Positions 1 to 64,000 of a DNA stretch of 64,000 bases are shown in pieces (position 1 is the stretch's first letter; every line of letters begins with the position of its first letter). The notes beneath the pieces were generated by a model. That model searched no databases and was not told the DNA's origin. It was given only the letters and a program-made list of their open reading frames with translations. The translations under genes were made by a program, and so were the position numbers. This DNA is from a virus. The stretch is taken from positions 1 through 64,000 of the IMG/VR virus record IMGVR_UViG_3300046167_000873; one strand, given 5' to 3'.

Positions 1-275
1 GATTTGCTGATTTTAAGACCTGAAGTAAAAAAGAACCTTGGATTAGTGCTGCCATCAGGCAAAACGACAAGTTGGCTACTTAGTACATTAAGTAATTTGC
101 CGTATATCATACCATCAACAGGATCTGTAATTTGCACAGAATCACCAGGGTTATAATTGACACCTGCTTTTTTATAGGCAAGTTTATTGGGGGTATATGC
201 AACAAAGTCTTTGTCAGCAGCAACAGAAACGTTTTCTTTCTTACGAGGTCTAGAAGTGTTTTCTTTACGAGCCAT
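1..275 (-). CDS. hypothetical protein, runs off the window (MARKENTSRPRKKENVSVAADKDF...)
   Basis: Open frame read manually from ATG at 275 to the window edge; more plausible than the overlapping 107..289 ORF. Confidence 0.6.
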   Translation of the reverse strand, partial: MARKENTSRPRKKENVSVAADKDFVAYTPNKLAYKKAGVNYNPGDSVQITDPVDGMIYGKLLNVLSSQLVVLPDGSTNPRFFFTSGLKISK

Positions 276-333
276 GATATATCTCTCATTTATTTGTTAA
301 ATAAATTATACTCTATAACTCAGAGAAAGTACA

Positions 334-819
334 CTAAAAGATTTTATCAATAATCCGATCAATCTTCTTATTGATCTTTCGCTTTAGCTCGTAATCAGCT
401 TCACGCTTAAATGTGCTGGCGGTGTAACCAAGATATCCTTGCCGACCTTGGTGATCTGTCCTATAGATATTTTGCAGCTCTGCACGATGATCACGGTTAC
501 CGTTTTGATCGTAGATAATCCTACGTCCAGTTCTTGAGTCATACTTTGGCAAACCTGAAAGGTTGATCTGAGAAACAGAAACACCACGCATCTCTACATC
601 ACCGTTCGTACTTCTATTTGAACGTGCCGCTTCAGTTGCTGCAGCCCCTGTTGCTTCAACATTACGTTGAGCAGGTGTAGACGTATCAGTGTAGGTGGAT
701 GGCTGTGAAGCGCAACCCATAAAGTTACTAGCAATGATGATAATAACTCCAACAAATATGCCTTGTATCGCCGAATCCTTCATGCGACTTCCGAGTGTTG
801 TTTCTACATCGTCTTTCAT
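334..819 (-). CDS. putative lipoprotein
   Basis: Hydrophobic stretch followed by lipobox-like NFMG-C; GGAGG upstream of ATG 819. Confidence 0.55.
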   Translation of the reverse strand: MKDDVETTLGSRMKDSAIQGIFVGVIIIIASNFMGCASQPSTYTDTSTPAQRNVEATGAAATEAARSNRSTNGDVEMRGVSVSQINLSGLPKYDSRTGRRIIYDQNGNRDHRAELQNIYRTDHQGRQGYLGYTASTFKREADYELKRKINKKIDRIIDKIF

Positions 820-994
820 TTTAACCTCCAAAAAATGTGAAGTTTACGAAAAAATATACAGCTACCGTTGCGGCCATACTAAGAAATGAAACTACCCAAT
901 CTAAGATAGCTTCACCTGCCTTTAGCGTTCTATCTTTCATTGTAACTTTAGGTTTCTTACCGACACTAAAAGAGTCCTTCATAATTTTATTTCC

Positions 995-1192
995 TCAGAA
1001 GATGAAAGACAGCACAAAGCCGGCAAACAGCATCCACAAAATGGTTTGAAAAATACCTGCTATAATTGCTTTACCTGTAGGCGTTGTTAAAACTTTGAAG
1101 ACACCGTATAGTACGGCACATGCCAAGAAGAACCAAACTCCTATAACAATAAATCCAAAGGTTTCCATATTTGCCATCGCTGCTTCATTCAT
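995..1192 (-). CDS. small two-TM membrane protein
   Basis: Two hydrophobic helices. Confidence 0.6.
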   Translation of the reverse strand: MNEAAMANMETFGFIVIGVWFFLACAVLYGVFKVLTTPTGKAIIAGIFQTILWMLFAGFVLSFIF

Positions 1193-1195
1193 GGT

Positions 1196-1357
1196 TTAGG
1201 TCTCCATGTCTTCATCAGACGATTCAGCAACAGATTCTTGAACTGTTGCAGTTGTTTGAATCTCACTAATAATATCTGTGACTTCTGAGTAAGGGCGAGT
1301 TGCCATATACGCTAAGACACGGTTTACTAAATCAACTGGTAATACTACATTAGCCAT
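1196..1357 (-). CDS. hypothetical protein, 53 aa (MANVVLPVDLVNRVLAYMATRPYSEV...)
   Basis: Manually read ORF with AGGAG SD; below the ORF track cutoff. Confidence 0.6.
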   Translation of the reverse strand: MANVVLPVDLVNRVLAYMATRPYSEVTDIISEIQTTATVQESVAESSDEDMET

Positions 1358-1526
1358 ACTAATCTCCTATCCATTCATCAAGTGCTTTTGCACCGGTTTC
1401 ATCAAATACTGTACATACAGTATAAAGCAGCGTAACTAAGTAGTAAAAAGCATCCCAAACAAGTGCTGGAATAAATACTACTGCGATACGAAGTCCCTTC
1501 AAAAATTTCTTCATTTTCATCCCTAT

Positions 1527-1760
1527 TTATACAATGCAACCGCGTTTATTAATAAATACTGGTAAGCTAGGGCGGTTACACACTTTAATCAAAAGCTCGA
1601 GCTTTTCATTCTGCTTCGCTGTTATGTGAGCTTTGGCTTGCTTAAGAACATCAATACCTACCGAAGACTCAAACTCCTGAATAGCGCTGTAGTCCTCATC
1701 GAGCAGTTCTACTTTGTGGTAGTTTTGCCCGATGCAGTGAACATACGAATAGCATACCAT
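1527..1760 (-). CDS. hypothetical early protein
   Basis: ORF coupled to the upstream ORF stop codon. Confidence 0.55.
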   Translation of the reverse strand: MVCYSYVHCIGQNYHKVELLDEDYSAIQEFESSVGIDVLKQAKAHITAKQNEKLELLIKVCNRPSLPVFINKRGCIV

Positions 1761-1930
1761 TATTTTTCCCTCACATTATGAGTGGCGACACACACAACTT
1801 TATCATCCATACGACCATAGTTAATAACTTTGATTCGCTTTGCAGTAAAACCAACCACAACACCCTCAGCCCAAGCATCACTACCAGCACACTTAACCCA
1901 AACTTTATCACCAACCCAATATTTAAACAT
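1760..1930 (-). CDS. small SH3-like early protein (MFKYWVGDKVWVK...)
   Basis: True start is the ATG after the repeated AAGAGAGAA SD; beta-rich GDxVxV pattern. Confidence 0.6.
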   Translation of the reverse strand: MFKYWVGDKVWVKCAGSDAWAEGVVVGFTAKRIKVINYGRMDDKVVCVATHNVREK

Positions 1931-2012
1931 AATCTTCTCTCTTTTCAAGTGGTTGCTCATTTGATGGAACCATTCTACTATAGCTTTCATTAAAAGTAAA
2001 CACTTTTTTTAA
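1931..2012 (-). promoter_or_regulatory. early promoter/leader cassette, copy 1
   Basis: A-tract, GTTTACT (-35 at 1995-2000), 17 bp spacer, TAGAAT (1972-1977), GGTTCCATCAAATGAGCAACC leader, AAGAGAGAA SD. Confidence 0.85.
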
Positions 2013-2022
2013 AAAAATAATA

Positions 2023-2265
2023 TTATCCTCGCTCTAACACTACGCGCCGGTGAAGTGGAGCTAGATTAAGAAACTTGTGAACTCTCTCGGCTTGCTTTGC
2101 GCAGGCTTTGTCGATTAAATCAATTTCACGCTGGGTAAGAGGTGTCATGTCACACAAGACACTTTTCTCTTGCCACGTCCACCAGTTGCTGATGCCTAGA
2201 TCAGAGATGATTAACTTTGCTGCTTCATTAGGCGTAAGTGTTGCTCCGAATAAATGCTTGATCAT
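2023..2265 (-). CDS. hypothetical early protein
   Basis: ATG after the cassette SD (the MKRENI prefix is cassette sequence). Confidence 0.6.
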   Translation of the reverse strand: MIKHLFGATLTPNEAAKLIISDLGISNWWTWQEKSVLCDMTPLTQREIDLIDKACAKQAERVHKFLNLAPLHRRVVLERG

Positions 2266-2350
2266 AATATTTTCTCTCTTCAATTAAGTGTTTGCTCATT
2301 TGATGTAACCATTCTATAGCGGTTTTCATGAAAAGTAAACACTTTTTTTA
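2266..2350 (-). promoter_or_regulatory. early promoter/leader cassette, copy 2
   Basis: GTTTACT-17-TAGAAT plus conserved leader and SD. Confidence 0.85.
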
Positions 2351-2368
2351 AAAAGAATTTAAACTACC

Positions 2369-2448
2369 CCTCCACAAATAAGTACACTAGCCACTTTATC
2401 AGATGTGTTCCAAACTTAATTGGACACTAGTGTACTTATTGGTGGAGG
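2369..2448. repeat. 22-bp near-perfect inverted repeat with a structured loop
   Basis: cctccac-a-aataagtacactag (2369-2390) pairs with ctagtgtacttatt-g-gtggagg (2427-2448). Confidence 0.85.
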
Positions 2449-2466
2449 TGCTATGTGGTGTTGGTA

Positions 2467-2760
2467 CTACTTGAGGCCGTGTTCCTTGTCATGAATATAA
2501 AGTTGAAATAAAGCATAGTGCATTACTTTAACCAGATCCTTACGCCACTCATCAGGACCATCACCTTTCTCACCGTACCTGTCTTTGTACTTTTGTAGAT
2601 TGCCCATACAGAAACCAGTACCATGACCATCTCGAATAATAGACTCAAGTGTCTGCTTACCATTCTTTGCATAGTGCTGATCGTACGTACTGTCAATGTA
2701 TTTTTTGAACTCAGCAAGTAGTTCACCTTCACGAAACTTATAATCTATATCATCACTCAT
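2467..2760 (-). CDS. DUF3310 family (T7 gp1.7 nucleotide kinase-like) protein
   Basis: HY...GFCMGN..KY..RYG.K....DL.K..HY pattern. Confidence 0.75.
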   Translation of the reverse strand: MSDDIDYKFREGELLAEFKKYIDSTYDQHYAKNGKQTLESIIRDGHGTGFCMGNLQKYKDRYGEKGDGPDEWRKDLVKVMHYALFQLYIHDKEHGLK

Positions 2761-3364
2761 AATAATCCTTATGCTCCCCATTAAATTTAAATGAACACGG
2801 TGCTTTAATTGTCATTTGTGTATCTTCACACTCATGATCCGCTGTGTTTGGTAGTACTGTATGAACAAATAGTTGGTGGTAGTGCACACCCGAATATTGG
2901 TCTCTATGGTGTGTATTCCATCCGCTGTATATAACACCATCGCCTGGATCTGTTAAAAAGCCTTGGTATTTTTTCTTGCCGTAATCCCACACATAAATCG
3001 GCCACTCATCACCAATTTGATTAATATTGAATGACAATGAAATAGAACAACAAGGCCTATCGGTATGCGGGGTTAAAAAGTCACCATTATTGTACACGCT
3101 ACTGAACCAATATGTCAGTATTAAATCAGGGTGGATATACGTTTTCATTTGCTCGAATAACTCTAAAGCAAGCTCCTTCAATACTGGCGGTTTATGGACC
3201 TGTATTGCTTTGCCTACAGTCCAATCATCAGATGGTTCAGCTTTTTGTTCATCTAACCACTTTAGGTGTTGTTCATCGATATGCAACAACCTTTCTCGGT
3301 CTTTAATCATGCCTTGTATTTTGCATTGATTAAGATCCACGTAGTCGTGTAATTCCGTAATCAT
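2753..3364 (-). CDS. 2OG-Fe(II) oxygenase
   Basis: L.PHTDRP HxD motif, PGDGVIYSG, distal H.R. Confidence 0.75.
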   Translation of the reverse strand: MITELHDYVDLNQCKIQGMIKDRERLLHIDEQHLKWLDEQKAEPSDDWTVGKAIQVHKPPVLKELALELFEQMKTYIHPDLILTYWFSSVYNNGDFLTPHTDRPCCSISLSFNINQIGDEWPIYVWDYGKKKYQGFLTDPGDGVIYSGWNTHHRDQYSGVHYHQLFVHTVLPNTADHECEDTQMTIKAPCSFKFNGEHKDYYE

Positions 3365-3365
3365 A

Positions 3366-3563
3366 TTAGTCTATCTCTTGTATATCCACGATAGTCGCTT
3401 TAATAATATCTTCATATGTTCCATTGTCTTTTAATAGAATATATCGATCGCTCTGTGAACATGAATTATATATTACCTTATGACCGCTAACTTCAAGAAG
3501 TTTTCCAGTCTTCCAGTGCTTAAACTTTACCTTTATTTTTTGCTCGCTATTTAAATGCATCAA
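3366..3563 (-). CDS. hypothetical protein
   Basis: ORF overlapping the gp41 stop. Confidence 0.55.
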   Translation of the reverse strand: MMHLNSEQKIKVKFKHWKTGKLLEVSGHKVIYNSCSQSDRYILLKDNGTYEDIIKATIVDIQEID

Positions 3564-4950
3564 ATATACCCTTATCTATCTTCTCTGATTTTAAGCCTGC
3601 ACCGAATGCTGTATTATCCATAACTGGGCCAGTATCTTGAAATGATTCTGACATCTCAGGTTGATACTCTGCATCAAATAATTTCATTTTTGATCTGTCG
3701 ATACCCACCGTAAACTTTCTGTAGACGTCAGTGGGTCCGTATCTGTTTTTGAGTTGTTTGATTTTAAGTTGTCCGAGCTCTTCGAGTTCTTCTGAAGATA
3801 TAGCGGCAAACATAAAGTCGGCCGTGGCGGGCAACCCGAAGGATTCTGATGTATTTGTGAGGTCGACGTCCGAAGACGAGTAGCCCTCTCTATTTGTTTG
3901 CGTTGCTGTAAAGATCGGTAAGTTAAATTCAACGGCGAGTCCCCTTAATTCTTCTGCAATATTTTTAATTATAGTATAGCTGTTTGCAGTACTACCAGCT
4001 CTTATTCTCGATGAATTACAAAGGTTAATGTAATCGATATAAACTATATCAGGAGTAAAGTCTTTCTTAATTTTAAGCTCATTAAGTAGATGCCTGAAAT
4101 GACCTGCGTTGACGCTAGATGTAGGATATTCCTTAACGATAAGTTTTCCAGTTGTTTTATCTCTGATCTTCTTCATTTTTTTATTGTACGAATCATATGG
4201 TAATACTTCAAGATCATCTAAAGCTATATCTAAAAGATTTGCATCAATACGTTCTGAAATACGTTCTTCTGCCATTTCCAAAGTGATATATAAAACATTG
4301 CTACCAGCCATAAGATTTGCAGCAGCAAAATGACACATCATCAATGACTTACCGACTGCTGTACCAGCAAGAATAACATTTAAAGTTTTTCTTGGTATAC
4401 CGTTCCTTGTAATAACATTGAATAATTCTAAGTCAAATGGTATTCTTTCAATTTTTTGATGATAGAAGTCGTAGCGTTCATCACTATCTTCTAAGAAATC
4501 GTGACCGATAGACGTATCAAATGACACGCTTAAAGCTTTACTTAATATTTCAGGTAGCGCTCCACGTTCTTTGTCAGACTTCCCATCAATGACTTTTATA
4601 GATTCCATGATTGCATTGTAAATGGCTTTATCTTGTATATACTTTTCAGATACTTCCATTAACCAATCGAAATCTTGAGTTATATCTTCTTTTGCAATCG
4701 AAACAAGAAACTTAACTGTGTCTTTGTATAAACCATCATTTATTTCTAAGTCGTCAAGCTCAACTTTACAAGCCGACGGCGTTATGCACTTATTAAATTT
4801 CTCAAAGTAGTTTGTAACTAAATTATATACAATCTTTTCTTCGGGTTTTGCAAAATATTCTTCCTTTAAGAATGGAATTATGTGTCTAACATACACTTCA
4901 TTTTTAAATAAATTGGTGAATATAGTTTGTTCAATTGTTATCGATTGCAT
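3547..4950 (-). CDS. gp41: replicative DNA helicase (T4 gp41-like)
   Basis: Walker A AGTAVGKS, YITLEMAEE, IDYINL, ATQTNR, SESFGLPATADF. Confidence 0.97.
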   Translation of the reverse strand: MQSITIEQTIFTNLFKNEVYVRHIIPFLKEEYFAKPEEKIVYNLVTNYFEKFNKCITPSACKVELDDLEINDGLYKDTVKFLVSIAKEDITQDFDWLMEVSEKYIQDKAIYNAIMESIKVIDGKSDKERGALPEILSKALSVSFDTSIGHDFLEDSDERYDFYHQKIERIPFDLELFNVITRNGIPRKTLNVILAGTAVGKSLMMCHFAAANLMAGSNVLYITLEMAEERISERIDANLLDIALDDLEVLPYDSYNKKMKKIRDKTTGKLIVKEYPTSSVNAGHFRHLLNELKIKKDFTPDIVYIDYINLCNSSRIRAGSTANSYTIIKNIAEELRGLAVEFNLPIFTATQTNREGYSSSDVDLTNTSESFGLPATADFMFAAISSEELEELGQLKIKQLKNRYGPTDVYRKFTVGIDRSKMKLFDAEYQPEMSESFQDTGPVMDNTAFGAGLKSEKIDKGIFDAFK

Positions 4951-5525
4951 TTAATATTCTCTTTCATTTCTTGTACGAGTTTATATGGATGTCTATGTTG
5001 CATAGTCATTTGTGGTATTTCAATGTGTTGAGGAAGCTCCATTATATGCCAGATCATATCGTGTACTTGTTCCCATGTACAACCTGGAATTCCATCTTCA
5101 TCTTCATTATCTTTAGTCTCAAAATCGTGCCCTGTTATGTATCCCAGATTGAGCGTGGTGATACGGCATTTAACCTTTGAGTTGTATGTTAGGCTGTTTG
5201 ACATATGATCCAGAGCGGCTTTCTGAGCGCCGTAGATATGATCTTGTGAGAGGTTTGGGAATGCAGCTCTTGAAGAAATATTAATAATGAGTTTTTCTGG
5301 ATTGTCTGCCCATGCATTGGCCAGTTTTTCCAGTATAAGCACTTGATCAATATCACGGTGAGCCTGATTAATGAATACCTCCCATGGGTAATCATCATAA
5401 TCTTTCATCCTTAGTACATCTGCAATTCGTAAATAATCTGGATACATTCCACTAAATGTATAACCAATCCCGCCACAGCCTGTAATACCTATACTGCCAG
5501 ATCTATTATATTGCTCAGGAACCAT
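4938..5525 (-). CDS. short-chain dehydrogenase/reductase-like protein
   Basis: ITGCGGIG, IINISS, YGAQK (YxxxK). Confidence 0.75.
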   Translation of the reverse strand: MVPEQYNRSGSIGITGCGGIGYTFSGMYPDYLRIADVLRMKDYDDYPWEVFINQAHRDIDQVLILEKLANAWADNPEKLIINISSRAAFPNLSQDHIYGAQKAALDHMSNSLTYNSKVKCRITTLNLGYITGHDFETKDNEDEDGIPGCTWEQVHDMIWHIMELPQHIEIPQMTMQHRHPYKLVQEMKENIKCNR

Positions 5526-6393
5526 TTAATATCTCCATTGATTTTCTTCCAAATAAATTACCTTTGACCGAACACTTGTTGCATGGTGATTTAGATCGGT
5601 CGCCACTTCCTAAACGATTTCTGATTTTTTTCATTTCTTTAGATAACCATACATCTTTCACTGATTGTTGAATAAGATTTCCAACAACAATTTCTTTGCC
5701 CCAATCGTTAGAGCAGAATAAAACATCGCCATTCCAATCTACGAACATTTTGTAGAATGGATAATAACAAGGCGTACCTTCTAGTTCTTTAACAGTGGCT
5801 TCGTCATCGCCTAACCAATCAATGTTTCCCCCACGGTTGTTTAGATGCAAACCATAATCGTCTTGAGAATAATGTGCTCTATAACTCCACTTAGATGCAT
5901 CAACGTCTTGCATAACAGTATCAAAGTGGAGTTGTTGATGTAAACCATCATATAAGTTTATGTACAAAAAATCAAGTCCATAGTTGTATAGTCTTTCAAC
6001 AACGCTCGGATCTAACCGATCACCATTCGTATTACATTCTAAAGTTGCTTTTGGTAAACATATTCTAAAGGCCCTGATAATCTCATCAAATTGAGGATTC
6101 AATAAGTTTTCACTATAACCAGAAAATGAGATTTTACCACTATAATCTATTTCTGCTAGATTTTCTGCAATATACATTGCACCCATCACAGTCATATTTA
6201 AATTACGGTTAGGATATACTTTAGGATCATGTCTTGGGCAGAATACACATGTGCGGTTACACAACTCTGTCGTATTAATTTCAACAGTAAGAATAGAGCT
6301 AAGTGGATCTGTTAAATCCACTTTTTCGAAATGCTCTGACTCTTGCTGTTTCCTATAGTCTAAGAAAGAATCTTTATCCTGCAATGAAGTCAT
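5515..6393 (-). CDS. radical SAM protein with SPASM/twitch domain
   Basis: CNRTCVFC (CxxxCxxC); C-terminal PCYYP..DWNGDV.FC..GNL..PCNKC. Confidence 0.9.
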   Translation of the reverse strand: MTSLQDKDSFLDYRKQQESEHFEKVDLTDPLSSILTVEINTTELCNRTCVFCPRHDPKVYPNRNLNMTVMGAMYIAENLAEIDYSGKISFSGYSENLLNPQFDEIIRAFRICLPKATLECNTNGDRLDPSVVERLYNYGLDFLYINLYDGLHQQLHFDTVMQDVDASKWSYRAHYSQDDYGLHLNNRGGNIDWLGDDEATVKELEGTPCYYPFYKMFVDWNGDVLFCSNDWGKEIVVGNLIQQSVKDVWLSKEMKKIRNRLGSGDRSKSPCNKCSVKGNLFGRKSMEILNGS

Positions 6394-7429
6394 CTATTTC
6401 ATCATCTTCTATAATAGATCCTCGAGCAACAGTATATGTTTTTTCTACATAGTCAGCAAATGCCTTGCTGTTAAGTATTTCATTCCAAAACGTAGGATTG
6501 TTTGTTTCTTTAGCACGAAACTTCTTTTCATCTACTTCACCGCTTTCTGTGTTGACTTTTGAATACCAACCGTTTGATGGTTTAATGACAAATCCACCCG
6601 CCATCGCTATCTCAAGTAAACCTGACCATTTATTGATACCATGTTCTTTCGTAACATTAACTGGTATCTTTGATTTCTCTAATGCGTAACGTGATTTTTC
6701 TACATTGATAATAAAGTTATATCCAACAACGTCTTTGCCTTCTTTCTCTTGCTGACGACCAATGATATAGATGTTATCAGCGCTGTAGTAAACACCAGTT
6801 CCACCTGATACAACAGACTTTGAATACATTTCCATTGTTTGGTATGTATGGTTCACAACAACCATAGGAATATCTTTCAATGATAGTATTGGTGTAGCGA
6901 TACGGAAAAGTGATTTTAATATTTTTGCACGAGTCATATCAGCAGCACTATTACCTTCTTCTGCATCTTTAATTTCTTTTGCTGACGCAAGGTTTCCTAC
7001 TGAATCAACAACAATAATAACCTTATCCTTTTTATCAATTGCATTTAATTGATTGGATAGATCAGTTCTTAGTTGTTCAATATTTGTGATTGGGGTATGG
7101 ATGACGCGTTCCATATCAATACCAAAAGATTCGAAGTATGCTGGTGGTGTTCCAAATTCAGAATCATAGAAAAGCATCACGCCATCTTTGTGTTTGTCAA
7201 GATACGCCTTTGCCATTAAAAGACTAAACATTGTTTTGAAATGCTTTGACGGACCTGCCCAGATGGTAAGTCCAGATGTAAGACCACCAGTGAGTGTACC
7301 AGACAAAGCAATGTTTACTGCTGGTACATCTGTTAGGATATTGTCTTTGCCGTTAAAGACATCTGATTCTAGTATTGGTGCAGTTTCTTTGATAGTAGTA
7401 CTGGCAGTCAACTTCTTAAGTAAGCTCAT
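6374..7429 (-). CDS. uvsX: RecA-like recombinase UvsX
   Basis: AGPSKHFKT, FYDSEFG, DSVGNLAS, DMTRAK, VSGGTG. Confidence 0.97.
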   Translation of the reverse strand: MSLLKKLTASTTIKETAPILESDVFNGKDNILTDVPAVNIALSGTLTGGLTSGLTIWAGPSKHFKTMFSLLMAKAYLDKHKDGVMLFYDSEFGTPPAYFESFGIDMERVIHTPITNIEQLRTDLSNQLNAIDKKDKVIIVVDSVGNLASAKEIKDAEEGNSAADMTRAKILKSLFRIATPILSLKDIPMVVVNHTYQTMEMYSKSVVSGGTGVYYSADNIYIIGRQQEKEGKDVVGYNFIINVEKSRYALEKSKIPVNVTKEHGINKWSGLLEIAMAGGFVIKPSNGWYSKVNTESGEVDEKKFRAKETNNPTFWNEILNSKAFADYVEKTYTVARGSIIEDDEIDDFIAG

Positions 7430-7489
7430 TCACTTTCTCCAATAAATGTGTATTGCTAATCATATAATGTTTTAGGTATTTTGTAAACT

Positions 7490-8380
7490 TTAAACGCTAA
7501 GGGCCGGATACGTTTGTGAAATTAGTTCAGACAAGAATTTGTCGCTTTCTTTGTTTTTCTCTTGTTCCTCAAACCAACCTAGTTTTGAAAGAGTAATCGG
7601 AAGATTAATAATAATCGCATGGGTTCCATAGGCCTCACATAAAAGTTGGTACCATGCAGGTTCACTAAATTGTAATCGTTTTGTATCGTATAAGTTCATT
7701 AGTATATTATAGTCAATCATATCTGCCCGATGCATAAGAAGAAAATCACGGCATAAGCTACTATCTACTGAATTGCCTTGGTGGCTAAATTCCATAATAG
7801 GTTGTTTTGAATATATTTGGCTACCTGTTCTTGGATAACGATGGAAACCAATTGGCCTTCTTTCTCTATAGCAAAGTTCTGCTAATTCATAAACCCATCT
7901 TTTTAAGAATCCTTCATCAAGCAAAGTATCATATCGCATACGAATTACAACATCATGTTCTGGCTTGACAAAATCACGACAAGTCATTGCGTGAATAATA
8001 AGCTGTTTTTGTTGTTTACGGAACCACGTCCTTTTTGTGACGTTGTCTTCCATTTGTCGCATTATTTCATTTTCAGTATTTAAATTATCCTCGGCGTATT
8101 CTTTAAGTTTTTTAATTGCACTAGGATCTTTTTTTCGAAGTTTGCGCAGCTGCTCAATATCATGAAGTATTTGTTTTTTACCGGGATTATATGTCATTGG
8201 AGGGGTTTTATATCTTCGGTTTGTAAAAGCATTATACGGCTGATCTTCCCATGTCGTGAATGCATAATCAGCATCAGGTAAAATGCTTTTCATTGTCATA
8301 ATGTTTTCTTCGACAGAAGTCAATGTTTCAAATCCATCATTGTTTGGTATTGCACCAGAAACACATACTATTATTTTCAT
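7490..8380 (-). CDS. putative glycosyltransferase-like protein (GT-A/WavE-like)
   Basis: N-terminal KIIVCVSG strand, FTTWED, DVVIRMRYD motif; next to a nucleotidyltransferase. Confidence 0.45.
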   Translation of the reverse strand: MKIIVCVSGAIPNNDGFETLTSVEENIMTMKSILPDADYAFTTWEDQPYNAFTNRRYKTPPMTYNPGKKQILHDIEQLRKLRKKDPSAIKKLKEYAEDNLNTENEIMRQMEDNVTKRTWFRKQQKQLIIHAMTCRDFVKPEHDVVIRMRYDTLLDEGFLKRWVYELAELCYRERRPIGFHRYPRTGSQIYSKQPIMEFSHQGNSVDSSLCRDFLLMHRADMIDYNILMNLYDTKRLQFSEPAWYQLLCEAYGTHAIIINLPITLSKLGWFEEQEKNKESDKFLSELISQTYPALSV

Positions 8381-8850
8381 GTTGCACCTGCGTTAGATTT
8401 CAATCTTAGATAAACCTCTGCGTCATCAGTACATACACCGCTAAACTTACTTGTATCAAAATAGTGGTTTGGCATAACGCTAATCGATTTTCTTGTGTTA
8501 AATGGTACATCACAACCAGGATATGCCCATATCCAACCCTTTGATGTGATAGTATATTGATCTGTCTCATGCCAAAAGTAGTGTAAATCTAGTACGTCAT
8601 TCTGAAGAGCACACATTGCTTCAATATTCTTGCAGTGTAACCACAAAAAGTTTGATCTGAGTATTAGCCACTGCTTAGAAACATTGTGTTGTGCCGTATC
8701 ATGGCCTAGATACCATTCACCATCAATAAATCTCACATCCACTTCTACGTTTAATGAATGCTCAGCAATGCAGCGATCGATTTGCGTTGGGTGGTTTTCA
8801 AGTGGTGGATCAGAACCTTCTGTGTTACCGCGGTGTGAAATAATCAGCAT
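8377..8850 (-). CDS. PLC-like/GDPD-like phosphodiesterase
   Basis: IISHRGN, EN, VEVDVR, LGHD, LHCKN. Confidence 0.75.
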   Translation of the reverse strand: MLIISHRGNTEGSDPPLENHPTQIDRCIAEHSLNVEVDVRFIDGEWYLGHDTAQHNVSKQWLILRSNFLWLHCKNIEAMCALQNDVLDLHYFWHETDQYTITSKGWIWAYPGCDVPFNTRKSISVMPNHYFDTSKFSGVCTDDAEVYLRLKSNAGAT

Positions 8851-9617
8851 ATACTTTCCTCATAATTAAATAACTCTTCTGGAGTCCCAATAAGATGAAC
8901 ATTTCCATTCTGCTCGTTTAAATCATATGCTACAAACTTATGACCATCATTGAGAGCTTCAGTATATACCGGGCACATGTAATACTCACCGTTAACTTTC
9001 GTTTCTGGCTTTTTAATCATTTGATTGGCGTATCGATAAAAGTCAGATCCGTGCTTCCAATAATATAATCCTGCAGTTGCATTATCACTAATCAGCTGCT
9101 TCTCTGCAACTTCAGTAATTAAACCATTCTCTATTTTTGCGTATGATGCACCTGGATTATCTGATTTGAACGTGATCATACCACCACTCAATCCTGGCCG
9201 AGATACATACTGTAAAAAATGTTCTGCATTCCAATCTTCCATAAGTTGATCACAGTTAACAAATAATACTGGCCAATCACTATTGATCAAGTGACCTGAT
9301 AGCAAAGCAGTACATGCTGCACCATCGGTCACTTGATCAATATCAACAATATCATAATGTGAACAACTTTTTTCAAATATGTTGTCATATTCTCTTTTAT
9401 AACGGTGATAATTTCGAGTTATAAAAACATAGTGTCCATCAATTGATAAGCTTTCAATAACAGCCCGAAGCATTATATCTTGTTCTTTATATATTGATTT
9501 AAATTCAATCAATGGCTTTGGAAAATCAAACCTTCTTTCTCCGCCTTCGTCTTTGTAATTAGAAAACCTACTACCTCTACCGGCCATAGGTATTACAACG
9601 TTCATTCTCAAACTCAT
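8844..9617 (-). CDS. sugar-phosphate nucleotidyltransferase (NTP_transferase family)
   Basis: NVVIPMAGRGSRF, PKPLI, NCDQ, EVAEK, NGEYY, IGTPEEL. Confidence 0.85.
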   Translation of the reverse strand: MSLRMNVVIPMAGRGSRFSNYKDEGGERRFDFPKPLIEFKSIYKEQDIMLRAVIESLSIDGHYVFITRNYHRYKREYDNIFEKSCSHYDIVDIDQVTDGAACTALLSGHLINSDWPVLFVNCDQLMEDWNAEHFLQYVSRPGLSGGMITFKSDNPGASYAKIENGLITEVAEKQLISDNATAGLYYWKHGSDFYRYANQMIKKPETKVNGEYYMCPVYTEALNDGHKFVAYDLNEQNGNVHLIGTPEELFNYEESIC

Positions 9618-9620
9618 ACT

Positions 9621-10448
9621 TTATCCTGTTAAATTGTGCCCTTGCGTTGATATATCTTTTAGTATTTCTTTTTCTGTCATCATTTTAAATTCTGGCTTTC
9701 TTTGTGTCAACCCAATATTACCAGAGATGATCATCACGATGGCCAAGGGATCAAATACACATACAAGTAATATAATAATCCACCTAACAGCAACGTCAAA
9801 ATACTCAGCTGCATTATCCTTTCCATAAATTAATTCCGCAATATACTTGAGTGGACCCACTTCAACTTCAAGCTCAAGTCGTTCTCTCTGCAAGGGACTG
9901 AGACTCGATTGGAGTCGCTCGATATTAGCATATGCATTATTGATGTTTTCGTTTTGAGCTGCACGTTCCTCGCCTTGCGCTTGCCGTGTGGCGATCGCAC
10001 CGTCCTTGCCTCTGATCCTATCATAATCGATGAGGGTTTGAACTGTGGCGTCCAATTGCGAGAGAACCGTTTCTGCATCCTTAATAGAACGCTGCTGGTT
10101 TCCAATTTGTCTTTGAAGGTTTTCGATCTGAAGCTCATTTGTTCCACCTGTTGATATAGAATGCTCAAGATGTGCCTTACTAAGATAACCGAAGATACCA
10201 AGAGAAGTAATAAACACCAGCACAATGATAGATAATACCATGTATGTGCGAATAAGTACAGGCGCAATTGACCACGACCTATAAATCCACGATGCTGCTA
10301 CAACCTTTGATAACTCTAATGTCGCTGCCATTACAACAACTGACCAAAATGCACCTGCAAAAATTGTTGCAAGTCCAACGATTGAAAAATACCCACCCAC
10401 ACATGTCAACATCAATCCCATCATCAACACAAGATGGTGTACGTTCAT
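9621..10448 (-). CDS. membrane protein with coiled coil
   Basis: Three N-terminal TM segments, coiled coil, C-terminal TM (VFDPLA). Confidence 0.7.
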   Translation of the reverse strand: MNVHHLVLMMGLMLTCVGGYFSIVGLATIFAGAFWSVVVMAATLELSKVVAASWIYRSWSIAPVLIRTYMVLSIIVLVFITSLGIFGYLSKAHLEHSISTGGTNELQIENLQRQIGNQQRSIKDAETVLSQLDATVQTLIDYDRIRGKDGAIATRQAQGEERAAQNENINNAYANIERLQSSLSPLQRERLELEVEVGPLKYIAELIYGKDNAAEYFDVAVRWIIILLVCVFDPLAIVMIISGNIGLTQRKPEFKMMTEKEILKDISTQGHNLTG

Positions 10449-10757
10449 TTAATCCTCCAGGATTTGGTTTAACTTAAGTTTAAATGCGTTAATCTTATTT
10501 ACACGGTCTTCACCTGGCCAATAGATATATTCTTTTTCTGGCTCAGTTGAAAGATTGTTGAGTAGTGGTATAACAGCTGCATAGATTGATTGTGCCTTTT
10601 GTCGCCACTGCTCAGATTGTTCCATCCACTCGTTTGCTGTCGATTCTGTTTGTGTAAGCTCTGATCTAACTTCTTGCACTTCAGACAATTCATCTGCGTC
10701 AACAAGAGAAAATCCAAAATCGAAGTTCTGTAAGTCTAGCGTTGATTTTTCTGTCAT
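10449..10757 (-). CDS. hypothetical protein
   Basis: ORF coupled to the gp43 stop. Confidence 0.65.
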   Translation of the reverse strand: MTEKSTLDLQNFDFGFSLVDADELSEVQEVRSELTQTESTANEWMEQSEQWRQKAQSIYAAVIPLLNNLSTEPEKEYIYWPGEDRVNKINAFKLKLNQILED

Positions 10758-13277
10758 CCGAAAAAGTCCTCAATTGAATTTGTTTTTTCTACGTCCCATC
10801 CAACGGCATCAAGTATTGTTTCCATTGGCTTAAGATATCCCTTGTAGAATTGTGTTTCGAAGTCTAAGAATTCGTCTAGAGCAAATTCTTCTGGCAATCC
10901 AGCAGGTGAAGCTATAACTGTTTGGAAGATTGGGTTTGCCTTAACAAGATAGCAAAACTTTATCTTTTCACCTGACTTAATTTCTTCGTATTTCTTTTCT
11001 AAGTTATATTTATTCAACAAATGATTGTAGATTAAACTACCTTTGACTTGTATAGGCGTTCCTTTTTTGTAGATGTTTGTTTTGTCAGCGTATGTACCAG
11101 GATAAATTTTACCTTGTGCATTCTTTTCCCACTTAACAAAGTTACAACTCCTTGGAAATGCGATGTCTTCATAACTCAATGTTCTAAATTCAGTACGGAA
11201 GTTTGAGATATATTTCTGGACGGTTCCCTCATCTGTCGTCATAATGAGCTTAAGTGTCTTTTTAATTTCATCACGGCATACAGCAGGAGTCGATGAACGT
11301 ATTGCTTCGATGCCCATCATCTTCATCTTAGGATCTGTATATCGAACACCTTCTTCATCATAAACGTGCATGATATATCTTTTCTTTGCAGTCCATATAG
11401 CCTTATCGGCAATGTTTTCTCGCTTCATAAACATTTTTTGTGATCTTGCATTGGTGTAATTAGCAAGATCTTTATATGCGCTGTCAATAAACGGCTCAAT
11501 CTTCGACTTCGCAGCGAAATCTAAAAATTCAATAGGATCATCTGGATTAACTTTCTTTACAAGTTTATCAAAGCATACATAAATCGAATCAGTATCTCCT
11601 GCTATAACATAATCTTTGTTCTTTGTGCTGAGCAGTTTGTTGAGATAGTCGTTCATCTTATTCTCAATCCAACGAATGGATAGTTGACCGGCCATTGTAA
11701 TTGCTTCAGCATTCTCGTTATCGAACCACCGAAAATATTGATTTGCTAACGCACCATATGCAGAGTTCAATTGAATCTTTTTACTGTGTTGTAGGTTATG
11801 ATAACGAGAGATGTCAACCTCAAGTTGTTTGGTTGGATTTTTCTGATATTCTCTCTTTGCATCTATCATCTTATTCTTGTATTCTACACGGTCATTATAC
11901 ATTTTTTCCATAATTGCAGGCAAAAATCCTTGTTCTATAGTATCATAGACTTGACCATTAGGCGTGAGTGTGCAGTGTGAGCTCCTTAATTGATCAAGAT
12001 TAACTTCTTGTTTCAACATTGTATCAACACTTACGTTATTAATATGTACGTCACGCTTGCATTCAGGTGATATGTTGTATTGCATAATGAGATGAGGATA
12101 CAGTGAGTTGAGGTCAAATGACATTACCCATTCATGCATACCTACGTGTGGGTCTTTTACGTGGCCACCTACAATACTGCCTGTATTTTGATTACTCTTT
12201 CTGTCATACGTCACCACTTTGTTTGTATCCATTAAATAATTGTGGATGATGACGTCCCATAGTAACACGCTAGCTAAAGTATCTTGGTAGTTTACTTTTG
12301 CATCATATGCAATTGAAAATATTTGGTCGATATAACCGAGTTGCTTCTCTAGTTCTACAATAAGCATAACGTCATCAATGTTGTATTCAATAAACTTTTG
12401 ATGATTGTTCTTGTATAACTCATGTAGATTACCATACTCTGAATAATCTACTTTCTTTCTACCGATCTCTATTTCAGCGATGTAGTCTAGGCGATAAGAT
12501 TCTCTAGGTTGCAGTCTAAACTTTTTGTATATCTTTAGGTAGTCAAGATCTGCTACACCAAGTATAGAATATGTCTGCGACTGCTTATCGCTGCCTGCTC
12601 GATACACCATCTTTTCTTTAACGATGCCCCATGGGCTTAAACGTTTATGTGAATCTTTAGAGCATACCTTTTGAATTCTGTTCACTAAGTACGGTATATC
12701 AAAAAATTCTGAGTTCCACCCCTGTGACAGCATCGGGATCCATTCTTTCCCAAGACTGCAAAAACTTATTGAGCAGATGAGTCTCGTCTTTACACTTAAT
12801 ATAGTAAACGTCTTTGTATTTTTCAAGATTAGGTTTCTTAAAATCACGTATTCCAAGAGCAACACATAGACCGCCTTTGATAATTGTAATTGCGGTAATT
12901 TCTTTTTCTGCTTTCTCAGGTTCTGGAAAACCATCGTCAGATTTTACCTCGATGTCTATGTAGACGACATTAATCTTTGATGTGTCAGGCTGGAAATTTT
13001 TGTATGTGTCGTAAATATAAAGATAAGCCCAGCGAGATGATCCGTAGATATCAAACCCGTGCCATTGCTCACTCCATTGACGGGCTTCCCAAACATTATC
13101 AAAGTCTACGCGCTTTACATTTGACCCATGGATATCTGTGATTCCTGTAGGCTTTGCAGATGCAGCGAATAAATATGGTTTGTAAGCAATCTTTTTTTGG
13201 AAACGACCGTCGGCGTCAATACCACGAACATACAAGTAATTGCCTTGCTGGATAACACTGGTGTAAAATGAATTCAT
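10754..13277 (-). CDS. gp43: family B DNA polymerase (T4 gp43-like); one apparent +1 frameshift at ~12720
   Basis: Exo I DIEV in 12699..13277; GWNSEFFDIPY, SFDLNSLYP, KIQLNSAYG, AGDTDS in 10754..12934; the two join if one G is removed from ACAGGGGTGG. Confidence 0.95.
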
Positions 13278-13348
13278 ACTATCGGTTTTTTCACCTTATT
13301 TTAGTAAGCCTCGGCATTGTACAACGGAAACTTAGAGAAGTAAACCAC

Positions 13349-13795
13349 ATGAATAGAGAATCTGTCTTTGAGCAACTCAAAATCGATGAAGGTATTAAGT
13401 ATGAAATTTATCTTGACCACCTTGGTAATCCAACATTTGGTGTTGGACATTTAGTTGACGACAACGAGCCAGAATATTGGTTGGAAGTAGGGACAGAGAT
13501 TTCACACGATAGAGTATGGCAAGCATTTAACCAAGATTTGAATGAAGCAATCGTTGATTGTAGATCTTTATACGGCGAAGGAACTTTTGATAGATTCCCA
13601 GGTGAAGTACAGGAAATATTAGTCAACATGATGTTTAATCTTGGTAAACCTCGATTATCAAAATTCAAGAAAATGAACACTCATTTATATGATAAAAATT
13701 GGAAGCTTGCTGCGACAGAAGGTCGAGATTCGTTGTGGTATAACCAAGTAACAGCAAGAGCAGAAAGACTTATGACAAGATTAGAGAATGTCTAA
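13349..13795 (+). CDS. T4-type lysozyme (GH24) / endolysin
   Basis: LKIDEG..YEIYLDHLGNPTFGVGH (E-x8-D-x5-T triad), NMMFNLG, DSLWYNQV..RA.RL; the only convincing plus-strand gene. Confidence 0.92.
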   Translation: MNRESVFEQLKIDEGIKYEIYLDHLGNPTFGVGHLVDDNEPEYWLEVGTEISHDRVWQAFNQDLNEAIVDCRSLYGEGTFDRFPGEVQEILVNMMFNLGKPRLSKFKKMNTHLYDKNWKLAATEGRDSLWYNQVTARAERLMTRLENV

Positions 13796-13911
13796 TCGTC
13801 GTGCTTATTAAATAAATCGTCACTCATCTTAATTTTTAAAATCAACGCAGCATAAATTGTAGACATAACAATCAGGATAACCATCAATAAACTTATAATG
13901 TAATCTAACAT
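13792..13911 (-). CDS. 39-aa single-TM peptide
   Basis: Manually read: MLDYIISLLMVILIVMSTIYAALILKIK... Confidence 0.45.
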   Translation of the reverse strand: MLDYIISLLMVILIVMSTIYAALILKIKMSDDLFNKHDD

Positions 13912-13920
13912 GTTATGCCC

Positions 13921-14091
13921 TCAAAATTCAACGCATTGTAATCGGAAGCTTGTTTTTTCTATATACCCTTCTGCAGGATAACGAAAGTATTCTCTTTCTA
14001 TATATGGTACTTCTTTATAGATTTCACAAGGCTCGCGCTCTGTACTACTGCACCCACTAATGAGCAACAACAATACACACAAATATTTCAT
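13921..14091 (-). CDS. 56-aa lipoprotein
   Basis: Manually read: MKYLCVLLLLISG-CSST lipobox; AAGGA SD; downstream of TATAAATA. Confidence 0.6.
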   Translation of the reverse strand: MKYLCVLLLLISGCSSTEREPCEIYKEVPYIEREYFRYPAEGYIEKTSFRLQCVEF

Positions 14092-14122
14092 TATCCTTTT
14101 CCTATGAAGTAGTAGACGGTGT

Positions 14123-14130
14123 TATTTATA
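14123..14130 (-). promoter_or_regulatory. T4-type late promoter TATAAATA
   Basis: Exact consensus in an intergenic gap. Confidence 0.7.
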
Positions 14131-14168
14131 AATGTAAATATTTAACACCATTTCAAATACGAATAATT

Positions 14169-14348
14169 CTATTCATCGCCTTTTCGTAGTTCTTCTTTTT
14201 GAACTCTACGGAAACGTTTATTGTATTTCTTTTTGATTGCTTTAGCAACACCGGAACGAGTGAGATAAACATAATACTTACGAGCCGTAGTAAGAGCATC
14301 AAATTCATCGCCACCCTTCATGGGTATTTTTGGTTTCTTTTTAGACAT
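14169..14348 (-). CDS. small basic hypothetical protein (MSKKKPKIPMKGGDEFDALT...)
   Basis: Manually read 59-aa ORF with GGAG SD. Confidence 0.6.
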   Translation of the reverse strand: MSKKKPKIPMKGGDEFDALTTARKYYVYLTRSGVAKAIKKKYNKRFRRVQKEELRKGDE

Positions 14349-14441
14349 GACTATACTCCAAAAAAGTGGGCACCCGATTGCTCTTTATCCCACATTATTT
14401 GCCAACGGGAAGGCCGCAGGTCTTATAGGGTGTAAAACAGT

Positions 14442-14636
14442 TTATGCCTTTTTGCTTTGTTTCTTCTGACGTTCTACGTAATGCCAATTCCTTGTGATAG
14501 GATTTTGAACATGGTTTTCGGAAAGTTTCTGCATGACAATACGAACTTGCCTTGCTTTGACAACAATCTCTTCCATTTCATCGGCACTTGCAAACGTAGA
14601 AGCAAAACATAAGGCAATAATTGCCCAGCGTTTCAT
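14442..14636 (-). CDS. secreted small protein with TonB-box-like N-terminus
   Basis: Signal peptide ending AFASA, then DEMEEIVVKAR. Confidence 0.65.
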   Translation of the reverse strand: MKRWAIIALCFASTFASADEMEEIVVKARQVRIVMQKLSENHVQNPITRNWHYVERQKKQSKKA

Positions 14637-14638
14637 TC

Positions 14639-15148
14639 CTAGTCCTCGTTGAGTAATGCGTCTATTCTTTCAGGTGAAAAGAGATCACCATCAGACTCAT
14701 TTAGTAGATGTTTCTCGGATTTACCTATCGTAATATTTCTAGGCAGCTTTTCCTTAGGTAGGACTACTTTCAGGTCAATGACCAGAAGCCCATCTATAAA
14801 GTCAGCTCCATCTACAACAACGTGTTCGGACAATCTAAAGGTACGTGTAAATTTCTTTGCAGAGATTCCACGATGTAAGTACTCACGTTCAATTTCTTTA
14901 TCCAAAGTAGGTGTGTTGTTGCCTTGAACGACAAGAATGCCGTCTTTGACTTCCACTGTTAGATTATCTTTCGAATAACCTGCAAGTGCCAGTTCTACAG
15001 AGAATTGAGTTTCATCGTGCTTCACTACGTTGTGTGGAGGATAGAGTTTGTTGTCTGCCATATCTGACAGTCTCTCAATCTCCGACCATACGTGGTCAAA
15101 ACCAATGAAATGTGAACGTGGAAAAGAAAATGCTTTAGTTGATACCAT
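14639..15148 (-). CDS. hsp20: small heat shock protein Hsp20 (IbpA-like)
   Basis: FIGFD, YPPHNV, ELALAG, YLHRGIS..F.R.F.L, A.F.DGLL.I.L. Confidence 0.95.
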   Translation of the reverse strand: MVSTKAFSFPRSHFIGFDHVWSEIERLSDMADNKLYPPHNVVKHDETQFSVELALAGYSKDNLTVEVKDGILVVQGNNTPTLDKEIEREYLHRGISAKKFTRTFRLSEHVVVDGADFIDGLLVIDLKVVLPKEKLPRNITIGKSEKHLLNESDGDLFSPERIDALLNED

Positions 15149-15230
15149 AACGGTTCTCCTTATTTAAAAGCAAGAATGTTGTTTTACTCTACCGGATTAT
15201 TCCGCATAGAGATGCTGACAAATGCCAGCA
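15149..15230 (-). promoter_or_regulatory. ROSE-like RNA thermometer 5' leader of hsp20
   Basis: Two upstream hairpins, then UCUUGCUU paired with AAGGAGA (SD). Confidence 0.6.
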
Positions 15231-15234
15231 CATG

Positions 15235-15242
15235 TATTTATA
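15235..15242 (-). promoter_or_regulatory. late promoter TATAAATA upstream of hsp20
   Basis: Exact consensus. Confidence 0.75.
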
Positions 15243-15268
15243 CTAACATAACAAATTTAAAATGTAAA

Positions 15269-16219
15269 CTATTCACAATACTCTATACTACTTTTAGACG
15301 CATCTAGATCTAATTCAATGAAATTTTGTGGTGCATTCATCATAGTTTCGTGCGCCATTGCAATATTACCTAGCGTATCATTCAAAACAGCGACAGCATT
15401 TGCTTCTTCAGAACCCCACATCAATCCGTCGTATTTGGTATTGGTGTTACTAAAGAATGGGATACGCCTTTCTGCATAGGACATTATAGTGCCTCTTGTA
15501 TCGTCCTCTGGCAAACGATAGCCAACACCACCTTGTATTCGTGTATCCTCACCGATATCATGTCTTAGGCCAAAATTGTGGCCTATTTCATGTGCTAGAG
15601 TCATGTTAGCACCATAACAGGCAGTCACACTTGCTCTTGGCCATGAGGTCGTTCCTACCTTTGCAACACCACAATATCTCCACGCTTGGAAATACTCTGG
15701 CAACAACTTTATACCCAAGTCAGCACCGTTACGGCGGGATATATTATCCATTCTACTTTGTAGGTCATTGAGCTGACTGATCATACTTGTTCCGTCCCAC
15801 GCTACTGTCTGTATTTCAGTAACAATAAACTGAACTGGTACACCTGATAATTGAAACGTGTTGTTTAATTTTCTGACTTGCTTAAGTGCAAATCTCCATG
15901 GCTCTCTAATTTCATCGTCAACTTCGATGTATACCATGACATAAGCAAGCCCTGGCATTTTATATAACTCATATGGTGACATGTCTCTGCCACTACATGA
16001 TACCTTTCGATCAGCTTCATTGCATATAAATGGCTGAGGCATATCAGGTGGGTTTTGTGCGTATCGTAATGCTTTAATTGATTCTTGCTGATACCAATGA
16101 ATATTATCAGCGCAGTCTTCGCAGACCTTTCCTGGTGATGAATTGATTGGAACATTGCCTGGTGCTGCAGAAGCAGCCAACGACACTAACATAATTGCAG
16201 TGCACAGTACTCGTAACAT
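15269..16219 (-). CDS. secreted metzincin (reprolysin-like) zinc metalloprotease
   Basis: Signal peptide; HEIGHNFGLRH (HExxHxxGxxH); Met-turn TIMSY. Confidence 0.85.
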   Translation of the reverse strand: MLRVLCTAIMLVSLAASAAPGNVPINSSPGKVCEDCADNIHWYQQESIKALRYAQNPPDMPQPFICNEADRKVSCSGRDMSPYELYKMPGLAYVMVYIEVDDEIREPWRFALKQVRKLNNTFQLSGVPVQFIVTEIQTVAWDGTSMISQLNDLQSRMDNISRRNGADLGIKLLPEYFQAWRYCGVAKVGTTSWPRASVTACYGANMTLAHEIGHNFGLRHDIGEDTRIQGGVGYRLPEDDTRGTIMSYAERRIPFFSNTNTKYDGLMWGSEEANAVAVLNDTLGNIAMAHETMMNAPQNFIELDLDASKSSIEYCE

Positions 16220-16383
16220 TGAATTGCCCTTTTAAAAGTTTATTATTTTTTATTGGACATAACAAGAAGAGCTAGAAAGGATTTCGAACTGGTGTGCGTA
16301 TTATAAGAACGCTAACACTAATATAATTGGCTAAGTTATCAGTTCGTGGACACCTGGTGTTTCCGTGCCCGAGCCAATTCTTT

Positions 16384-16536
16384 TTACTTTAGGTTTTGGT
16401 TTGATCCGTCATTTTTGCCGCCAGATCCACCGGTGCCATTACCACCGTTGCCACCAGAATTCCTGCTTTTTACAACCCATACAATTACAGCCAAAACAAC
16501 TAGGCCGCCAATTACTAATTCAGTCGTCATTTCCAT
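16384..16536 (-). CDS. 50-aa single-TM protein with Gly-rich tail
   Basis: Manually read MEMTTELVIGGLVVLAVIVWVVKSRNSGGNGG...; AAGGAG SD; late promoter at 16568. Confidence 0.65.
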   Translation of the reverse strand: MEMTTELVIGGLVVLAVIVWVVKSRNSGGNGGNGTGGSGGKNDGSNQNLK

Positions 16537-16567
16537 TGTACTTCTCCTTATACGATTGTTAGCGTAT

Positions 16568-16575
16568 TATTTATA
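16568..16575 (-). promoter_or_regulatory. late promoter TATAAATA
   Basis: Exact consensus. Confidence 0.7.
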
Positions 16576-16579
16576 AAAT

Positions 16580-17053
16580 TTATTTGTTTGAAAATCTTGC
16601 ATTTGTTGATATTGCTTTTGAATTGTTATAGACCTCTTCAACCAAAAACTGTTCGTGCGTTACCGCTATTTCCTTACAGTTAATTATAGGATATCCACGG
16701 AATTTTTTATCCTTAAAGACAAAATTCCGATAGAAATGTTTGTGATCTTTACATCTATAGACATGGATTCCCTCTTCAAGAGACTCAGGAACCTTTATAA
16801 AGAATAGAATATCAACATTATCAAGCTTCCAGAATTGTTTTTCTTCGATCCAGAATTCTTGAGTCTTATTGTTGAGGCGCATTGTCTTACACTCTTGTGT
16901 CAGCCATTTGCCTCCGTTCCATGGTACGTATATAGTACCATCCTTTTTGGCATCATACCAGTCATCGGTTCGTTTAGATCCAAACCGTGAATAGATGAAA
17001 TCAATAATTTCTTCGCCTATATTTCCAATGATTACCTTCTTTGATTCACTCAT
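16580..17053 (-). CDS. putative PD-(D/E)xK nuclease
   Basis: G.IGEE helix, D...D, QECKT (ExK) spacing. Confidence 0.45.
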   Translation of the reverse strand: MSESKKVIIGNIGEEIIDFIYSRFGSKRTDDWYDAKKDGTIYVPWNGGKWLTQECKTMRLNNKTQEFWIEEKQFWKLDNVDILFFIKVPESLEEGIHVYRCKDHKHFYRNFVFKDKKFRGYPIINCKEIAVTHEQFLVEEVYNNSKAISTNARFSNK

Positions 17054-17145
17054 AAGTTAACCAAATCAGATGAAAATATCGAGCGAAGATCTTTTAAGAG
17101 TTGAAATATCGATAGGTGGTGGTACAGGTTTTGTAGGATTATTCT

Positions 17146-17334
17146 TCATGATGATTCCTCCATAGGTTGACATCTAAGCTCTGGCGGTGCAGATGCATGA
17201 TAAACCTTACATTGCTTTGGTTTAGTATCTATACTTAATTCTAAATGCGTCGAGAGCGCATTGAAAGAGACTAATATGAATGGCACAATTGCAACTAGTG
17301 CTAGATTCTCGAGGCGTCTTTTGCTAAGATTCAT
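17146..17334 (-). CDS. hypothetical membrane-anchored protein
   Basis: N-terminal TM. Confidence 0.5.
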   Translation of the reverse strand: MNLSKRRLENLALVAIVPFILVSFNALSTHLELSIDTKPKQCKVYHASAPPELRCQPMEESS

Positions 17335-17672
17335 TTTGCAACCCCCGCAATGCTAACAGCAACAATTAATGCACTTAATACCATCACCATATAAGGCATT
17401 ATTCGCATCGGCAATGGTATTTCGTCTCTGGTGCGATCTTTGATTGAATTCCTGCCAAGATAATAATCGTCTTGATGATTTAAATCGACCAAAGTAACGC
17501 CGCATTCGTAATTAGAAAAGTGCCATTGACTACCACAGACGATGTTATTATCCATAGCTCGAATTGTAGTGCATCCATGTAAACGATGTATACCTACTTT
17601 ACGTAGGTCTTCAGGTAGATCGCAACAAGCCATAACACTCTCCTTCTGGGAATTTAATTGAACACCATACAA
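17331..17672 (-). CDS. hypothetical protein with C-terminal TM
   Basis: ORF; start uncertain (ATG at 17633 also possible). Confidence 0.5.
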   Translation of the reverse strand: MYGVQLNSQKESVMACCDLPEDLRKVGIHRLHGCTTIRAMDNNIVCGSQWHFSNYECGVTLVDLNHQDDYYLGRNSIKDRTRDEIPLPMRIMPYMVMVLSALIVAVSIAGVAK

Positions 17673-17710
17673 CAGAACTTATGTAAAGTACAACAAAAAG
17701 ATAAATTAAT

Positions 17711-17785
17711 TGGTAGACCGTAGGAGAATCGAACTCCTGTTGCCGAGATGAAAACCCGGTGTCCTAACCACTAGACGAACGGTCC
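17711..17785 (-). tRNA. trnE: tRNA-Glu (anticodon TTC), encoded CCA
   Basis: GGACCGT acceptor pairs with ACGGTCT; D-loop AGTGGTT; anticodon arm CCGGG-TTTTCAT-CTCGG; T-arm AGGAG-TTCGATT-CTCCT; ACCA end. Confidence 0.95.
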
Positions 17786-17791
17786 ATTAAG

Positions 17792-18010
17792 TTATTGATT
17801 AAAATCTATCTTATCAAGCAATTCCATCATTCGAACAGTATCATCAGCACATGGCACCTTTCCTTCAAAGCGATCACGATTGATTCTCGCTGCGGTTAGA
17901 TGTGCTTCTCTGATGTAGCCATCAATCTGAGAAACTGCTGCTTCGAGGCTTTTTACTTTGTTCGCAAGAAAGACACTTCGCTCTTTTAACTTATCAACTT
18001 GATTTGCCAT
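17792..18010 (-). CDS. hypothetical early protein
   Basis: ATG after the cassette SD. Confidence 0.65.
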   Translation of the reverse strand: MANQVDKLKERSVFLANKVKSLEAAVSQIDGYIREAHLTAARINRDRFEGKVPCADDTVRMMELLDKIDFNQ

Positions 18011-18095
18011 GATATTTTCTCTCTTCAATTAAAGGTTAACTTCATTTGATGAAACCATTATAGTACAGTTTTTTCTAAAAGTAAACACTTTTTTT
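18011..18095 (-). promoter_or_regulatory. early promoter/leader cassette, copy 3
   Basis: GTTTACT-17-TATAAT, GGTTTCATCAAATGAAGTTAACC, AAGAGAGAAAAT. Confidence 0.85.
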
Positions 18096-18102
18096 AAAAA
18101 AA

Positions 18103-18312
18103 TTATGCTTCGCAGATTCTGCCGTTGTATGCGATAGTAGCAACACGCTTCTTACCACTAAAAACACGACCAGCGTCTTTGGCAAGATCACGACTACCTA
18201 AGAAGTTAGAGTCGCGCCACTCTTTAAAGATAGCAGAAGCTTCTTCTAAAGAAGCGCACTCAACGATCTGCTTAGGGAAGTAACGCTCTTGAAGTACGAT
18301 GCTTAAGTTCAT
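18103..18312 (-). CDS. hypothetical early protein
   Basis: ATG after the cassette SD. Confidence 0.65.
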   Translation of the reverse strand: MNLSIVLQERYFPKQIVECASLEEASAIFKEWRDSNFLGSRDLAKDAGRVFSGKKRVATIAYNGRICEA

Positions 18313-18392
18313 AATTTTCTCTCTTTTTAAGTGGTTGCTCATTTGATGAAACCATTATACGATAGTTTTTTTGAAAAGTAAACACTTTTTAT
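18313..18392 (-). promoter_or_regulatory. early promoter/leader cassette, copy 4
   Basis: Same motif set. Confidence 0.85.
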
Positions 18393-18404
18393 TTATTTTT
18401 TTTT

Positions 18405-18428
18405 AAAAAAAAGGGGGCGAACCCCCTT
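18405..18428 (-). terminator. rho-independent terminator
   Basis: AAGGGGG-TTCG-CCCCCTT followed by a T run. Confidence 0.9.
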
Positions 18429-18432
18429 AGCT

Positions 18433-18732
18433 TTATGTACGTTTCCTAGTCGCTGTCATTTCGTAGCCCTCAGCGTCCAGCATCTCGTTGACGACTTCGA
18501 TGACATATGGTGTGCGTCCACCGACATGCCACTCGTATACAGCCTCACTTCGGCAGCGCTCTCCGCCGTCGTACTCTTTCCAATCGTAGATTCGTATCTC
18601 ATTTGATTCGAAGTCGGTGAACACAAACTCGGTGCTGACTTTTCCGTCTCCAGACTCTTCTAAATCTGGTGCACCCATGATTTCGCAGATCTGGCTGAAT
18701 GTTGCTTTAACGTACCCTTGCAAACATGACAT
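18433..18732 (-). CDS. hypothetical early protein, paralog of 18908..19216
   Basis: SCLQGYV..T...GDGKV.TE..IYDWK..WHVGG. Confidence 0.7.
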   Translation of the reverse strand: MSCLQGYVKATFSQICEIMGAPDLEESGDGKVSTEFVFTDFESNEIRIYDWKEYDGGERCRSEAVYEWHVGGRTPYVIEVVNEMLDAEGYEMTATRKRT

Positions 18733-18820
18733 ACTATTTTCCTTTCTCACTTGGTTGGTTAACTGCATTTGATGGAACAATTATATAGCAGCTCTTTTGA
18801 GAAGTAAACACTTTTTTTTA
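18733..18820 (-). promoter_or_regulatory. early promoter/leader cassette, copy 5 (diverged)
   Basis: GTTTACT-17-TATAAT, GTTCCATCAAATGCAGTTAACC. Confidence 0.8.
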
Positions 18821-18842
18821 AAAAAATATGCGCGAAAAGAGG

Positions 18843-18871
18843 TTTACTTTTAAGGAGAAACATCTTATAAT
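18843..18871 (+). promoter_or_regulatory. sigma70-like promoter on the plus strand (antisense)
   Basis: TTTACT (18843-48), 17 bp, TATAAT (18866-71). Confidence 0.6.
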
Positions 18872-18907
18872 AAATTAGGTGTTTTTATTTTTTTTTTTAA
18901 GACCGTT

Positions 18908-19216
18908 TTAGCAATAATCAGTTTTACGAAATCCAAATTTTTCTACGGCATCAACTGCACCATGGTTTTCACCACCGATATGCCATGTATAATTTTTGCC
19001 GGATCGGCTAGTCGCACCTGAGTCATAGCACTTCCAATCATAGATACGAACAAGGTTTCCAGCGCCGTCGTAAAATTCCCATTCTGTTTCTACTTTATCG
19101 CCGATATCATCAAAATCTTCGTTGTCATAAAACTGTCCGGTCTTATAAGTTGGTTCACCTAAAATCTCAACGATTTGATCATATGTTGCGGTAACGTACC
19201 CTTGTAGACTTGACAT
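18908..19216 (-). CDS. hypothetical early protein, paralog of 18433..18732
   Basis: SSLQGYV.AT...GDKVETEW..IYDWK..WHIGG. Confidence 0.7.
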   Translation of the reverse strand: MSSLQGYVTATYDQIVEILGEPTYKTGQFYDNEDFDDIGDKVETEWEFYDGAGNLVRIYDWKCYDSGATSRSGKNYTWHIGGENHGAVDAVEKFGFRKTDYC

Positions 19217-19250
19217 AATATTTTCTCTCTTCAATTAAGTGGTTAACTTT
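19217..19250 (-). promoter_or_regulatory. truncated cassette (leader 3' half plus SD, no promoter)
   Basis: AAGTTAACCACTTAATTGAAGAGAGAAAATATT directly after the upstream stop. Confidence 0.7.
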
Positions 19251-19251
19251 A

Positions 19252-19935
19252 TTATGCTGCTTTCGAGTCCATCTCAACGACTTCAGCCATTTTGTTGACG
19301 ATGAGATTCTTAACACGATCCATGCTGACTCGCTCATGCCACTGATTGAATACTCGCACTGTAGAATCTACGCGGTGGCATTTAAAAGTGACAGATGATT
19401 GCTTACCTCGGTGACGCAAGGTAATTGAAACACGTTCGCCATTCTTCGCTAAGCGACGCATTTGATTAACAAGTATATCAGCATCTTTCTTAGAGAAAGA
19501 AGTGTCGTTATCGTATAATTCCTGCTCACGAGCTTGGTGACGCTTCCTATCAATTTCGTGCTGTTCAAGTCTAGCTAACACGACCTCTGCCATACGCATT
19601 TCATTTTCTTGACATGATTCAACAAAGGAACACGCATTCTCTAGCAACTTAGCAAAGCATCGCTGTGTTTCAACAATACCTTTACCGTTTTCACCGCCAG
19701 CTGAACGGTTGATGCTGTATTTGAATAGCGGACGACCTGCAAGTTTACGGCTGTTAAAATCTTCGCGGCTGTAAAATTCAATAGACAAGCAGACAGTGAT
19801 GGGGCCGCTAGAACTCCAGAAGTAACGCTCATCCTGAGCTGCAGTTTCTACGAAATCGTATGATTGGTATACTACACGCGACTCATCTTTTGTGATGTTA
19901 TCGATAACGTCTTGTACTGATTTAGGGTTTTGCAT
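19252..19935 (-). CDS. hypothetical early protein
   Basis: ATG after the cassette SD. Confidence 0.7.
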   Translation of the reverse strand: MQNPKSVQDVIDNITKDESRVVYQSYDFVETAAQDERYFWSSSGPITVCLSIEFYSREDFNSRKLAGRPLFKYSINRSAGGENGKGIVETQRCFAKLLENACSFVESCQENEMRMAEVVLARLEQHEIDRKRHQAREQELYDNDTSFSKKDADILVNQMRRLAKNGERVSITLRHRGKQSSVTFKCHRVDSTVRVFNQWHERVSMDRVKNLIVNKMAEVVEMDSKAA

Positions 19936-20020
19936 AATATTTTCTCTCTTCAATCAAGGGTTAACTTCATTTGATGGAACCATTATAGAGCAGTTCTTCT
20001 CAAAAGTAAACACTTTTTTG
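19936..20020 (-). promoter_or_regulatory. early promoter/leader cassette, copy 6
   Basis: Same motif set. Confidence 0.85.
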
Positions 20021-20143
20021 TCATTTTTTTTTCAATCATTCTTAACGTTATTTTCCATGTGCTCTAACAGTTGTATTGCTTGCGATTGATAGTATAACAC
20101 CCAAAAGGTTGGATGAAAGAATGGTATGATCAACGGTGCCATA

Positions 20144-20329
20144 TTAACCCTCCTTGATTGCCTTTAGACTGCATTTATTAGTGTGCATGTCATTAACTTC
20201 GCCGCACTCTAAACATTTTTTCCCACCTTTATATCCGAAGATACGGTGATAGTTTTCTTCCCATGTCGTTCGATCAACAATAGAAGGACGCCTTGCTGAA
20301 CCTTTACCGCCTGTACTTTGACTACTCAT
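20144..20329 (-). CDS. small hypothetical protein with C-terminal Zn-ribbon-like CxxC
   Basis: GGKGSARRP; CLECG..H...C. Confidence 0.6.
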   Translation of the reverse strand: MSSQSTGGKGSARRPSIVDRTTWEENYHRIFGYKGGKKCLECGEVNDMHTNKCSLKAIKEG

Positions 20330-20523
20330 GATTTCTCCGCATCTCTAAAAAGTTTTGCCGCTTGATCCGTTGTAAGGTGATATCGCTTGTATTTCGAGTT
20401 CCATTTAAGCTCTTTCCATTGAGACTCATCTTCCCAGTTTAGGTTTTCACTGGTTCTTTTCTGGATACTCGTGCCTTCCCTATCGTCTTGACTTATTACT
20501 ACGTGGTTGTCATAATGTTTCAT
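20326..20523 (-). CDS. hypothetical protein
   Basis: ORF with GGAG SD. Confidence 0.55.
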   Translation of the reverse strand: MKHYDNHVVISQDDREGTSIQKRTSENLNWEDESQWKELKWNSKYKRYHLTTDQAAKLFRDAEKS

Positions 20524-20537
20524 ATTATATCTCCGTT

Positions 20538-20762
20538 TTAATCGTTCTCACTTATATTGCCGGTCTTGGTATATGTATTGAACCACGCGGCGCCAGCTCC
20601 CACAATCGTACCGATAAGACCCATCTGCTCAACAGTTGGCGCCTCAAGTGCCATAAACCACATCGTGCTATTGTATAGCAAAACCATATAAACTGTTATA
20701 AAAATTCTAGGAAATACTCTCCATGAATTTACTGCTGTTGCTAAGTCTCTTTCGCCTTTCAT
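20538..20762 (-). CDS. small two-TM membrane protein
   Basis: WRVFPR followed by two TM helices. Confidence 0.65.
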   Translation of the reverse strand: MKGERDLATAVNSWRVFPRIFITVYMVLLYNSTMWFMALEAPTVEQMGLIGTIVGAGAAWFNTYTKTGNISEND

Positions 20763-20765
20763 AAG

Positions 20766-21314
20766 TCACCATTTAGTCTTTGTTGATTTACAATACGCAT
20801 TGCCACTGCTTACATACTCTAAATTCACGCAAATTCTCCATGATGTATCTTTTTGGGGTAGTGGTCTATGTATCATCCAACCCGGAAAAAGGTAAAGATA
20901 ATTTTCATACACCTTTATTGTATGCAGACCACAACACTCCACCTCTAACTCGCCACCTTCTTGTGGTAAATCTATATATGTGACTGCATTGATTGTTGAT
21001 GAATTAATATGATTATGGTATTCGCTGACAAAAGTTTTGTCTGTTTGACAATAAATATATGGTAACTTTTCAGCTTTTATGTTTTCGCCAACGTCAAACT
21101 CTCTTTGAACAATTCTTTCGAACTCTGACATAATTGGTACTGAGTATTCAGCATTCTTATATGCAGTGTTGTTTCCATATGGAGTTTTATTTTCTAGGTA
21201 TACTTTAAAAACATCAATCATATCGGCTTTAAAAAGCTGATTGTGTTCTTCAAAGTCAAATGGAACAGCAATAAAATATTGCTGAGCAAAATCTTTACTC
21301 GGGTACATCATCAA
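20766..21314 (-). CDS. 2OG-Fe(II) oxygenase-like protein
   Basis: YHNH, GGELE, LFPGWMIH, R.C.N. Confidence 0.7.
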   Translation of the reverse strand: MMMYPSKDFAQQYFIAVPFDFEEHNQLFKADMIDVFKVYLENKTPYGNNTAYKNAEYSVPIMSEFERIVQREFDVGENIKAEKLPYIYCQTDKTFVSEYHNHINSSTINAVTYIDLPQEGGELEVECCGLHTIKVYENYLYLFPGWMIHRPLPQKDTSWRICVNLEYVSSGNAYCKSTKTKW

Positions 21315-22776
21315 GTATATAATTTTTATGGTTTAAGTAAGATACTTCACCCCAATTTATCTTCTTAGAGCCACCCAATGCCGCCTGGTAATAAAAAACA
21401 AGTCCCTCTATATCTGATACTTCCATGCCATCAATCCATGGACCACCATGCGTATAGTGTACACTGTGGCTTCTTTCAATATCAGTTATATCAGAATACC
21501 CTTCTGTCCAAACATATTTATTTGGGATTGCATCAACACTACTTGCCCACTTAAATTGATGCAGATATTGACCGTCACAAGTATTAATAATATCAGGAGT
21601 CAGTTTTTTACAATCTGGATGAGCATTGTTGAATACCATCATGCTTGACCAGAGTTTTTTGTCATATGATGTATTTTTTAACCCGCCCATCTTTTCTGCT
21701 TTGCTTTCTTTAAAGTCGTGTTTAACACATGCGACAGGACTATCTGGTGATACAAAATAAAACAGATCTAAGATTGAATTCTTGAAAACAAAATCATCAT
21801 CTACAAAAACGCTTATCCCTTCATAGTTCGATAGATAAGGCACTAAGAACCTTGAATAAGTGAATTCAGTTGATTGCTCTGCATATTCTCTTGTATATTC
21901 TGGTATTTTAGATATATCAATCCTGTTGATTTGGAAATAGTTTTCTGCTTTTTCTACATCAACACCGTGAATTTCAGAGAATTGTTGAAGAATACTACGA
22001 GCACAGACTTCAGAGCAATCCCCATGGGTGCTATCGTATCCAATAAAGATACGGAGCGGCTGATCAAACATTATACTTGATTTCTCTGACCATTCTACGA
22101 TATCATTATCCAACGACATTAGTTTAGATTCTTCATGCTGATTAGCAATATCTGGAATGCCATACGACAAGTATCTATGCCAGTCAACAGACAAATTCCT
22201 TGGTCCTTTATACATCTCTTTTATTTCTTCCCATCCTATTTTAGGATAGTCTGCAAATTCATAGAAAAGATCATAGACAATACAATCAGGATTTTGATCT
22301 AACATAAAAGACGCAGCGCTACGACAACCACCAGGATGGAACTGCGCAGTGGTTGCATGACCATGATTAAGTATTACTAAAGGAGGATCACGAAGCTCTT
22401 CTCTTTGTAACTCATGAATAAGCCAATGCATTTTTGTTATTTTACGCAATTGACCATCTGTTTCATATTCAAGAGGGGTTTGCTTATCAGGGTGTTGTAG
22501 TGTTGGCTTAGAACCAAACGCAATATAGCTTTGATCAGGAAGATTAGCTTGATGATTTTTAAAGTTATACAAAATTAGATCACGGGCTGCTGCGGTCTGA
22601 CCAGAGCAACCAGCATCAAGCTTTTCTATCAGTTCTTTAAGAGGAACTTTCCTAACGTGCTTTATATCATGATAGAATTTTTTAATATCAAAATTAATTT
22701 CATCATGTGACCCTCTCTTTTTTTCTTGAAAGAAGGTAATATATTTGTTTGGTGTTTCATCGTTATCAAAATGCAT
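21295..22776 (-). CDS. two-domain protein: unknown N-terminus plus GT8-like glycosyltransferase
   Basis: IFIGYDS, STEFTYSRFLVP, FVDDDF (DxD), KLWSSMMVFN, HYTHGGPW. Confidence 0.75.
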   Translation of the reverse strand: MHFDNDETPNKYITFFQEKKRGSHDEINFDIKKFYHDIKHVRKVPLKELIEKLDAGCSGQTAAARDLILYNFKNHQANLPDQSYIAFGSKPTLQHPDKQTPLEYETDGQLRKITKMHWLIHELQREELRDPPLVILNHGHATTAQFHPGGCRSAASFMLDQNPDCIVYDLFYEFADYPKIGWEEIKEMYKGPRNLSVDWHRYLSYGIPDIANQHEESKLMSLDNDIVEWSEKSSIMFDQPLRIFIGYDSTHGDCSEVCARSILQQFSEIHGVDVEKAENYFQINRIDISKIPEYTREYAEQSTEFTYSRFLVPYLSNYEGISVFVDDDFVFKNSILDLFYFVSPDSPVACVKHDFKESKAEKMGGLKNTSYDKKLWSSMMVFNNAHPDCKKLTPDIINTCDGQYLHQFKWASSVDAIPNKYVWTEGYSDITDIERSHSVHYTHGGPWIDGMEVSDIEGLVFYYQAALGGSKKINWGEVSYLNHKNYILDDVPE

Positions 22777-23052
22777 TTATACAACAATACCTGAGGTTGC
22801 TTGAATCCATACTTTTTCAATAGTTGGTTCTGTTTTTTGCATAAAAATAATATGACTACCATTAATAGTAACTTTATTAGGATTGCGTTCACCAGACATA
22901 CAGATAGCAGGTGCAAATTCTGCGCCTTTTTCAGATACTACAAGTGTGCGTGGGCTTCCGATACGATATTCGTCGTTATCAAAACTTTCAAGGCGACCAA
23001 TAATTTCTCCTACAACTGTTACGACTGTGATTACTTCACCGAGTTTAGCCAT
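22777..23052 (-). CDS. Sm-like conserved phage protein
   Basis: TV.GEIIGR...P..L; typical regA neighbour. Confidence 0.55.
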   Translation of the reverse strand: MAKLGEVITVVTVVGEIIGRLESFDNDEYRIGSPRTLVVSEKGAEFAPAICMSGERNPNKVTINGSHIIFMQKTEPTIEKVWIQATSGIVV

Positions 23053-23054
23053 TT

Positions 23055-23261
23055 CTATTCTCCATAGTATTTTACATGAGGTTGATCACAGTCTTCAACG
23101 GTTCCATCTTCTAAAGATACGAAGTTTATGTAGCCTGCCGGTTCACGTGATTTGTATTCGTTCTTTTCTATATCTAACAAAGGTACTATGTTGCCAATCA
23201 TATTTCTATACCACTTCATTCCATCTTTACAGCTATTAATTCTCAATACTTTTACATTCAT
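23055..23261 (-). CDS. hypothetical protein
   Basis: ORF with GAGG SD. Confidence 0.55.
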   Translation of the reverse strand: MNVKVLRINSCKDGMKWYRNMIGNIVPLLDIEKNEYKSREPAGYINFVSLEDGTVEDCDQPHVKYYGE

Positions 23262-23279
23262 AATAAATCCCTCACATAA

Positions 23280-23678
23280 TTATAATTTCTTTCCAATGTT
23301 GTACTTAGCAACTAATTCCCAGTCAGCTTTATCTTTATGAGATATGATTTTGATTTGCCCTGTAGGAGCTGATTCAGCGGCGACAATATCGCTGTTTACA
23401 ACCTCAAGTAAATCCCATTCTGCAAGCAATCTAACGATAGCGTTTCTTCGTCCGCGATCTTCTTCAGAAAAATTACTAGGCTTACCGTCAAGCGCAAATA
23501 ACTCTTTGAAGTGCACGATATAATATTTACCGCGCTTGTGCAGAATATGACACGATTGGTATAGCTTCTTTGTTTTCGGACTAGCAATACCAATACGAGT
23601 AAGGGTCTCTTTGATCTTTAAAAAATCATCATCTTCTATTAATGTTATTTCAACAAGTGAATCTACAATGTTATCCAT
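23280..23678 (-). CDS. regA: translational repressor RegA
   Basis: DDFLKIKETLTRIGIAS, LYQSCHILHKRGKYYIVHFKELF. Confidence 0.97.
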   Translation of the reverse strand: MDNIVDSLVEITLIEDDDFLKIKETLTRIGIASPKTKKLYQSCHILHKRGKYYIVHFKELFALDGKPSNFSEEDRGRRNAIVRLLAEWDLLEVVNSDIVAAESAPTGQIKIISHKDKADWELVAKYNIGKKL

Positions 23679-23679
23679 G

Positions 23680-24057
23680 TTAACCGCCTTTTTCCAAGCT
23701 AGTTTTTATTATTTTAATTTGATCTGAAGAAAGTATTGATATTGCTTGAACTGCTTGACTATTACTATATCCATAGTATTCCTTTACAGCTTCAACATCA
23801 CTATCATCTTCTTTTTTAAACCATTTGGAAAATCTTTTCCTTGGCCTGATGGTACTTATTAAAAAATCATATTGGAGTTTTGGGTCTAAATCACGGCATA
23901 TATTCATTTGGTTGGCATACATGATCGTATCTTGAAAGTATGAAAGGCCACGATTCATAAGAAAAGGCTTGTAATCTTTCTCAAGACCAGGATCTTCGGC
24001 AATGAGGTTTTTCTTTGATGTATTGATACTATTTAAAAAATCAAATGGGCTCGTCAT
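23680..24057 (-). CDS. gp62: clamp loader small subunit
   Basis: PFDFLNSIN, PFLMNRGLS, KRFSKW, KEYYGYS. Confidence 0.93.
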   Translation of the reverse strand: MTSPFDFLNSINTSKKNLIAEDPGLEKDYKPFLMNRGLSYFQDTIMYANQMNICRDLDPKLQYDFLISTIRPRKRFSKWFKKEDDSDVEAVKEYYGYSNSQAVQAISILSSDQIKIIKTSLEKGG

Positions 24058-24244
24058 GATTAAATCGTTCCTCAACTGCTTCAGTATATTTCTGTTCTAT
24101 TACTTCCATTAGCCTTTCACATTCTTCACACACAGATATTGCATGGTCCCCAACGTAAATAACTGCACACGGTTCAGGGCGTTCATTATTACATTCAGTA
24201 ATTTCACAATGTAATTTTCTATCTTTTTTAAACATAATATCCAC
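24041..24244 (-). CDS. hypothetical Cys-containing protein
   Basis: C...C and CEEC. Confidence 0.5.
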   Translation of the reverse strand: MDIMFKKDRKLHCEITECNNERPEPCAVIYVGDHAISVCEECERLMEVIEQKYTEAVEERFNHDEPI

Positions 24245-24247
24245 CTT

Positions 24248-24535
24248 TTACCATATATCAGATTTAGATAAAGACCAACTATTTTGTATGGTTGGATACA
24301 TTTCTAAGTGAACCATAAGCAAAGACTGTAGTTCATTGATAACATCGAATTCAAACCCCTGTCTTGTTCCTCGCGCTGTATAATCATAGCTAACACATTC
24401 TGTTAGTTTATCTAGACAGTCTTGTGATCCCCAGAGAAAGCATATCTTAGAGGACAATTCTGGGTGTTTTATATCTACTAATGATTCTTCGACACCAAGA
24501 TAATCAGCTACAGTTTTAGGATTAAGAAAATTCAC
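24248..24535 (-). CDS. hypothetical protein
   Basis: LWGS..C, TRQGF..DV..EL. Confidence 0.55.
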   Translation of the reverse strand: MNFLNPKTVADYLGVEESLVDIKHPELSSKICFLWGSQDCLDKLTECVSYDYTARGTRQGFEFDVINELQSLLMVHLEMYPTIQNSWSLSKSDIW

Positions 24536-25462
24536 AGTTTGCCATAATCTCTGTTAGGCATGCAGTAATATTTATCTCTTGATCTGCAACAAATGCCGTC
24601 TTGTATTGATACTCAGATAATATCAGAATAAGTTGTGGAACAGAGTTTGGTTTTAAAAAACCTGAGCATTTATCATACAGCTTTCTAAATAAGGCGGTAG
24701 GGTCGCTGTCAGAGTTAAATGCAATCCATTTTCTTACTTCTGTAAAATCTTTATCTTTCAGCTTTTGTACGAGATTATCAAAATTCTCTTCACTGAGATT
24801 TGCAAGGATTCCGTTATCAATAATACCTGTCGCTGAGTAACGTTGTAACTCATTGATAATGCCGGCGGTTATCAGGAAAGTATTTTTTAACAAACTCGGC
24901 AACAGGCCCCGTTTACGTATTCTACGTTCTCTGCTTTAAGTATACCACATATTGATGTAAACACGTCCTTTGCAACTTGAGACTTCTGCTCTTTAGATAT
25001 CGTGAAATCTATAACGCTACAACGAGAATGAAGTGGTTCAATAATCCTATTCTTGAAGTTACACGTAAGAATGAATCCACAGTTTGCAGAGTATTCTTCC
25101 ATGAAGTTACGAAGAGCTGGTTGTGTAGAGTTTGCGTTGAGGTAGTCAGCCTCATCAAGAATGACATACTTACGACCACCTTGCAATGATACCGATGATG
25201 CGAACTGCATAATCTCATTGCGAAGTGTATCGATGTTGCCGTTCATAGAACCGTTGATGACTATATAGTCAGATCCTAGTTCTTCACACATTGCTTTGGC
25301 GACTGTTGTCTTACCAACACCTGGACCACCACTAAGGATGAGGTTTGGTACATTGCCGCTGTCGACAAACTTTTGAAAGGTAGCTTTAAGTTGTGATGTT
25401 AAAGCACAGTCTATAATTCGCTTGGGCCGATACCGCTCCACCCACAAGAAATCTTCACGCAT
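24522..25462 (-). CDS. gp44: clamp loader large subunit (AAA+); two apparent frameshifts near 24910 and 24863
   Basis: LWVERYRP, GPGVGKTT, ILDEADYL, PLHSRC; middle segment GPVAEFVKKYFPDNRR lies in a third frame; C-terminal INELQRYS...ADQEIN. Confidence 0.93.
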
Positions 25463-25554
25463 AATATATCCTTCATATAATATTAAAAACCCAATTAGTT
25501 GTGACCCCGAAACCCTTCGTCATCAACTTAGCCCCATGCGGGGTCCCTCTATTT

Positions 25555-26211
25555 TTAAAAGCTGGAATTACTATCTAAGCTAATCCAATATTCTATATCA
25601 TCTGACTTAAAGTGCGCAAGCCCTTTTGCAGATATTGTAACATCATAATCAGCAGGAATAATCTTTAAGTTTTCAGTTTTAAAGATCGCTTCGAAACCAT
25701 CCATTGCTGTATTGTCCCCGATTTCGATATCATATTTATCCGCTGATGGATTTTTAGTATCAGTTGCACGAAGCCATATTTTACCGCCTTGGCCTGCTAC
25801 AACAAAATCAGGAAGAGACATTACACCCAATGCTTTCATCACTTCAACAAACTGATCTTGTGGCAATTTAAAAGATACGTCAGCTTCCATTACAATCTCA
25901 CGATCAGGAGGAGTAATGATAGTAGACTCACTTGCGTAAGTATAACCTACTGTGCGACCATCTGATCGGATAGTCAAACCTGTTTCTTCGAATTCAAAAC
26001 TTGGATCTTCAAACAAACTTAATACACCAAGAAACCTTGATAGATCGTATATAGAGAACGTCTGAGGGATCACGTTATCTAAATTAGCCTTTGCCATCAT
26101 GGTTTTATTAGGTGAGATTGTTTTAATCACTGAGCCTTCGTCAAACTTAAGAGAAGGATTGATGTGAGAAAAGTTCTTTAGGATCTGCACTGTTCGTGGT
26201 GATAGTTTCAT
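25555..26211 (-). CDS. gp45: sliding clamp
   Basis: LKNFSHIN, F.IYDL..FL, FK.ENLK...DY.V.IS. Confidence 0.95.
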   Translation of the reverse strand: MKLSPRTVQILKNFSHINPSLKFDEGSVIKTISPNKTMMAKANLDNVIPQTFSIYDLSRFLGVLSLFEDPSFEFEETGLTIRSDGRTVGYTYASESTIITPPDREIVMEADVSFKLPQDQFVEVMKALGVMSLPDFVVAGQGGKIWLRATDTKNPSADKYDIEIGDNTAMDGFEAIFKTENLKIIPADYDVTISAKGLAHFKSDDIEYWISLDSNSSF

Positions 26212-26223
26212 AATATAGTTTTC

Positions 26224-27198
26224 CTATTTAAGTGATGATTTCTTATTTAGTTTCTCAGGGTCAGCAGTTGGAGCAGCACCGATTGAAGCAATGTGTGCTA
26301 ACGATCCACCAAATACATATGTACCAACATGCTTTAAACTCATCCATGGACACATCCAAACTTTCATACCAGCCCTCCTTACATTGTAACAAAACATGTA
26401 ATCTTCGGACAAGTATCTATTCGAATATTTTTCTTGATCGATACCACTTCTTTTATCTGATAAGAATGCTATGACATCATCCTTTGTTGCTTCAGGGTTT
26501 TTATCGTAGAACGCTGTAATTTCAGGCAAAAGATTCTGTGTTTTATCATCAATGAGTGCATCGAAGTATGCCATAATTTCACGAGAGCCATCAAAGTTTT
26601 CTGTTCGAATATGATCAGGCCTATAAAGAAATTGTGGATATGTTTCTTGATATTTCTCAAAGGTAGAGCGTTTAATCATCATAAAACCAGTGCCGCCTTC
26701 TGCTACTTCAGCCGGTTCTGCAATTTTAATATGACCTGTTTTGCTTATTGGGTTGAATACGTAATCACCAACAAAATTCTCTAGTTCATTGGGGTTTGTA
26801 TCAGCTGCACCCACATCAACAGCTTGCTTAATCTTTTCCCAAGAAATTGTTTTCTTAGGATAAGGTCCGCACATGACATCATAATCGTCTGGGTTTTGCA
26901 ACATAGAACCAAGTAACGCAATGACATCACGGGGATTAAACATAATATCAGCATCAATAAACATGAGGTGTGTGCAATCACTCCTCATAAACTCATCGAC
27001 ACAATAGTTACGTGCTCGTGTAATCAATGACTCGTTAAAGAGAAAGTAAAACTGTAGTGGGATTTTATATTGCTTACACATAACAGTAAGCTCAGCAAGA
27101 GATCTTGCATACATACCAGCACATTGACCTCCATACATTGGAGTGGCTAGAAATATTTTCTGTTTTTGTAAATCTTCAATTGGTACGTTTATTTCCAT
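26224..27198 (-). CDS. GT-A fold glycosyltransferase-like protein
   Basis: ATPMYGG, NESLITRARN, LMFIDAD (DxD), GTGFMMI, YLSEDY. Confidence 0.75.
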   Translation of the reverse strand: MEINVPIEDLQKQKIFLATPMYGGQCAGMYARSLAELTVMCKQYKIPLQFYFLFNESLITRARNYCVDEFMRSDCTHLMFIDADIMFNPRDVIALLGSMLQNPDDYDVMCGPYPKKTISWEKIKQAVDVGAADTNPNELENFVGDYVFNPISKTGHIKIAEPAEVAEGGTGFMMIKRSTFEKYQETYPQFLYRPDHIRTENFDGSREIMAYFDALIDDKTQNLLPEITAFYDKNPEATKDDVIAFLSDKRSGIDQEKYSNRYLSEDYMFCYNVRRAGMKVWMCPWMSLKHVGTYVFGGSLAHIASIGAAPTADPEKLNKKSSLK

Positions 27199-27258
27199 GT
27201 TACGTGTATCCTCATTTTAATGTTAGCTCACTATACTACGACTATATATCCCTGTAAA

Positions 27259-28380
27259 TTAAAAGAATGCGTTAAGACCAAATTCTTTTTGTATTTCATT
27301 TTCAGGGGTCGGAGTGTAATCAATAAATGGAGCATGTGACCATTCGTATCCTTGCCAATGTGGATACCATGCGCGTGATAAATGTACCGACTTTGGTTTT
27401 TCCATACAATCAAAATCAAGTTCACCTTGTGAATTAATCATCTCACCGATCCACTCATAAAGTTCTACTTTATAGTTGAATGCACTTGACGATTTTTCAA
27501 TTTGCTGCTTAAGATAATTTTTAAAATGTTTTCGAACATTGTTGCGTTCTTCCCATGACCCATAAAATGGAGTATGCTTATACCAACCAGTCTTTGGAAC
27601 TGATCTACTTTCATTTTCAATTGGCAACAATTCATAGATCGTTACTTTGCATCCATAACGCGCAGATAACTCAATAGCTTGTCTTAGATATTCATCGACT
27701 AGATCTTCTACTGCTTTGAATGGATCGGGTTGGCGACATAAATGATGGCGGACATCGATATTACCAAAATATAATTCAATGTTTTCCCATACGTCCCTCT
27801 TTGGTAGAAAACTGTTTAGGCCTTCTTTTAATGCACCATGTAATGTTTTAAATGGAACTGATACGTTTTTCCATTCCGGTCTATACATGCATATTGCGTG
27901 GCTATCACCTATAGAAATATTTTGACCGTTGACAAGATTGTTTGTGCATAATGTTTCTGCATTTTCACACATTCTTTTTAAATTATCCCAATCAGTATTG
28001 TCCCAATCAGGGTTGTACTCGTCGCTCTTTTCAAGCCGTTCTTTCATCATGCCATAATAATCTGGCATATCAATTGCTATCGAATAAACTTTGCCTTTGA
28101 ATTTTGAAAAGTTAACGAAGTTACCGATACCTGCGTAATTCTTTACACCACCAAAAAGATTAATAGAGCCACTCCAATCATTTCCATGATATACATAAAG
28201 CTCATCGTAATCATTGAGCTCCGATTTATACATCGGACCAGCAATATTCATTGTCATCGTGCAACTTCTAGATGCTTGGATTTGATCAGTATAGATGGCG
28301 GCTTGCGCAGCCCTATGACTAGTCATGGCTTTAGAAATCGTATTGAACGGTGAAGATACAATACCTTTTTTCATAATCAT
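27259..28380 (-). CDS. SGNH/GDSL-fold protein
   Basis: IGDSH (block I), FGNID (block III), C-terminal SVH. Confidence 0.55.
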   Translation of the reverse strand: MIMKKGIVSSPFNTISKAMTSHRAAQAAIYTDQIQASRSCTMTMNIAGPMYKSELNDYDELYVYHGNDWSGSINLFGGVKNYAGIGNFVNFSKFKGKVYSIAIDMPDYYGMMKERLEKSDEYNPDWDNTDWDNLKRMCENAETLCTNNLVNGQNISIGDSHAICMYRPEWKNVSVPFKTLHGALKEGLNSFLPKRDVWENIELYFGNIDVRHHLCRQPDPFKAVEDLVDEYLRQAIELSARYGCKVTIYELLPIENESRSVPKTGWYKHTPFYGSWEERNNVRKHFKNYLKQQIEKSSSAFNYKVELYEWIGEMINSQGELDFDCMEKPKSVHLSRAWYPHWQGYEWSHAPFIDYTPTPENEIQKEFGLNAFF

Positions 28381-28384
28381 TATC

Positions 28385-28583
28385 CTAAAAATATTTGTTA
28401 AGCGTCTCTAACTTTTCGTCTGCTTCTGCCAACTTGGCAACTTCTTCATCGATAGCGCCTGTGATATCTGAATGCTCGCCAATACCTACAGAGTGCCGCA
28501 AATATGTTTCGATGTTAGCAGCGCGCAAGGGCTACATCGCCTTCATATTTTTTGCGTAGCGCTAATAACAAAATTTCATTCAT
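28385..28583 (-). CDS. conserved small phage protein with apparent +1 frameshift (~28521)
   Basis: MNEILLLALRKKYEGDVALAR / ANIETYLRHSVGIGEHSDITGAIDEEVAKL..LETLNKYF. Confidence 0.55.
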
Positions 28584-28594
28584 AGAGCTGTTTT

Positions 28595-29755
28595 TCATAA
28601 TAATTTCACCTTTTGTTGATAATCTTTAGTAGACATCCCTGCTTGTTTAAGAATTACATCATCAGATGGATGACTTTTCATTCCATTAAATGTTTCAACT
28701 AATCCGAGCTCCAACATCGCACGCTGTCTACCATATGGATGATCGGTAATACCACAAGAAGACCACAAGCTATCATAATCCAAGTGATCGTAATCAGGAC
28801 CAGGACGGACATAATTTTCAACGTAACGAATAAAGTCACAGCACACATCTTCAGCATTGTAAGGAATCGACCCAGTATCATCATAGATTTTTGACATAAC
28901 TGCATCTAGAAATACCTCCTTCTTTACTTTTTTAGTTGGTGTTGCTAGGTATGAAATACATTCTACAGCATTTGTACCATAATAGAACATACTTTCTTTG
29001 TTAACATATTGAGGAAACCAATCAGCAATGTCAGCAACAACAGCAGCATATTGAAACTTATATCGCTTTAAGCCATTGTCTTCATTCCACTGAAGCATGA
29101 ACTCTCCAATCTCTCTTAAATCCCTTTTATCTCCTTGAGATAACCAAGCAGCGAGGGCTCTTGCAAGCCTTGGCGCGTATTCTCCTAAATAATAATCACC
29201 GCCCTTTTTATAATCTCCACGCGGTTTTGGAAACTGTGGAAACTGGTAACCTACTGATGTATAGAAAGACACTGGATAATGTTTCATCAGGCCTACCATG
29301 TCATCGATGGTATCACATTGATGCAGATTGAATAGGATTGTATTGTGATATCCAGAAGGCTTCTGGGCATAGTTGATGGCTGATCCTGTGACTCTATGCA
29401 ATATGAATATGTACAACCATTCAGGTAAATCATAGAAGTGTTGTTTTCCAGTCCAGTCTTTGGCTACCTGTTCTCTTTGACGAGTACACGTACCTGCTTC
29501 CATTTTTTTCCAATATGGATGAGATGGATTCCAACCATAAAAACAATCATTGATGATCTGAGAAAAGCCTGCATATTTACGTTCAACAACATCATAGAGT
29601 TCTACATTCTCCATAAGATCATCGTTCAGGCCTGAGTCTTTATGTGCAATCATGCCATATGGTTCATCTTCGCACACATTACAAAGATCCTGCTGACGTT
29701 TAGCAAGATCAAAGTATCGAATGAATTCGTCATAATATCGTGTAGTTTCAATCAT
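28595..29755 (-). CDS. aGPT-Pplase (amino acid:DNA transferase, HhH-glycosylase-fold)-like protein
   Basis: YDVVER; FQYAAVVADIA; YYGTNA; EDVCCDFIRY resemble aGPT-Pplase1 motifs; context beside a PLP enzyme and gp42. Confidence 0.55.
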   Translation of the reverse strand: MIETTRYYDEFIRYFDLAKRQQDLCNVCEDEPYGMIAHKDSGLNDDLMENVELYDVVERKYAGFSQIINDCFYGWNPSHPYWKKMEAGTCTRQREQVAKDWTGKQHFYDLPEWLYIFILHRVTGSAINYAQKPSGYHNTILFNLHQCDTIDDMVGLMKHYPVSFYTSVGYQFPQFPKPRGDYKKGGDYYLGEYAPRLARALAAWLSQGDKRDLREIGEFMLQWNEDNGLKRYKFQYAAVVADIADWFPQYVNKESMFYYGTNAVECISYLATPTKKVKKEVFLDAVMSKIYDDTGSIPYNAEDVCCDFIRYVENYVRPGPDYDHLDYDSLWSSCGITDHPYGRQRAMLELGLVETFNGMKSHPSDDVILKQAGMSTKDYQQKVKLL

Positions 29756-30717
29756 AATAAAAAGGTTTCATATCCATCTTTGAGTGATCTGTTTGCATGC
29801 CAATCACCAAGATCATTCCATTCTCTTTGTGAATTGATTGCGTCGGTGTTTATTTTCATTAAGTTTCGGTTGATCTGATCGTCTGAACCAACATTAATAA
29901 AGATAGAACCTGGTTTACCTTCACGATCAAAAAGATCCCAAGCTTTTGCATCATATGCTCCTGTAGTAGGACAAGGCATTGTATCTGCAATTGGAGTTTT
30001 CTTAAGAAAAGGCATCGTTGCTGTTTCAAGAATAGCAACACCTTTTTCACCTTCATGAATATTGCGTGCAACTGCAACACCTTTTGGTGTAGCTTCAGGC
30101 CATCCCATTTGCAATGCACGAATCATTGTACCTGTAGATACTGCACAATATATCTCTGAAGGATCGTGCCCCAGATCGCTGCTGACATTCTTACACATGT
30201 TTACCAAACCAGCAGTGACTGTTGGTGTATCTTTAAATCCGAATGGAATGTAGGTAAAATCTCTTTCCTCAGCCCATTTCTTTGCGTAACTATTAAGCAT
30301 AGGCATCGCAGCAGTTTTAAAGAAGCGAACTTCTACATTGTCATATGCAAACAATGCACCTTGGTGATCAGAAACTTTTTTAGAGGCAGGCATAAAGAAG
30401 ACGCAACGCTTTTCATACCTCTCAGCAATAGCAGCGATTGCATCAGGCGCGTGTCCTTGTCTAGGTGCTACGTAGACGAATGTGTCAGATGGAGCTTGAG
30501 CAATAACCTTCTCACCGCCAAATGCTTTTAATCCACCAGGCGCAAGGTCAGCTCGAAGAATATATTTGTCTTTGTATTTTTCAACGACGGGTGAACCGAA
30601 ACGGGTATCAAATTGACCCCACATTTCTTGGTAATAATCTCTGCCGTCTTGACGAGACATACCTAAAAACAAATCTTTATTAAGGTCACTTTCAGTAATA
30701 TTAAATGATGTAGGCAT
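29752..30717 (-). CDS. PLP-dependent enzyme, fold type II (Trp synthase beta/PALP superfamily)
   Basis: P.V..ILRADL..GGLK (Schiff-base Lys), YVAPRQGHA, CAVSTGT phosphate loop, YDAKAW, FINVG. Confidence 0.75.
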   Translation of the reverse strand: MPTSFNITESDLNKDLFLGMSRQDGRDYYQEMWGQFDTRFGSPVVEKYKDKYILRADLAPGGLKAFGGEKVIAQAPSDTFVYVAPRQGHAPDAIAAIAERYEKRCVFFMPASKKVSDHQGALFAYDNVEVRFFKTAAMPMLNSYAKKWAEERDFTYIPFGFKDTPTVTAGLVNMCKNVSSDLGHDPSEIYCAVSTGTMIRALQMGWPEATPKGVAVARNIHEGEKGVAILETATMPFLKKTPIADTMPCPTTGAYDAKAWDLFDREGKPGSIFINVGSDDQINRNLMKINTDAINSQREWNDLGDWHANRSLKDGYETFLL

Positions 30718-30720
30718 AAC

Positions 30721-31353
30721 TCAATCTCTAAAACATGGCAAAAATATATCTGGATCTACGTTGTGGTTACCGATTCTGTAATGTTCAGGTTCGTATAGTA
30801 CCTTAGGTAAAGGATTACTGACACCTACTCTTCCTGGCGAATTTTGTGGCTTATACCATTTTTTAAACTTTGCCATTGCAGTGTGAAAATACAAATAAGC
30901 ATTTGCTAACTGAATATACTTATCTAGGTCTACAGGCAAATCATACTGTTTAATCTTTTCAACTGCTCTGCGTTCACAGTCTGCCTCTAGCATAACGATA
31001 TTTGACAAAGCAGACCGTAAACTTGATTCTGATACATCTTCACCATCTAATGCAGCAGACCATATCATATAATCATCACCAATATTTTCTGGCCAATACT
31101 TAGAACCATCTATCCATTGATCCATGTGACAACTTTCATGTACATACACACCAATAAACATTTCTGGTGGGCAACCTGTCGCAACATGTAATCTCCGTGT
31201 CTCATCACAAAAGAAACCAAGCACTCGCATGCTATCACCTGGACAATTGACTAGCTGTCCTCTTCCTTTGTATATTGTAATGTTATTTGCTTTCGCTTTT
31301 GCACGTACGTCATTATCAAATCTTTTATATTCTTCGTTGGTTTTGTTTTTCAA
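30721..31353 (-). CDS. HExxH metallopeptidase-like protein
   Basis: VHESCH plus downstream LEADCE. Confidence 0.55.
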   Translation of the reverse strand: MKNKTNEEYKRFDNDVRAKAKANNITIYKGRGQLVNCPGDSMRVLGFFCDETRRLHVATGCPPEMFIGVYVHESCHMDQWIDGSKYWPENIGDDYMIWSAALDGEDVSESSLRSALSNIVMLEADCERRAVEKIKQYDLPVDLDKYIQLANAYLYFHTAMAKFKKWYKPQNSPGRVGVSNPLPKVLYEPEHYRIGNHNVDPDIFLPCFRD

Positions 31354-31383
31354 TATCTTCTCGTATTAGATCTAATAACATAC

Positions 31384-31599
31384 CTACTTATCCTTCTTTT
31401 GAAAATGCAACCTCACGTATGTTTTACGGAAAATAGCAACAGCAGTAAAAATAGACGTAGCAACGATTGTTGTTAGCGTTGCATTCCACTGCAATCCAAA
31501 AGCGATAGTAAGTATAACCCAGTTGATAATAAAATTCAACGGTAATGCTATCATAGTATCAATCGTTGCTTCTGTTAGTGCTGCTTTATAATCACGCAT
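31384..31599 (-). CDS. small two-TM protein
   Basis: Hydrophobic; ends R..YVRL.F. Confidence 0.6.
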   Translation of the reverse strand: MRDYKAALTEATIDTMIALPLNFIINWVILTIAFGLQWNATLTTIVATSIFTAVAIFRKTYVRLHFQKKDK

Positions 31600-31856
31600 T
31601 ATTCCCTCTCTATGATTTCTGCATAACTTCCAAATTCCATTTTAAAGTTTTGTGCAGCCTTTAAATCTTCAAAGCAAAATGTGTGTGCATAGACATCTGT
31701 CCAATGTTTAAAGTGCCACTCTTCTTTGCGACACATAAACCTGCACCACTCTTTGCCATTAGTTTCCAAATCACTGTGTAATTGCACGTTGAAAGAATGC
31801 TTTGGTAACCAATTTCTTTTGTAGTCATCAATCTCTTGTGGTGTCATGATCATCAC
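31599..31856 (-). CDS. conserved hypothetical protein
   Basis: LHSD....KEWC, TDVY.HTF.FE. Confidence 0.6.
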   Translation of the reverse strand: MMIMTPQEIDDYKRNWLPKHSFNVQLHSDLETNGKEWCRFMCRKEEWHFKHWTDVYAHTFCFEDLKAAQNFKMEFGSYAEIIERE

Positions 31857-31933
31857 CTTGAAAAACTATCATTAAAGAAGTACAAAATACCCAAATTAAA
31901 ACCATTGTCCAAGCAAGTTCCCAATCAGTCATT

Positions 31934-32617
31934 TTAAACCACCAAGTCAAAGTGTCTTTCATAAACGTGTAACGACTGTACTTGCCAATAGATATTACCT
32001 ACTTCGACATGATCCAATTCGGAATATGAGTTGTAATCATCGGTCAGTCGAATCAGTACTTCTTCTTGCCAAGCATAATCATTTTTATAGCCGAAGACTA
32101 CGTCGTTAGAACGCATTTGCACGACACAGTGTAATTTATTGTCTCTGACGTAATAGGTGACTGCGTTTGTACAGATGAAATCGTTCTTTCCATTTTCGAC
32201 AGCTTCCACCCAGATAGATGGTCGAGTATATATGGCCGTTGCTCGTCTTGTGTTACTATCTCCCAACAGACAGTCGAGTACGTTATTGTATTGATCATAG
32301 TATTGCTCTCCATGTAGAAGTAATCCATAATTCGAGTTGATTTCACCGTACTTGTTTGCTGAGAGCTCCCATGCTTTAGGCGCTGGACGATCCCCACCAT
32401 ATATATCATTAATATTAGTACTATGAGAATCGTACCACCGTAGCTCTCTAAAGATATATTCATCGTTTACTTCTCCAAAGATTGTTGGGCGGTCAGCTAA
32501 AAATGAAGCGCCTAACATTTCAATTGTTTTGCAACCAGTACGATCGGTGACAAAATCCTTTCGTAACAGTGCTGTTTTAAAAAACTCTCGTATATCATTA
32601 GTGCGAATATGCATCAT
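31934..32617 (-). CDS. gp42: dCMP hydroxymethylase (T4 gp42-like)
   Basis: Collinear with T4 gp42 as recalled: DRTG.KTIE..GASF.AD, GEINSNYG, IYTRPS, DFICTN (catalytic Cys), MRSNDVVFGYKND (Asp specifying dCMP), SLHVY. Confidence 0.93.
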   Translation of the reverse strand: MMHIRTNDIREFFKTALLRKDFVTDRTGCKTIEMLGASFLADRPTIFGEVNDEYIFRELRWYDSHSTNINDIYGGDRPAPKAWELSANKYGEINSNYGLLLHGEQYYDQYNNVLDCLLGDSNTRRATAIYTRPSIWVEAVENGKNDFICTNAVTYYVRDNKLHCVVQMRSNDVVFGYKNDYAWQEEVLIRLTDDYNSYSELDHVEVGNIYWQVQSLHVYERHFDLVV

Positions 32618-32928
32618 TAATCTTTCCACCTATCATCTATTTTAGAAGTATCTTGTTGATCCATTGCTATCATCATGATCATAATCTGAGTAGCAGCATG
32701 GGCTAAATGGCTTAATCCTGATTCAGGGTCGATGTCTTCACCTGACCAAAATGAATTAAGATGACGTTGAATCGATGAATAGCTACGAGACAATTCTGTG
32801 CAGTCTATATCTTCACGCCAATTATTCGCGCCATACTTGTCAGCACCGAAACCGAACACCTTAGAAATTTCTATTAGTGTTTCAGGTGGTATAAGAGCGA
32901 GGGGCGGTTTGCCCCTATCATATTTCAT
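32617..32928 (-). CDS. dATP/dGTP diphosphohydrolase-domain (DUF5664-like) protein
   Basis: KYD.GKP.L.LIP, FGADKYG..NW, RHL..FW.GEDIDPESGL.HLAHA. Confidence 0.85.
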   Translation of the reverse strand: MKYDRGKPPLALIPPETLIEISKVFGFGADKYGANNWREDIDCTELSRSYSSIQRHLNSFWSGEDIDPESGLSHLAHAATQIMIMMIAMDQQDTSKIDDRWKD

Positions 32929-33006
32929 TATTCATACTCCTACGATAGATAGAGCAATGAACATTAGTGTACCTGCAACAAAGATGGTTTTCATTATTCA
33001 TACTCC
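32923..33006. repeat. 18-bp direct repeat (tttcattattcatactcc x2) flanking a 20-codon ORF
   Basis: Copies at 32923-32940 and 32989-33006. Confidence 0.85.
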
Positions 33007-33164
33007 CGTATTTCTTGCTCAAGATCATTTTGAAGACGGTGTAAGTAATCGTATGCATTCTGCATATCAAACCTTGCGGCCTTTGCCTTTTCATCAAGAA
33101 CTTTATTGAGGCGGCGTTGTAGTCTAGCAACTAATTGATCACGCATTTCTAAATCATAATTCAT
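32994..33164 (-). CDS. 56-aa coiled-coil hypothetical protein (MNYDLEMRDQLVARLQRR...)
   Basis: Manually read; follows a degenerate TTTACT/TACAAT promoter at ~33199-33227. Confidence 0.55.
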   Translation of the reverse strand: MNYDLEMRDQLVARLQRRLNKVLDEKAKAARFDMQNAYDYLHRLQNDLEQEIREYE

Positions 33165-33228
33165 AACTTTTTCTCACTTGTCATTAGATAACACAGGCAT
33201 TGTACTATAGCTTTTATCAGAAGTAAAC

Positions 33229-33876
33229 TTATATTACTTGTTTTTGTTTACGTCGTTCACGTAACATCGCAACACGTTCTACACCTTTGATCCATGTTTC
33301 TGGAGACTGTGGCTTTGAGTGTGACAACTTCAACTTGTTTTCTTTAAACTCTGTCTTAAGGATGTTTGCAGCATCTCGACCCATAAAAGATGATACCAAC
33401 TTAATAAGGTTTGAGCGAAACTCAATTGAATGGTTAAAACAGTTTGGAAGTTGGTGGCAAAGCTCGTGCAATAATGTGTACTCATTCATACCCGTGGATT
33501 CTGCCAGCTCTATCTTGTTGTTAGAGAATGCTCGACCAGCAGTCCGCCTTCCCATCCTTGTATTAATTTCAAGAGTAACAAAAGGGCCGCAGAGATTATA
33601 CCACCTTGATGAATCTAAGATTTGATCCATGCGCCGTTGAACTTGTTTAATGTTATCGAACTTACGAATTTTCACTTGTTTCTGAAAAGCCCATTCTGAT
33701 CGATAAACCCTATGGGTATCTGAATCTCTATTTGTAAGACCCTTTATGCCACCATTCTGGATGGCTTGCTCTTTGCGCTGGACATAACTTAAGTATGCTT
33801 GTGTTTCAGAGTTGGTAAACCCAAGAGATTTGCAATGATCTACTACGTCTTTTTTACATGATTGATATATAAGCAT
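33229..33876 (-). CDS. SprT-like/HExxH metallopeptidase-like protein
   Basis: TAGRA, TLLHELCH, H...F. Confidence 0.6.
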   Translation of the reverse strand: MLIYQSCKKDVVDHCKSLGFTNSETQAYLSYVQRKEQAIQNGGIKGLTNRDSDTHRVYRSEWAFQKQVKIRKFDNIKQVQRRMDQILDSSRWYNLCGPFVTLEINTRMGRRTAGRAFSNNKIELAESTGMNEYTLLHELCHQLPNCFNHSIEFRSNLIKLVSSFMGRDAANILKTEFKENKLKLSHSKPQSPETWIKGVERVAMLRERRKQKQVI

Positions 33877-33943
33877 AATATAAAAACCTATTCAATGATC
33901 TACATAAAGATTATACAACAGAAAGTGGGGCGTTGTACACCCC

Positions 33944-34291
33944 TTATAGTTTTACAACTTTAAGACAATCCATCATGTTGCTGTTTAAGTAGTGGCCTTT
34001 GCCGTATCCGTCAACTACATAATAGTAGTCAGCGGTTTTGATTGGATCAGCCGTAGGTATGTCGCGATCGATATGCGTAACCCGTCCAGCGTGACTGCCA
34101 CCAGCCGAGGTCCACTGAATAAGTTCACCTACTTCAGCGTGATTAGAACAATGAGTATATTCTTCTTCGGTGATATGTAGGGCTTTAGGGTTTGGGTAGC
34201 TCATCATTTTATCATGGGCTTCAGCAAAGCTGTTGAAAGGACCAGATCGACGGCCGAGTTTGTTTAGCTTTAAAAAGTAACCAGTTTCCAT
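33944..34291 (-). CDS. hypothetical early protein
   Basis: Follows cassette copy 7. Confidence 0.65.
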   Translation of the reverse strand: METGYFLKLNKLGRRSGPFNSFAEAHDKMMSYPNPKALHITEEEYTHCSNHAEVGELIQWTSAGGSHAGRVTHIDRDIPTADPIKTADYYYVVDGYGKGHYLNSNMMDCLKVVKL

Positions 34292-34372
34292 AATGTTTCC
34301 CTCAAGTTCAGAATAACTTCATTTGATGGAACCATTATAGAATAGTTTTTTTGAAAAGTAAACACTTTTTTT
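34292..34372 (-). promoter_or_regulatory. early promoter/leader cassette, copy 7
   Basis: GTTTACT-17-TATAAT, GGTTCCATCAAATGAAGTTA. Confidence 0.85.
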
Positions 34373-34387
34373 GAAAAGAATTATTCT

Positions 34388-34789
34388 CTAGACATTTTCA
34401 AAAAGACCGTGGTTGCCTGAATGATCAGGCGCCTTCCATCCACTTGGCTTTACAAGATCAGGCAGACCAAGTGGGTTTGGACGGCTTTCTTTTTGTCCTA
34501 CTTGTTTTGCCATATTAGCTTCTGCTACACGATCCCAAGCTTCATATGCATCTACATTAAAAGCATCTAATGTACCAATAGCAACAACACACAGATCAAT
34601 AAGACCATCAACGATTTCTTCAGGATCACGTGCATCAACTGCAAGAGCAGTTTCATTGAGTTCTTCATAAAGAAACTTAAGACGAAAGTCCAAATACTCC
34701 TTTAACTTGTCTGGGTTATTCTTTACCCATTCACCAACACCGTATTGCTTGTGCATACGTTCAATATCATAAACCCAGTCATTCGACAT
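34388..34789 (-). CDS. MazG-like nucleoside triphosphate pyrophosphohydrolase
   Basis: EELNE...EEIVDGLID acidic motif, ANMAK, RPNPLGLPDLVKP.GW. Confidence 0.85.
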   Translation of the reverse strand: MSNDWVYDIERMHKQYGVGEWVKNNPDKLKEYLDFRLKFLYEELNETALAVDARDPEEIVDGLIDLCVVAIGTLDAFNVDAYEAWDRVAEANMAKQVGQKESRPNPLGLPDLVKPSGWKAPDHSGNHGLFENV

Positions 34790-35319
34790 TATACTGCTCC
34801 TTTAAAAGCTCTTAAAAATTTCTTCTTTAAATTATCTCTACGCTTCCGTGCTTTTTTGAGGTTAATCTCAGAAACACGTTGCGTAAAATAGATACCATCT
34901 AGATGATCAATCTCGTGTTGTATTACTCGTGATACCATACCGGTAAATGTATGTGCCTTTTGTTCACCTTGTGGCGTATGCCACCGTACTCGGCAAGATT
35001 TTGGTCTTCGTACCTTGGCTAGCATAAACTCATCACTCAAGCAACCTTCAGTTTTTACACTATAATCATCACTATAAAATACTATGCGAGGATTGTACAT
35101 AGCTAGCTTGCCTTCATCTTGAGTATTGATGATGCACAACCTATGGTTAAGTCCAACTTGATTGGCTGCTATACCTAGTCCGCCCTTTTCTACCATAAAG
35201 TTAGATAGTTCATTTACTAGCTCTATAGCATCACATGGAGGATTCTCAAAATCAAATGGTTCGATTTTATCATGCAGATATGTAGGATCTATTTTCATTT
35301 TATTCACTGTCAAAATCAA
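34789..35319 (-). CDS. def: peptide deformylase
   Basis: GLGIAANQVG, EGCLS, QHEIDHLDG. Confidence 0.95.
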   Translation of the reverse strand: MILTVNKMKIDPTYLHDKIEPFDFENPPCDAIELVNELSNFMVEKGGLGIAANQVGLNHRLCIINTQDEGKLAMYNPRIVFYSDDYSVKTEGCLSDEFMLAKVRRPKSCRVRWHTPQGEQKAHTFTGMVSRVIQHEIDHLDGIYFTQRVSEINLKKARKRRDNLKKKFLRAFKGAV

Positions 35320-35491
35320 CTATTCTTACAAGGTTTTCATTTGTAATTTTAAGTTTGTTGTCAATGTAATGTTGTGCCTCAGCCTCATTCATAAAAACCA
35401 TATCGACTTTCGTAATCCGGCTTTTGGCTGTATCAATAACATTATACCACTTACCATCTTCTTTTATTTTAGCTTGAATTTTATATGCCAT
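35300..35491 (-). CDS. hypothetical protein
   Basis: ORF with AAGGAG SD. Confidence 0.6.
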   Translation of the reverse strand: MAYKIQAKIKEDGKWYNVIDTAKSRITKVDMVFMNEAEAQHYIDNKLKITNENLVRIVDFDSE

Positions 35492-35502
35492 TATATTTCT
35501 CC

Positions 35503-37203
35503 TTAAGATGCAATATGTGAAAAGTTCTTAATCTTCTCAAACTTTATATTGCTATGAAATTTATCGTAAAGCTGATCACCTTTATGGCTAATCACAAAGA
35601 CATTACTATCAGATGTAAGCGATGTAATAAGCTTGAGGAATTCATCTGTTCCTGTATTATCAAGTGAGCTGTCAAATACTTCATCCATGATCAATAGGTT
35701 TGTTGTAATTGAATTGCGTAGCTTAGCAACTGCTCTCCACGTAAATAGTAGTGATAAATCAATTCTCATTTTCTCACCTTCAGAAAACGAATCGTATGTA
35801 AATTCATCACGGTGTCTTGATTTAATAACTTCATTGAAGTTTTCATCAAGTTCGAACTGCACAAAAAACTCCATGGCAGCGAGGTACTTATTCATGAGCT
35901 TATTGATCACTGGTATGTATTGCTTTACAATCTTTGCTTTAATTCCAGTGTCCTTGAGTAGACTCAGTCCAATATCATTGATCTCTTTCTGTTCTAAAAG
36001 TACTTTATAGTTGGCTTGCTTATCTTTAACAAAAGCTTCAAGCTCAACAATATCGTCATCAATCGAATCAGGAACAATCTCTTTCTGCTCTTTCATCAGC
36101 TTAGTTACGTCTTGCTTAATAGATGAAAGCAAAGCAGTTGATACTGATTGTTGATTGGTTACTTTTGCTATCTTACCTTTAACTTCGTTCCATTCATCAC
36201 GTACTTTGTCAATCTTGTCAAATTGTGCTGTAAGTTTTTCATAAGCATCATTGAGTTCTGTTTGCTTACTTACAGATTCCGCTATCTTTTTCTTCTTCAT
36301 AGCTTCGTTAATGGTTTGCTTACAGGTAGGACAGTCATCGTGTTTCTCATAGAACTTATTGTCTTCGACTGCCTGTTTAAGTTCGAACTCCATATTGGCT
36401 TTAATCTTGTTTAGCTTTGTTTCTTTATTCTTGGCAGTCTCAATATCAGGTAGTTTGCTTTCTAGTTTCTCGATATCTTTATCGTATGCTCGAATAGTTT
36501 TAACCGTATCCTCATATTTTTTCTTATGGATCTGTATCTCTTTTTCTTTATCTTCTTTGTTCTTCAAAACCATCGAAGTAATCTTTGCTGCATGTTGGCG
36601 TGTGAGTTCAATCTTCTGTTCACACTTTTCAATCTCGTGCTTGTGTTCAGTCAATTGTGCCTTAACATCGTTTGCTCTTTCTTTTAGGATTGTATTCATC
36701 TTAGTAAAGATTTCTATATCAAGAAGATCTTCTATGACACTCCTGCGATCACCTGGCTTCATTTGCATGAATGGCATATAGTTTGCAGAGCCAATCACAA
36801 CAATTTGCGTGAAGGACTTGTGGTTGAGCTTGAGGATAGTCTTCTCAAGCATTTCTTGGTATTCCTTTATGCTGGCATTTTGATCTATCAAAGTATCATC
36901 CGCATATATTTCAAACACGGCTGGCTTGATGCCTCTACGAACTTTATAGTGTTTGCCTTTGGTCGTAAATTCTATTTCGACAGCACAATCTTTATTTGTA
37001 ATTGAATTAACGAGTTGCGGCTTATTAATATTGCGATAAGGCTTACCATACAATGCAAACATGATTGCATCAAGTATTGTAGATTTACCCGCACCGTTTT
37101 CACCTACAATAAGAGTAGATGCTGAACGATTTAATTGGAGTTCAGTCCATTGATTACCGGTCGATAAGAAATTTTGCCAACGCACTTTCTGAAAGTTTAT
37201 GAT
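35503..37203 (-). CDS. gp46: recombination endonuclease ATPase subunit (SbcC/Rad50-like)
   Basis: NFLSTGN, GENGAGKST, CPTC hook, FSEGEK, LIMDEVFDSSLD; start probably at ATC 37203 (GTG 37185 in the track). Confidence 0.95.
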   Translation of the reverse strand: MINFQKVRWQNFLSTGNQWTELQLNRSASTLIVGENGAGKSTILDAIMFALYGKPYRNINKPQLVNSITNKDCAVEIEFTTKGKHYKVRRGIKPAVFEIYADDTLIDQNASIKEYQEMLEKTILKLNHKSFTQIVVIGSANYMPFMQMKPGDRRSVIEDLLDIEIFTKMNTILKERANDVKAQLTEHKHEIEKCEQKIELTRQHAAKITSMVLKNKEDKEKEIQIHKKKYEDTVKTIRAYDKDIEKLESKLPDIETAKNKETKLNKIKANMEFELKQAVEDNKFYEKHDDCPTCKQTINEAMKKKKIAESVSKQTELNDAYEKLTAQFDKIDKVRDEWNEVKGKIAKVTNQQSVSTALLSSIKQDVTKLMKEQKEIVPDSIDDDIVELEAFVKDKQANYKVLLEQKEINDIGLSLLKDTGIKAKIVKQYIPVINKLMNKYLAAMEFFVQFELDENFNEVIKSRHRDEFTYDSFSEGEKMRIDLSLLFTWRAVAKLRNSITTNLLIMDEVFDSSLDNTGTDEFLKLITSLTSDSNVFVISHKGDQLYDKFHSNIKFEKIKNFSHIAS

Positions 37204-37616
37204 AACGTATTTCCTCTAAGTAAAAGCTCACCATTATACTGTGTATTCACTTGAACAGAACCCTCATTCTGTGATACTGCCCACCAAATAGCCCAAACAA
37301 GTTGTACCTGATCAACCTCTTCATATTTAGTCTGTCTAATAAAAAGGTGCTTACCTTCTTCGTCTTCGTTTTGGTATGTTATGAATCCACATTTATTTGG
37401 CTTTAAAGATTCAGGAAGTCCTTCATCTTCTAACCAAGAACATCTAAATGATCTGCACGTAATTGGTCTATCTGGATAAATTGTACAACCTGATTCATAT
37501 TTTGAACACACAGGCATATTAGATGATGCTATAACATCTTCACCAGTCATTGACTTATCATTAAACCATAAAATACCGGTGCAGCATGCATAGCAATCAC
37601 CGCATTCCCTACTCAT
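37197..37616 (-). CDS. YkgJ-family CxxCxxCC (putative Zn/Fe-S) protein
   Basis: CGDCYACC, C.IYPDRP..CR.F.C. Confidence 0.75.
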   Translation of the reverse strand: MSRECGDCYACCTGILWFNDKSMTGEDVIASSNMPVCSKYESGCTIYPDRPITCRSFRCSWLEDEGLPESLKPNKCGFITYQNEDEEGKHLFIRQTKYEEVDQVQLVWAIWWAVSQNEGSVQVNTQYNGELLLRGNTLS

Positions 37617-38718
37617 TAGATATTGCCTCAGAATATAAGTCGTAAAATAAATCGTGCACTGGCTTCGGTGCTGGAAGATTCAAACTATCAATGTACTTGT
37701 TCACGATTGTAGCTGTGTCTTCTGCTTCATTAATAATGTCGTCTGCGTTTTCCATATCAAGACGTAGATTATCTTCTACGATTTGAACGTGACATGGATT
37801 AGCTTGATTGATGCTATCGACAAATAAATCGAAGAGGTATGGATTGTCTTTATTCTTTACGACAATCTTTATGAAGGTATCTTTGAGGTGGCCATGATCT
37901 TCTTTTATAGATGCATGGATATTATCTTCGTTGCTATCATCATAAAATACTTTGTGGAACATAGAGTAAGGATTCTTAATGTATTCTAACTCTCTTGTTT
38001 TAGTATCAAAAATATGAAACCCACGATCATCATCATAATCAGACCATGTCATTTCATATGGTGCGCCTAGATAATGTATATTGTCTTTCGAGGACTTATG
38101 GTGGAAGTGACCAGACATCACCATATCAAACTTGCCAAACGTCGCGTGGCTCATTCCTGAGTCTATCTTTGTACCTTTATACATTTCAAAACCACTGAGC
38201 TCAAGGTGACCCATACATACGTCAGCATTGCTGTTTTTGATTGTATGCATTGCATAATCATAATTCGAACTATTGATCCAAGGCATAAACATTATTTTAC
38301 AGCCATCAAAATCAAAGTCATTAGATGGGTGTGCGTGTACCCACATCTCTGATGTATTGAGTATGTAATCGTTTTTTGGACAGGGCCATTTATCCTTCAT
38401 CCATCCAAGGAGTAGATACGGTGCGTTTACGGCGTTAGTGTTCTTAAAGTATGTATCATGATTACCAACGATACAATGGAGATTGATACCCTTACCATAA
38501 ATTGGACCAAAAAAATAATCATTACAACGCTTAAGACTATCGAAATTGATGTACTTACGTCGATCAAAAATGTCTCCCAATTCAATGATATCTTTGATAC
38601 CACGCTCTTCCAAGGTTGGGAAAAATACTTCGCTATAAAACTTTTCATAATAATTATGAAACTGTGTACTGTCATTTCGAACCCCGAAATGCTGGTCTGT
38701 AATTAAAGCGATCTTCAT
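37609..38718 (-). CDS. gp47: recombination endonuclease nuclease subunit (SbcD/Mre11-like)
   Basis: ITDQHFG, LGDIFDRRK, VGNHD, SGHFH. Confidence 0.96.
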   Translation of the reverse strand: MKIALITDQHFGVRNDSTQFHNYYEKFYSEVFFPTLEERGIKDIIELGDIFDRRKYINFDSLKRCNDYFFGPIYGKGINLHCIVGNHDTYFKNTNAVNAPYLLLGWMKDKWPCPKNDYILNTSEMWVHAHPSNDFDFDGCKIMFMPWINSSNYDYAMHTIKNSNADVCMGHLELSGFEMYKGTKIDSGMSHATFGKFDMVMSGHFHHKSSKDNIHYLGAPYEMTWSDYDDDRGFHIFDTKTRELEYIKNPYSMFHKVFYDDSNEDNIHASIKEDHGHLKDTFIKIVVKNKDNPYLFDLFVDSINQANPCHVQIVEDNLRLDMENADDIINEAEDTATIVNKYIDSLNLPAPKPVHDLFYDLYSEAISNE

Positions 38719-39845
38719 TTACTTATCCTTTCGATCTCTTGACGTATTTCCATAGCGCCTGATTTCGTACCAAATTTATGACCATGTACTGCACCACCAG
38801 CATTAGCAAGATAATCATTACCAATTCTATTCGTAATCGGTTCGATGAGTCCTGCATGCATACCACAACTAAGTATTGGTATTGTATTACATTCTCGTAG
38901 CGCGTGTACACAGTTCATTGTTTCAGAATCGTCGTGGTTACTATAACCACCAAGCATTCCTACTTGAATAGAATCAACACCGCAGAGTGTTGCGAGACGA
39001 CACATGACTGGCCATGATATACTATATCGGTGTGATTTATCGCACATGACTTTTGAGCCACTGCTTTGATAATGCATAAACAGGGGTAAATCCATACGAC
39101 GGATACTATGGTATGCACCTAATCCGCTAAAGACATTAACATGCACACCACGACCACCTAATTCGCTCACCATCAAAGCTCTCTCACTAATCACATGAGG
39201 ATCACCATTTATGGTATGGCAAAACATTATATTAGAATTAATTCGTTCTAAATAATTTGCGACTGCATCGACACGTTCATATAAAGGAGCTATTGCTGGG
39301 TTAGACATGATTTCATCTTCTTTGATAAAATCAACACCACCATCAACCAGCATTGATACCATGTCGATCAACGTCTTTGTAGTAATCCCAATCTTTGGTT
39401 TGATAATACTACCAAATAACGGTTTATCATATTGCCCAGTTTTTTCTCTTAGACCAGATAACCCAATCTTTGGCTTATAAAAAAGCTTTTCAATTCTATC
39501 AGGGAAGGATATATCAATGAGTCGGCATTTTTCAACAATTTCAATGTCAGTATGACCGCCCATCAATTGACAAAGCAAATGGCTAATGCCGTCGTTTTTC
39601 CAATCTGTATTACAAACAGGATATGCAATACAAATAACGTCGTCACGATTCAAGTCCACAATTTTACATGCGAACTTCTCTATCATTTCCTGCGTTTCCC
39701 AGTCATTACGAATATCAGGATTACCGATACTCTGACCAATTGCTATTGCGTAAGCTGCTTCTTCAATTGTTGTCTTAGATTCGATTTCATAGCAAGCAAG
39801 GACATAGTCATTCCTTAACTCTTCCATCTTCCGATATAAGTTCAT
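38715..39845 (-). CDS. RuBisCO-like protein (form IV RLP)
   Basis: IIKPKIG, GGVDFIKEDE (RuBisCO signature), LSCG, GGAVHGH; carboxylase-specific His/Arg and loop-6 Lys are replaced. Confidence 0.92.
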   Translation of the reverse strand: MNLYRKMEELRNDYVLACYEIESKTTIEEAAYAIAIGQSIGNPDIRNDWETQEMIEKFACKIVDLNRDDVICIAYPVCNTDWKNDGISHLLCQLMGGHTDIEIVEKCRLIDISFPDRIEKLFYKPKIGLSGLREKTGQYDKPLFGSIIKPKIGITTKTLIDMVSMLVDGGVDFIKEDEIMSNPAIAPLYERVDAVANYLERINSNIMFCHTINGDPHVISERALMVSELGGRGVHVNVFSGLGAYHSIRRMDLPLFMHYQSSGSKVMCDKSHRYSISWPVMCRLATLCGVDSIQVGMLGGYSNHDDSETMNCVHALRECNTIPILSCGMHAGLIEPITNRIGNDYLANAGGAVHGHKFGTKSGAMEIRQEIERISK

Positions 39846-40233
39846 CTAATTGTTCTCCACGGTATTCTGTTATCTTATCTCCTGGGATACTAGGAGCTTT
39901 CACGCATACTATCACACAATCTTCTAAAAATACAGGTTTAACGATAGATTTTTTAGGAACAACAAATACAGATTCAGGTTCAATAATCGTACCATAAATT
40001 GACATCTTGCCTGTCACGAGTACATTGTATTCATCATGAGATCGATGGTAGTGTGCTGGCCAATCTTCCCCCTTGCTGTGTTTAAAAACACCAACTTCAA
40101 ATTTAGAAGTCTTTAAAACGGATGGTTCGAAATTACCGATAAACCAACCTCTTGTAAATTCAGAAAGTGGTATTACCCTCATTTGTCGGTTACCAAATTT
40201 TAAACCGAAAATTCTTTTAATCAACTTAATCAT
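39808..40233 (-). CDS. cupin-domain protein
   Basis: GWFIGNFEP, AHYH...EY cupin motif; start at 40233 or 40182. Confidence 0.75.
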   Translation of the reverse strand: MIKLIKRIFGLKFGNRQMRVIPLSEFTRGWFIGNFEPSVLKTSKFEVGVFKHSKGEDWPAHYHRSHDEYNVLVTGKMSIYGTIIEPESVFVVPKKSIVKPVFLEDCVIVCVKAPSIPGDKITEYRGEQLDELISEDGRVKE

Positions 40234-42001
40234 TTTTACGTACCACATAATTGCCCATGAATAAAATATCAATATCCATTTTCATAAACGCATTTAATGC
40301 ATCAGTAGGAGTTTCAACTATAGGTTCGCCATTATCATTGAATGAAGTATTAAGTACAATCGGCACACCAGTTTTCTCATTAACAGCACGAAGCAGTTTT
40401 GTTACTGTATGATTTTGTTCTTCGTTAACTGTTTGAATACGGCAGCTACGATCAAGATGTGAGATTGCTGGTATCTCAGAAACTTTATCTTCTTTTACTG
40501 TAAACGCATAAAGCATATACGGAGATTCAAAATCTTCTTCAAAGTAATCTGTAAGATACTCATCAAGAATAATACCGGCAAACGGCCTCCACTCTTCTCT
40601 ATGCTTCACCCTTTGATTAAGTATATCTTTATTTTCGGCTAATTTTGGGCTCATTAAAATAGACCGTGAACCAAGTGCTCTTGGACCAAACTCAGATCTA
40701 CCTTGAAACCATCCTACTATTTTATTATCGTTAATACATTCTGCTGCGATGTTATCAATATCAAATGGTCTATGTTCATAAAACAAACTATTTTCTGTTG
40801 ATCTATTAAATTCTTTGATCGCCTCTTCTATTTCATTACTATTATAATGCTTACCTAATAATGCAATATTATCAGGCATAGTAGGATGCTTACAACCTTG
40901 GCTAACAAGACCTAGAAACGCAGCACCTAAATGTAATCCTGTATCTGTAGTATACGGCGGAATGTGTACTCCTTTCATCATCGGCGTCTGTTTTAGCCAA
41001 GTGTTTGCTTTTACATTTAAAAATATACCACCTGAAAAACATACGTTATCTTCTAAGTATCCTTCCTTATAATATAAGGTCATCATTTTCTGAAGTGCGT
41101 CTTCGTGGTTACGCTGTAGAACGTATGCTTTTTCTGCATGTGACAGAGTAGTGCATTCTTCTGATGACCAATGCGGGTGATGCTCTCCAATGTATGGTCT
41201 GCCGTTATAACCAATCTCTTCATTTGTTATGGTGTAAATATATTTTTTTTCAAAATCTGGGTCTTTACCTAAATCTGAACCGTATGCACAAAGTCCCATA
41301 ATTTTTCCGTGCATAGAATCCATTTCACCACGGTAATGTTTTCCTGTATTATGCTCTATATCAATAATACTGCAAAAAATGCTTTCTGAACCTATTGCCC
41401 AATGTGAGCCTAAACAATTTGTATGTGGCAAATCGTGGAATATTCTAAACATGGATTTGTTTTTATTAAAATATCCTAACGCACCTCTTTCTGTAATAGA
41501 GGTTGGAAAAACAAATCTGCCTTCATCGTCTCGGGCTACGTGTGACGGAATACTCTCGCCTGAACCATCATTTGTAATAAACGCACCTTCTTCATACGGG
41601 CTTGTATAGATAGACACTGCTGCGTGGCAACTATGATGGGGATAAAATTCTATTTTTGCTTTTGGAAATAATCCCTCAAGCCGTTTTTGTAATTGATGTT
41701 CAAACCTTGATATTTTAAAAAGAGGTGATCCTGGAGTAGCGACACAAACCATATCGATCATATCTACAGTTAGTTTACCTGCTTCAAGGCAATACATAAT
41801 ACTTTGTTGCGGCTCTGATCCATCATATTTTACGCGAGAAAGCCTTTCTTCTTGGATACTACAGATGTGTTCTCCATCTATAAACAGGCTCGCTCCAGCA
41901 TCATGCACCCATTCTACCAGATGTTGTTCGATATCATTTTTAATATGGTCTTCATTTCTAGGATTCCAACCCCACGCACCATACACGCCGAGAATATTCA
42001 T
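40226..42001 (-). CDS. carbamoyltransferase (NodU/CmcH family)
   Basis: HDAGA, EERLSRVK, HH.CHA, DGSGE, GKIMGL, SGG..LNV, EFGPRALGSRSI, VKHRE.WRPFA, LNTSFN. Confidence 0.95.
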   Translation of the reverse strand: MNILGVYGAWGWNPRNEDHIKNDIEQHLVEWVHDAGASLFIDGEHICSIQEERLSRVKYDGSEPQQSIMYCLEAGKLTVDMIDMVCVATPGSPLFKISRFEHQLQKRLEGLFPKAKIEFYPHHSCHAAVSIYTSPYEEGAFITNDGSGESIPSHVARDDEGRFVFPTSITERGALGYFNKNKSMFRIFHDLPHTNCLGSHWAIGSESIFCSIIDIEHNTGKHYRGEMDSMHGKIMGLCAYGSDLGKDPDFEKKYIYTITNEEIGYNGRPYIGEHHPHWSSEECTTLSHAEKAYVLQRNHEDALQKMMTLYYKEGYLEDNVCFSGGIFLNVKANTWLKQTPMMKGVHIPPYTTDTGLHLGAAFLGLVSQGCKHPTMPDNIALLGKHYNSNEIEEAIKEFNRSTENSLFYEHRPFDIDNIAAECINDNKIVGWFQGRSEFGPRALGSRSILMSPKLAENKDILNQRVKHREEWRPFAGIILDEYLTDYFEEDFESPYMLYAFTVKEDKVSEIPAISHLDRSCRIQTVNEEQNHTVTKLLRAVNEKTGVPIVLNTSFNDNGEPIVETPTDALNAFMKMDIDILFMGNYVVRKND

Positions 42002-42516
42002 TCTTCAGTAAACCTCTCAACGCCTTTAAGTGTTTTTTTGTTGTTGTCTGTTTTTTTCTTGGATTCAAATTTATCAATAATAGGTTTCATTTTTTCATTT
42101 TGAATATTAAAGTCTTTGTATCCATTGCTACTTTCAGCTTCAAAAAAGTCAGCGTCGATAACAAGTTCTTCGAGAGATTTATATTTGACGTAGGTTTGCT
42201 TTTGCTCCTTTTCTATGCGCCGCAAAAAGGCAAACCAAATAATTCGAGTAAAATATCCAAACGGGTTTTTAGATTTTTCTGGATCAAAACTATGAACTGC
42301 AACAATACAGTTTTCTAGTGAATCGTTGATCATTTCATCTTTGTAAGTATAACCGACAAAATTACCACGGTTGGCAGTACGGGTGGCTATAAGGTAAAAA
42401 GCTTCACCAATCTTTTCTGGTATTCTTGGCACTTCACCGTCAAGTGCTTCATTACATGATTTACGATAATCGACTAGCAGTTGATAAAATTCTTTGTTGT
42501 CTATATAGTTTGCCAT
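41998..42516 (-). CDS. gp55: late-transcription sigma factor
   Basis: YIDNKEF, NF.GYTYKDEMI.D, NPFGYFTRIIWFAFLRRI.KE. Confidence 0.96.
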   Translation of the reverse strand: MANYIDNKEFYQLLVDYRKSCNEALDGEVPRIPEKIGEAFYLIATRTANRGNFVGYTYKDEMINDSLENCIVAVHSFDPEKSKNPFGYFTRIIWFAFLRRIEKEQKQTYVKYKSLEELVIDADFFEAESSNGYKDFNIQNEKMKPIIDKFESKKKTDNNKKTLKGVERFTEE

Positions 42517-42866
42517 CAGTGTAATTCCTTTTGACTGGTTTTTTTGGCAAACAAGTTTTCAACATCATAATCTCGATTAAAATATTTGTTTGCATAGGAT
42601 TTATAATACTCAATTATTTCTGGTTGTAAATCTTTATGTATATGTAGGATATCTTCATTGTAAAAAAGTGCATCAGCACCAGTCGTTAAGGGTTGGTACT
42701 TAGTAAACTCCAAACCAGTTGAAACCTTTCCTTCAGTCTCATATTCAGAATCATATGTTTTAACCTTTAGTCGCAATGCATCTAAAATATCAATAGACGT
42801 ATCCGAAGATATCTCTAGCTTACCTAACACATTGGTTTCATTTTTTAAAACAACGAGTACAATCAT
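42516..42866 (-). CDS. conserved hypothetical protein (uvsW-gp55 gap)
   Basis: Position; beta-rich N-terminus. Confidence 0.6.
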   Translation of the reverse strand: MIVLVVLKNETNVLGKLEISSDTSIDILDALRLKVKTYDSEYETEGKVSTGLEFTKYQPLTTGADALFYNEDILHIHKDLQPEIIEYYKSYANKYFNRDYDVENLFAKKTSQKELH

Positions 42867-44333
42867 TTACACATCCTTTATTTCTACTTTTCTTACAGTA
42901 TATTCGTGTTGCTCAAGATCATACTGCTTCACACGTTCCATCAAATGATTTAGTGTGTAATTTGTTTTTGATCCCCAACTTAAATCATCAGCAATGTCAT
43001 ATAATGTTGCACTATCTTTTGTGCTAGATGTTCTTAGTCCACGGCCAATAGATTGAAGATTCCGTATCTTTGTTTTAAAAGGTGATGCGTAAATAATATT
43101 ATGCAAGTTCTTAATGTTGATACCAGTAGAGAAAGTGCCGTAGCTAGCTATAACAATGGCATCACTTTCATTTTCAACAATTGCTCTAATTTCATTACGT
43201 GTTTCACCTTTAACCTTACCATGCACGAAATAAACTTTCCTATCTTCGCTCACCATTTTTTTAATACTTTCATGCAATATTTTACCATGCTTCTCAACAT
43301 ATTGAAACAAAAGAAGGGTATTACCATTCAAAGATAACGTCAAGTCCCGTATGAATTTATTTCTTATTTCATGAGAACAAAGAAAATCCATCTCTTCTTG
43401 ATACTTATTTTTACTATTTTTCTTTCGTGTTAACTCGGAATATTTTAACGTTATAATTTTTATTTGTAGTTTTGCAAGATAGTTCATATCCTGTAGTTCG
43501 CGCGTGGTGATCACTTTATTAACAGGCCCAAATAGACCTTCAAGAACCAATTGATGCGTCTGAGAATCATCTAGGGAGCCTGTGAAGCCATATCTGTATG
43601 GTGTGTTAACAAGTTTTGTCATTAACGTAGTACATGATTTAGCTTTAAATAAATGGGCTTCATCACCAATAACCACACTAAACTTATCAAACCATTCTTT
43701 CTTTAACTTATAGACAGATTGCCATGTGGTAATAACAATTGGTTTATCGGTTTCTTTAGATTGCCCAGTATATATTTTATGACAATACTTTTCTGATTTA
43801 AAACCGTAATCTTCAAAATCAGAATATATCTGGTGTACAAGTGTTACTGTAGGAACAATGAGAAGTGTTGGCTTAAGATGCCAACGCATAATCATATAAA
43901 TAATAAATGACTTACCGGAACCAGTGGGAGAAAGGAATAGAGAACGACTATTACATATAGCGTCCTTAAAAGCCTCAATCTGATATTCTCTTTGGTCGAA
44001 GTTAGGAGGAAGACTAACGAGCTGTTCATCAATAAACTTTTTAGCTGCTTCAATTGTAAAATCAATTGGTCTACTATCATAAGTGTAACTGACATGGTAG
44101 CCTCTTTCTTCTGCGAATTGCTCTATATATTTATTGAGACCAGAATAGAGAAATCCAGTAGCAGTATTTAAAAGACGTATTTTCCCATCCCACATTCGAT
44201 TTCGGTAACTAGGCATGAATTCTGCACCAGGTACTTTGAATGTAAAGTGTTCACTGAGTTGATTAAAGACGCCTCTATCATCGATTTGAATTTGGTTATA
44301 AACTTCATCAACTTTGTTGATTTTAATTTCCAT
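42867..44333 (-). CDS. uvsW: SF2 helicase UvsW
   Basis: WDGKIRL, SPTGSGKS, GDEAH, STGINI, QSIGRGLR. Confidence 0.97.
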   Translation of the reverse strand: MEIKINKVDEVYNQIQIDDRGVFNQLSEHFTFKVPGAEFMPSYRNRMWDGKIRLLNTATGFLYSGLNKYIEQFAEERGYHVSYTYDSRPIDFTIEAAKKFIDEQLVSLPPNFDQREYQIEAFKDAICNSRSLFLSPTGSGKSFIIYMIMRWHLKPTLLIVPTVTLVHQIYSDFEDYGFKSEKYCHKIYTGQSKETDKPIVITTWQSVYKLKKEWFDKFSVVIGDEAHLFKAKSCTTLMTKLVNTPYRYGFTGSLDDSQTHQLVLEGLFGPVNKVITTRELQDMNYLAKLQIKIITLKYSELTRKKNSKNKYQEEMDFLCSHEIRNKFIRDLTLSLNGNTLLLFQYVEKHGKILHESIKKMVSEDRKVYFVHGKVKGETRNEIRAIVENESDAIVIASYGTFSTGINIKNLHNIIYASPFKTKIRNLQSIGRGLRTSSTKDSATLYDIADDLSWGSKTNYTLNHLMERVKQYDLEQHEYTVRKVEIKDV

Positions 44334-44334
44334 A

Positions 44335-44769
44335 TTACGCGCCTGTTTGGAAGCGTGCCCAATCTATTGCAGATTTAATATGAAAACCACGATTTGATAT
44401 CGTCTTAATAATATCTGTAAGAAGTTCAACCTTTTCACCTTGATATGCAACTTTAAGATTCATTCTAATAATATCATTATCAGCATCAATATAGTTGTTC
44501 ACATCAGATTTTAAGATTCGTCCTTTAGAAGGAAGTTTCCAGCCCTTTTCAACTTGCTCTGGAGTAGGTCCATCTAGATAAAATTCTTGTTTTTCTAATC
44601 TGAGTTTTTTGAGCTCGCCTTGTATTTTCTTATGATTAATGCGCTCAAACGAAAGGATTTTATAATATTTTTGGTGGAGTTTTGCAAGCTCAAGAGCAGC
44701 ATTACCTAACTCACCTGGATTAATCTCACAATCTATTTGCCAAGCACTAAATATTTCTTCTAAAGTCAT
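44335..44769 (-). CDS. uvsY: recombination mediator UvsY
   Basis: KLHQKY, YIDAD, R.F.IK.AIDW.RF..G. Confidence 0.92.
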   Translation of the reverse strand: MTLEEIFSAWQIDCEINPGELGNAALELAKLHQKYYKILSFERINHKKIQGELKKLRLEKQEFYLDGPTPEQVEKGWKLPSKGRILKSDVNNYIDADNDIIRMNLKVAYQGEKVELLTDIIKTISNRGFHIKSAIDWARFQTGA

Positions 44770-44828
44770 AGCCAATTTTCACGATTAAAACTTCATTATA
44801 TTATACTTATAAGCGTCTGTACAATTGT

Positions 44829-45332
44829 TTACAGATAAGACCAAGTATACTTTTTAAATTTAAATCCAACTTGTGCCTCTACATATTCTATTGTAGAATC
44901 TTTTGTGTCGAATGTTATATCGGTTAATGATACAGGAAACATATCTTCGAAATCTATCCTTATAATAGGATTCATAGCACTCGAAAGTATATTAATGTGA
45001 CCATCAGATTCAACACCTTCACCTATAAGAGTTTTATCCGTCTCAGCGATCTTTTTGAATTGCTCGAATGTATCAGGAAATGCAATGCTTTGTAACCATT
45101 CATAGATAGAAATATAATTGCCTAAATCTTCGTTGATTTTAAATGAAACAATTAACTCACCATTATATTCCCAATGATCTCCATAGACTGGAAGCTTCTT
45201 GAATGGGTTTGGCTGTTCAGTATACCCAAGATTGACACCTGGAATACTAACTGATTGTACAAAGAAATTTAACTCAGGAAGCTTTCTAATATGAAAATTA
45301 AAGCCAACCGGGGATAACATATTTTTATTCAT
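44829..45332 (-). CDS. gp3: tail completion/sheath stabilizer
   Basis: N.LSP.GF, FFVQSV.IPG, FPVSL; position after gp23. Confidence 0.85.
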   Translation of the reverse strand: MNKNMLSPVGFNFHIRKLPELNFFVQSVSIPGVNLGYTEQPNPFKKLPVYGDHWEYNGELIVSFKINEDLGNYISIYEWLQSIAFPDTFEQFKKIAETDKTLIGEGVESDGHINILSSAMNPIIRIDFEDMFPVSLTDITFDTKDSTIEYVEAQVGFKFKKYTWSYL

Positions 45333-45574
45333 AGTTTGTATACTCCGTTTACCGTGATTTCAAAATCACCTTGACCTGTCATATAAGAATACAATACTTC
45401 TGGTTTACAGTAATGAACCATGCTTTTTTCATTTGTCATCTTATTTATCTTTATATAAGCACTACATTCCTTAATAGGAATTGTACTAAAGATTTCATAG
45501 TTTGTATACTGCTTTGTTGTATACATGTTAGGTGCAGTTGTGATTATCAAGTAGAGTATAACGGTATGTATCAT
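45329..45574 (-). CDS. hypothetical protein
   Basis: ORF coupled at both ends. Confidence 0.5.
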   Translation of the reverse strand: MIHTVILYLIITTAPNMYTTKQYTNYEIFSTIPIKECSAYIKINKMTNEKSMVHYCKPEVLYSYMTGQGDFEITVNGVYKL

Positions 45575-45819
45575 CTTGGTGGCAAATGTCCTCTATTTTC
45601 TTCTACTAAAAAACTCATATAGCAGTGATCAGGGTCCCAAAAGAATATCTTATCTATTACTGCCCTTGCTATAGCGGCTGACTTATAACCTTTTTGCTGG
45701 TATCTCCACATAGCACTACTAATAGTTTCATCTGGATAACCACCGCCTAATGTAAATACAGTCCAAAGAAGTTGATCAATAGCAATGAGTATGTTTTTAA
45801 TTCTAATTGTAATACTCAT
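45571..45819 (-). CDS. conserved hypothetical phage protein
   Basis: IAIDQL...GG.PDETISS...ID..F..DPDHC. Confidence 0.65.
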   Translation of the reverse strand: MSITIRIKNILIAIDQLLWTVFTLGGGYPDETISSAMWRYQQKGYKSAAIARAVIDKIFFWDPDHCYMSFLVEENRGHLPPR

Positions 45820-45843
45820 AAATTTACTTCCCGTTTTTTGATG

Positions 45844-45870
45844 AAAAAAAAGGGAGTCCGAAGACCCCCC
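45844..45870 (-). terminator. rho-independent terminator after gp23
   Basis: GGGGGTC-TTCG-GACTCCC followed by a T run. Confidence 0.9.
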
Positions 45871-45900
45871 ATAAAACGTCCTTTATAAAGGATCTTTTTA

Positions 45901-47232
45901 TTACATCAAGTTGGCAATAGTGCTCGCACGGTAGTAGACGTTGGAGTTAGCATCGATGCCAGATCCAGTTGCCCAATCACCTGACTTAGTAGCACCCTGT
46001 GAGAATGGGTTAGCAACCATGCCGTAGCGAGTCTTGAAGCCAATCTTAGGCTGGAAGGTATCTTGATCAACCGCACGTACCATTTGCAGAGGTACATATG
46101 GGCAGTAGAAGATACCAGCGTCGAATGCACCAGCACCCTTGTAGCCAATGTTCATATACTGAGTAGTAGCATATGGATCAATGTATACACGGAAACGACC
46201 ATTCAGAACACCAGCGAAAGTGTTACCAGTATCGTCAACAGCAAGGTTGTTGCTGTTAAGAGCAGGCGTGTAATCAAGAACACCAGCCATCTGAAGAGCA
46301 GAAGCTACGTCAGAAGAACAGATGATGATGTTAGCCTTACCACGACGAGTGTCTTTAGCAACCTTGTTAGCTTCACGTTCAATGTGGAACATAAGACCCT
46401 TGAACTTCTCAACAGACCAGCGACCAGAAGCATCAACGTCAAGGTTGAATGTACCAGCAACAGCAGTTGTAGAATCTTGTGAACCAGGAACAGCAACACG
46501 GTTAACAGTACGCACGACTTCACGGTTGATTTCAGCAAGAATCTCAGCAGCAAGAATGTTGCTCAGTTCAGCTTCAGCGTCAAGACCATGTACAGCTTTC
46601 AAGTCTTGAGCAAGTTCAAGCGAGTAATCAGCTTTAAGTGCACGAGTGTTAGCAGTAACAGTTACTTTGTCAATGGTGAATGCCATCTCGCCGAAAGCGT
46701 TACCGTCAGCTCCACCAAGCTTCTCAGCATCAGCAGTAGCCATACCAGTACCTGAAGCTCCAGCTTGTGAGTCACCAGTGTGAGCACCAGTACCAGAGAA
46801 GTCAGTATCAGCTTCGTTGTAGAATGCTTCTTCGAAAGAATCACGATCAGCAGGGTTAGCAGTGTTAGCTGCATATTGTGAACGCATTGCGAAGATAAGA
46901 CCAGTAGGACCAGACATGGGCTGAACGCCACAGATGTCATAAGCCATCAGGTTTGGCATAGCACGACGAACAAGGCTGATCAGAATTGGATCAAAACCTT
47001 GGATAGGACCTGCTGAACCAGAACCCATACCTTGGCTTGTTACAGCGTTGGTTGGCTCTTCGTTCAACATGGATTGATTAGCACCGATAGCAGCATTCTC
47101 GCGAAGTGCCTTTTCAGTGTTCTCAAGAACCATAGCCGTTACAGAACGACGATGTGAGTCAGTAATTTCTGGAAGATCCGGATGCGAAATCACTGGGGCC
47201 CACTTAGATTGAATTTCTTCTTTTAAATTCAT
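45901..47232 (-). CDS. gp23: major capsid protein
   Basis: KWAP, DPILISLVRR, GVQPMSGPTGLIFAMR, ELAQDLKAVHGLDAEAEL, FYCPYVPL. Confidence 0.98.
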   Translation of the reverse strand: MNLKEEIQSKWAPVISHPDLPEITDSHRRSVTAMVLENTEKALRENAAIGANQSMLNEEPTNAVTSQGMGSGSAGPIQGFDPILISLVRRAMPNLMAYDICGVQPMSGPTGLIFAMRSQYAANTANPADRDSFEEAFYNEADTDFSGTGAHTGDSQAGASGTGMATADAEKLGGADGNAFGEMAFTIDKVTVTANTRALKADYSLELAQDLKAVHGLDAEAELSNILAAEILAEINREVVRTVNRVAVPGSQDSTTAVAGTFNLDVDASGRWSVEKFKGLMFHIEREANKVAKDTRRGKANIIICSSDVASALQMAGVLDYTPALNSNNLAVDDTGNTFAGVLNGRFRVYIDPYATTQYMNIGYKGAGAFDAGIFYCPYVPLQMVRAVDQDTFQPKIGFKTRYGMVANPFSQGATKSGDWATGSGIDANSNVYYRASTIANLM

Positions 47233-47268
47233 TTGTTGCTCCTATTTTTATTTGGATATACTTATCTA

Positions 47269-47276
47269 TATTTATA
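47269..47276 (-). promoter_or_regulatory. late promoter TATAAATA for gp23
   Basis: Exact consensus. Confidence 0.85.
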
Positions 47277-47282
47277 AAAAAG

Positions 47283-48341
47283 TTATTTTCGGTTAGTTTT
47301 AGATATAGCCTGGACATAATGTCGAACATCTTCAGAGACATAAGACGGACTATCTTCAGCTTGATCATTAGAACCAACTGAAACTTCTTCATTAATTAGA
47401 CCAGTATGTCCTTCCTCTTTTGCAGACTCAGTGAAATACTGTTCTTTAATGATCTTCAATTTTTCAACATATTCATCAATGCTTCCATACTCAATTCCTT
47501 CAGACAATTGACGCAGTTTTTCAGATTGTGTTTGTACCAATCCTTCAGAAACTTCATCAAATGCAAGTTCTTGGGTTGCTTCAGCCATAACGTTATTTAG
47601 TTGAACGTTTTCAGCTTCAACTGCTTCAAGTGCTTCTTCAAGAGAGTTAACTACAGCTACTAGATCTTCAACCAGGTCACTCTTTTCTTCAGGAACATCT
47701 ACGTAAGATTCTGAGAAAAGATTTTTTAGACCGTCGATGAAGTTCTCTGTAACATCAACTTTAATGTTATTTCGAAGTGCTACTTCGTTGGCTTCAAGCC
47801 ACTTCTCAGTAACGTAGTCCATATACTGTTCTACTTGCTCATGAAGTGTAGAAACAGAAGCAGCTACTTGCTCTTCAAGTTCAGCAGCAAAGGCCTCTTC
47901 GAGTTCAGCTTCAATGAGGGTAGCGCGATTATTGATAGTTGCTTCAAAAATCGTAAGTACACGAGTTTGAGCTTCTTCTGAAAGCTCACTACCAGAAAAC
48001 AGTTCTTGCATGTCTTCTTTCATAGCTTTCGCAGGGGTAGCAACACGAGGTGATGGAACACCAGCTCCTGAGTTACTAACTGATGATGCGTTCTTACCTG
48101 ACGTATCAGGTACAGTATCAGCTTCTTTACCAACTTGAGCAAGAGTCTTGTCAAGGAAAGATGATAGATCTTGCTTTGTCATACCTGCAACCTTAGACAT
48201 AAGGTCGCTTAACATTGCTGATTTAGATGCTGTTGGCTTTAACGATGCAGCTGCGGCAGAAGCCTCAGTAACGTCTTCAGCAGACTCAACAACTTCAACA
48301 TCAACCTGATCGGTTACCTCAACGGTATTTTCTTCAGACAT
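47283..48341 (-). CDS. gp22: prohead core scaffold protein
   Basis: IFEA, YMDYV.EKW..ANE.A, F..GLK.LF, KE.YF; position. Confidence 0.92.
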   Translation of the reverse strand: MSEENTVEVTDQVDVEVVESAEDVTEASAAAASLKPTASKSAMLSDLMSKVAGMTKQDLSSFLDKTLAQVGKEADTVPDTSGKNASSVSNSGAGVPSPRVATPAKAMKEDMQELFSGSELSEEAQTRVLTIFEATINNRATLIEAELEEAFAAELEEQVAASVSTLHEQVEQYMDYVTEKWLEANEVALRNNIKVDVTENFIDGLKNLFSESYVDVPEEKSDLVEDLVAVVNSLEEALEAVEAENVQLNNVMAEATQELAFDEVSEGLVQTQSEKLRQLSEGIEYGSIDEYVEKLKIIKEQYFTESAKEEGHTGLINEEVSVGSNDQAEDSPSYVSEDVRHYVQAISKTNRK

Positions 48342-48377
48342 TAGATGCACTCCTAATTTTTTACGTTATTAATATAG

Positions 48378-48385
48378 TATTTATA
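48378..48385 (-). promoter_or_regulatory. late promoter TATAAATA for gp22
   Basis: Exact consensus. Confidence 0.85.
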
Positions 48386-48389
48386 TAAA

Positions 48390-49052
48390 TTAATTTCTAG
48401 AGATTTTATTCAAAAAATTCTCGAATATTTCAATCTTCTTTTGCTCTGATAATTGATTACGGCGAACAGAAGCTTCGATCTCTTCTTCAATATCCTCTAT
48501 AGATTTTGAATTAAGTTTACCATTATCCCAGACCCATTCCACTCCTTCCATAATCCCGTTAACAAAAGCATCTGGCGCTGAAGGATCCGCAACGATATCA
48601 GCAGCAGTCGCCAAATGGAAATCATCTTGTACTTCCATGATTCCATCTTTACCTTCTTTAATAGAACCCATACCACGGCTTGAAACACCGAGTTGTGCTC
48701 CGTCTTCTATTAAGCCCCTTGCAATTTGACCCATAGGAGTAGAAGATATTTTGGCTTTACCAATAAAGTTATCTCCTTCACGCTTAAGTTCTGTAATGAT
48801 ATGAGATACACGATCTAAATTGACACCTGGTCCATCAGGGTGACCGAGCTCGCCATATGCGCGACCTTTTTCAACAGATTCTTTTACATAACGATTTACT
48901 TCTCTATCAAGTATGTTAGTATTGTAGAGTCGGCCATTTCGGTTTTTGATATTTCCTTGAAGAAAAATACCTTCGATAAAAAGGTTTTTCTTACCATCTT
49001 TTTCTTCAGTAAGAATTTTAACTGCTTCTGTAACTTCTGTAATAAGTTTCAT
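48390..49052 (-). CDS. gp21: prohead protease
   Basis: IEGIFLQ, NRNGR.Y, GELGHP, GVSSRGMGS, DIVADPSAPDA. Confidence 0.97.
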   Translation of the reverse strand: MKLITEVTEAVKILTEEKDGKKNLFIEGIFLQGNIKNRNGRLYNTNILDREVNRYVKESVEKGRAYGELGHPDGPGVNLDRVSHIITELKREGDNFIGKAKISSTPMGQIARGLIEDGAQLGVSSRGMGSIKEGKDGIMEVQDDFHLATAADIVADPSAPDAFVNGIMEGVEWVWDNGKLNSKSIEDIEEEIEASVRRNQLSEQKKIEIFENFLNKISRN

Positions 49053-49062
49053 TGTTGTGTCC

Positions 49063-49296
49063 TTACGATATGGTGTATGCTACACTAACAGCTTCAATAG
49101 TGCCAGTAGCATTGATCGTATCTGCTGGTGATTTTTCTAGAAAAACAATAGAACCAGTTGGCATTGAAAAAGATCCGCCAGTAGCAATATTAGTAACAAC
49201 ACCTGCAGCGGTTGCATATAACCTTACGACAACAGCATTAGCGACAGTTGTTGGTCCGCTAATGGTCGCTTCTGCATTTAATGGTTTAACTATCAT
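49063..49296 (-). CDS. small hypothetical virion protein
   Basis: ORF upstream of gp21. Confidence 0.6.
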   Translation of the reverse strand: MIVKPLNAEATISGPTTVANAVVVRLYATAAGVVTNIATGGSFSMPTGSIVFLEKSPADTINATGTIEAVSVAYTIS

Positions 49297-50015
49297 GATC
49301 CTAACCCGTCCTCTATTAATAAAGCGCAAAACGCTGTTGTGATTCTGGCATTACCAGACCCTACTTTACTTGCCGCGCGAAGATCTATGTCAGCGGTTGC
49401 CCCTATCTCGAGTGGAAACTGAAAATCGTAGTCATAGACTCCACTAAACAATTCCCCTGTGTGTGCAATTCTAAATGCATCCTCACCAGGAAATTTCTTA
49501 TATACGAATAGCGAAGCTGATGCATCAGATGAGGCTGATAACTTTGTCATATACAACTTTGAGTTAGCAGGTACTGTATAAACAGACATCAACGTTTGAG
49601 CTTGTTCAGCAAGTATAAGTGCTACGATATCTCCATTAACAGTTATGTCTATATCGTCAGTATTTTCACTGCCAGTACTTATAAAAGCTCTATTAATCCT
49701 TTTAAATTCTACTGTTCCAGTAGTGCCTGCATTAGAAACTACAATATCTTCTTGTACAAATTCATAATTATCATCCAATCCTTGGACGGTAACTATTTTT
49801 CCATCATCAGCTGTAGAAGCAGCAGCAGTTACTGTCGCAGTATTAGCAGTATCAAAAGCACTCCACGGATAAAGTGTTCCTTCATCCCAAACAGTAGAAG
49901 TAACACCATTACCTAAAGATGGAACAGCACCAAACTTATGCACATGAGAGGTGCCTTTTACGACACCTCTTGAAACGTTTAAACCAAAATCATCTGGATA
50001 ATACGATTGCGACAT
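49293..50015 (-). CDS. hypothetical virion-associated protein
   Basis: HKFG, QGLD.NY, QTLM.VYTVPA; lies in the head operon. Confidence 0.65.
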   Translation of the reverse strand: MSQSYYPDDFGLNVSRGVVKGTSHVHKFGAVPSLGNGVTSTVWDEGTLYPWSAFDTANTATVTAAASTADDGKIVTVQGLDDNYEFVQEDIVVSNAGTTGTVEFKRINRAFISTGSENTDDIDITVNGDIVALILAEQAQTLMSVYTVPANSKLYMTKLSASSDASASLFVYKKFPGEDAFRIAHTGELFSGVYDYDFQFPLEIGATADIDLRAASKVGSGNARITTAFCALLIEDGLGS

Positions 50016-50755
50016 TAGTCAGTCTTCTTGCTTACTTCAGTTTCTGGCCTGTTCCTTTTCCAGATAACTTTACCTTCAGGTGTTTTTGTCTTAATCATTT
50101 TAAAATCAGAGTGGCGTTCTATATCTTCTTTGCGATATTTTTTCTTTGCTTTAGAATCACCGCTTGAACAACTAGCCTCGTCTACTTCTTTTTTTGTAAT
50201 TTTAGGGTTAGTATCAACGTTGCCATCTTTTGTTTCAACATTGCATTTACAATCTTTTTTACCACAAGCTTCACAGCAATCTTCGTCTTCTTCGTCTTCT
50301 TCGAAAATCCAATTGATAAATTCTTGACAACCTTCTTCTGTTGACAGCATCTCTTCTAAAAGTGCGGTCTCTTCAAGTGAAGCTTCTGTCTGTAAGAACT
50401 CGTCAATTGTTTCGTTTATAAATGCTGTTAGATCTTCTTCGCTACCATTACTAATAACGTTTTCTAGAATTTGAGATAAGTCTGAATTTTCAAAATCGCT
50501 TTCATAAACCTCTGCATCTTCTCCTGGCTCGTAGCCTTTACGATGCTTTTTACGAGGAGCCATTTTAGCTTTACTGCCTGCATCATGAGGATGGCCTTTT
50601 TGAGCTTTAACCGCTGGCGCATCTGTAACATCGACATTATCAACATGCTTGTCAATAAAGTCTTGTTCGCCTTGACCCTTCTCATCTTGGTCTAGATATC
50701 CGCCTTCGACTTTTTTCATCTTTTCTAAGATATCTTGTAATAGATCTTTACTCAT
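50015..50755 (-). CDS. acidic prohead core-like protein (gp68 position)
   Basis: Glu-rich; between gp67-like gene and gp21. Confidence 0.5.
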   Translation of the reverse strand: MSKDLLQDILEKMKKVEGGYLDQDEKGQGEQDFIDKHVDNVDVTDAPAVKAQKGHPHDAGSKAKMAPRKKHRKGYEPGEDAEVYESDFENSDLSQILENVISNGSEEDLTAFINETIDEFLQTEASLEETALLEEMLSTEEGCQEFINWIFEEDEEDEDCCEACGKKDCKCNVETKDGNVDTNPKITKKEVDEASCSSGDSKAKKKYRKEDIERHSDFKMIKTKTPEGKVIWKRNRPETEVSKKTD

Positions 50756-50981
50756 TGGAATATTCCGTATCTTGTATTTGTTCTTCTGATTCTAATTCTA
50801 TGTACTCGTTATCATCTTCTGTTACATTAGAATCAGGATTAAAAACGTTTGAAGCTATACTATGATATTGTTGTGCGACTACTGCGTCTAGCCTATCTGC
50901 CATAGCATTGTCGAAAGCTTGTTGCGCAGCTAACGGTTTATCGTCTAGAGCAGCCGAAATAAAATCTGTAATATCACTCAT
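50748..50981 (-). CDS. prohead core protein (gp67-like)
   Basis: Small acidic protein; A...F...M pattern; late promoter at 51001. Confidence 0.55.
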   Translation of the reverse strand: MSDITDFISAALDDKPLAAQQAFDNAMADRLDAVVAQQYHSIASNVFNPDSNVTEDDNEYIELESEEQIQDTEYSNE

Positions 50982-51000
50982 AGTTTATTCTCCTTTCCAT

Positions 51001-51008
51001 TATTTATA
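51001..51008 (-). promoter_or_regulatory. late promoter TATAAATA
   Basis: Exact consensus. Confidence 0.8.
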
Positions 51009-51022
51009 TAAAAAATACTTTA

Positions 51023-51628
51023 CTATCTTAATGCAATATCCTGCACTTTCGTTGCAATCCTTCCAAGCTTTTTGCCTGTAGTACCTGTGTCTCTATGATC
51101 AGCTAATTGCTCATCCCATACAGAATCAACAATTGCATCAATATCTGCCTGTGTAATCGCTACAGACGCTGCTTCAATCGTAATTAAATCTACGATGTTA
51201 GATCTTACAAGAGAAGTAGAAACACCTTCAGCAAATAAAAATGGGTTTTCTCCAGTTTCTCTTGTATATAAATTGCCGACTACTGTTAATGTATACGCGT
51301 CACCAGAAGCTGCTGGTTGAATTCTCCATCCGTTCTCTAAGAACAATGTAGTACCAACGTTTTGAACATCTGTAACTGGGTCTCCACCTAACACACTTAA
51401 AGCTTTAGGCCATGTCATTCCAGTGCCTTGTTCAGGTGACGCAAGTACCCATTCTTTCCAGGCTTCATAAATGTCTTCTTTAGCATTTATATCGGTGACG
51501 CCTGATGCAATATAAATTATTCTTGAGTAACCATCAAACGCAACTTTTTGATTACCAAACTGAAGCGTTGCCGCGTTCTCGTCTGTCCAGTTGTTAAACG
51601 TTTGATGGTAGTGAAGTCCCATTCCCAT
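51023..51628 (-). CDS. putative virion structural protein
   Basis: DIYEAWKEW..GGDP..FLENGW; VWDE..ADH..GT.G tail. Confidence 0.65.
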   Translation of the reverse strand: MGMGLHYHQTFNNWTDENAATLQFGNQKVAFDGYSRIIYIASGVTDINAKEDIYEAWKEWVLASPEQGTGMTWPKALSVLGGDPVTDVQNVGTTLFLENGWRIQPAASGDAYTLTVVGNLYTRETGENPFLFAEGVSTSLVRSNIVDLITIEAASVAITQADIDAIVDSVWDEQLADHRDTGTTGKKLGRIATKVQDIALR

Positions 51629-53724
51629 TATTGATTAATCTCAGACCATCCAAGATTGAAGTGTGCTGTTATATCTCCAATAGATGTATTCGATGTTTTA
51701 AAATCAATTGCTGGTTGCAATGGCTTAACTACTACAGTAAAGTAAATCTGATTACCATAGTCTCCACGCATACGACCGTTGCTTGTAATTGTTAACCCTT
51801 GAGTATTTACAGCAGTCGTAAACTCAATGTCTTCATAAAGTTCTGCTGTATTAATGCCAGTTACTTTAATATAAAAATCTTGACCGCCATTTTCGTCAAA
51901 GTTCAATACAGTACTAGCCGAACCAACTATGTCATAAAGTCGAATTGGATACCCTTCTCTGTGCCGCAACACAGCTGGCATACTATACGAGGTAGTTGTT
52001 CCGGTTGTCCAAGAAAATACTCCGTGATCTTCAGTACTACCATTCTCTGAATAGTTTTTAAATGCACCATCTTGGAAATTATTGAATGTTTGGTTTACAT
52101 CAACAAACCCTTTACTACGTACATACGTTGATAACATATGAGCGCCACCACCCCAAAACTTTGGGCGATCTGCAAGAACATAATTATTTGGCTTATACAC
52201 TTCTACGGCGTTATTAGGTAATTGACTTACTGGTACCATCCAAGGAGTGGAACCAGGATTTACCACAAACTCATCGCTGTTGATTGAATATGATGCGTCA
52301 CCACCCCCTAATACAGGATCTAAATAAACTTCAAACTCTACTAGTGCTTCTGAGCCGTCTTGATGATACGCCATAACTTCCATGTAGTTAGGCATATACA
52401 ATGTTCTATTAATGTTACCGCCGGAACCCGCCTCTAAAGTTTTGACTGGACTTAATACACCAATAAGTTCGTAATCCTGACCATTCTCTAACGATGTCGG
52501 ATCAAATGTTTTAGTAATAGTTTCTAGTCTATTACTTCCGATAGTATTAAGATCAATCTCATGCTCTGTTTGCACAGTTGCACACCAAGCAAATATTTTA
52601 GCATCATTTAAATTATTACCAGTATTTTTCATTGCAAAACAAATAGGCAATGAACCGGTTTGAGATGTAGGTTTACCGAAATTATCCGTACCTTCATGAT
52701 AATACTCGTGTATTACGATACGTTGTCCGCGGTGATATGTACCAAACCGAACTCGGCCTGCACCTAACCATTGGACATCAATCCAATAGATATTATCATC
52801 TTGAATCCTTAAATTCATTTGCGATAAACCTGTACCGTCGACAGGGTCGCCGTTGAATTCATCAGATTCAATTATTTTTTCTTGTACACTACCTGTTGCA
52901 GAAGACCTAATAACCAATTTTAATTTATTTGTATTATCGTTAACTCGGAACATATATCCGTTACTAAAGTCGAAATATCCCCAATTTCTAGTAACATTAG
53001 TTCCATAATCATCAGCAGTCAAAGCTACTGTCATCATTGCTGTCTGTGAGAATCCTGGAAAGTAGTGATGATATGTATTAGTAGTATGCGCCACTTGATC
53101 GAAGGATGAATCATTCTCAAAAGTAGTGCCAGGTGCACCTGAAGGGCAAGTCAATTCTAAAGCACGAAGATCACCCGAATGACCAATCGTTCCATTTCCT
53201 ACTCTAAGAGTGGAGAAATCATTTGGCAGTTGGTCATAAGCAAATACATATTCTCCTAAAGCGGTACCAGAAGATACTCTTAGTCTTCCAAATGCATCTA
53301 GTTGTGGGCGGCCTTCGTCAAACCGCATACTCATAGATCCAGTACTATCTACGTCTACTGTATTTTGTGGAGAATTTCCGCCACTGATATTCATATAAGG
53401 AACGTGAAGAATCTCATCACCTTGTATTGTAGCTACGATTGAGCCGTTATACCATAACTCATCCCCTAATACAAGACTTACATTGTTAAAATCTTGTCCA
53501 CTTGGGAATTTCATACCTACATAGCCGGAATCGCTATCTGGCCCTGTAAATATTACAACAGTAAATAATGGAGCGGACGCTCTATAGATTTGATAATCTT
53601 GTTGTAACTGCCAAATATGATTACCGACTCGAGCTGCGTATTGCACACGATGAAACGGCTCATGGCGAATCTTTTTGCCTGTGCTATCTATTGGTACCTG
53701 TACAAAACTTCTTTCGCCCGTCAT
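51628..53724 (-). CDS. putative virion structural protein
   Basis: DAFGRLRVS, YWIDVQWLGAGRVRFG motifs typical of phage structural proteins. Confidence 0.65.
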   Translation of the reverse strand: MTGERSFVQVPIDSTGKKIRHEPFHRVQYAARVGNHIWQLQQDYQIYRASAPLFTVVIFTGPDSDSGYVGMKFPSGQDFNNVSLVLGDELWYNGSIVATIQGDEILHVPYMNISGGNSPQNTVDVDSTGSMSMRFDEGRPQLDAFGRLRVSSGTALGEYVFAYDQLPNDFSTLRVGNGTIGHSGDLRALELTCPSGAPGTTFENDSSFDQVAHTTNTYHHYFPGFSQTAMMTVALTADDYGTNVTRNWGYFDFSNGYMFRVNDNTNKLKLVIRSSATGSVQEKIIESDEFNGDPVDGTGLSQMNLRIQDDNIYWIDVQWLGAGRVRFGTYHRGQRIVIHEYYHEGTDNFGKPTSQTGSLPICFAMKNTGNNLNDAKIFAWCATVQTEHEIDLNTIGSNRLETITKTFDPTSLENGQDYELIGVLSPVKTLEAGSGGNINRTLYMPNYMEVMAYHQDGSEALVEFEVYLDPVLGGGDASYSINSDEFVVNPGSTPWMVPVSQLPNNAVEVYKPNNYVLADRPKFWGGGAHMLSTYVRSKGFVDVNQTFNNFQDGAFKNYSENGSTEDHGVFSWTTGTTTSYSMPAVLRHREGYPIRLYDIVGSASTVLNFDENGGQDFYIKVTGINTAELYEDIEFTTAVNTQGLTITSNGRMRGDYGNQIYFTVVVKPLQPAIDFKTSNTSIGDITAHFNLGWSEINQ

Positions 53725-53752
53725 CGGTGTTTTCCTTTAGAATTCGTTATCA

Positions 53753-54310
53753 TTATTTATCTTCGCCGAGAGTGAGTTTGGTTTGAACTGTGTTAATCTC
53801 GTCTCTGGCTTCTTCAGCAGTATTTGAAGATTGCAATTCTTTTAATTTTTGTATTTTTTGATCGACTAATGCTTGAGCATCTTCAAATTTCTGATCTGCT
53901 TTTCTTTTAAGAAGATGTGTTTCAATTCGATCTGTATCGGAATTTTTTCGTAAAGCCCATTCGTCTCTATAATTTTGCCAAGTCATAATACCGTCTAAAA
54001 ATTGAGCTTCAACTAATGCAATTACTGAAGTCTCTTGGTCACTCCATTCTTTATCTGCACCTATTTCTGAAACAATTTTCATTTGTGAACAAACGTTTTC
54101 AGCAACAGGCAAGTCTTTTACACAAGGAACAACTACAATTCCTTTTATAGGATGAATAACAATATCCCAATAACTACCAAAACTATGCCAGCCATAATTC
54201 TTTTCAATCATCATTGGTTCGATGATATCAATTATTTCTGGTATAAAAGGCTGTAGTCCTTTCTTTTTTCTATTGCAAGCATTTCTTACTTCATATCTTG
54301 TATAATTCAT
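53753..54310 (-). CDS. hypothetical protein with internal duplication
   Basis: YGWHSFGSYWDI versus MTWQNYRDEWAL; C-terminal coiled coil. Confidence 0.6.
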   Translation of the reverse strand: MNYTRYEVRNACNRKKKGLQPFIPEIIDIIEPMMIEKNYGWHSFGSYWDIVIHPIKGIVVVPCVKDLPVAENVCSQMKIVSEIGADKEWSDQETSVIALVEAQFLDGIMTWQNYRDEWALRKNSDTDRIETHLLKRKADQKFEDAQALVDQKIQKLKELQSSNTAEEARDEINTVQTKLTLGEDK

Positions 54311-54322
54311 ATGTCCTCACTA

Positions 54323-54350
54323 TAAAAACTGGGGGCCTATAAGACCCCCC
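54323..54350 (-). terminator. probable terminator
   Basis: GGGGGTC..GGCCCCC followed by AGTTTTT. Confidence 0.55.
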
Positions 54351-54362
54351 TCTATACTATAC

Positions 54363-56429
54363 TTATGCAGGATTATCGTAGTTTCTTTCAAGTGGCGCAA
54401 TCAGTGTTATACTGTTTGAAATAGATCGCTGAATTGTTGCCTCAGCAGAAATATATTGAGCAGTATTTAATCCAATCGCTACAGCAGTAATTGGTGCATC
54501 TTCACCAGCTGATGCAGCACCTCGCTGTACGTTCTCATCATATGCATATGACTTCTGCAAAGTTAGAGCTACGATCGAACCAGCCATATCAACGTTAGAA
54601 GCGTCATCAACAATAATTGCAGATGCAGTACCATAATCTGCGCCAGCATTATCACCAGCATCATCGTTTGTAAAGAATACCCTGAAGATTGCATCAGTAT
54701 CATCTACAAGTGTCTGACTAAAGTTCAATGTCAGAATTGCCACAAACGGGAATGTCAAGTTAACGAACTGCGCAGGTGCTACAATCGAAGAACCATCAAC
54801 AGTACCAGATTCATCAGCACCAGTCTGTGCATATGTAAATGTTGTTGTGTTTGTCACAGTAACTTGGAAAGTTCCGTTAAACGAATCCGTCGTAGTGCCT
54901 GTTCCAGAGATTGTAATGTAGTCGTTACTGGTCAATCCATGCGTTCCAGACGTTACAACAGTTACAACGTTTGATGCTCTACTAATCGATGAGATAACAG
55001 CAGCGGCATTAACCTCAGAACCATAACCCCAGAAGTGTAACCTGTTCTGATCGGCTGTAGCAAAGTTGTTAATGTACACACCTTCGTAATCTTCAACTCC
55101 GGGTACATCTGGCTGACCAAGTGTGAATAGATCGTCTCCAACGAAGTTTAATTTCAGTGGAGTAATATCACCACGACGGACACCAGTAACACCAGTATTA
55201 TCATTGATATCAGTTGTCTTACGAAGTTGCGCTTGTATCCACTGATATATGATTTCAGCAGTAGGATTGGTTGTGTGTAATGAACCGGAGTCAGCATCAA
55301 TTTCAACCGTAAAGAATGCAGTTGGAACAGATGTTGGTGGGTTATTATTAAATCCTGTCTGCGAAGTAACATCACCAGAAGCAGCCCACGATATTGTCAT
55401 ATTGTTATAATATGTACCAGAGGCAACAGCAGGAGAAGTATTCTCAGTGGCGTTAGTAGCATTTAAATATGTAAATTCAGTTGCACTTGTTACAGTAATA
55501 GTTGCACCGCCAACACCAGTATTAAATCCGGTTTCAGTTGCACCTGAAATAGTAATCAAATCATTGCTTTCAAGTCCGTGTGCAGCTGAGGCTGTAACAG
55601 TAACAGTTGTACCGTTACCTGTAAGAGTATCGATTGCAATATCATCGCCTGCCGCTGCAGCTTCTGAGTCAGTTACTTTAACGTCAGTAGAGTTAACAAG
55701 CGGGAAACGATATGCTTGATATGTGGTACCAGCTTCAGCACCGATATCTGTTAGGTTAGCAGTATCATATGTTTTAGACCATGTTCGAAGGAATGCTTCA
55801 AAGAATAGACTATAGTTAAAACCATCAGCAGTTGAACCATCAGCGTTTGGATCGCTATAGAACTCAATCGCTTGGTTTGCAGCTCCAGTCAAAACGATAT
55901 CTACTGGTGCGCTTGTTGTGTCATTGATTTGACGATAGTAAATTTGGTCGTTAGAATCCAAACTACCCAACGAAATAAATGAGAACCAACGTTCCGTATC
56001 GTTAGTACCTGGACCAGCGTTAACCGCCCATCCACCTGTTCGAATAAGGTCTACCGTGTATGCACCACGTGAACCAGTATCTGCAACAGCAGCACCACCT
56101 TTAGCACCAGTATCGTCTACTTGGTCGAGGTTCCAACCGTTCGTAAACTCAAACTGCTCATCTGTAATAGGTGTCATTGGGAATGGGAATTTAATCAAAG
56201 TTGTATCATTCTTCCATCGTTCTTTGAGGAAAGAGTAAAGGCACTTTAGTGTTACACCAGAAACAGTCATACCGTTATTGCCTGGATCAACGGCCACATA
56301 GATCAACAAATTGGCTGTGTCAATATGAATCTCAGAAGCAGCTGCCCTAGAACCAGCACCGGTCGTATCGACGGTTGCTGCTAGATCATCTGGATCTGTA
56401 ATGACATCAGCGGCAATAAATTCTGCCAT
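54363..56429 (-). CDS. Thr/Ala/Asp-rich structural protein with two beta-repeat modules
   Basis: VTVT...HGL..ND.ITISG repeated twice. Confidence 0.7.
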   Translation of the reverse strand: MAEFIAADVITDPDDLAATVDTTGAGSRAAASEIHIDTANLLIYVAVDPGNNGMTVSGVTLKCLYSFLKERWKNDTTLIKFPFPMTPITDEQFEFTNGWNLDQVDDTGAKGGAAVADTGSRGAYTVDLIRTGGWAVNAGPGTNDTERWFSFISLGSLDSNDQIYYRQINDTTSAPVDIVLTGAANQAIEFYSDPNADGSTADGFNYSLFFEAFLRTWSKTYDTANLTDIGAEAGTTYQAYRFPLVNSTDVKVTDSEAAAAGDDIAIDTLTGNGTTVTVTASAAHGLESNDLITISGATETGFNTGVGGATITVTSATEFTYLNATNATENTSPAVASGTYYNNMTISWAASGDVTSQTGFNNNPPTSVPTAFFTVEIDADSGSLHTTNPTAEIIYQWIQAQLRKTTDINDNTGVTGVRRGDITPLKLNFVGDDLFTLGQPDVPGVEDYEGVYINNFATADQNRLHFWGYGSEVNAAAVISSISRASNVVTVVTSGTHGLTSNDYITISGTGTTTDSFNGTFQVTVTNTTTFTYAQTGADESGTVDGSSIVAPAQFVNLTFPFVAILTLNFSQTLVDDTDAIFRVFFTNDDAGDNAGADYGTASAIIVDDASNVDMAGSIVALTLQKSYAYDENVQRGAASAGEDAPITAVAIGLNTAQYISAEATIQRSISNSITLIAPLERNYDNPA

Positions 56430-56473
56430 CTTTATTCTCCTTTAAAGAGTTTTATTGTTATTATACTTCTGAA

Positions 56474-56481
56474 TATTTATA
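56474..56481 (-). promoter_or_regulatory. late promoter TATAAATA
   Basis: Exact consensus. Confidence 0.75.
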
Positions 56482-56485
56482 CGTT

Positions 56486-59386
56486 TTAAGGATTAAGATA
56501 TTGTCTATCGATTACCTGAGCAATCGGTATAGACTGGTTAGTATTAGTCAAAGTCAAACCTTCAAGATATATGTTTTGAAAATTCAAATTCACAACCACT
56601 ACAATAATGTTAATATCAGCACTGTAAATATACTGATAAGCAAATGTACTATTATCGGTTGTACCTGTAATGGTGACACCAGCTGTTGCTCCTGTTCCAG
56701 AACCAGCAGTAATAGTTTCGACACCCGCAACATCTGAAGTGTCTGATGCATCATATATTCTTACTTCTGTTCCATCTTTCAGACCAGTCAATTCGAATGT
56801 AACTGTTAATGGTGGAAATCTTAATACGCCATTTGAATCGATTAGTTGAAAGTTTGTACTATCAGCGCCTGCCATGTTAGTAAGGAATACGCCCTGAGCA
56901 CCGAAGAATCTGCCACCAGCAAACGTACCGAAAGGCGCCTGTTTATTATCTACGTTACTAAAGTTTGCCTCATCAGCATTTCGATATTCATAACCATCAT
57001 CACCATTTACTGTTTGTGAAAAGTCAAATGATGTAATATATTTTAAATATTCATAAACTTCATCAAGTGGTCTACCATTACAATCGACTTCTGCAGCATA
57101 AGGTTGTAGTCCATTACCATCGCCAATATCTCTTGTTAATGAACCAAATGTGAGTGTAATATCAGTATACGTAGCGACAGTACCAGAAGCAGTTGTATTG
57201 TTTAAATCTTCGTTTGTTGAAAGTGCAACAATACTTTGACCGCCACCAGAAAGATCAGAGAAAAAGTGGTCATATAAATCACCATATTCTCTTGCAAATA
57301 ACCAAACAGCGCCATTAACATTTGTAGCAGTATCATCTGTTGACTGTATAAAAGTACCGTCTTGCACTTTGATTAAGATATCAACGTTACCATCTGGCCA
57401 CCAAGATGTCAGCGCAGCATCAGACGCTTCAACGCCTTGAACAACATAAATACCTGTACCTGTTTCTACGGTACCAATTGTTTTAACGTTTGACCACAAA
57501 AGATTATTAGCGGCGTCTGTAAATGATCCAGAGTATAAGAATTTGTAATCGTTGTCTTTTGCTCCAAACGTATAACCATTTAAAAAGTTGTATTGGACAT
57601 CTGTAATTGATTCAAGCGGAACCTCAAACTGCATAAAAGCGGTCGCAGCAAATGTATTCATTACAAATTCATATAAATTCTGCGACGTATCAATTGCGCT
57701 ATAAGCACTGAAAGGTAACGTAGGACCAGAAGTCATTGTAATAGTTTCTAATGATGTATTAATAGTCCAAGTATTATTTAACGTTGGTACTGCAATCTGC
57801 TGTCTGTCGTTAATAAGTGTAACTAGTTGTGATACTGATCCCGATGCAGTACCGAGAGTTGTTTCAAATGGTTTGTCACCAAATTTTCGTACTCGAAGTG
57901 TAGAGTTATTAGTTCCACTATAACTTTGTTGTGGAATATTACCACTAGCATCAGTAGTACCATTAAAGATCGTGGTAACACCGTCATTAATATAAACAAA
58001 GGCACCAGATACATTAACACCATCTTCGTCTTTTACGTTAACATCAATTGTTTTTGCTTGGACTTGTACGGTAATTTGTCCGGTGTAACTTGCACCTCGA
58101 CGAATACTTGGTGTTGTTATGCCAGCCGGAATTGTAATAACAATATCTTGAGCAGATGTTGCATTAATATATAATGTTTCGTTACCAGTAGATCCAGCAG
58201 TAAAGTCAGTTCCTTCAATACCAAGAGCGCCTGTAGCATAACCAGTCGCTGTGTGCGGAAAAGTATATGTCGCAGGAACAGTCGTTAGCTCAATTGCATG
58301 GTTTGATCCATCACTTACAAAAGTACACGTTCCAATTGCCGTGATATCACTTACAAGTAAACTTGTTGCGCCAATAGACTCGTTGAATGTACAAGTGTCA
58401 ATTGATGCACCACCTTGCGTTACCTGATCACACTGGTTAAACGATGTACTCCCTAAAGTAGAATTACTAAGGAATATGAATGTTCCCATTGCATTGAAGT
58501 TACAGCTTTCTAAATCAACAGTCGCATTATCAACTACTTCAAAATTACCTCTAGAAACAGTACTAATAGAAGAAAATGAAATAGATGTCCATTCAACGTT
58601 TGAAGCAGCGTTGTTTATTTCAATCTTATTGAAATTAGATGTGACAAATTCTGTATTGTCGATTGTAATACTTTTGTTTGAATCTCTAAAATCTACAGAA
58701 GTTGCCGTTACCCCAAAAGTAAGAAGACCTTTATAAAGATATGATCCTCCAGCATCTTGAAATAACCCCCATCTGCCTAACGTTGGGTTATCATTTTCTG
58801 TAGCAATACCATCGAAGTCTGCGTATCCGTTTGCAAGATCGCCATCGGTAATAATAACTTCACCTCGGCCGTAACGCATGATATCGATGTTGAAAGAGTT
58901 ACCTTTTGAAATGCCGACACTTAGATCAACACCAATCCCAGCTGTATTATACGTCGTATTAGGCGAACCGGTGGTAGCTGACTCGGTTGTTGTTGGGTTT
59001 ACTGCATAATTTACCCAACCGCCATATGGATACGTATCTCGGCCATTTACATAGTATTGTCTAAAATTTGCACTGGTGTTACCAATAAAAACCTGTATTC
59101 CACCGAGTGATTTATTAATAGTTGCGTTAGGAGCAAACCATTTAAACCATATGAAAAAAGCACCATCAGTTGGAATTGTCCGACTTGTACCGGATGTGAA
59201 GACTAGAGAACCCTTACCATCTTTACGTTGTGATTCTGTAATACAACGATCACCATAAATCGCCAAGTCAGTATCAACCACGCCGGCGCCGTCTGTTCGG
59301 GTAAATCCGGTTGCCTCAGCAAATCCCGTAGTTGACGTCGCGTCGGTGTGAATTGATAAGTCTGTCGTATAGCTTGCAGCTGCCAT
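56486..59386 (-). CDS. large Thr/Gly-rich putative fibre/decoration protein
   Basis: Beta-helix-like segment; Ig/carboxypeptidase-regulatory-like V.DE.G..VSGA.V. Confidence 0.65.
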   Translation of the reverse strand: MAAASYTTDLSIHTDATSTTGFAEATGFTRTDGAGVVDTDLAIYGDRCITESQRKDGKGSLVFTSGTSRTIPTDGAFFIWFKWFAPNATINKSLGGIQVFIGNTSANFRQYYVNGRDTYPYGGWVNYAVNPTTTESATTGSPNTTYNTAGIGVDLSVGISKGNSFNIDIMRYGRGEVIITDGDLANGYADFDGIATENDNPTLGRWGLFQDAGGSYLYKGLLTFGVTATSVDFRDSNKSITIDNTEFVTSNFNKIEINNAASNVEWTSISFSSISTVSRGNFEVVDNATVDLESCNFNAMGTFIFLSNSTLGSTSFNQCDQVTQGGASIDTCTFNESIGATSLLVSDITAIGTCTFVSDGSNHAIELTTVPATYTFPHTATGYATGALGIEGTDFTAGSTGNETLYINATSAQDIVITIPAGITTPSIRRGASYTGQITVQVQAKTIDVNVKDEDGVNVSGAFVYINDGVTTIFNGTTDASGNIPQQSYSGTNNSTLRVRKFGDKPFETTLGTASGSVSQLVTLINDRQQIAVPTLNNTWTINTSLETITMTSGPTLPFSAYSAIDTSQNLYEFVMNTFAATAFMQFEVPLESITDVQYNFLNGYTFGAKDNDYKFLYSGSFTDAANNLLWSNVKTIGTVETGTGIYVVQGVEASDAALTSWWPDGNVDILIKVQDGTFIQSTDDTATNVNGAVWLFAREYGDLYDHFFSDLSGGGQSIVALSTNEDLNNTTASGTVATYTDITLTFGSLTRDIGDGNGLQPYAAEVDCNGRPLDEVYEYLKYITSFDFSQTVNGDDGYEYRNADEANFSNVDNKQAPFGTFAGGRFFGAQGVFLTNMAGADSTNFQLIDSNGVLRFPPLTVTFELTGLKDGTEVRIYDASDTSDVAGVETITAGSGTGATAGVTITGTTDNSTFAYQYIYSADINIIVVVVNLNFQNIYLEGLTLTNTNQSIPIAQVIDRQYLNP

Positions 59387-59810
59387 TAGTTATTTGACTC
59401 CAATGCAATTTGCAAAACTTTTTCAAGCGTATGTTCTTTTGCGCACAGTGCAGTAATAATGCCAGTAGAAAATGCAGATACAACAACAGATATCCCTTGA
59501 TCGTTAAGAGATTTTATGTATTGTTTCATCTGTATTGTCTCCCATGTGTCTACGTAATCGTTACTAACTAATGCATGATATACTTTTGTTCTTATTTTAT
59601 CGAAAATTACTCCAGTTTTATCTGGTCGTAAACTTTCATCATACCCATCAGTAATATATAAACAATTGAAGTTGACACACGAAGGAGGTCTATCTTCGTA
59701 AATAGCGCAACCTCTATCACAGAACTTACATACAGTATTATCTTCTTTTACAATGATACCATCGTCAATAGGCGGTGTTATGCAACACGCCATACACCCA
59801 TCACATTCCA

Positions 59811-59814
<4 letters not shown>
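59386..59814 (-). CDS. YkgJ-family CxxCxxCC protein
   Basis: CDGCMACC, CAIYEDRP.SC..F.C. Confidence 0.75.
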
Positions 59815-60948
<1,134 letters not shown>

Positions 60949-60956
<8 letters not shown>

Positions 60957-62643
60957 CAGATAATGCCTGTGTTACAGTCTCCACCAATTTCATGTGGGCC
61001 AAATGCGCCTCTTCTTTTTTAACCTCAGCATCTTTATCTGTCTTTGCAGTAGGTTCACCTACAGGTCTAATCGGCGGTTCTGGTTCTTGATCTTCAGGTT
61101 CTTCTTGAGGCTCTTGCTCTTCGGCATACTTTGGATCTTTCATTTCTTCTTCTATCTGTTTATCAATATCTTCAATATCTTCTTCAGATTGTTGTAAAAC
61201 CCAACGACGAATATATTCGTGTGAGTAATATTTTCCAACGTATTCGTCCATATCTCGAAGAAGACCAAGACGATCACGATTCATTTCCATATTCTTTAAT
61301 TCATCGTAATAGTTATCAACGGCAAATTTAAAATCAATTTTATCGTGCCATTCTTTCCAATCTTCTGGAGTACAAATACCTTTTAGCAGCAACTGCCTTT
61401 CTAACATCTTCAAGAACAATTCACTAAACTTATTGCGAAGTCGTGTAATGAATTTTGAGAACTTAACTTCTTCTCTTGAGATTTCTGTTGCTCGACCAAG
61501 AGTATATGTTGCTTCTGGATTAAGTCGGCTAAGCGGTACGTTTAATGACTGGTAAAGTTTATTTTGGAAATACACTACGTCATCAATTTCACCAAGGTTT
61601 TGTCCACCTGGTAAAGTAGTAATTTCAGTACCTTTTCCACCTTCTCGCCGTGGTAACCAAAAATCTTCAAGCATAGTCATAAATTTGCGATCGTCACGAA
61701 TCTCACCAGAAGATGAATCGTAGACAATTTTGTTTTTAAACTTTGTCATCATATCAGAAACATATTGTTCTGCTTTAGGTTTTGGTAAACCACCAACATC
61801 AACGTAGAATATTCGCCTTTCAGGTGCTCGTGAAATACGATAGATAACCAACGAATCTTCCATCGACCTGAGTTGGTTTAAAGGCCTAATTGCTTTTTGT
61901 AAGTAAGAAAGAATTAGTTTATTATCAATGTTCTGATATCCACTCGTTGCATATACAATAGAGTCTTTTGCAATCTTAATGCCTTCAGCTTGCTGAGACG
62001 AACTAGAAAATGAATTGGTGACACTACCAGTTACAGAATTTGTTTTCTTTAAGAAACCCATTGGGTTAAACATGTAGTATTCGTTGATTAGCTTTTCTAA
62101 AGGAGCTCCAGTCTTTGGATCTTTTTCCTTTTTAACTTCACGAATCTTTTTAATATTTCTTGGATCGATATATCGGACTTCTACAATACCGTTTTTTGGT
62201 TTTTTCTCGTCGATTACAACGTGATAATATAAGCGGCCGTCAATATACCACCTTTTAAAAATTTCATAACTCATTCGGTTAAATTCAAGTAAACGCAATA
62301 CAGTAGTAAATTCTTCTTGTATTGTTTTCTTAATTGAATCTGTTTGTTCTATATCATCAAGGACGACGCTTACTGTAGTTTCATCAGAATCTTCGACAAT
62401 TGCTTCGTTACATATATCTTGTATAGCTAAATCAATAGTAGGATCCATTGATATCGCTCGATACTTATTAACGAGTTCTGCTTCTGTGCGTACAGACCCA
62501 TCTAAATCTACATATGTTCCATAAACACCACCAGCCTGAATTGTTAAAGCACCATCTTCATTGGTTGGCGGCACAAAAGATTGAAGAGTTTCTTGTTCGC
62601 GCTCTTCTTTCTTTCGATTAATTGAAAAACCAAAAAGTTCCAT
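60949..62643 (-). CDS. gp20: portal protein
   Basis: ELFGF, WYIDGR, IYRISRAPERRIFY.DVG, MLEDFWLPRREGGKGTEITTLPGG. Confidence 0.98.
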
Positions 62644-62657
62644 TACATACTCCTGTG

Positions 62658-62697
62658 AAAAAAAAGGGGACTATAGGTTTATTTATAGTCCCCTTTT
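62658..62697 (-). terminator. terminator hairpin containing the late promoter TATAAATA (62680-62687)
   Basis: AAAAGGGGACTATA-AATAAACC-TATAGTCCCCTTTTTTTT. Confidence 0.85.
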
Positions 62698-62734
62698 AGG
62701 CCGATTATACGTTGAGTGGTATCAGCTTATTAGC

Positions 62735-63241
62735 TTATTGACCAGGCTCGAAGAAATCGAATGACCAAGAAACAGAATACAAACCAATAGTATCGGTCGT
62801 GTTCCAATCTAATTCAATCGTTCCAATGTCACTTGGCCAACAACCTTGAAGAGTATAAGTCTGAGCTGGAGCACCTTGCTTAGTATAAAGAGTGACTGTT
62901 GCATCTTCTTTATAATCTTCAGGTGAACCATACGAACGTGTATTACCAACAGCAGAGTTGATCTTTTCAGCCCACTCTTCTAATACACGACGCTGACTGA
63001 AATCTTCTTCAATCATAACTGTCGTAGTCCATGCATCGAATGTACGATCACCAGCAACTTTAATCTTACGACCAAAATAAGGAACTTCAATAATTCCAGT
63101 GGTATAAGAAGGAACCTGCGATGACATACACAACCAATTGAACTCTTCGCCAAGGGTATTAACCTGCACTTCGAAGAGTGCGGGCCGGAACCCGCCTCTT
63201 GCTAGTGCATCATTCTTAAATGTGTTAATATTGAAAGGCAT
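62735..63241 (-). CDS. gp19: tail tube protein
   Basis: R..LFEV, VPYFGRKIK.AGDRTF..W, WP..IG.I.LDW. Confidence 0.95.
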   Translation of the reverse strand: MPFNINTFKNDALARGGFRPALFEVQVNTLGEEFNWLCMSSQVPSYTTGIIEVPYFGRKIKVAGDRTFDAWTTTVMIEEDFSQRRVLEEWAEKINSAVGNTRSYGSPEDYKEDATVTLYTKQGAPAQTYTLQGCWPSDIGTIELDWNTTDTIGLYSVSWSFDFFEPGQ

Positions 63242-63283
63242 TTAATTATTCTCCTATTATTATTTTCTATTTATCCGTATTTA

Positions 63284-64000
63284 TTAGAAATTTCCAATAA
63301 CTTCGGAGAATTCTACACCTGATCTAACTGCAACAAAGTTGAGTTGGATGAAGTTAATGCTTCGAGCGGGCTTGATGTATATATCACCAACAAACTCGTT
63401 CTTATCAATTACTTCACCAGTATTATTGGTTTCATCACATATAACGATGAAGTCAGTAATACCTCGGCGTGCTTGTACCTCTCGAAGGAAAGGGGTTACT
63501 ACATTCACAAAGCTAGATCGTGTAAACTCGTCGTTGAATTCAAAGAGCGAGAATTGTGATGCTGCAGCAACTGCTTTTTCAAGGACGATGAACAAGCGTC
63601 GAACATTGATTCGATCAAAAGCAGAAGGCTTAGCAAGTAGCGTTTTATCTCCGTAAAGAACAACACCTTGACCTTGGAAATTAACAACTGGGTTAACACC
63701 ATTGGCATAAAGCACGTCGCGTTCAGCTTTTTCAGGACTCCAAGAAAGCTTAATAACATTCTTAACGTTACCACGGTTGAAGCCAGCAGGCGACCACCAA
63801 GGGTCACGCGTGTCATCAGTTCGTGCACACAATCCAGCGATATCACCATTGAGAGGTACCCATCGGTAAACATCATTGTGCTTATCGTATTGATACTTGT
63901 ATCCGCTATCAAGTACTGAGTAAGAAGTTGACCGTAAGCTATTTCGGAAGGTAATAACATCTTCAGAAATATCAGCAAAGTTATTTACAACATCTTCTTT
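63284..64000 (-). CDS. gp18: tail sheath protein (C-terminal part; runs off the window)
   Basis: WWSPAG..RG, GDKT, SAFDRINVRRLF, FEFND, IKPARSINFI; frame open to the window edge. Confidence 0.97.
   Translation of the reverse strand, partial: KEDVVNNFADISEDVITFRNSLRSTSYSVLDSGYKYQYDKHNDVYRWVPLNGDIAGLCARTDDTRDPWWSPAGFNRGNVKNVIKLSWSPEKAERDVLYANGVNPVVNFQGQGVVLYGDKTLLAKPSAFDRINVRRLFIVLEKAVAAASQFSLFEFNDEFTRSSFVNVVTPFLREVQARRGITDFIVICDETNNTGEVIDKNEFVGDIYIKPARSINFIQLNFVAVRSGVEFSEVIGNF

Follow-up and report, generated by a model that had tools for sequence, protein, structure and literature searches.

RuBisCO-like proteins (RLPs) are a textbook example of the re-use of an ancient fold and, to our knowledge, the few reactions ascribed to them are all catabolic or part of salvage pathways. 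The model of a RuBisCO fold that carries out enolisation only is MtnW/YkrW (form IV-YkrW), the 2,3-diketo-5-methylthiopentyl-1-phosphate enolase, and the OiaX-type RLPs of D-apiose catabolism (3-oxo-isoapionate-4-phosphate decarboxylase) act on keto-sugar-acid phosphates. Phages carry such proteins too: about 90 phage RLPs termed 'IV-like', some of them on Myoviridae contigs, have been described as clustering with Beckwithbacteria sequences, outside other RLP groups, with catalytic residues unlike those of known form IV and with their function left open (Jaffe, Castelle, Dupont & Banfield 2019, Mol Biol Evol; bioRxiv 10.1101/386292, PMC6389311). Here, we analyzed an RLP gene in a window of 64,000 nucleotides (positions 1 to 64,000 of IMG/VR record IMGVR_UViG_3300046167_000873) that derives from a marine T4-like phage.

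The RLP gene (38715..39845, minus strand, 376 aa) starts with an ATG that has a GGAG 9 nt upstream, and its homology to the RuBisCO large subunit is far beyond chance. That is, Pfam profile searches match PF00016 (2.1e-33, 116.3 bits against a cut-off of 30.1) and PF02788 (5e-7, 30.4 bits against 20.7), the N-terminal alpha/beta domain and the C-terminal TIM barrel that characterize the superfamily are both present, and the AF2 model (pLDDT 92.9) matches form III RuBisCO (8dht, 3a12) at TM 0.90 in Foldseek. These results confirm the 376-aa RuBisCO-like reading frame that an earlier note had proposed, and all motifs quoted there (IIKPKIG, GGVDFIKEDE, FMHYQSSG, VDSIQVGMLGGYS, ILSCGMH, ANAGGAVHGH) are found in the protein. 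The reported overlaps with the neighboring genes are also real, with the RLP stop codon and the gp47 start codon sharing the letters ATGA and the cupin reading frame extending 38 nt inside the RLP gene.

To place the residues of the protein on spinach numbering, we aligned it with HMMER to 8dht, a form III structure, and with MAFFT to true RuBisCOs. K175, K177, K201, D203, E204, S379, G381, G403 and G404 are retained; hence, the metal site (carbamylated lysine, Asp and Glu), the K175/K177 pair and the P1 phosphate cradle are intact. The substitutions (E60G, T65N, N123G, H294Q, R295S, H327Q, K334Y and G380C) leave the protein lacking the residues for CO2 addition and for holding the second phosphate. 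Across the catalytic set of forms I-III (E60, N123, K175, K177, K201, D203, E204, H294, R295, H327 and K334) it reads G, G, K, K, K, D, E, Q, S, Q and Y, respectively. From this pattern, the protein is predicted to be a non-carboxylating member of the RuBisCO superfamily that cannot fix CO2, as the earlier note had argued. We give practically no credence to the alternative of a true CO2-fixing or AMP-pathway RuBisCO, even though form III gives its top matches in both NCBIfam and fold comparison, because E60, N123, H294, R295, H327 and K334 are all replaced, the form III model TIGR03326 scores 165.6 against a cut-off of 497, and neither an e2b2 nor an AMP phosphorylase gene was found among the annotated RLP neighbors.

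The protein instead carries the signature of a clade of its own (G60, N65, G123, Q294 and Y334, together with the retained K175, K177, K201, D203 and E204); the corresponding motif string (GNGKKKDEQ...Y) is present in 81/81 viral members and in those from cellular genomes. An alignment of 42 family members has 75 invariant columns, including K149/K151, K175-E-D-E178, Q260, Y301 and S326-C-G328. In our tree, the RLP falls within a clade of 35 rows with 99% support, apart from the MtnW, OiaX-like and true-RuBisCO groups, and this clade includes both IMG/VR phage loci and a Beckwithbacteria MAG (L098). Within it, a paired active-site change, K295S plus H327Q, defines a subclade to which the window RLP belongs and which, among the sequences sampled, occurs only on phage contigs.

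The clade thus appears to be the 'form IV-like' phage/Beckwithbacteria group, and hence to be already known, a match that rests on the shared description (Jaffe et al. 2019) and on the Beckwithbacteria member in our tree rather than on the paper's own sequences. Both are divergent RLPs on IMG/VR myovirus contigs with catalytic residues unlike those of known form IV, whereas the linkage to nucleotidyltransferase, cupin and GDPD-like genes and the wide cellular distribution described below do not figure in what we could consult of that report. The earlier note had spoken of an uncharacterised RLP clade repurposed by a virus; uncharacterised it is, but it had been reported before, and it is not a viral invention, since genomes of SAR11, of Legionella (cultured species such as L. 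nautarum and L. drozanskii among them), of Verrucomicrobia and of CPR and DPANN organisms have members as well. Relatives of the window RLP are found on 175 IMG/VR contigs, and metagenomes contain about 1,400 homologs of the clade. No match was obtained by tblastn against 50,697 GenBank phage records, which indicates that the gene, common as it is in IMG/VR, is absent from the deposited/isolated phages of that GenBank copy, nor was there a match among PHROG families. A literature search for RLPs associated with a nucleotidyltransferase or cupin, or for phage 'IV-like' RLPs after 2019, returned nothing relevant.

Five independent contigs from separate samples show the same gene order (gp55, carbamoyltransferase, cupin, RLP, gp47), and so do contigs from four other sequencing runs. 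A 13,977-nt contig of another run covers positions 37000-43000 with 9 differences, each junction is bridged by other runs, and GC content is uniform; therefore, the gene is a true phage gene, and neither host contamination nor a chimeric assembly, which the earlier note had named as a way in which it might be wrong, is consistent with these data. The RLP is also intact and strongly conserved, with a dN/dS of 0.08 across dS values of 0.19-2.0, and in the comparison with one relative (L084) it is the best-conserved gene of its block (80% vs. 36-71% for the other block genes). The data indicate that in this phage lineage the RLP is under stronger constraint than the phage's own replication genes. 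It could still be argued that the phage has no use for the protein, which would be a drifting or non-catalytic remnant, given that a 6-residue loop and 14-21 C-terminal residues present in its relatives are missing, making it shorter, and that a sequencing-run search listed no RNA-seq run holding its sequence, a result with no bearing on expression; with the low dN/dS and all metal and phosphate ligands intact, we regard this explanation, like the already contradicted contamination or chimera, as very improbable. A cyanophage origin was considered for the window and ruled out by the missing psbA and by the nearest major capsid proteins, which belong to Stenotrophomonas, Methylophilales and Sinorhizobium T4-like phages (about 62%). 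The contig is 83% complete, and gene absences are accordingly provisional.

The RLP does sit inside the gp55-gp47 core block, with one correction to the earlier description: the gap between gp55 (late sigma factor, 41998..42516, minus strand, phrog_234 at 7.7e-52) and gp47 (SbcD-like nuclease subunit, 37609..38718, minus strand, phrog_100 at 2.8e-98, its ATG overlapping the RLP stop) also holds a carbamoyltransferase. gp46 (phrog_77) lies on the gp47 side. The carbamoyltransferase (40226..42001, minus strand, directly upstream of the cupin) is of the NodU/CmcH O-carbamoyltransferase type (Carbam_trans_C 3e-68, phrog_1601 9e-118) and takes the same position in five loci (L082-L086). It was considered as a partner of the RLP family and is probably not one: it is rare beside RLPs elsewhere (one weak homolog near another RLP locus), S-SSM7 has a carbamoyltransferase, but no RLP, in the same uvsW-gp55 region, and AG-345-L05 has one at a different place.

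Directly upstream of the RLP, on the same (minus) strand, is a small cupin of about 124 aa (39808..40182, phrog_24762 at 7e-23); its reading frame is open to 40272, where there is a TTG, but comparison with homologs places the start at the ATG at 40182. It is 60% identical to cupins upstream of other phage RLPs, matches PDB cupins weakly at the profile level, and carries the motif G-x5-HxH-x4-E-x6-G, with H44, H46 and E51 invariant in the family alignment. A complex prediction of two RLP copies with the cupin scored 0.00, which is not evidence either way. A metal-type cupin with an HxH...E motif beside an RLP recalls MtnW plus MtnD, i.e., a methionine-salvage pair in which the RLP would be a DK-MTP-1-P enolase and the cupin an acireductone dioxygenase, recycling methylthioadenosine during infection, and the NCBIfam MtnW model PRK09549 is among the better-scoring matches of the RLP. 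Nonetheless, we consider this pairing quite improbable. The MtnW/YkrW models score well under their curated cut-offs (144.7 vs. 409 and 112.1 vs. 513.6), a verified MtnW representative (P0210, 652 bits) falls in a separate, 100%-supported clade, the RLP lies beyond the 99% branch and outside the characterised MtnW group, and the N123 position is an invariant glycine (G97) in the RLP family and a lysine in MtnW representatives. Further, the cupins are 100-124 aa long, lack an invariant second-motif histidine and have no acireductone dioxygenase (ARD) match in Pfam, and the RLPs are accompanied in a conserved manner by nucleotidyltransferase and GDPD-like genes rather than by MtnK, MtnA, MtnB or MtnX. 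About 40% of viral loci and many cellular ones have no cupin, which is therefore not essential to the job of the RLP; the presence of the cupin also does not follow the active-site type, S295/Q327 vs. K295/H327 (26/42, 7/9 and 15/30).

The gene neighborhood across loci points to sugar chemistry, as the earlier note had suspected. In 64/81 viral loci, a nucleotidyltransferase is located no more than four genes from the RLP, and in 40 of the 43 cellular loci (at least 35% identity) no more than five, whereas near the true-RuBisCO loci of the same search matches to it are only stray. A GDPD-like gene (60/81) and the cupin (48/81) are likewise found within four genes of the viral RLPs, and in one case (P0122, 46% identical to the window RLP) the RLP is fused to an NTP_transferase domain. 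The cellular homologs (SAR11, Legionella, DPANN) lie among glycan-type genes such as LicD, cytidylyltransferase and SDR epimerases; in Legionella, a LicD-family phosphotransferase adjoins the RLP-nucleotidyltransferase pair, a LicD homolog being confined to four Legionella/Tatlockia loci. Most phage RLP loci are islands of methyltransferase, glycosyltransferase and epimerase genes.

The window departs from this layout, with only the cupin remaining beside the RLP and the nearest nucleotidyltransferase homolog about 29-30 kb away, in the same genome and not adjacent; here, it is co-retention and the evidence of other genomes, not co-location, that link the two. The nucleotidyltransferase (8844..9617, minus strand) is a homolog of the RLP-flanking gene in most other loci (2.7e-37 to that of L002, 71 matches to the RLP-locus cluster, phrog_3980), and the family profile matches PDB entry 4evw (7e-35), its nearest solved relative and itself uncharacterised, followed by ManC, RmlA and GlmU. 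Next to it, a mini GDPD/PLC-like phosphodiesterase (8377..8850, minus strand, 157 aa) is a homolog of the 148-aa gene of the 60 viral loci mentioned above (62 matches to cluster 2). Its assignment rests mainly on the motif HRG..EN..ExD..GHD (invariant H6, R7, E18, N19, E36, D38 and H50) and on a 2e-4 profile match to GDPD 7e0v; its AF2 model (pLDDT 94) resembles GDPD folds at TM 0.5-0.6, with no Foldseek match at E<=0.001. Downstream, after a 1-base gap, follows a 296-aa protein (7490..8380, minus strand) that, with low confidence, may be a GT-A-like glycosyltransferase: its Atlas structure neighbors are WavE/GT2/GT25 (TM about 0.5-0.6), and it has no match in Pfam, PHROG or NCBIfam. All three genes sit between gp43 and uvsX. 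The nucleotidyltransferase/GDPD-like pair at 8.4-9.6 kb, which is the strongest functional clue, lies outside the interval that the earlier note had considered. The SDR dehydratase and most methyltransferase genes of other RLP loci were not found in the window genome.

Taken together, we lean, somewhat beyond even odds, toward a role of the window RLP as a Mg-dependent enolase/isomerase that acts on a keto-sugar phosphate and contributes to a nucleotide-activated precursor for glycan synthesis. The RLP would bind a 2-keto (or neighboring keto) sugar with one phosphate or a diphosphate, abstract the alpha proton through a Mg2+-stabilised enediolate as in the first step of RuBisCO, and yield the sugar phosphate in isomerised or epimerised form; the translationally coupled, metal-type cupin would probably perform an adjacent isomerisation. 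The nucleotidyltransferase 30 kb away would handle the product or the substrate of the RLP; because it is of the sugar-1-phosphate (RmlA/ManC) type with an uncharacterised nearest structure, the RLP step may come before or after it. Transfer of the activated sugar to a glycan or other acceptor might then fall to the GDPD-like phosphodiesterase and the neighboring GT-A-like protein, and the upstream carbamoyltransferase may add a decoration to this sugar. DNA, virion proteins or glycan of the host envelope could serve as the final acceptor.

T4-like phages glycosylate their own DNA, and both gene pairs lie among replication/recombination genes (gp43-uvsX and gp55-gp47); accordingly, the same enzymology might serve base hypermodification, with the sugar placed on the DNA of the phage instead of on a glycan. 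We consider DNA as the target unlikely, since the cellular and most phage relatives lie in the glycan-type neighborhoods described above and the uvsW-gp55-gp47 gap carries unrelated cargo in S-SSM7 too. For the clade as a whole, a glycan role can be extended only tentatively: its members might catalyze a new RuBisCO-fold reaction (biosynthetic enolisation, isomerisation or C-C rearrangement) yielding an unusual sugar phosphate that is nucleotide-activated and placed on surface glycans, through phosphodiester or glycosidic bonds, in SAR11 (the ocean's most numerous bacteria), Legionella, DPANN/CPR and their phages, with the S295/Q327 phage subclade having moved to a substrate that lacks a second anionic group. 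The window represents a natural dissection of the cassette. That is, the four core genes are all retained, as two separate pairs (RLP plus cupin, nucleotidyltransferase plus GDPD-like gene), with nothing else of the usual island, which narrows the minimal gene set for reconstitution.

Compared with known systems, the window RLP shares with MtnW/YkrW the fold, the carbamyl-Lys/Asp/Glu site and the P1 site, as well as the loss of the P2 site and K334, but differs in clade, sub-cut-off scores, the residue at position 123 and gene partners. It scores 121.5 bits with the OiaX model against a cut-off of 700, and OiaX-like representatives, which make up a clade by themselves, keep E60, N123, H294, R295, H327 and K334, unlike the window RLP; further, their setting is catabolic, as opposed to the biosynthetic context seen here. 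The tie of the RLP clade to a sugar-activating enzyme suggests an anabolic role in making cell-surface sugars, which phages and hosts contest. CDP-alditol/ketose activation for phosphodiester-linked glycan decoration is familiar from TarI/TarJ (CDP-ribitol), AbpA/AbpB (CDP-arabinitol) and LicC/LicD, and we know of no RLP in these pathways. The window nucleotidyltransferase is nearer to 4evw and RmlA/ManC-type enzymes than to IspD/TarI; what the RLP loci have in common with these pathways is the scheme of a nucleotidyltransferase acting on a pentose/ketose phosphate, followed by a phospho-transferase.

The ORF at 38715-39845 (-), 376 aa long with its ATG start 9 nt downstream of a GGAG ribosome-binding site, encodes a RuBisCO-like protein (RLP), as the earlier note had proposed: both RuBisCO large-chain Pfam domains were matched above cut-off, and an AlphaFold2 model built from 42 relatives (pLDDT 92.9, pTM 0.90) superposed on form III RuBisCOs with a TM of 0.90. 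All motifs quoted in that note from reading by eye were found, and the alignments agreed with its residue assignments. In spinach numbering, mapped through alignment to 8dht and many true RuBisCOs, the protein retains K175, K177, K201, D203, E204, S379, G381, G403 and G404 and carries the substitutions E60G, T65N, N123G, H294Q, R295S, H327Q and K334Y. That is, the residues for CO2 addition and the P2 site are replaced, which contradicts a true carboxylase. No family member departs from the metal/carbamate triad, from K175/K177 or from the P1 phosphate glycines, and invariant Q294 and Y334 stand in for the CO2-addition and P2-site residues. The RLP falls short of the 396-397 aa usual in the family, lacking both a 6-residue loop of the N-domain and the C-terminal tail, and P0001, a close metagenomic relative, keeps the same shortened form.

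The RLP stop and the gp47 start overlap in ATGA, and the surrounding gene order is uvsY-uvsW-gp55-carbamoyltransferase-cupin-RLP-gp47-gp46-peptide deformylase. Five contigs, each from a different sample, share this order, and their RLPs show 96% and 80% identity to that of the window. The stretch is also covered by contigs from four other public runs, which are metagenomes of seawater, estuary and ballast water; a single contig of 13,977 nt extends across 37000-43000 with nine differences, and others bridge each gene junction. Since the order recurs in separate samples and other runs bridge the junctions, a chimeric assembly is excluded, host contamination is contradicted, and the claim of a true phage gene holds. 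Peptide deformylase (4e-35), downstream of gp46 within 34388-35319 (-), and a MazG/PRA-PH-like gene are typical auxiliary genes of marine T4-like phages; an ORF past the deformylase (34388-35319, -) matches the latter, at the same position in the phage contigs L082 and L084. The IMG/VR record is 150,920 bp long (estimated completeness 83%), and the window takes up its first 64 kb. The capsid protein has ~62% identity to its counterparts in T4-like phages of Stenotrophomonas, Methylophilales (Melnitz) and Sinorhizobium. No psbA was found; a marine heterotroph, not a cyanobacterium, is the most likely host.

The RLP showed a dN/dS of 0.08 against both relatives, at dS 0.19 and dS 2.0, and against the more distant phage L084 no other gene of the block is as well conserved (80% protein identity vs. 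36-71% for uvsW, uvsY, gp55, gp46, gp47, the carbamoyltransferase, the cupin and two small ORFs). These values, together with the intact ligands, contradict a decaying gene, and we consider it highly probable that the family assignment is correct and the gene functional. Separately, gp46 and gp47 are just 69% identical between the window (35503-38718) and L082 (9128-12286), whereas identity is 94-99% for the 139-aa ORF that separates these two and for the carbamoyltransferase-to-uvsY genes (except the cupin, 90%), a mosaic that suggests replacement of the nuclease genes through recent recombination.

Among 1.84 billion cluster representatives, 1,200 relatives were found, and in both trees (FastTree, 192 rows; IQ-TREE LG+C20, 61 rows) the window RLP falls into a single clade (99% support) whose members all carry G60, N65, G123, K175, K177, K201, D203, E204, Q294 and Y334. 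The clade is set apart from the verified MtnW group (P0210, 652 bits), an OiaX-like group and groups with full RuBisCO motifs; consistently, all NCBIfam equivalog scores fell below cut-off (form III, 166 against 497; MtnW, 145 against 409 and 112 against 514; OiaX, 122 against 700). It mixes IMG/VR phage sequences with proteins of many cellular genomes, i.e., SAR11 (including the complete chromosome NZ_CP159823), four Legionella/Tatlockia genomes, Verrucomicrobia, Planctomycetes, Elusimicrobia, Turneriella, Beckwithbacteria and other Patescibacteria, as well as the archaeal Woesearchaeota, Nanoarchaeia and Micrarchaeota. One viral-contig RLP (L054) clusters with RLPs of SAR11 genomes (L091/L093) with 100% support, a grouping that could reflect phage-host exchange or phage DNA within SAR11 single-cell assemblies.

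Gene context is the main clue to the role of the RLP. After ORF calling on the window and 80 other viral loci and clustering of the proteins, the gene immediately 5' of the RLP and co-directional with it came from a single cluster in 60 of the 81 loci; this cluster consisted of two kinds of protein joined by fused forms, a ~107-aa cupin and a ~240-aa nucleotidyltransferase. Within four genes of the RLP were found the nucleotidyltransferase (64/81), a 148-aa protein (60/81) and the cupin (48/81), other common neighbors being FkbM-type and TylF-type methyltransferases, SDR epimerase/dehydratases and glycosyltransferases. The nucleotidyltransferase profile best matched 4evw, an uncharacterised NDP-sugar pyrophosphorylase (7e-35), then ManC, RmlA and GlmU; the 148-aa protein carries a GDPD/PLC-like catalytic motif (H-R-G, E-N, E-x-D, G-H-D), a family profile matching GDPD 7e0v (2e-4), and a confident model (pLDDT 94) loosely resembling GDPD barrels (TM 0.5-0.6). 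A nucleotidyltransferase was also within five genes in 40 of 43 cellular loci (RLPs of at least 35% identity), vs. just stray matches at true-RuBisCO loci from the same scan, and in P0122 (667 aa, 46% identical) the RLP is fused to an NTP_transferase. In the four Legionella/Tatlockia genomes (L126, Legionella nautarum, 4636-5487; also L127-L129), the RLP-nucleotidyltransferase pair has a divergently oriented LicD-family phosphotransferase gene (1e-42) upstream of it; these carriers are cultured, making genetics of the clade possible.

The cupin makes a methionine-salvage pair (MtnW plus ARD) an attractive reading, but it fails on the sub-cut-off MtnW scores, the phylogenetic separation, residue 123, the size of the cupin and the gene partners. 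In MtnW and the first step of RuBisCO, a core of metal/carbamate triad, K175/K177 and P1 site suffices for Mg-assisted enolisation of a keto-phosphate. The RLP would, by analogy, enolise and then isomerise or epimerise a keto-sugar phosphate or NDP-keto-sugar, working beside the cupin either upstream or downstream of the nucleotidyltransferase step, and the GDPD-like and GT-like proteins might hand the product to an acceptor; we hold this pathway as a whole tentatively, at slightly below even chances. DNA hypermodification as the end use of the sugar in phages appears improbable, given that the cellular RLP contexts do not fit it. The reaction of this RuBisCO fold beside a nucleotidyltransferase is a real question and can now be tested directly.

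In the window the cassette is split. The RLP keeps its cupin (60% identical to family cupins, HxH...E motif intact), and no nucleotidyltransferase lies near it; homologs of the nucleotidyltransferase (8844-9617, -; E 2.7e-37) and, with a seven-base overlap, the GDPD-like protein (8377-8850, -) are followed by a GT-A-like ORF (7490-8380, -), all between DNA polymerase gp43 and UvsX. Across the entire 151-kb record, neither an SDR dehydratase nor any other common island family turned up, apart from a distant FkbM-like gene at ~142 kb. All four core genes are therefore kept as two pairs 29 kb apart, the cupin with the RLP and the nucleotidyltransferase with the GDPD-like gene, which suggests two sub-modules and a minimal gene set to reconstitute. 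This phage lineage conserves the carbamoyltransferase upstream of the cupin; the link of that gene to the RLP is uncertain because it is rare beside RLPs elsewhere and cyanophage S-SSM7, which has no RLP there, carries one in the same uvsW-gp55 region. Immediately upstream of the nucleotidyltransferase lies a 275-aa protein (9621-10448, -) with N- and C-terminal membrane segments, a central coiled coil, a weak DUF4407 match and a 38%-identical homolog in the RLP locus L005, and between the gp41-like DnaB helicase and UvsX (4938-6393, -) are a radical SAM/SPASM protein (292 aa) and a short SDR-like ORF (195 aa).

The window RLP belongs, inside the clade, to a nine-row subclade (99% support) in which every row comes from a metagenome contig: the window itself, its two close relatives P0001 and P0002, both on contigs bearing T4-like phage genes, and six viral contigs of IMG/VR. 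The trees order the changes as H327 to Q, then K295 to S, with locus L042 as the intermediate; among the 81 viral members, 42 are S/Q at 295/327, nine K/Q and 30 K/H. Because R295 and H327 hold the distal phosphate in RuBisCO, the ancestral K/H state may have retained binding of a second anionic group, and the S/Q state of the window would have lost the positive charge for it. Elsewhere among the relatives, P0178 (583 aa) has a TIR_2 domain at the N-terminus of an RLP (Pfam 3e-13 and 1e-45), a fusion that looks unusual; TIR fusions are often defence or signalling proteins. P0155 (726 aa) and P0165 (742 aa) join an IF-2B/e2b2-type isomerase to a full form III-like RuBisCO, placing two steps of the AMP/nucleoside pathway on a single polypeptide.

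As for known systems, the GOS paper had noted unassigned branches of RuBisCO homologs, and the clade matches the "form IV-like" group of ~90 phage sequences and Beckwithbacteria whose function Jaffe et al. 2019 (PMC6389311) left open; it is therefore already known but uncharacterised. The earlier suggestion of an uncharacterised clade used by a virus for sugar chemistry is supported in part: the clade is separate from the verified MtnW group, but neither new to the literature nor confined to viruses. The window RLP is a further, somewhat derived member of this published clade, to which it adds a split cassette, an S295/Q327 active site, a shortened C-terminus and strong constraint.
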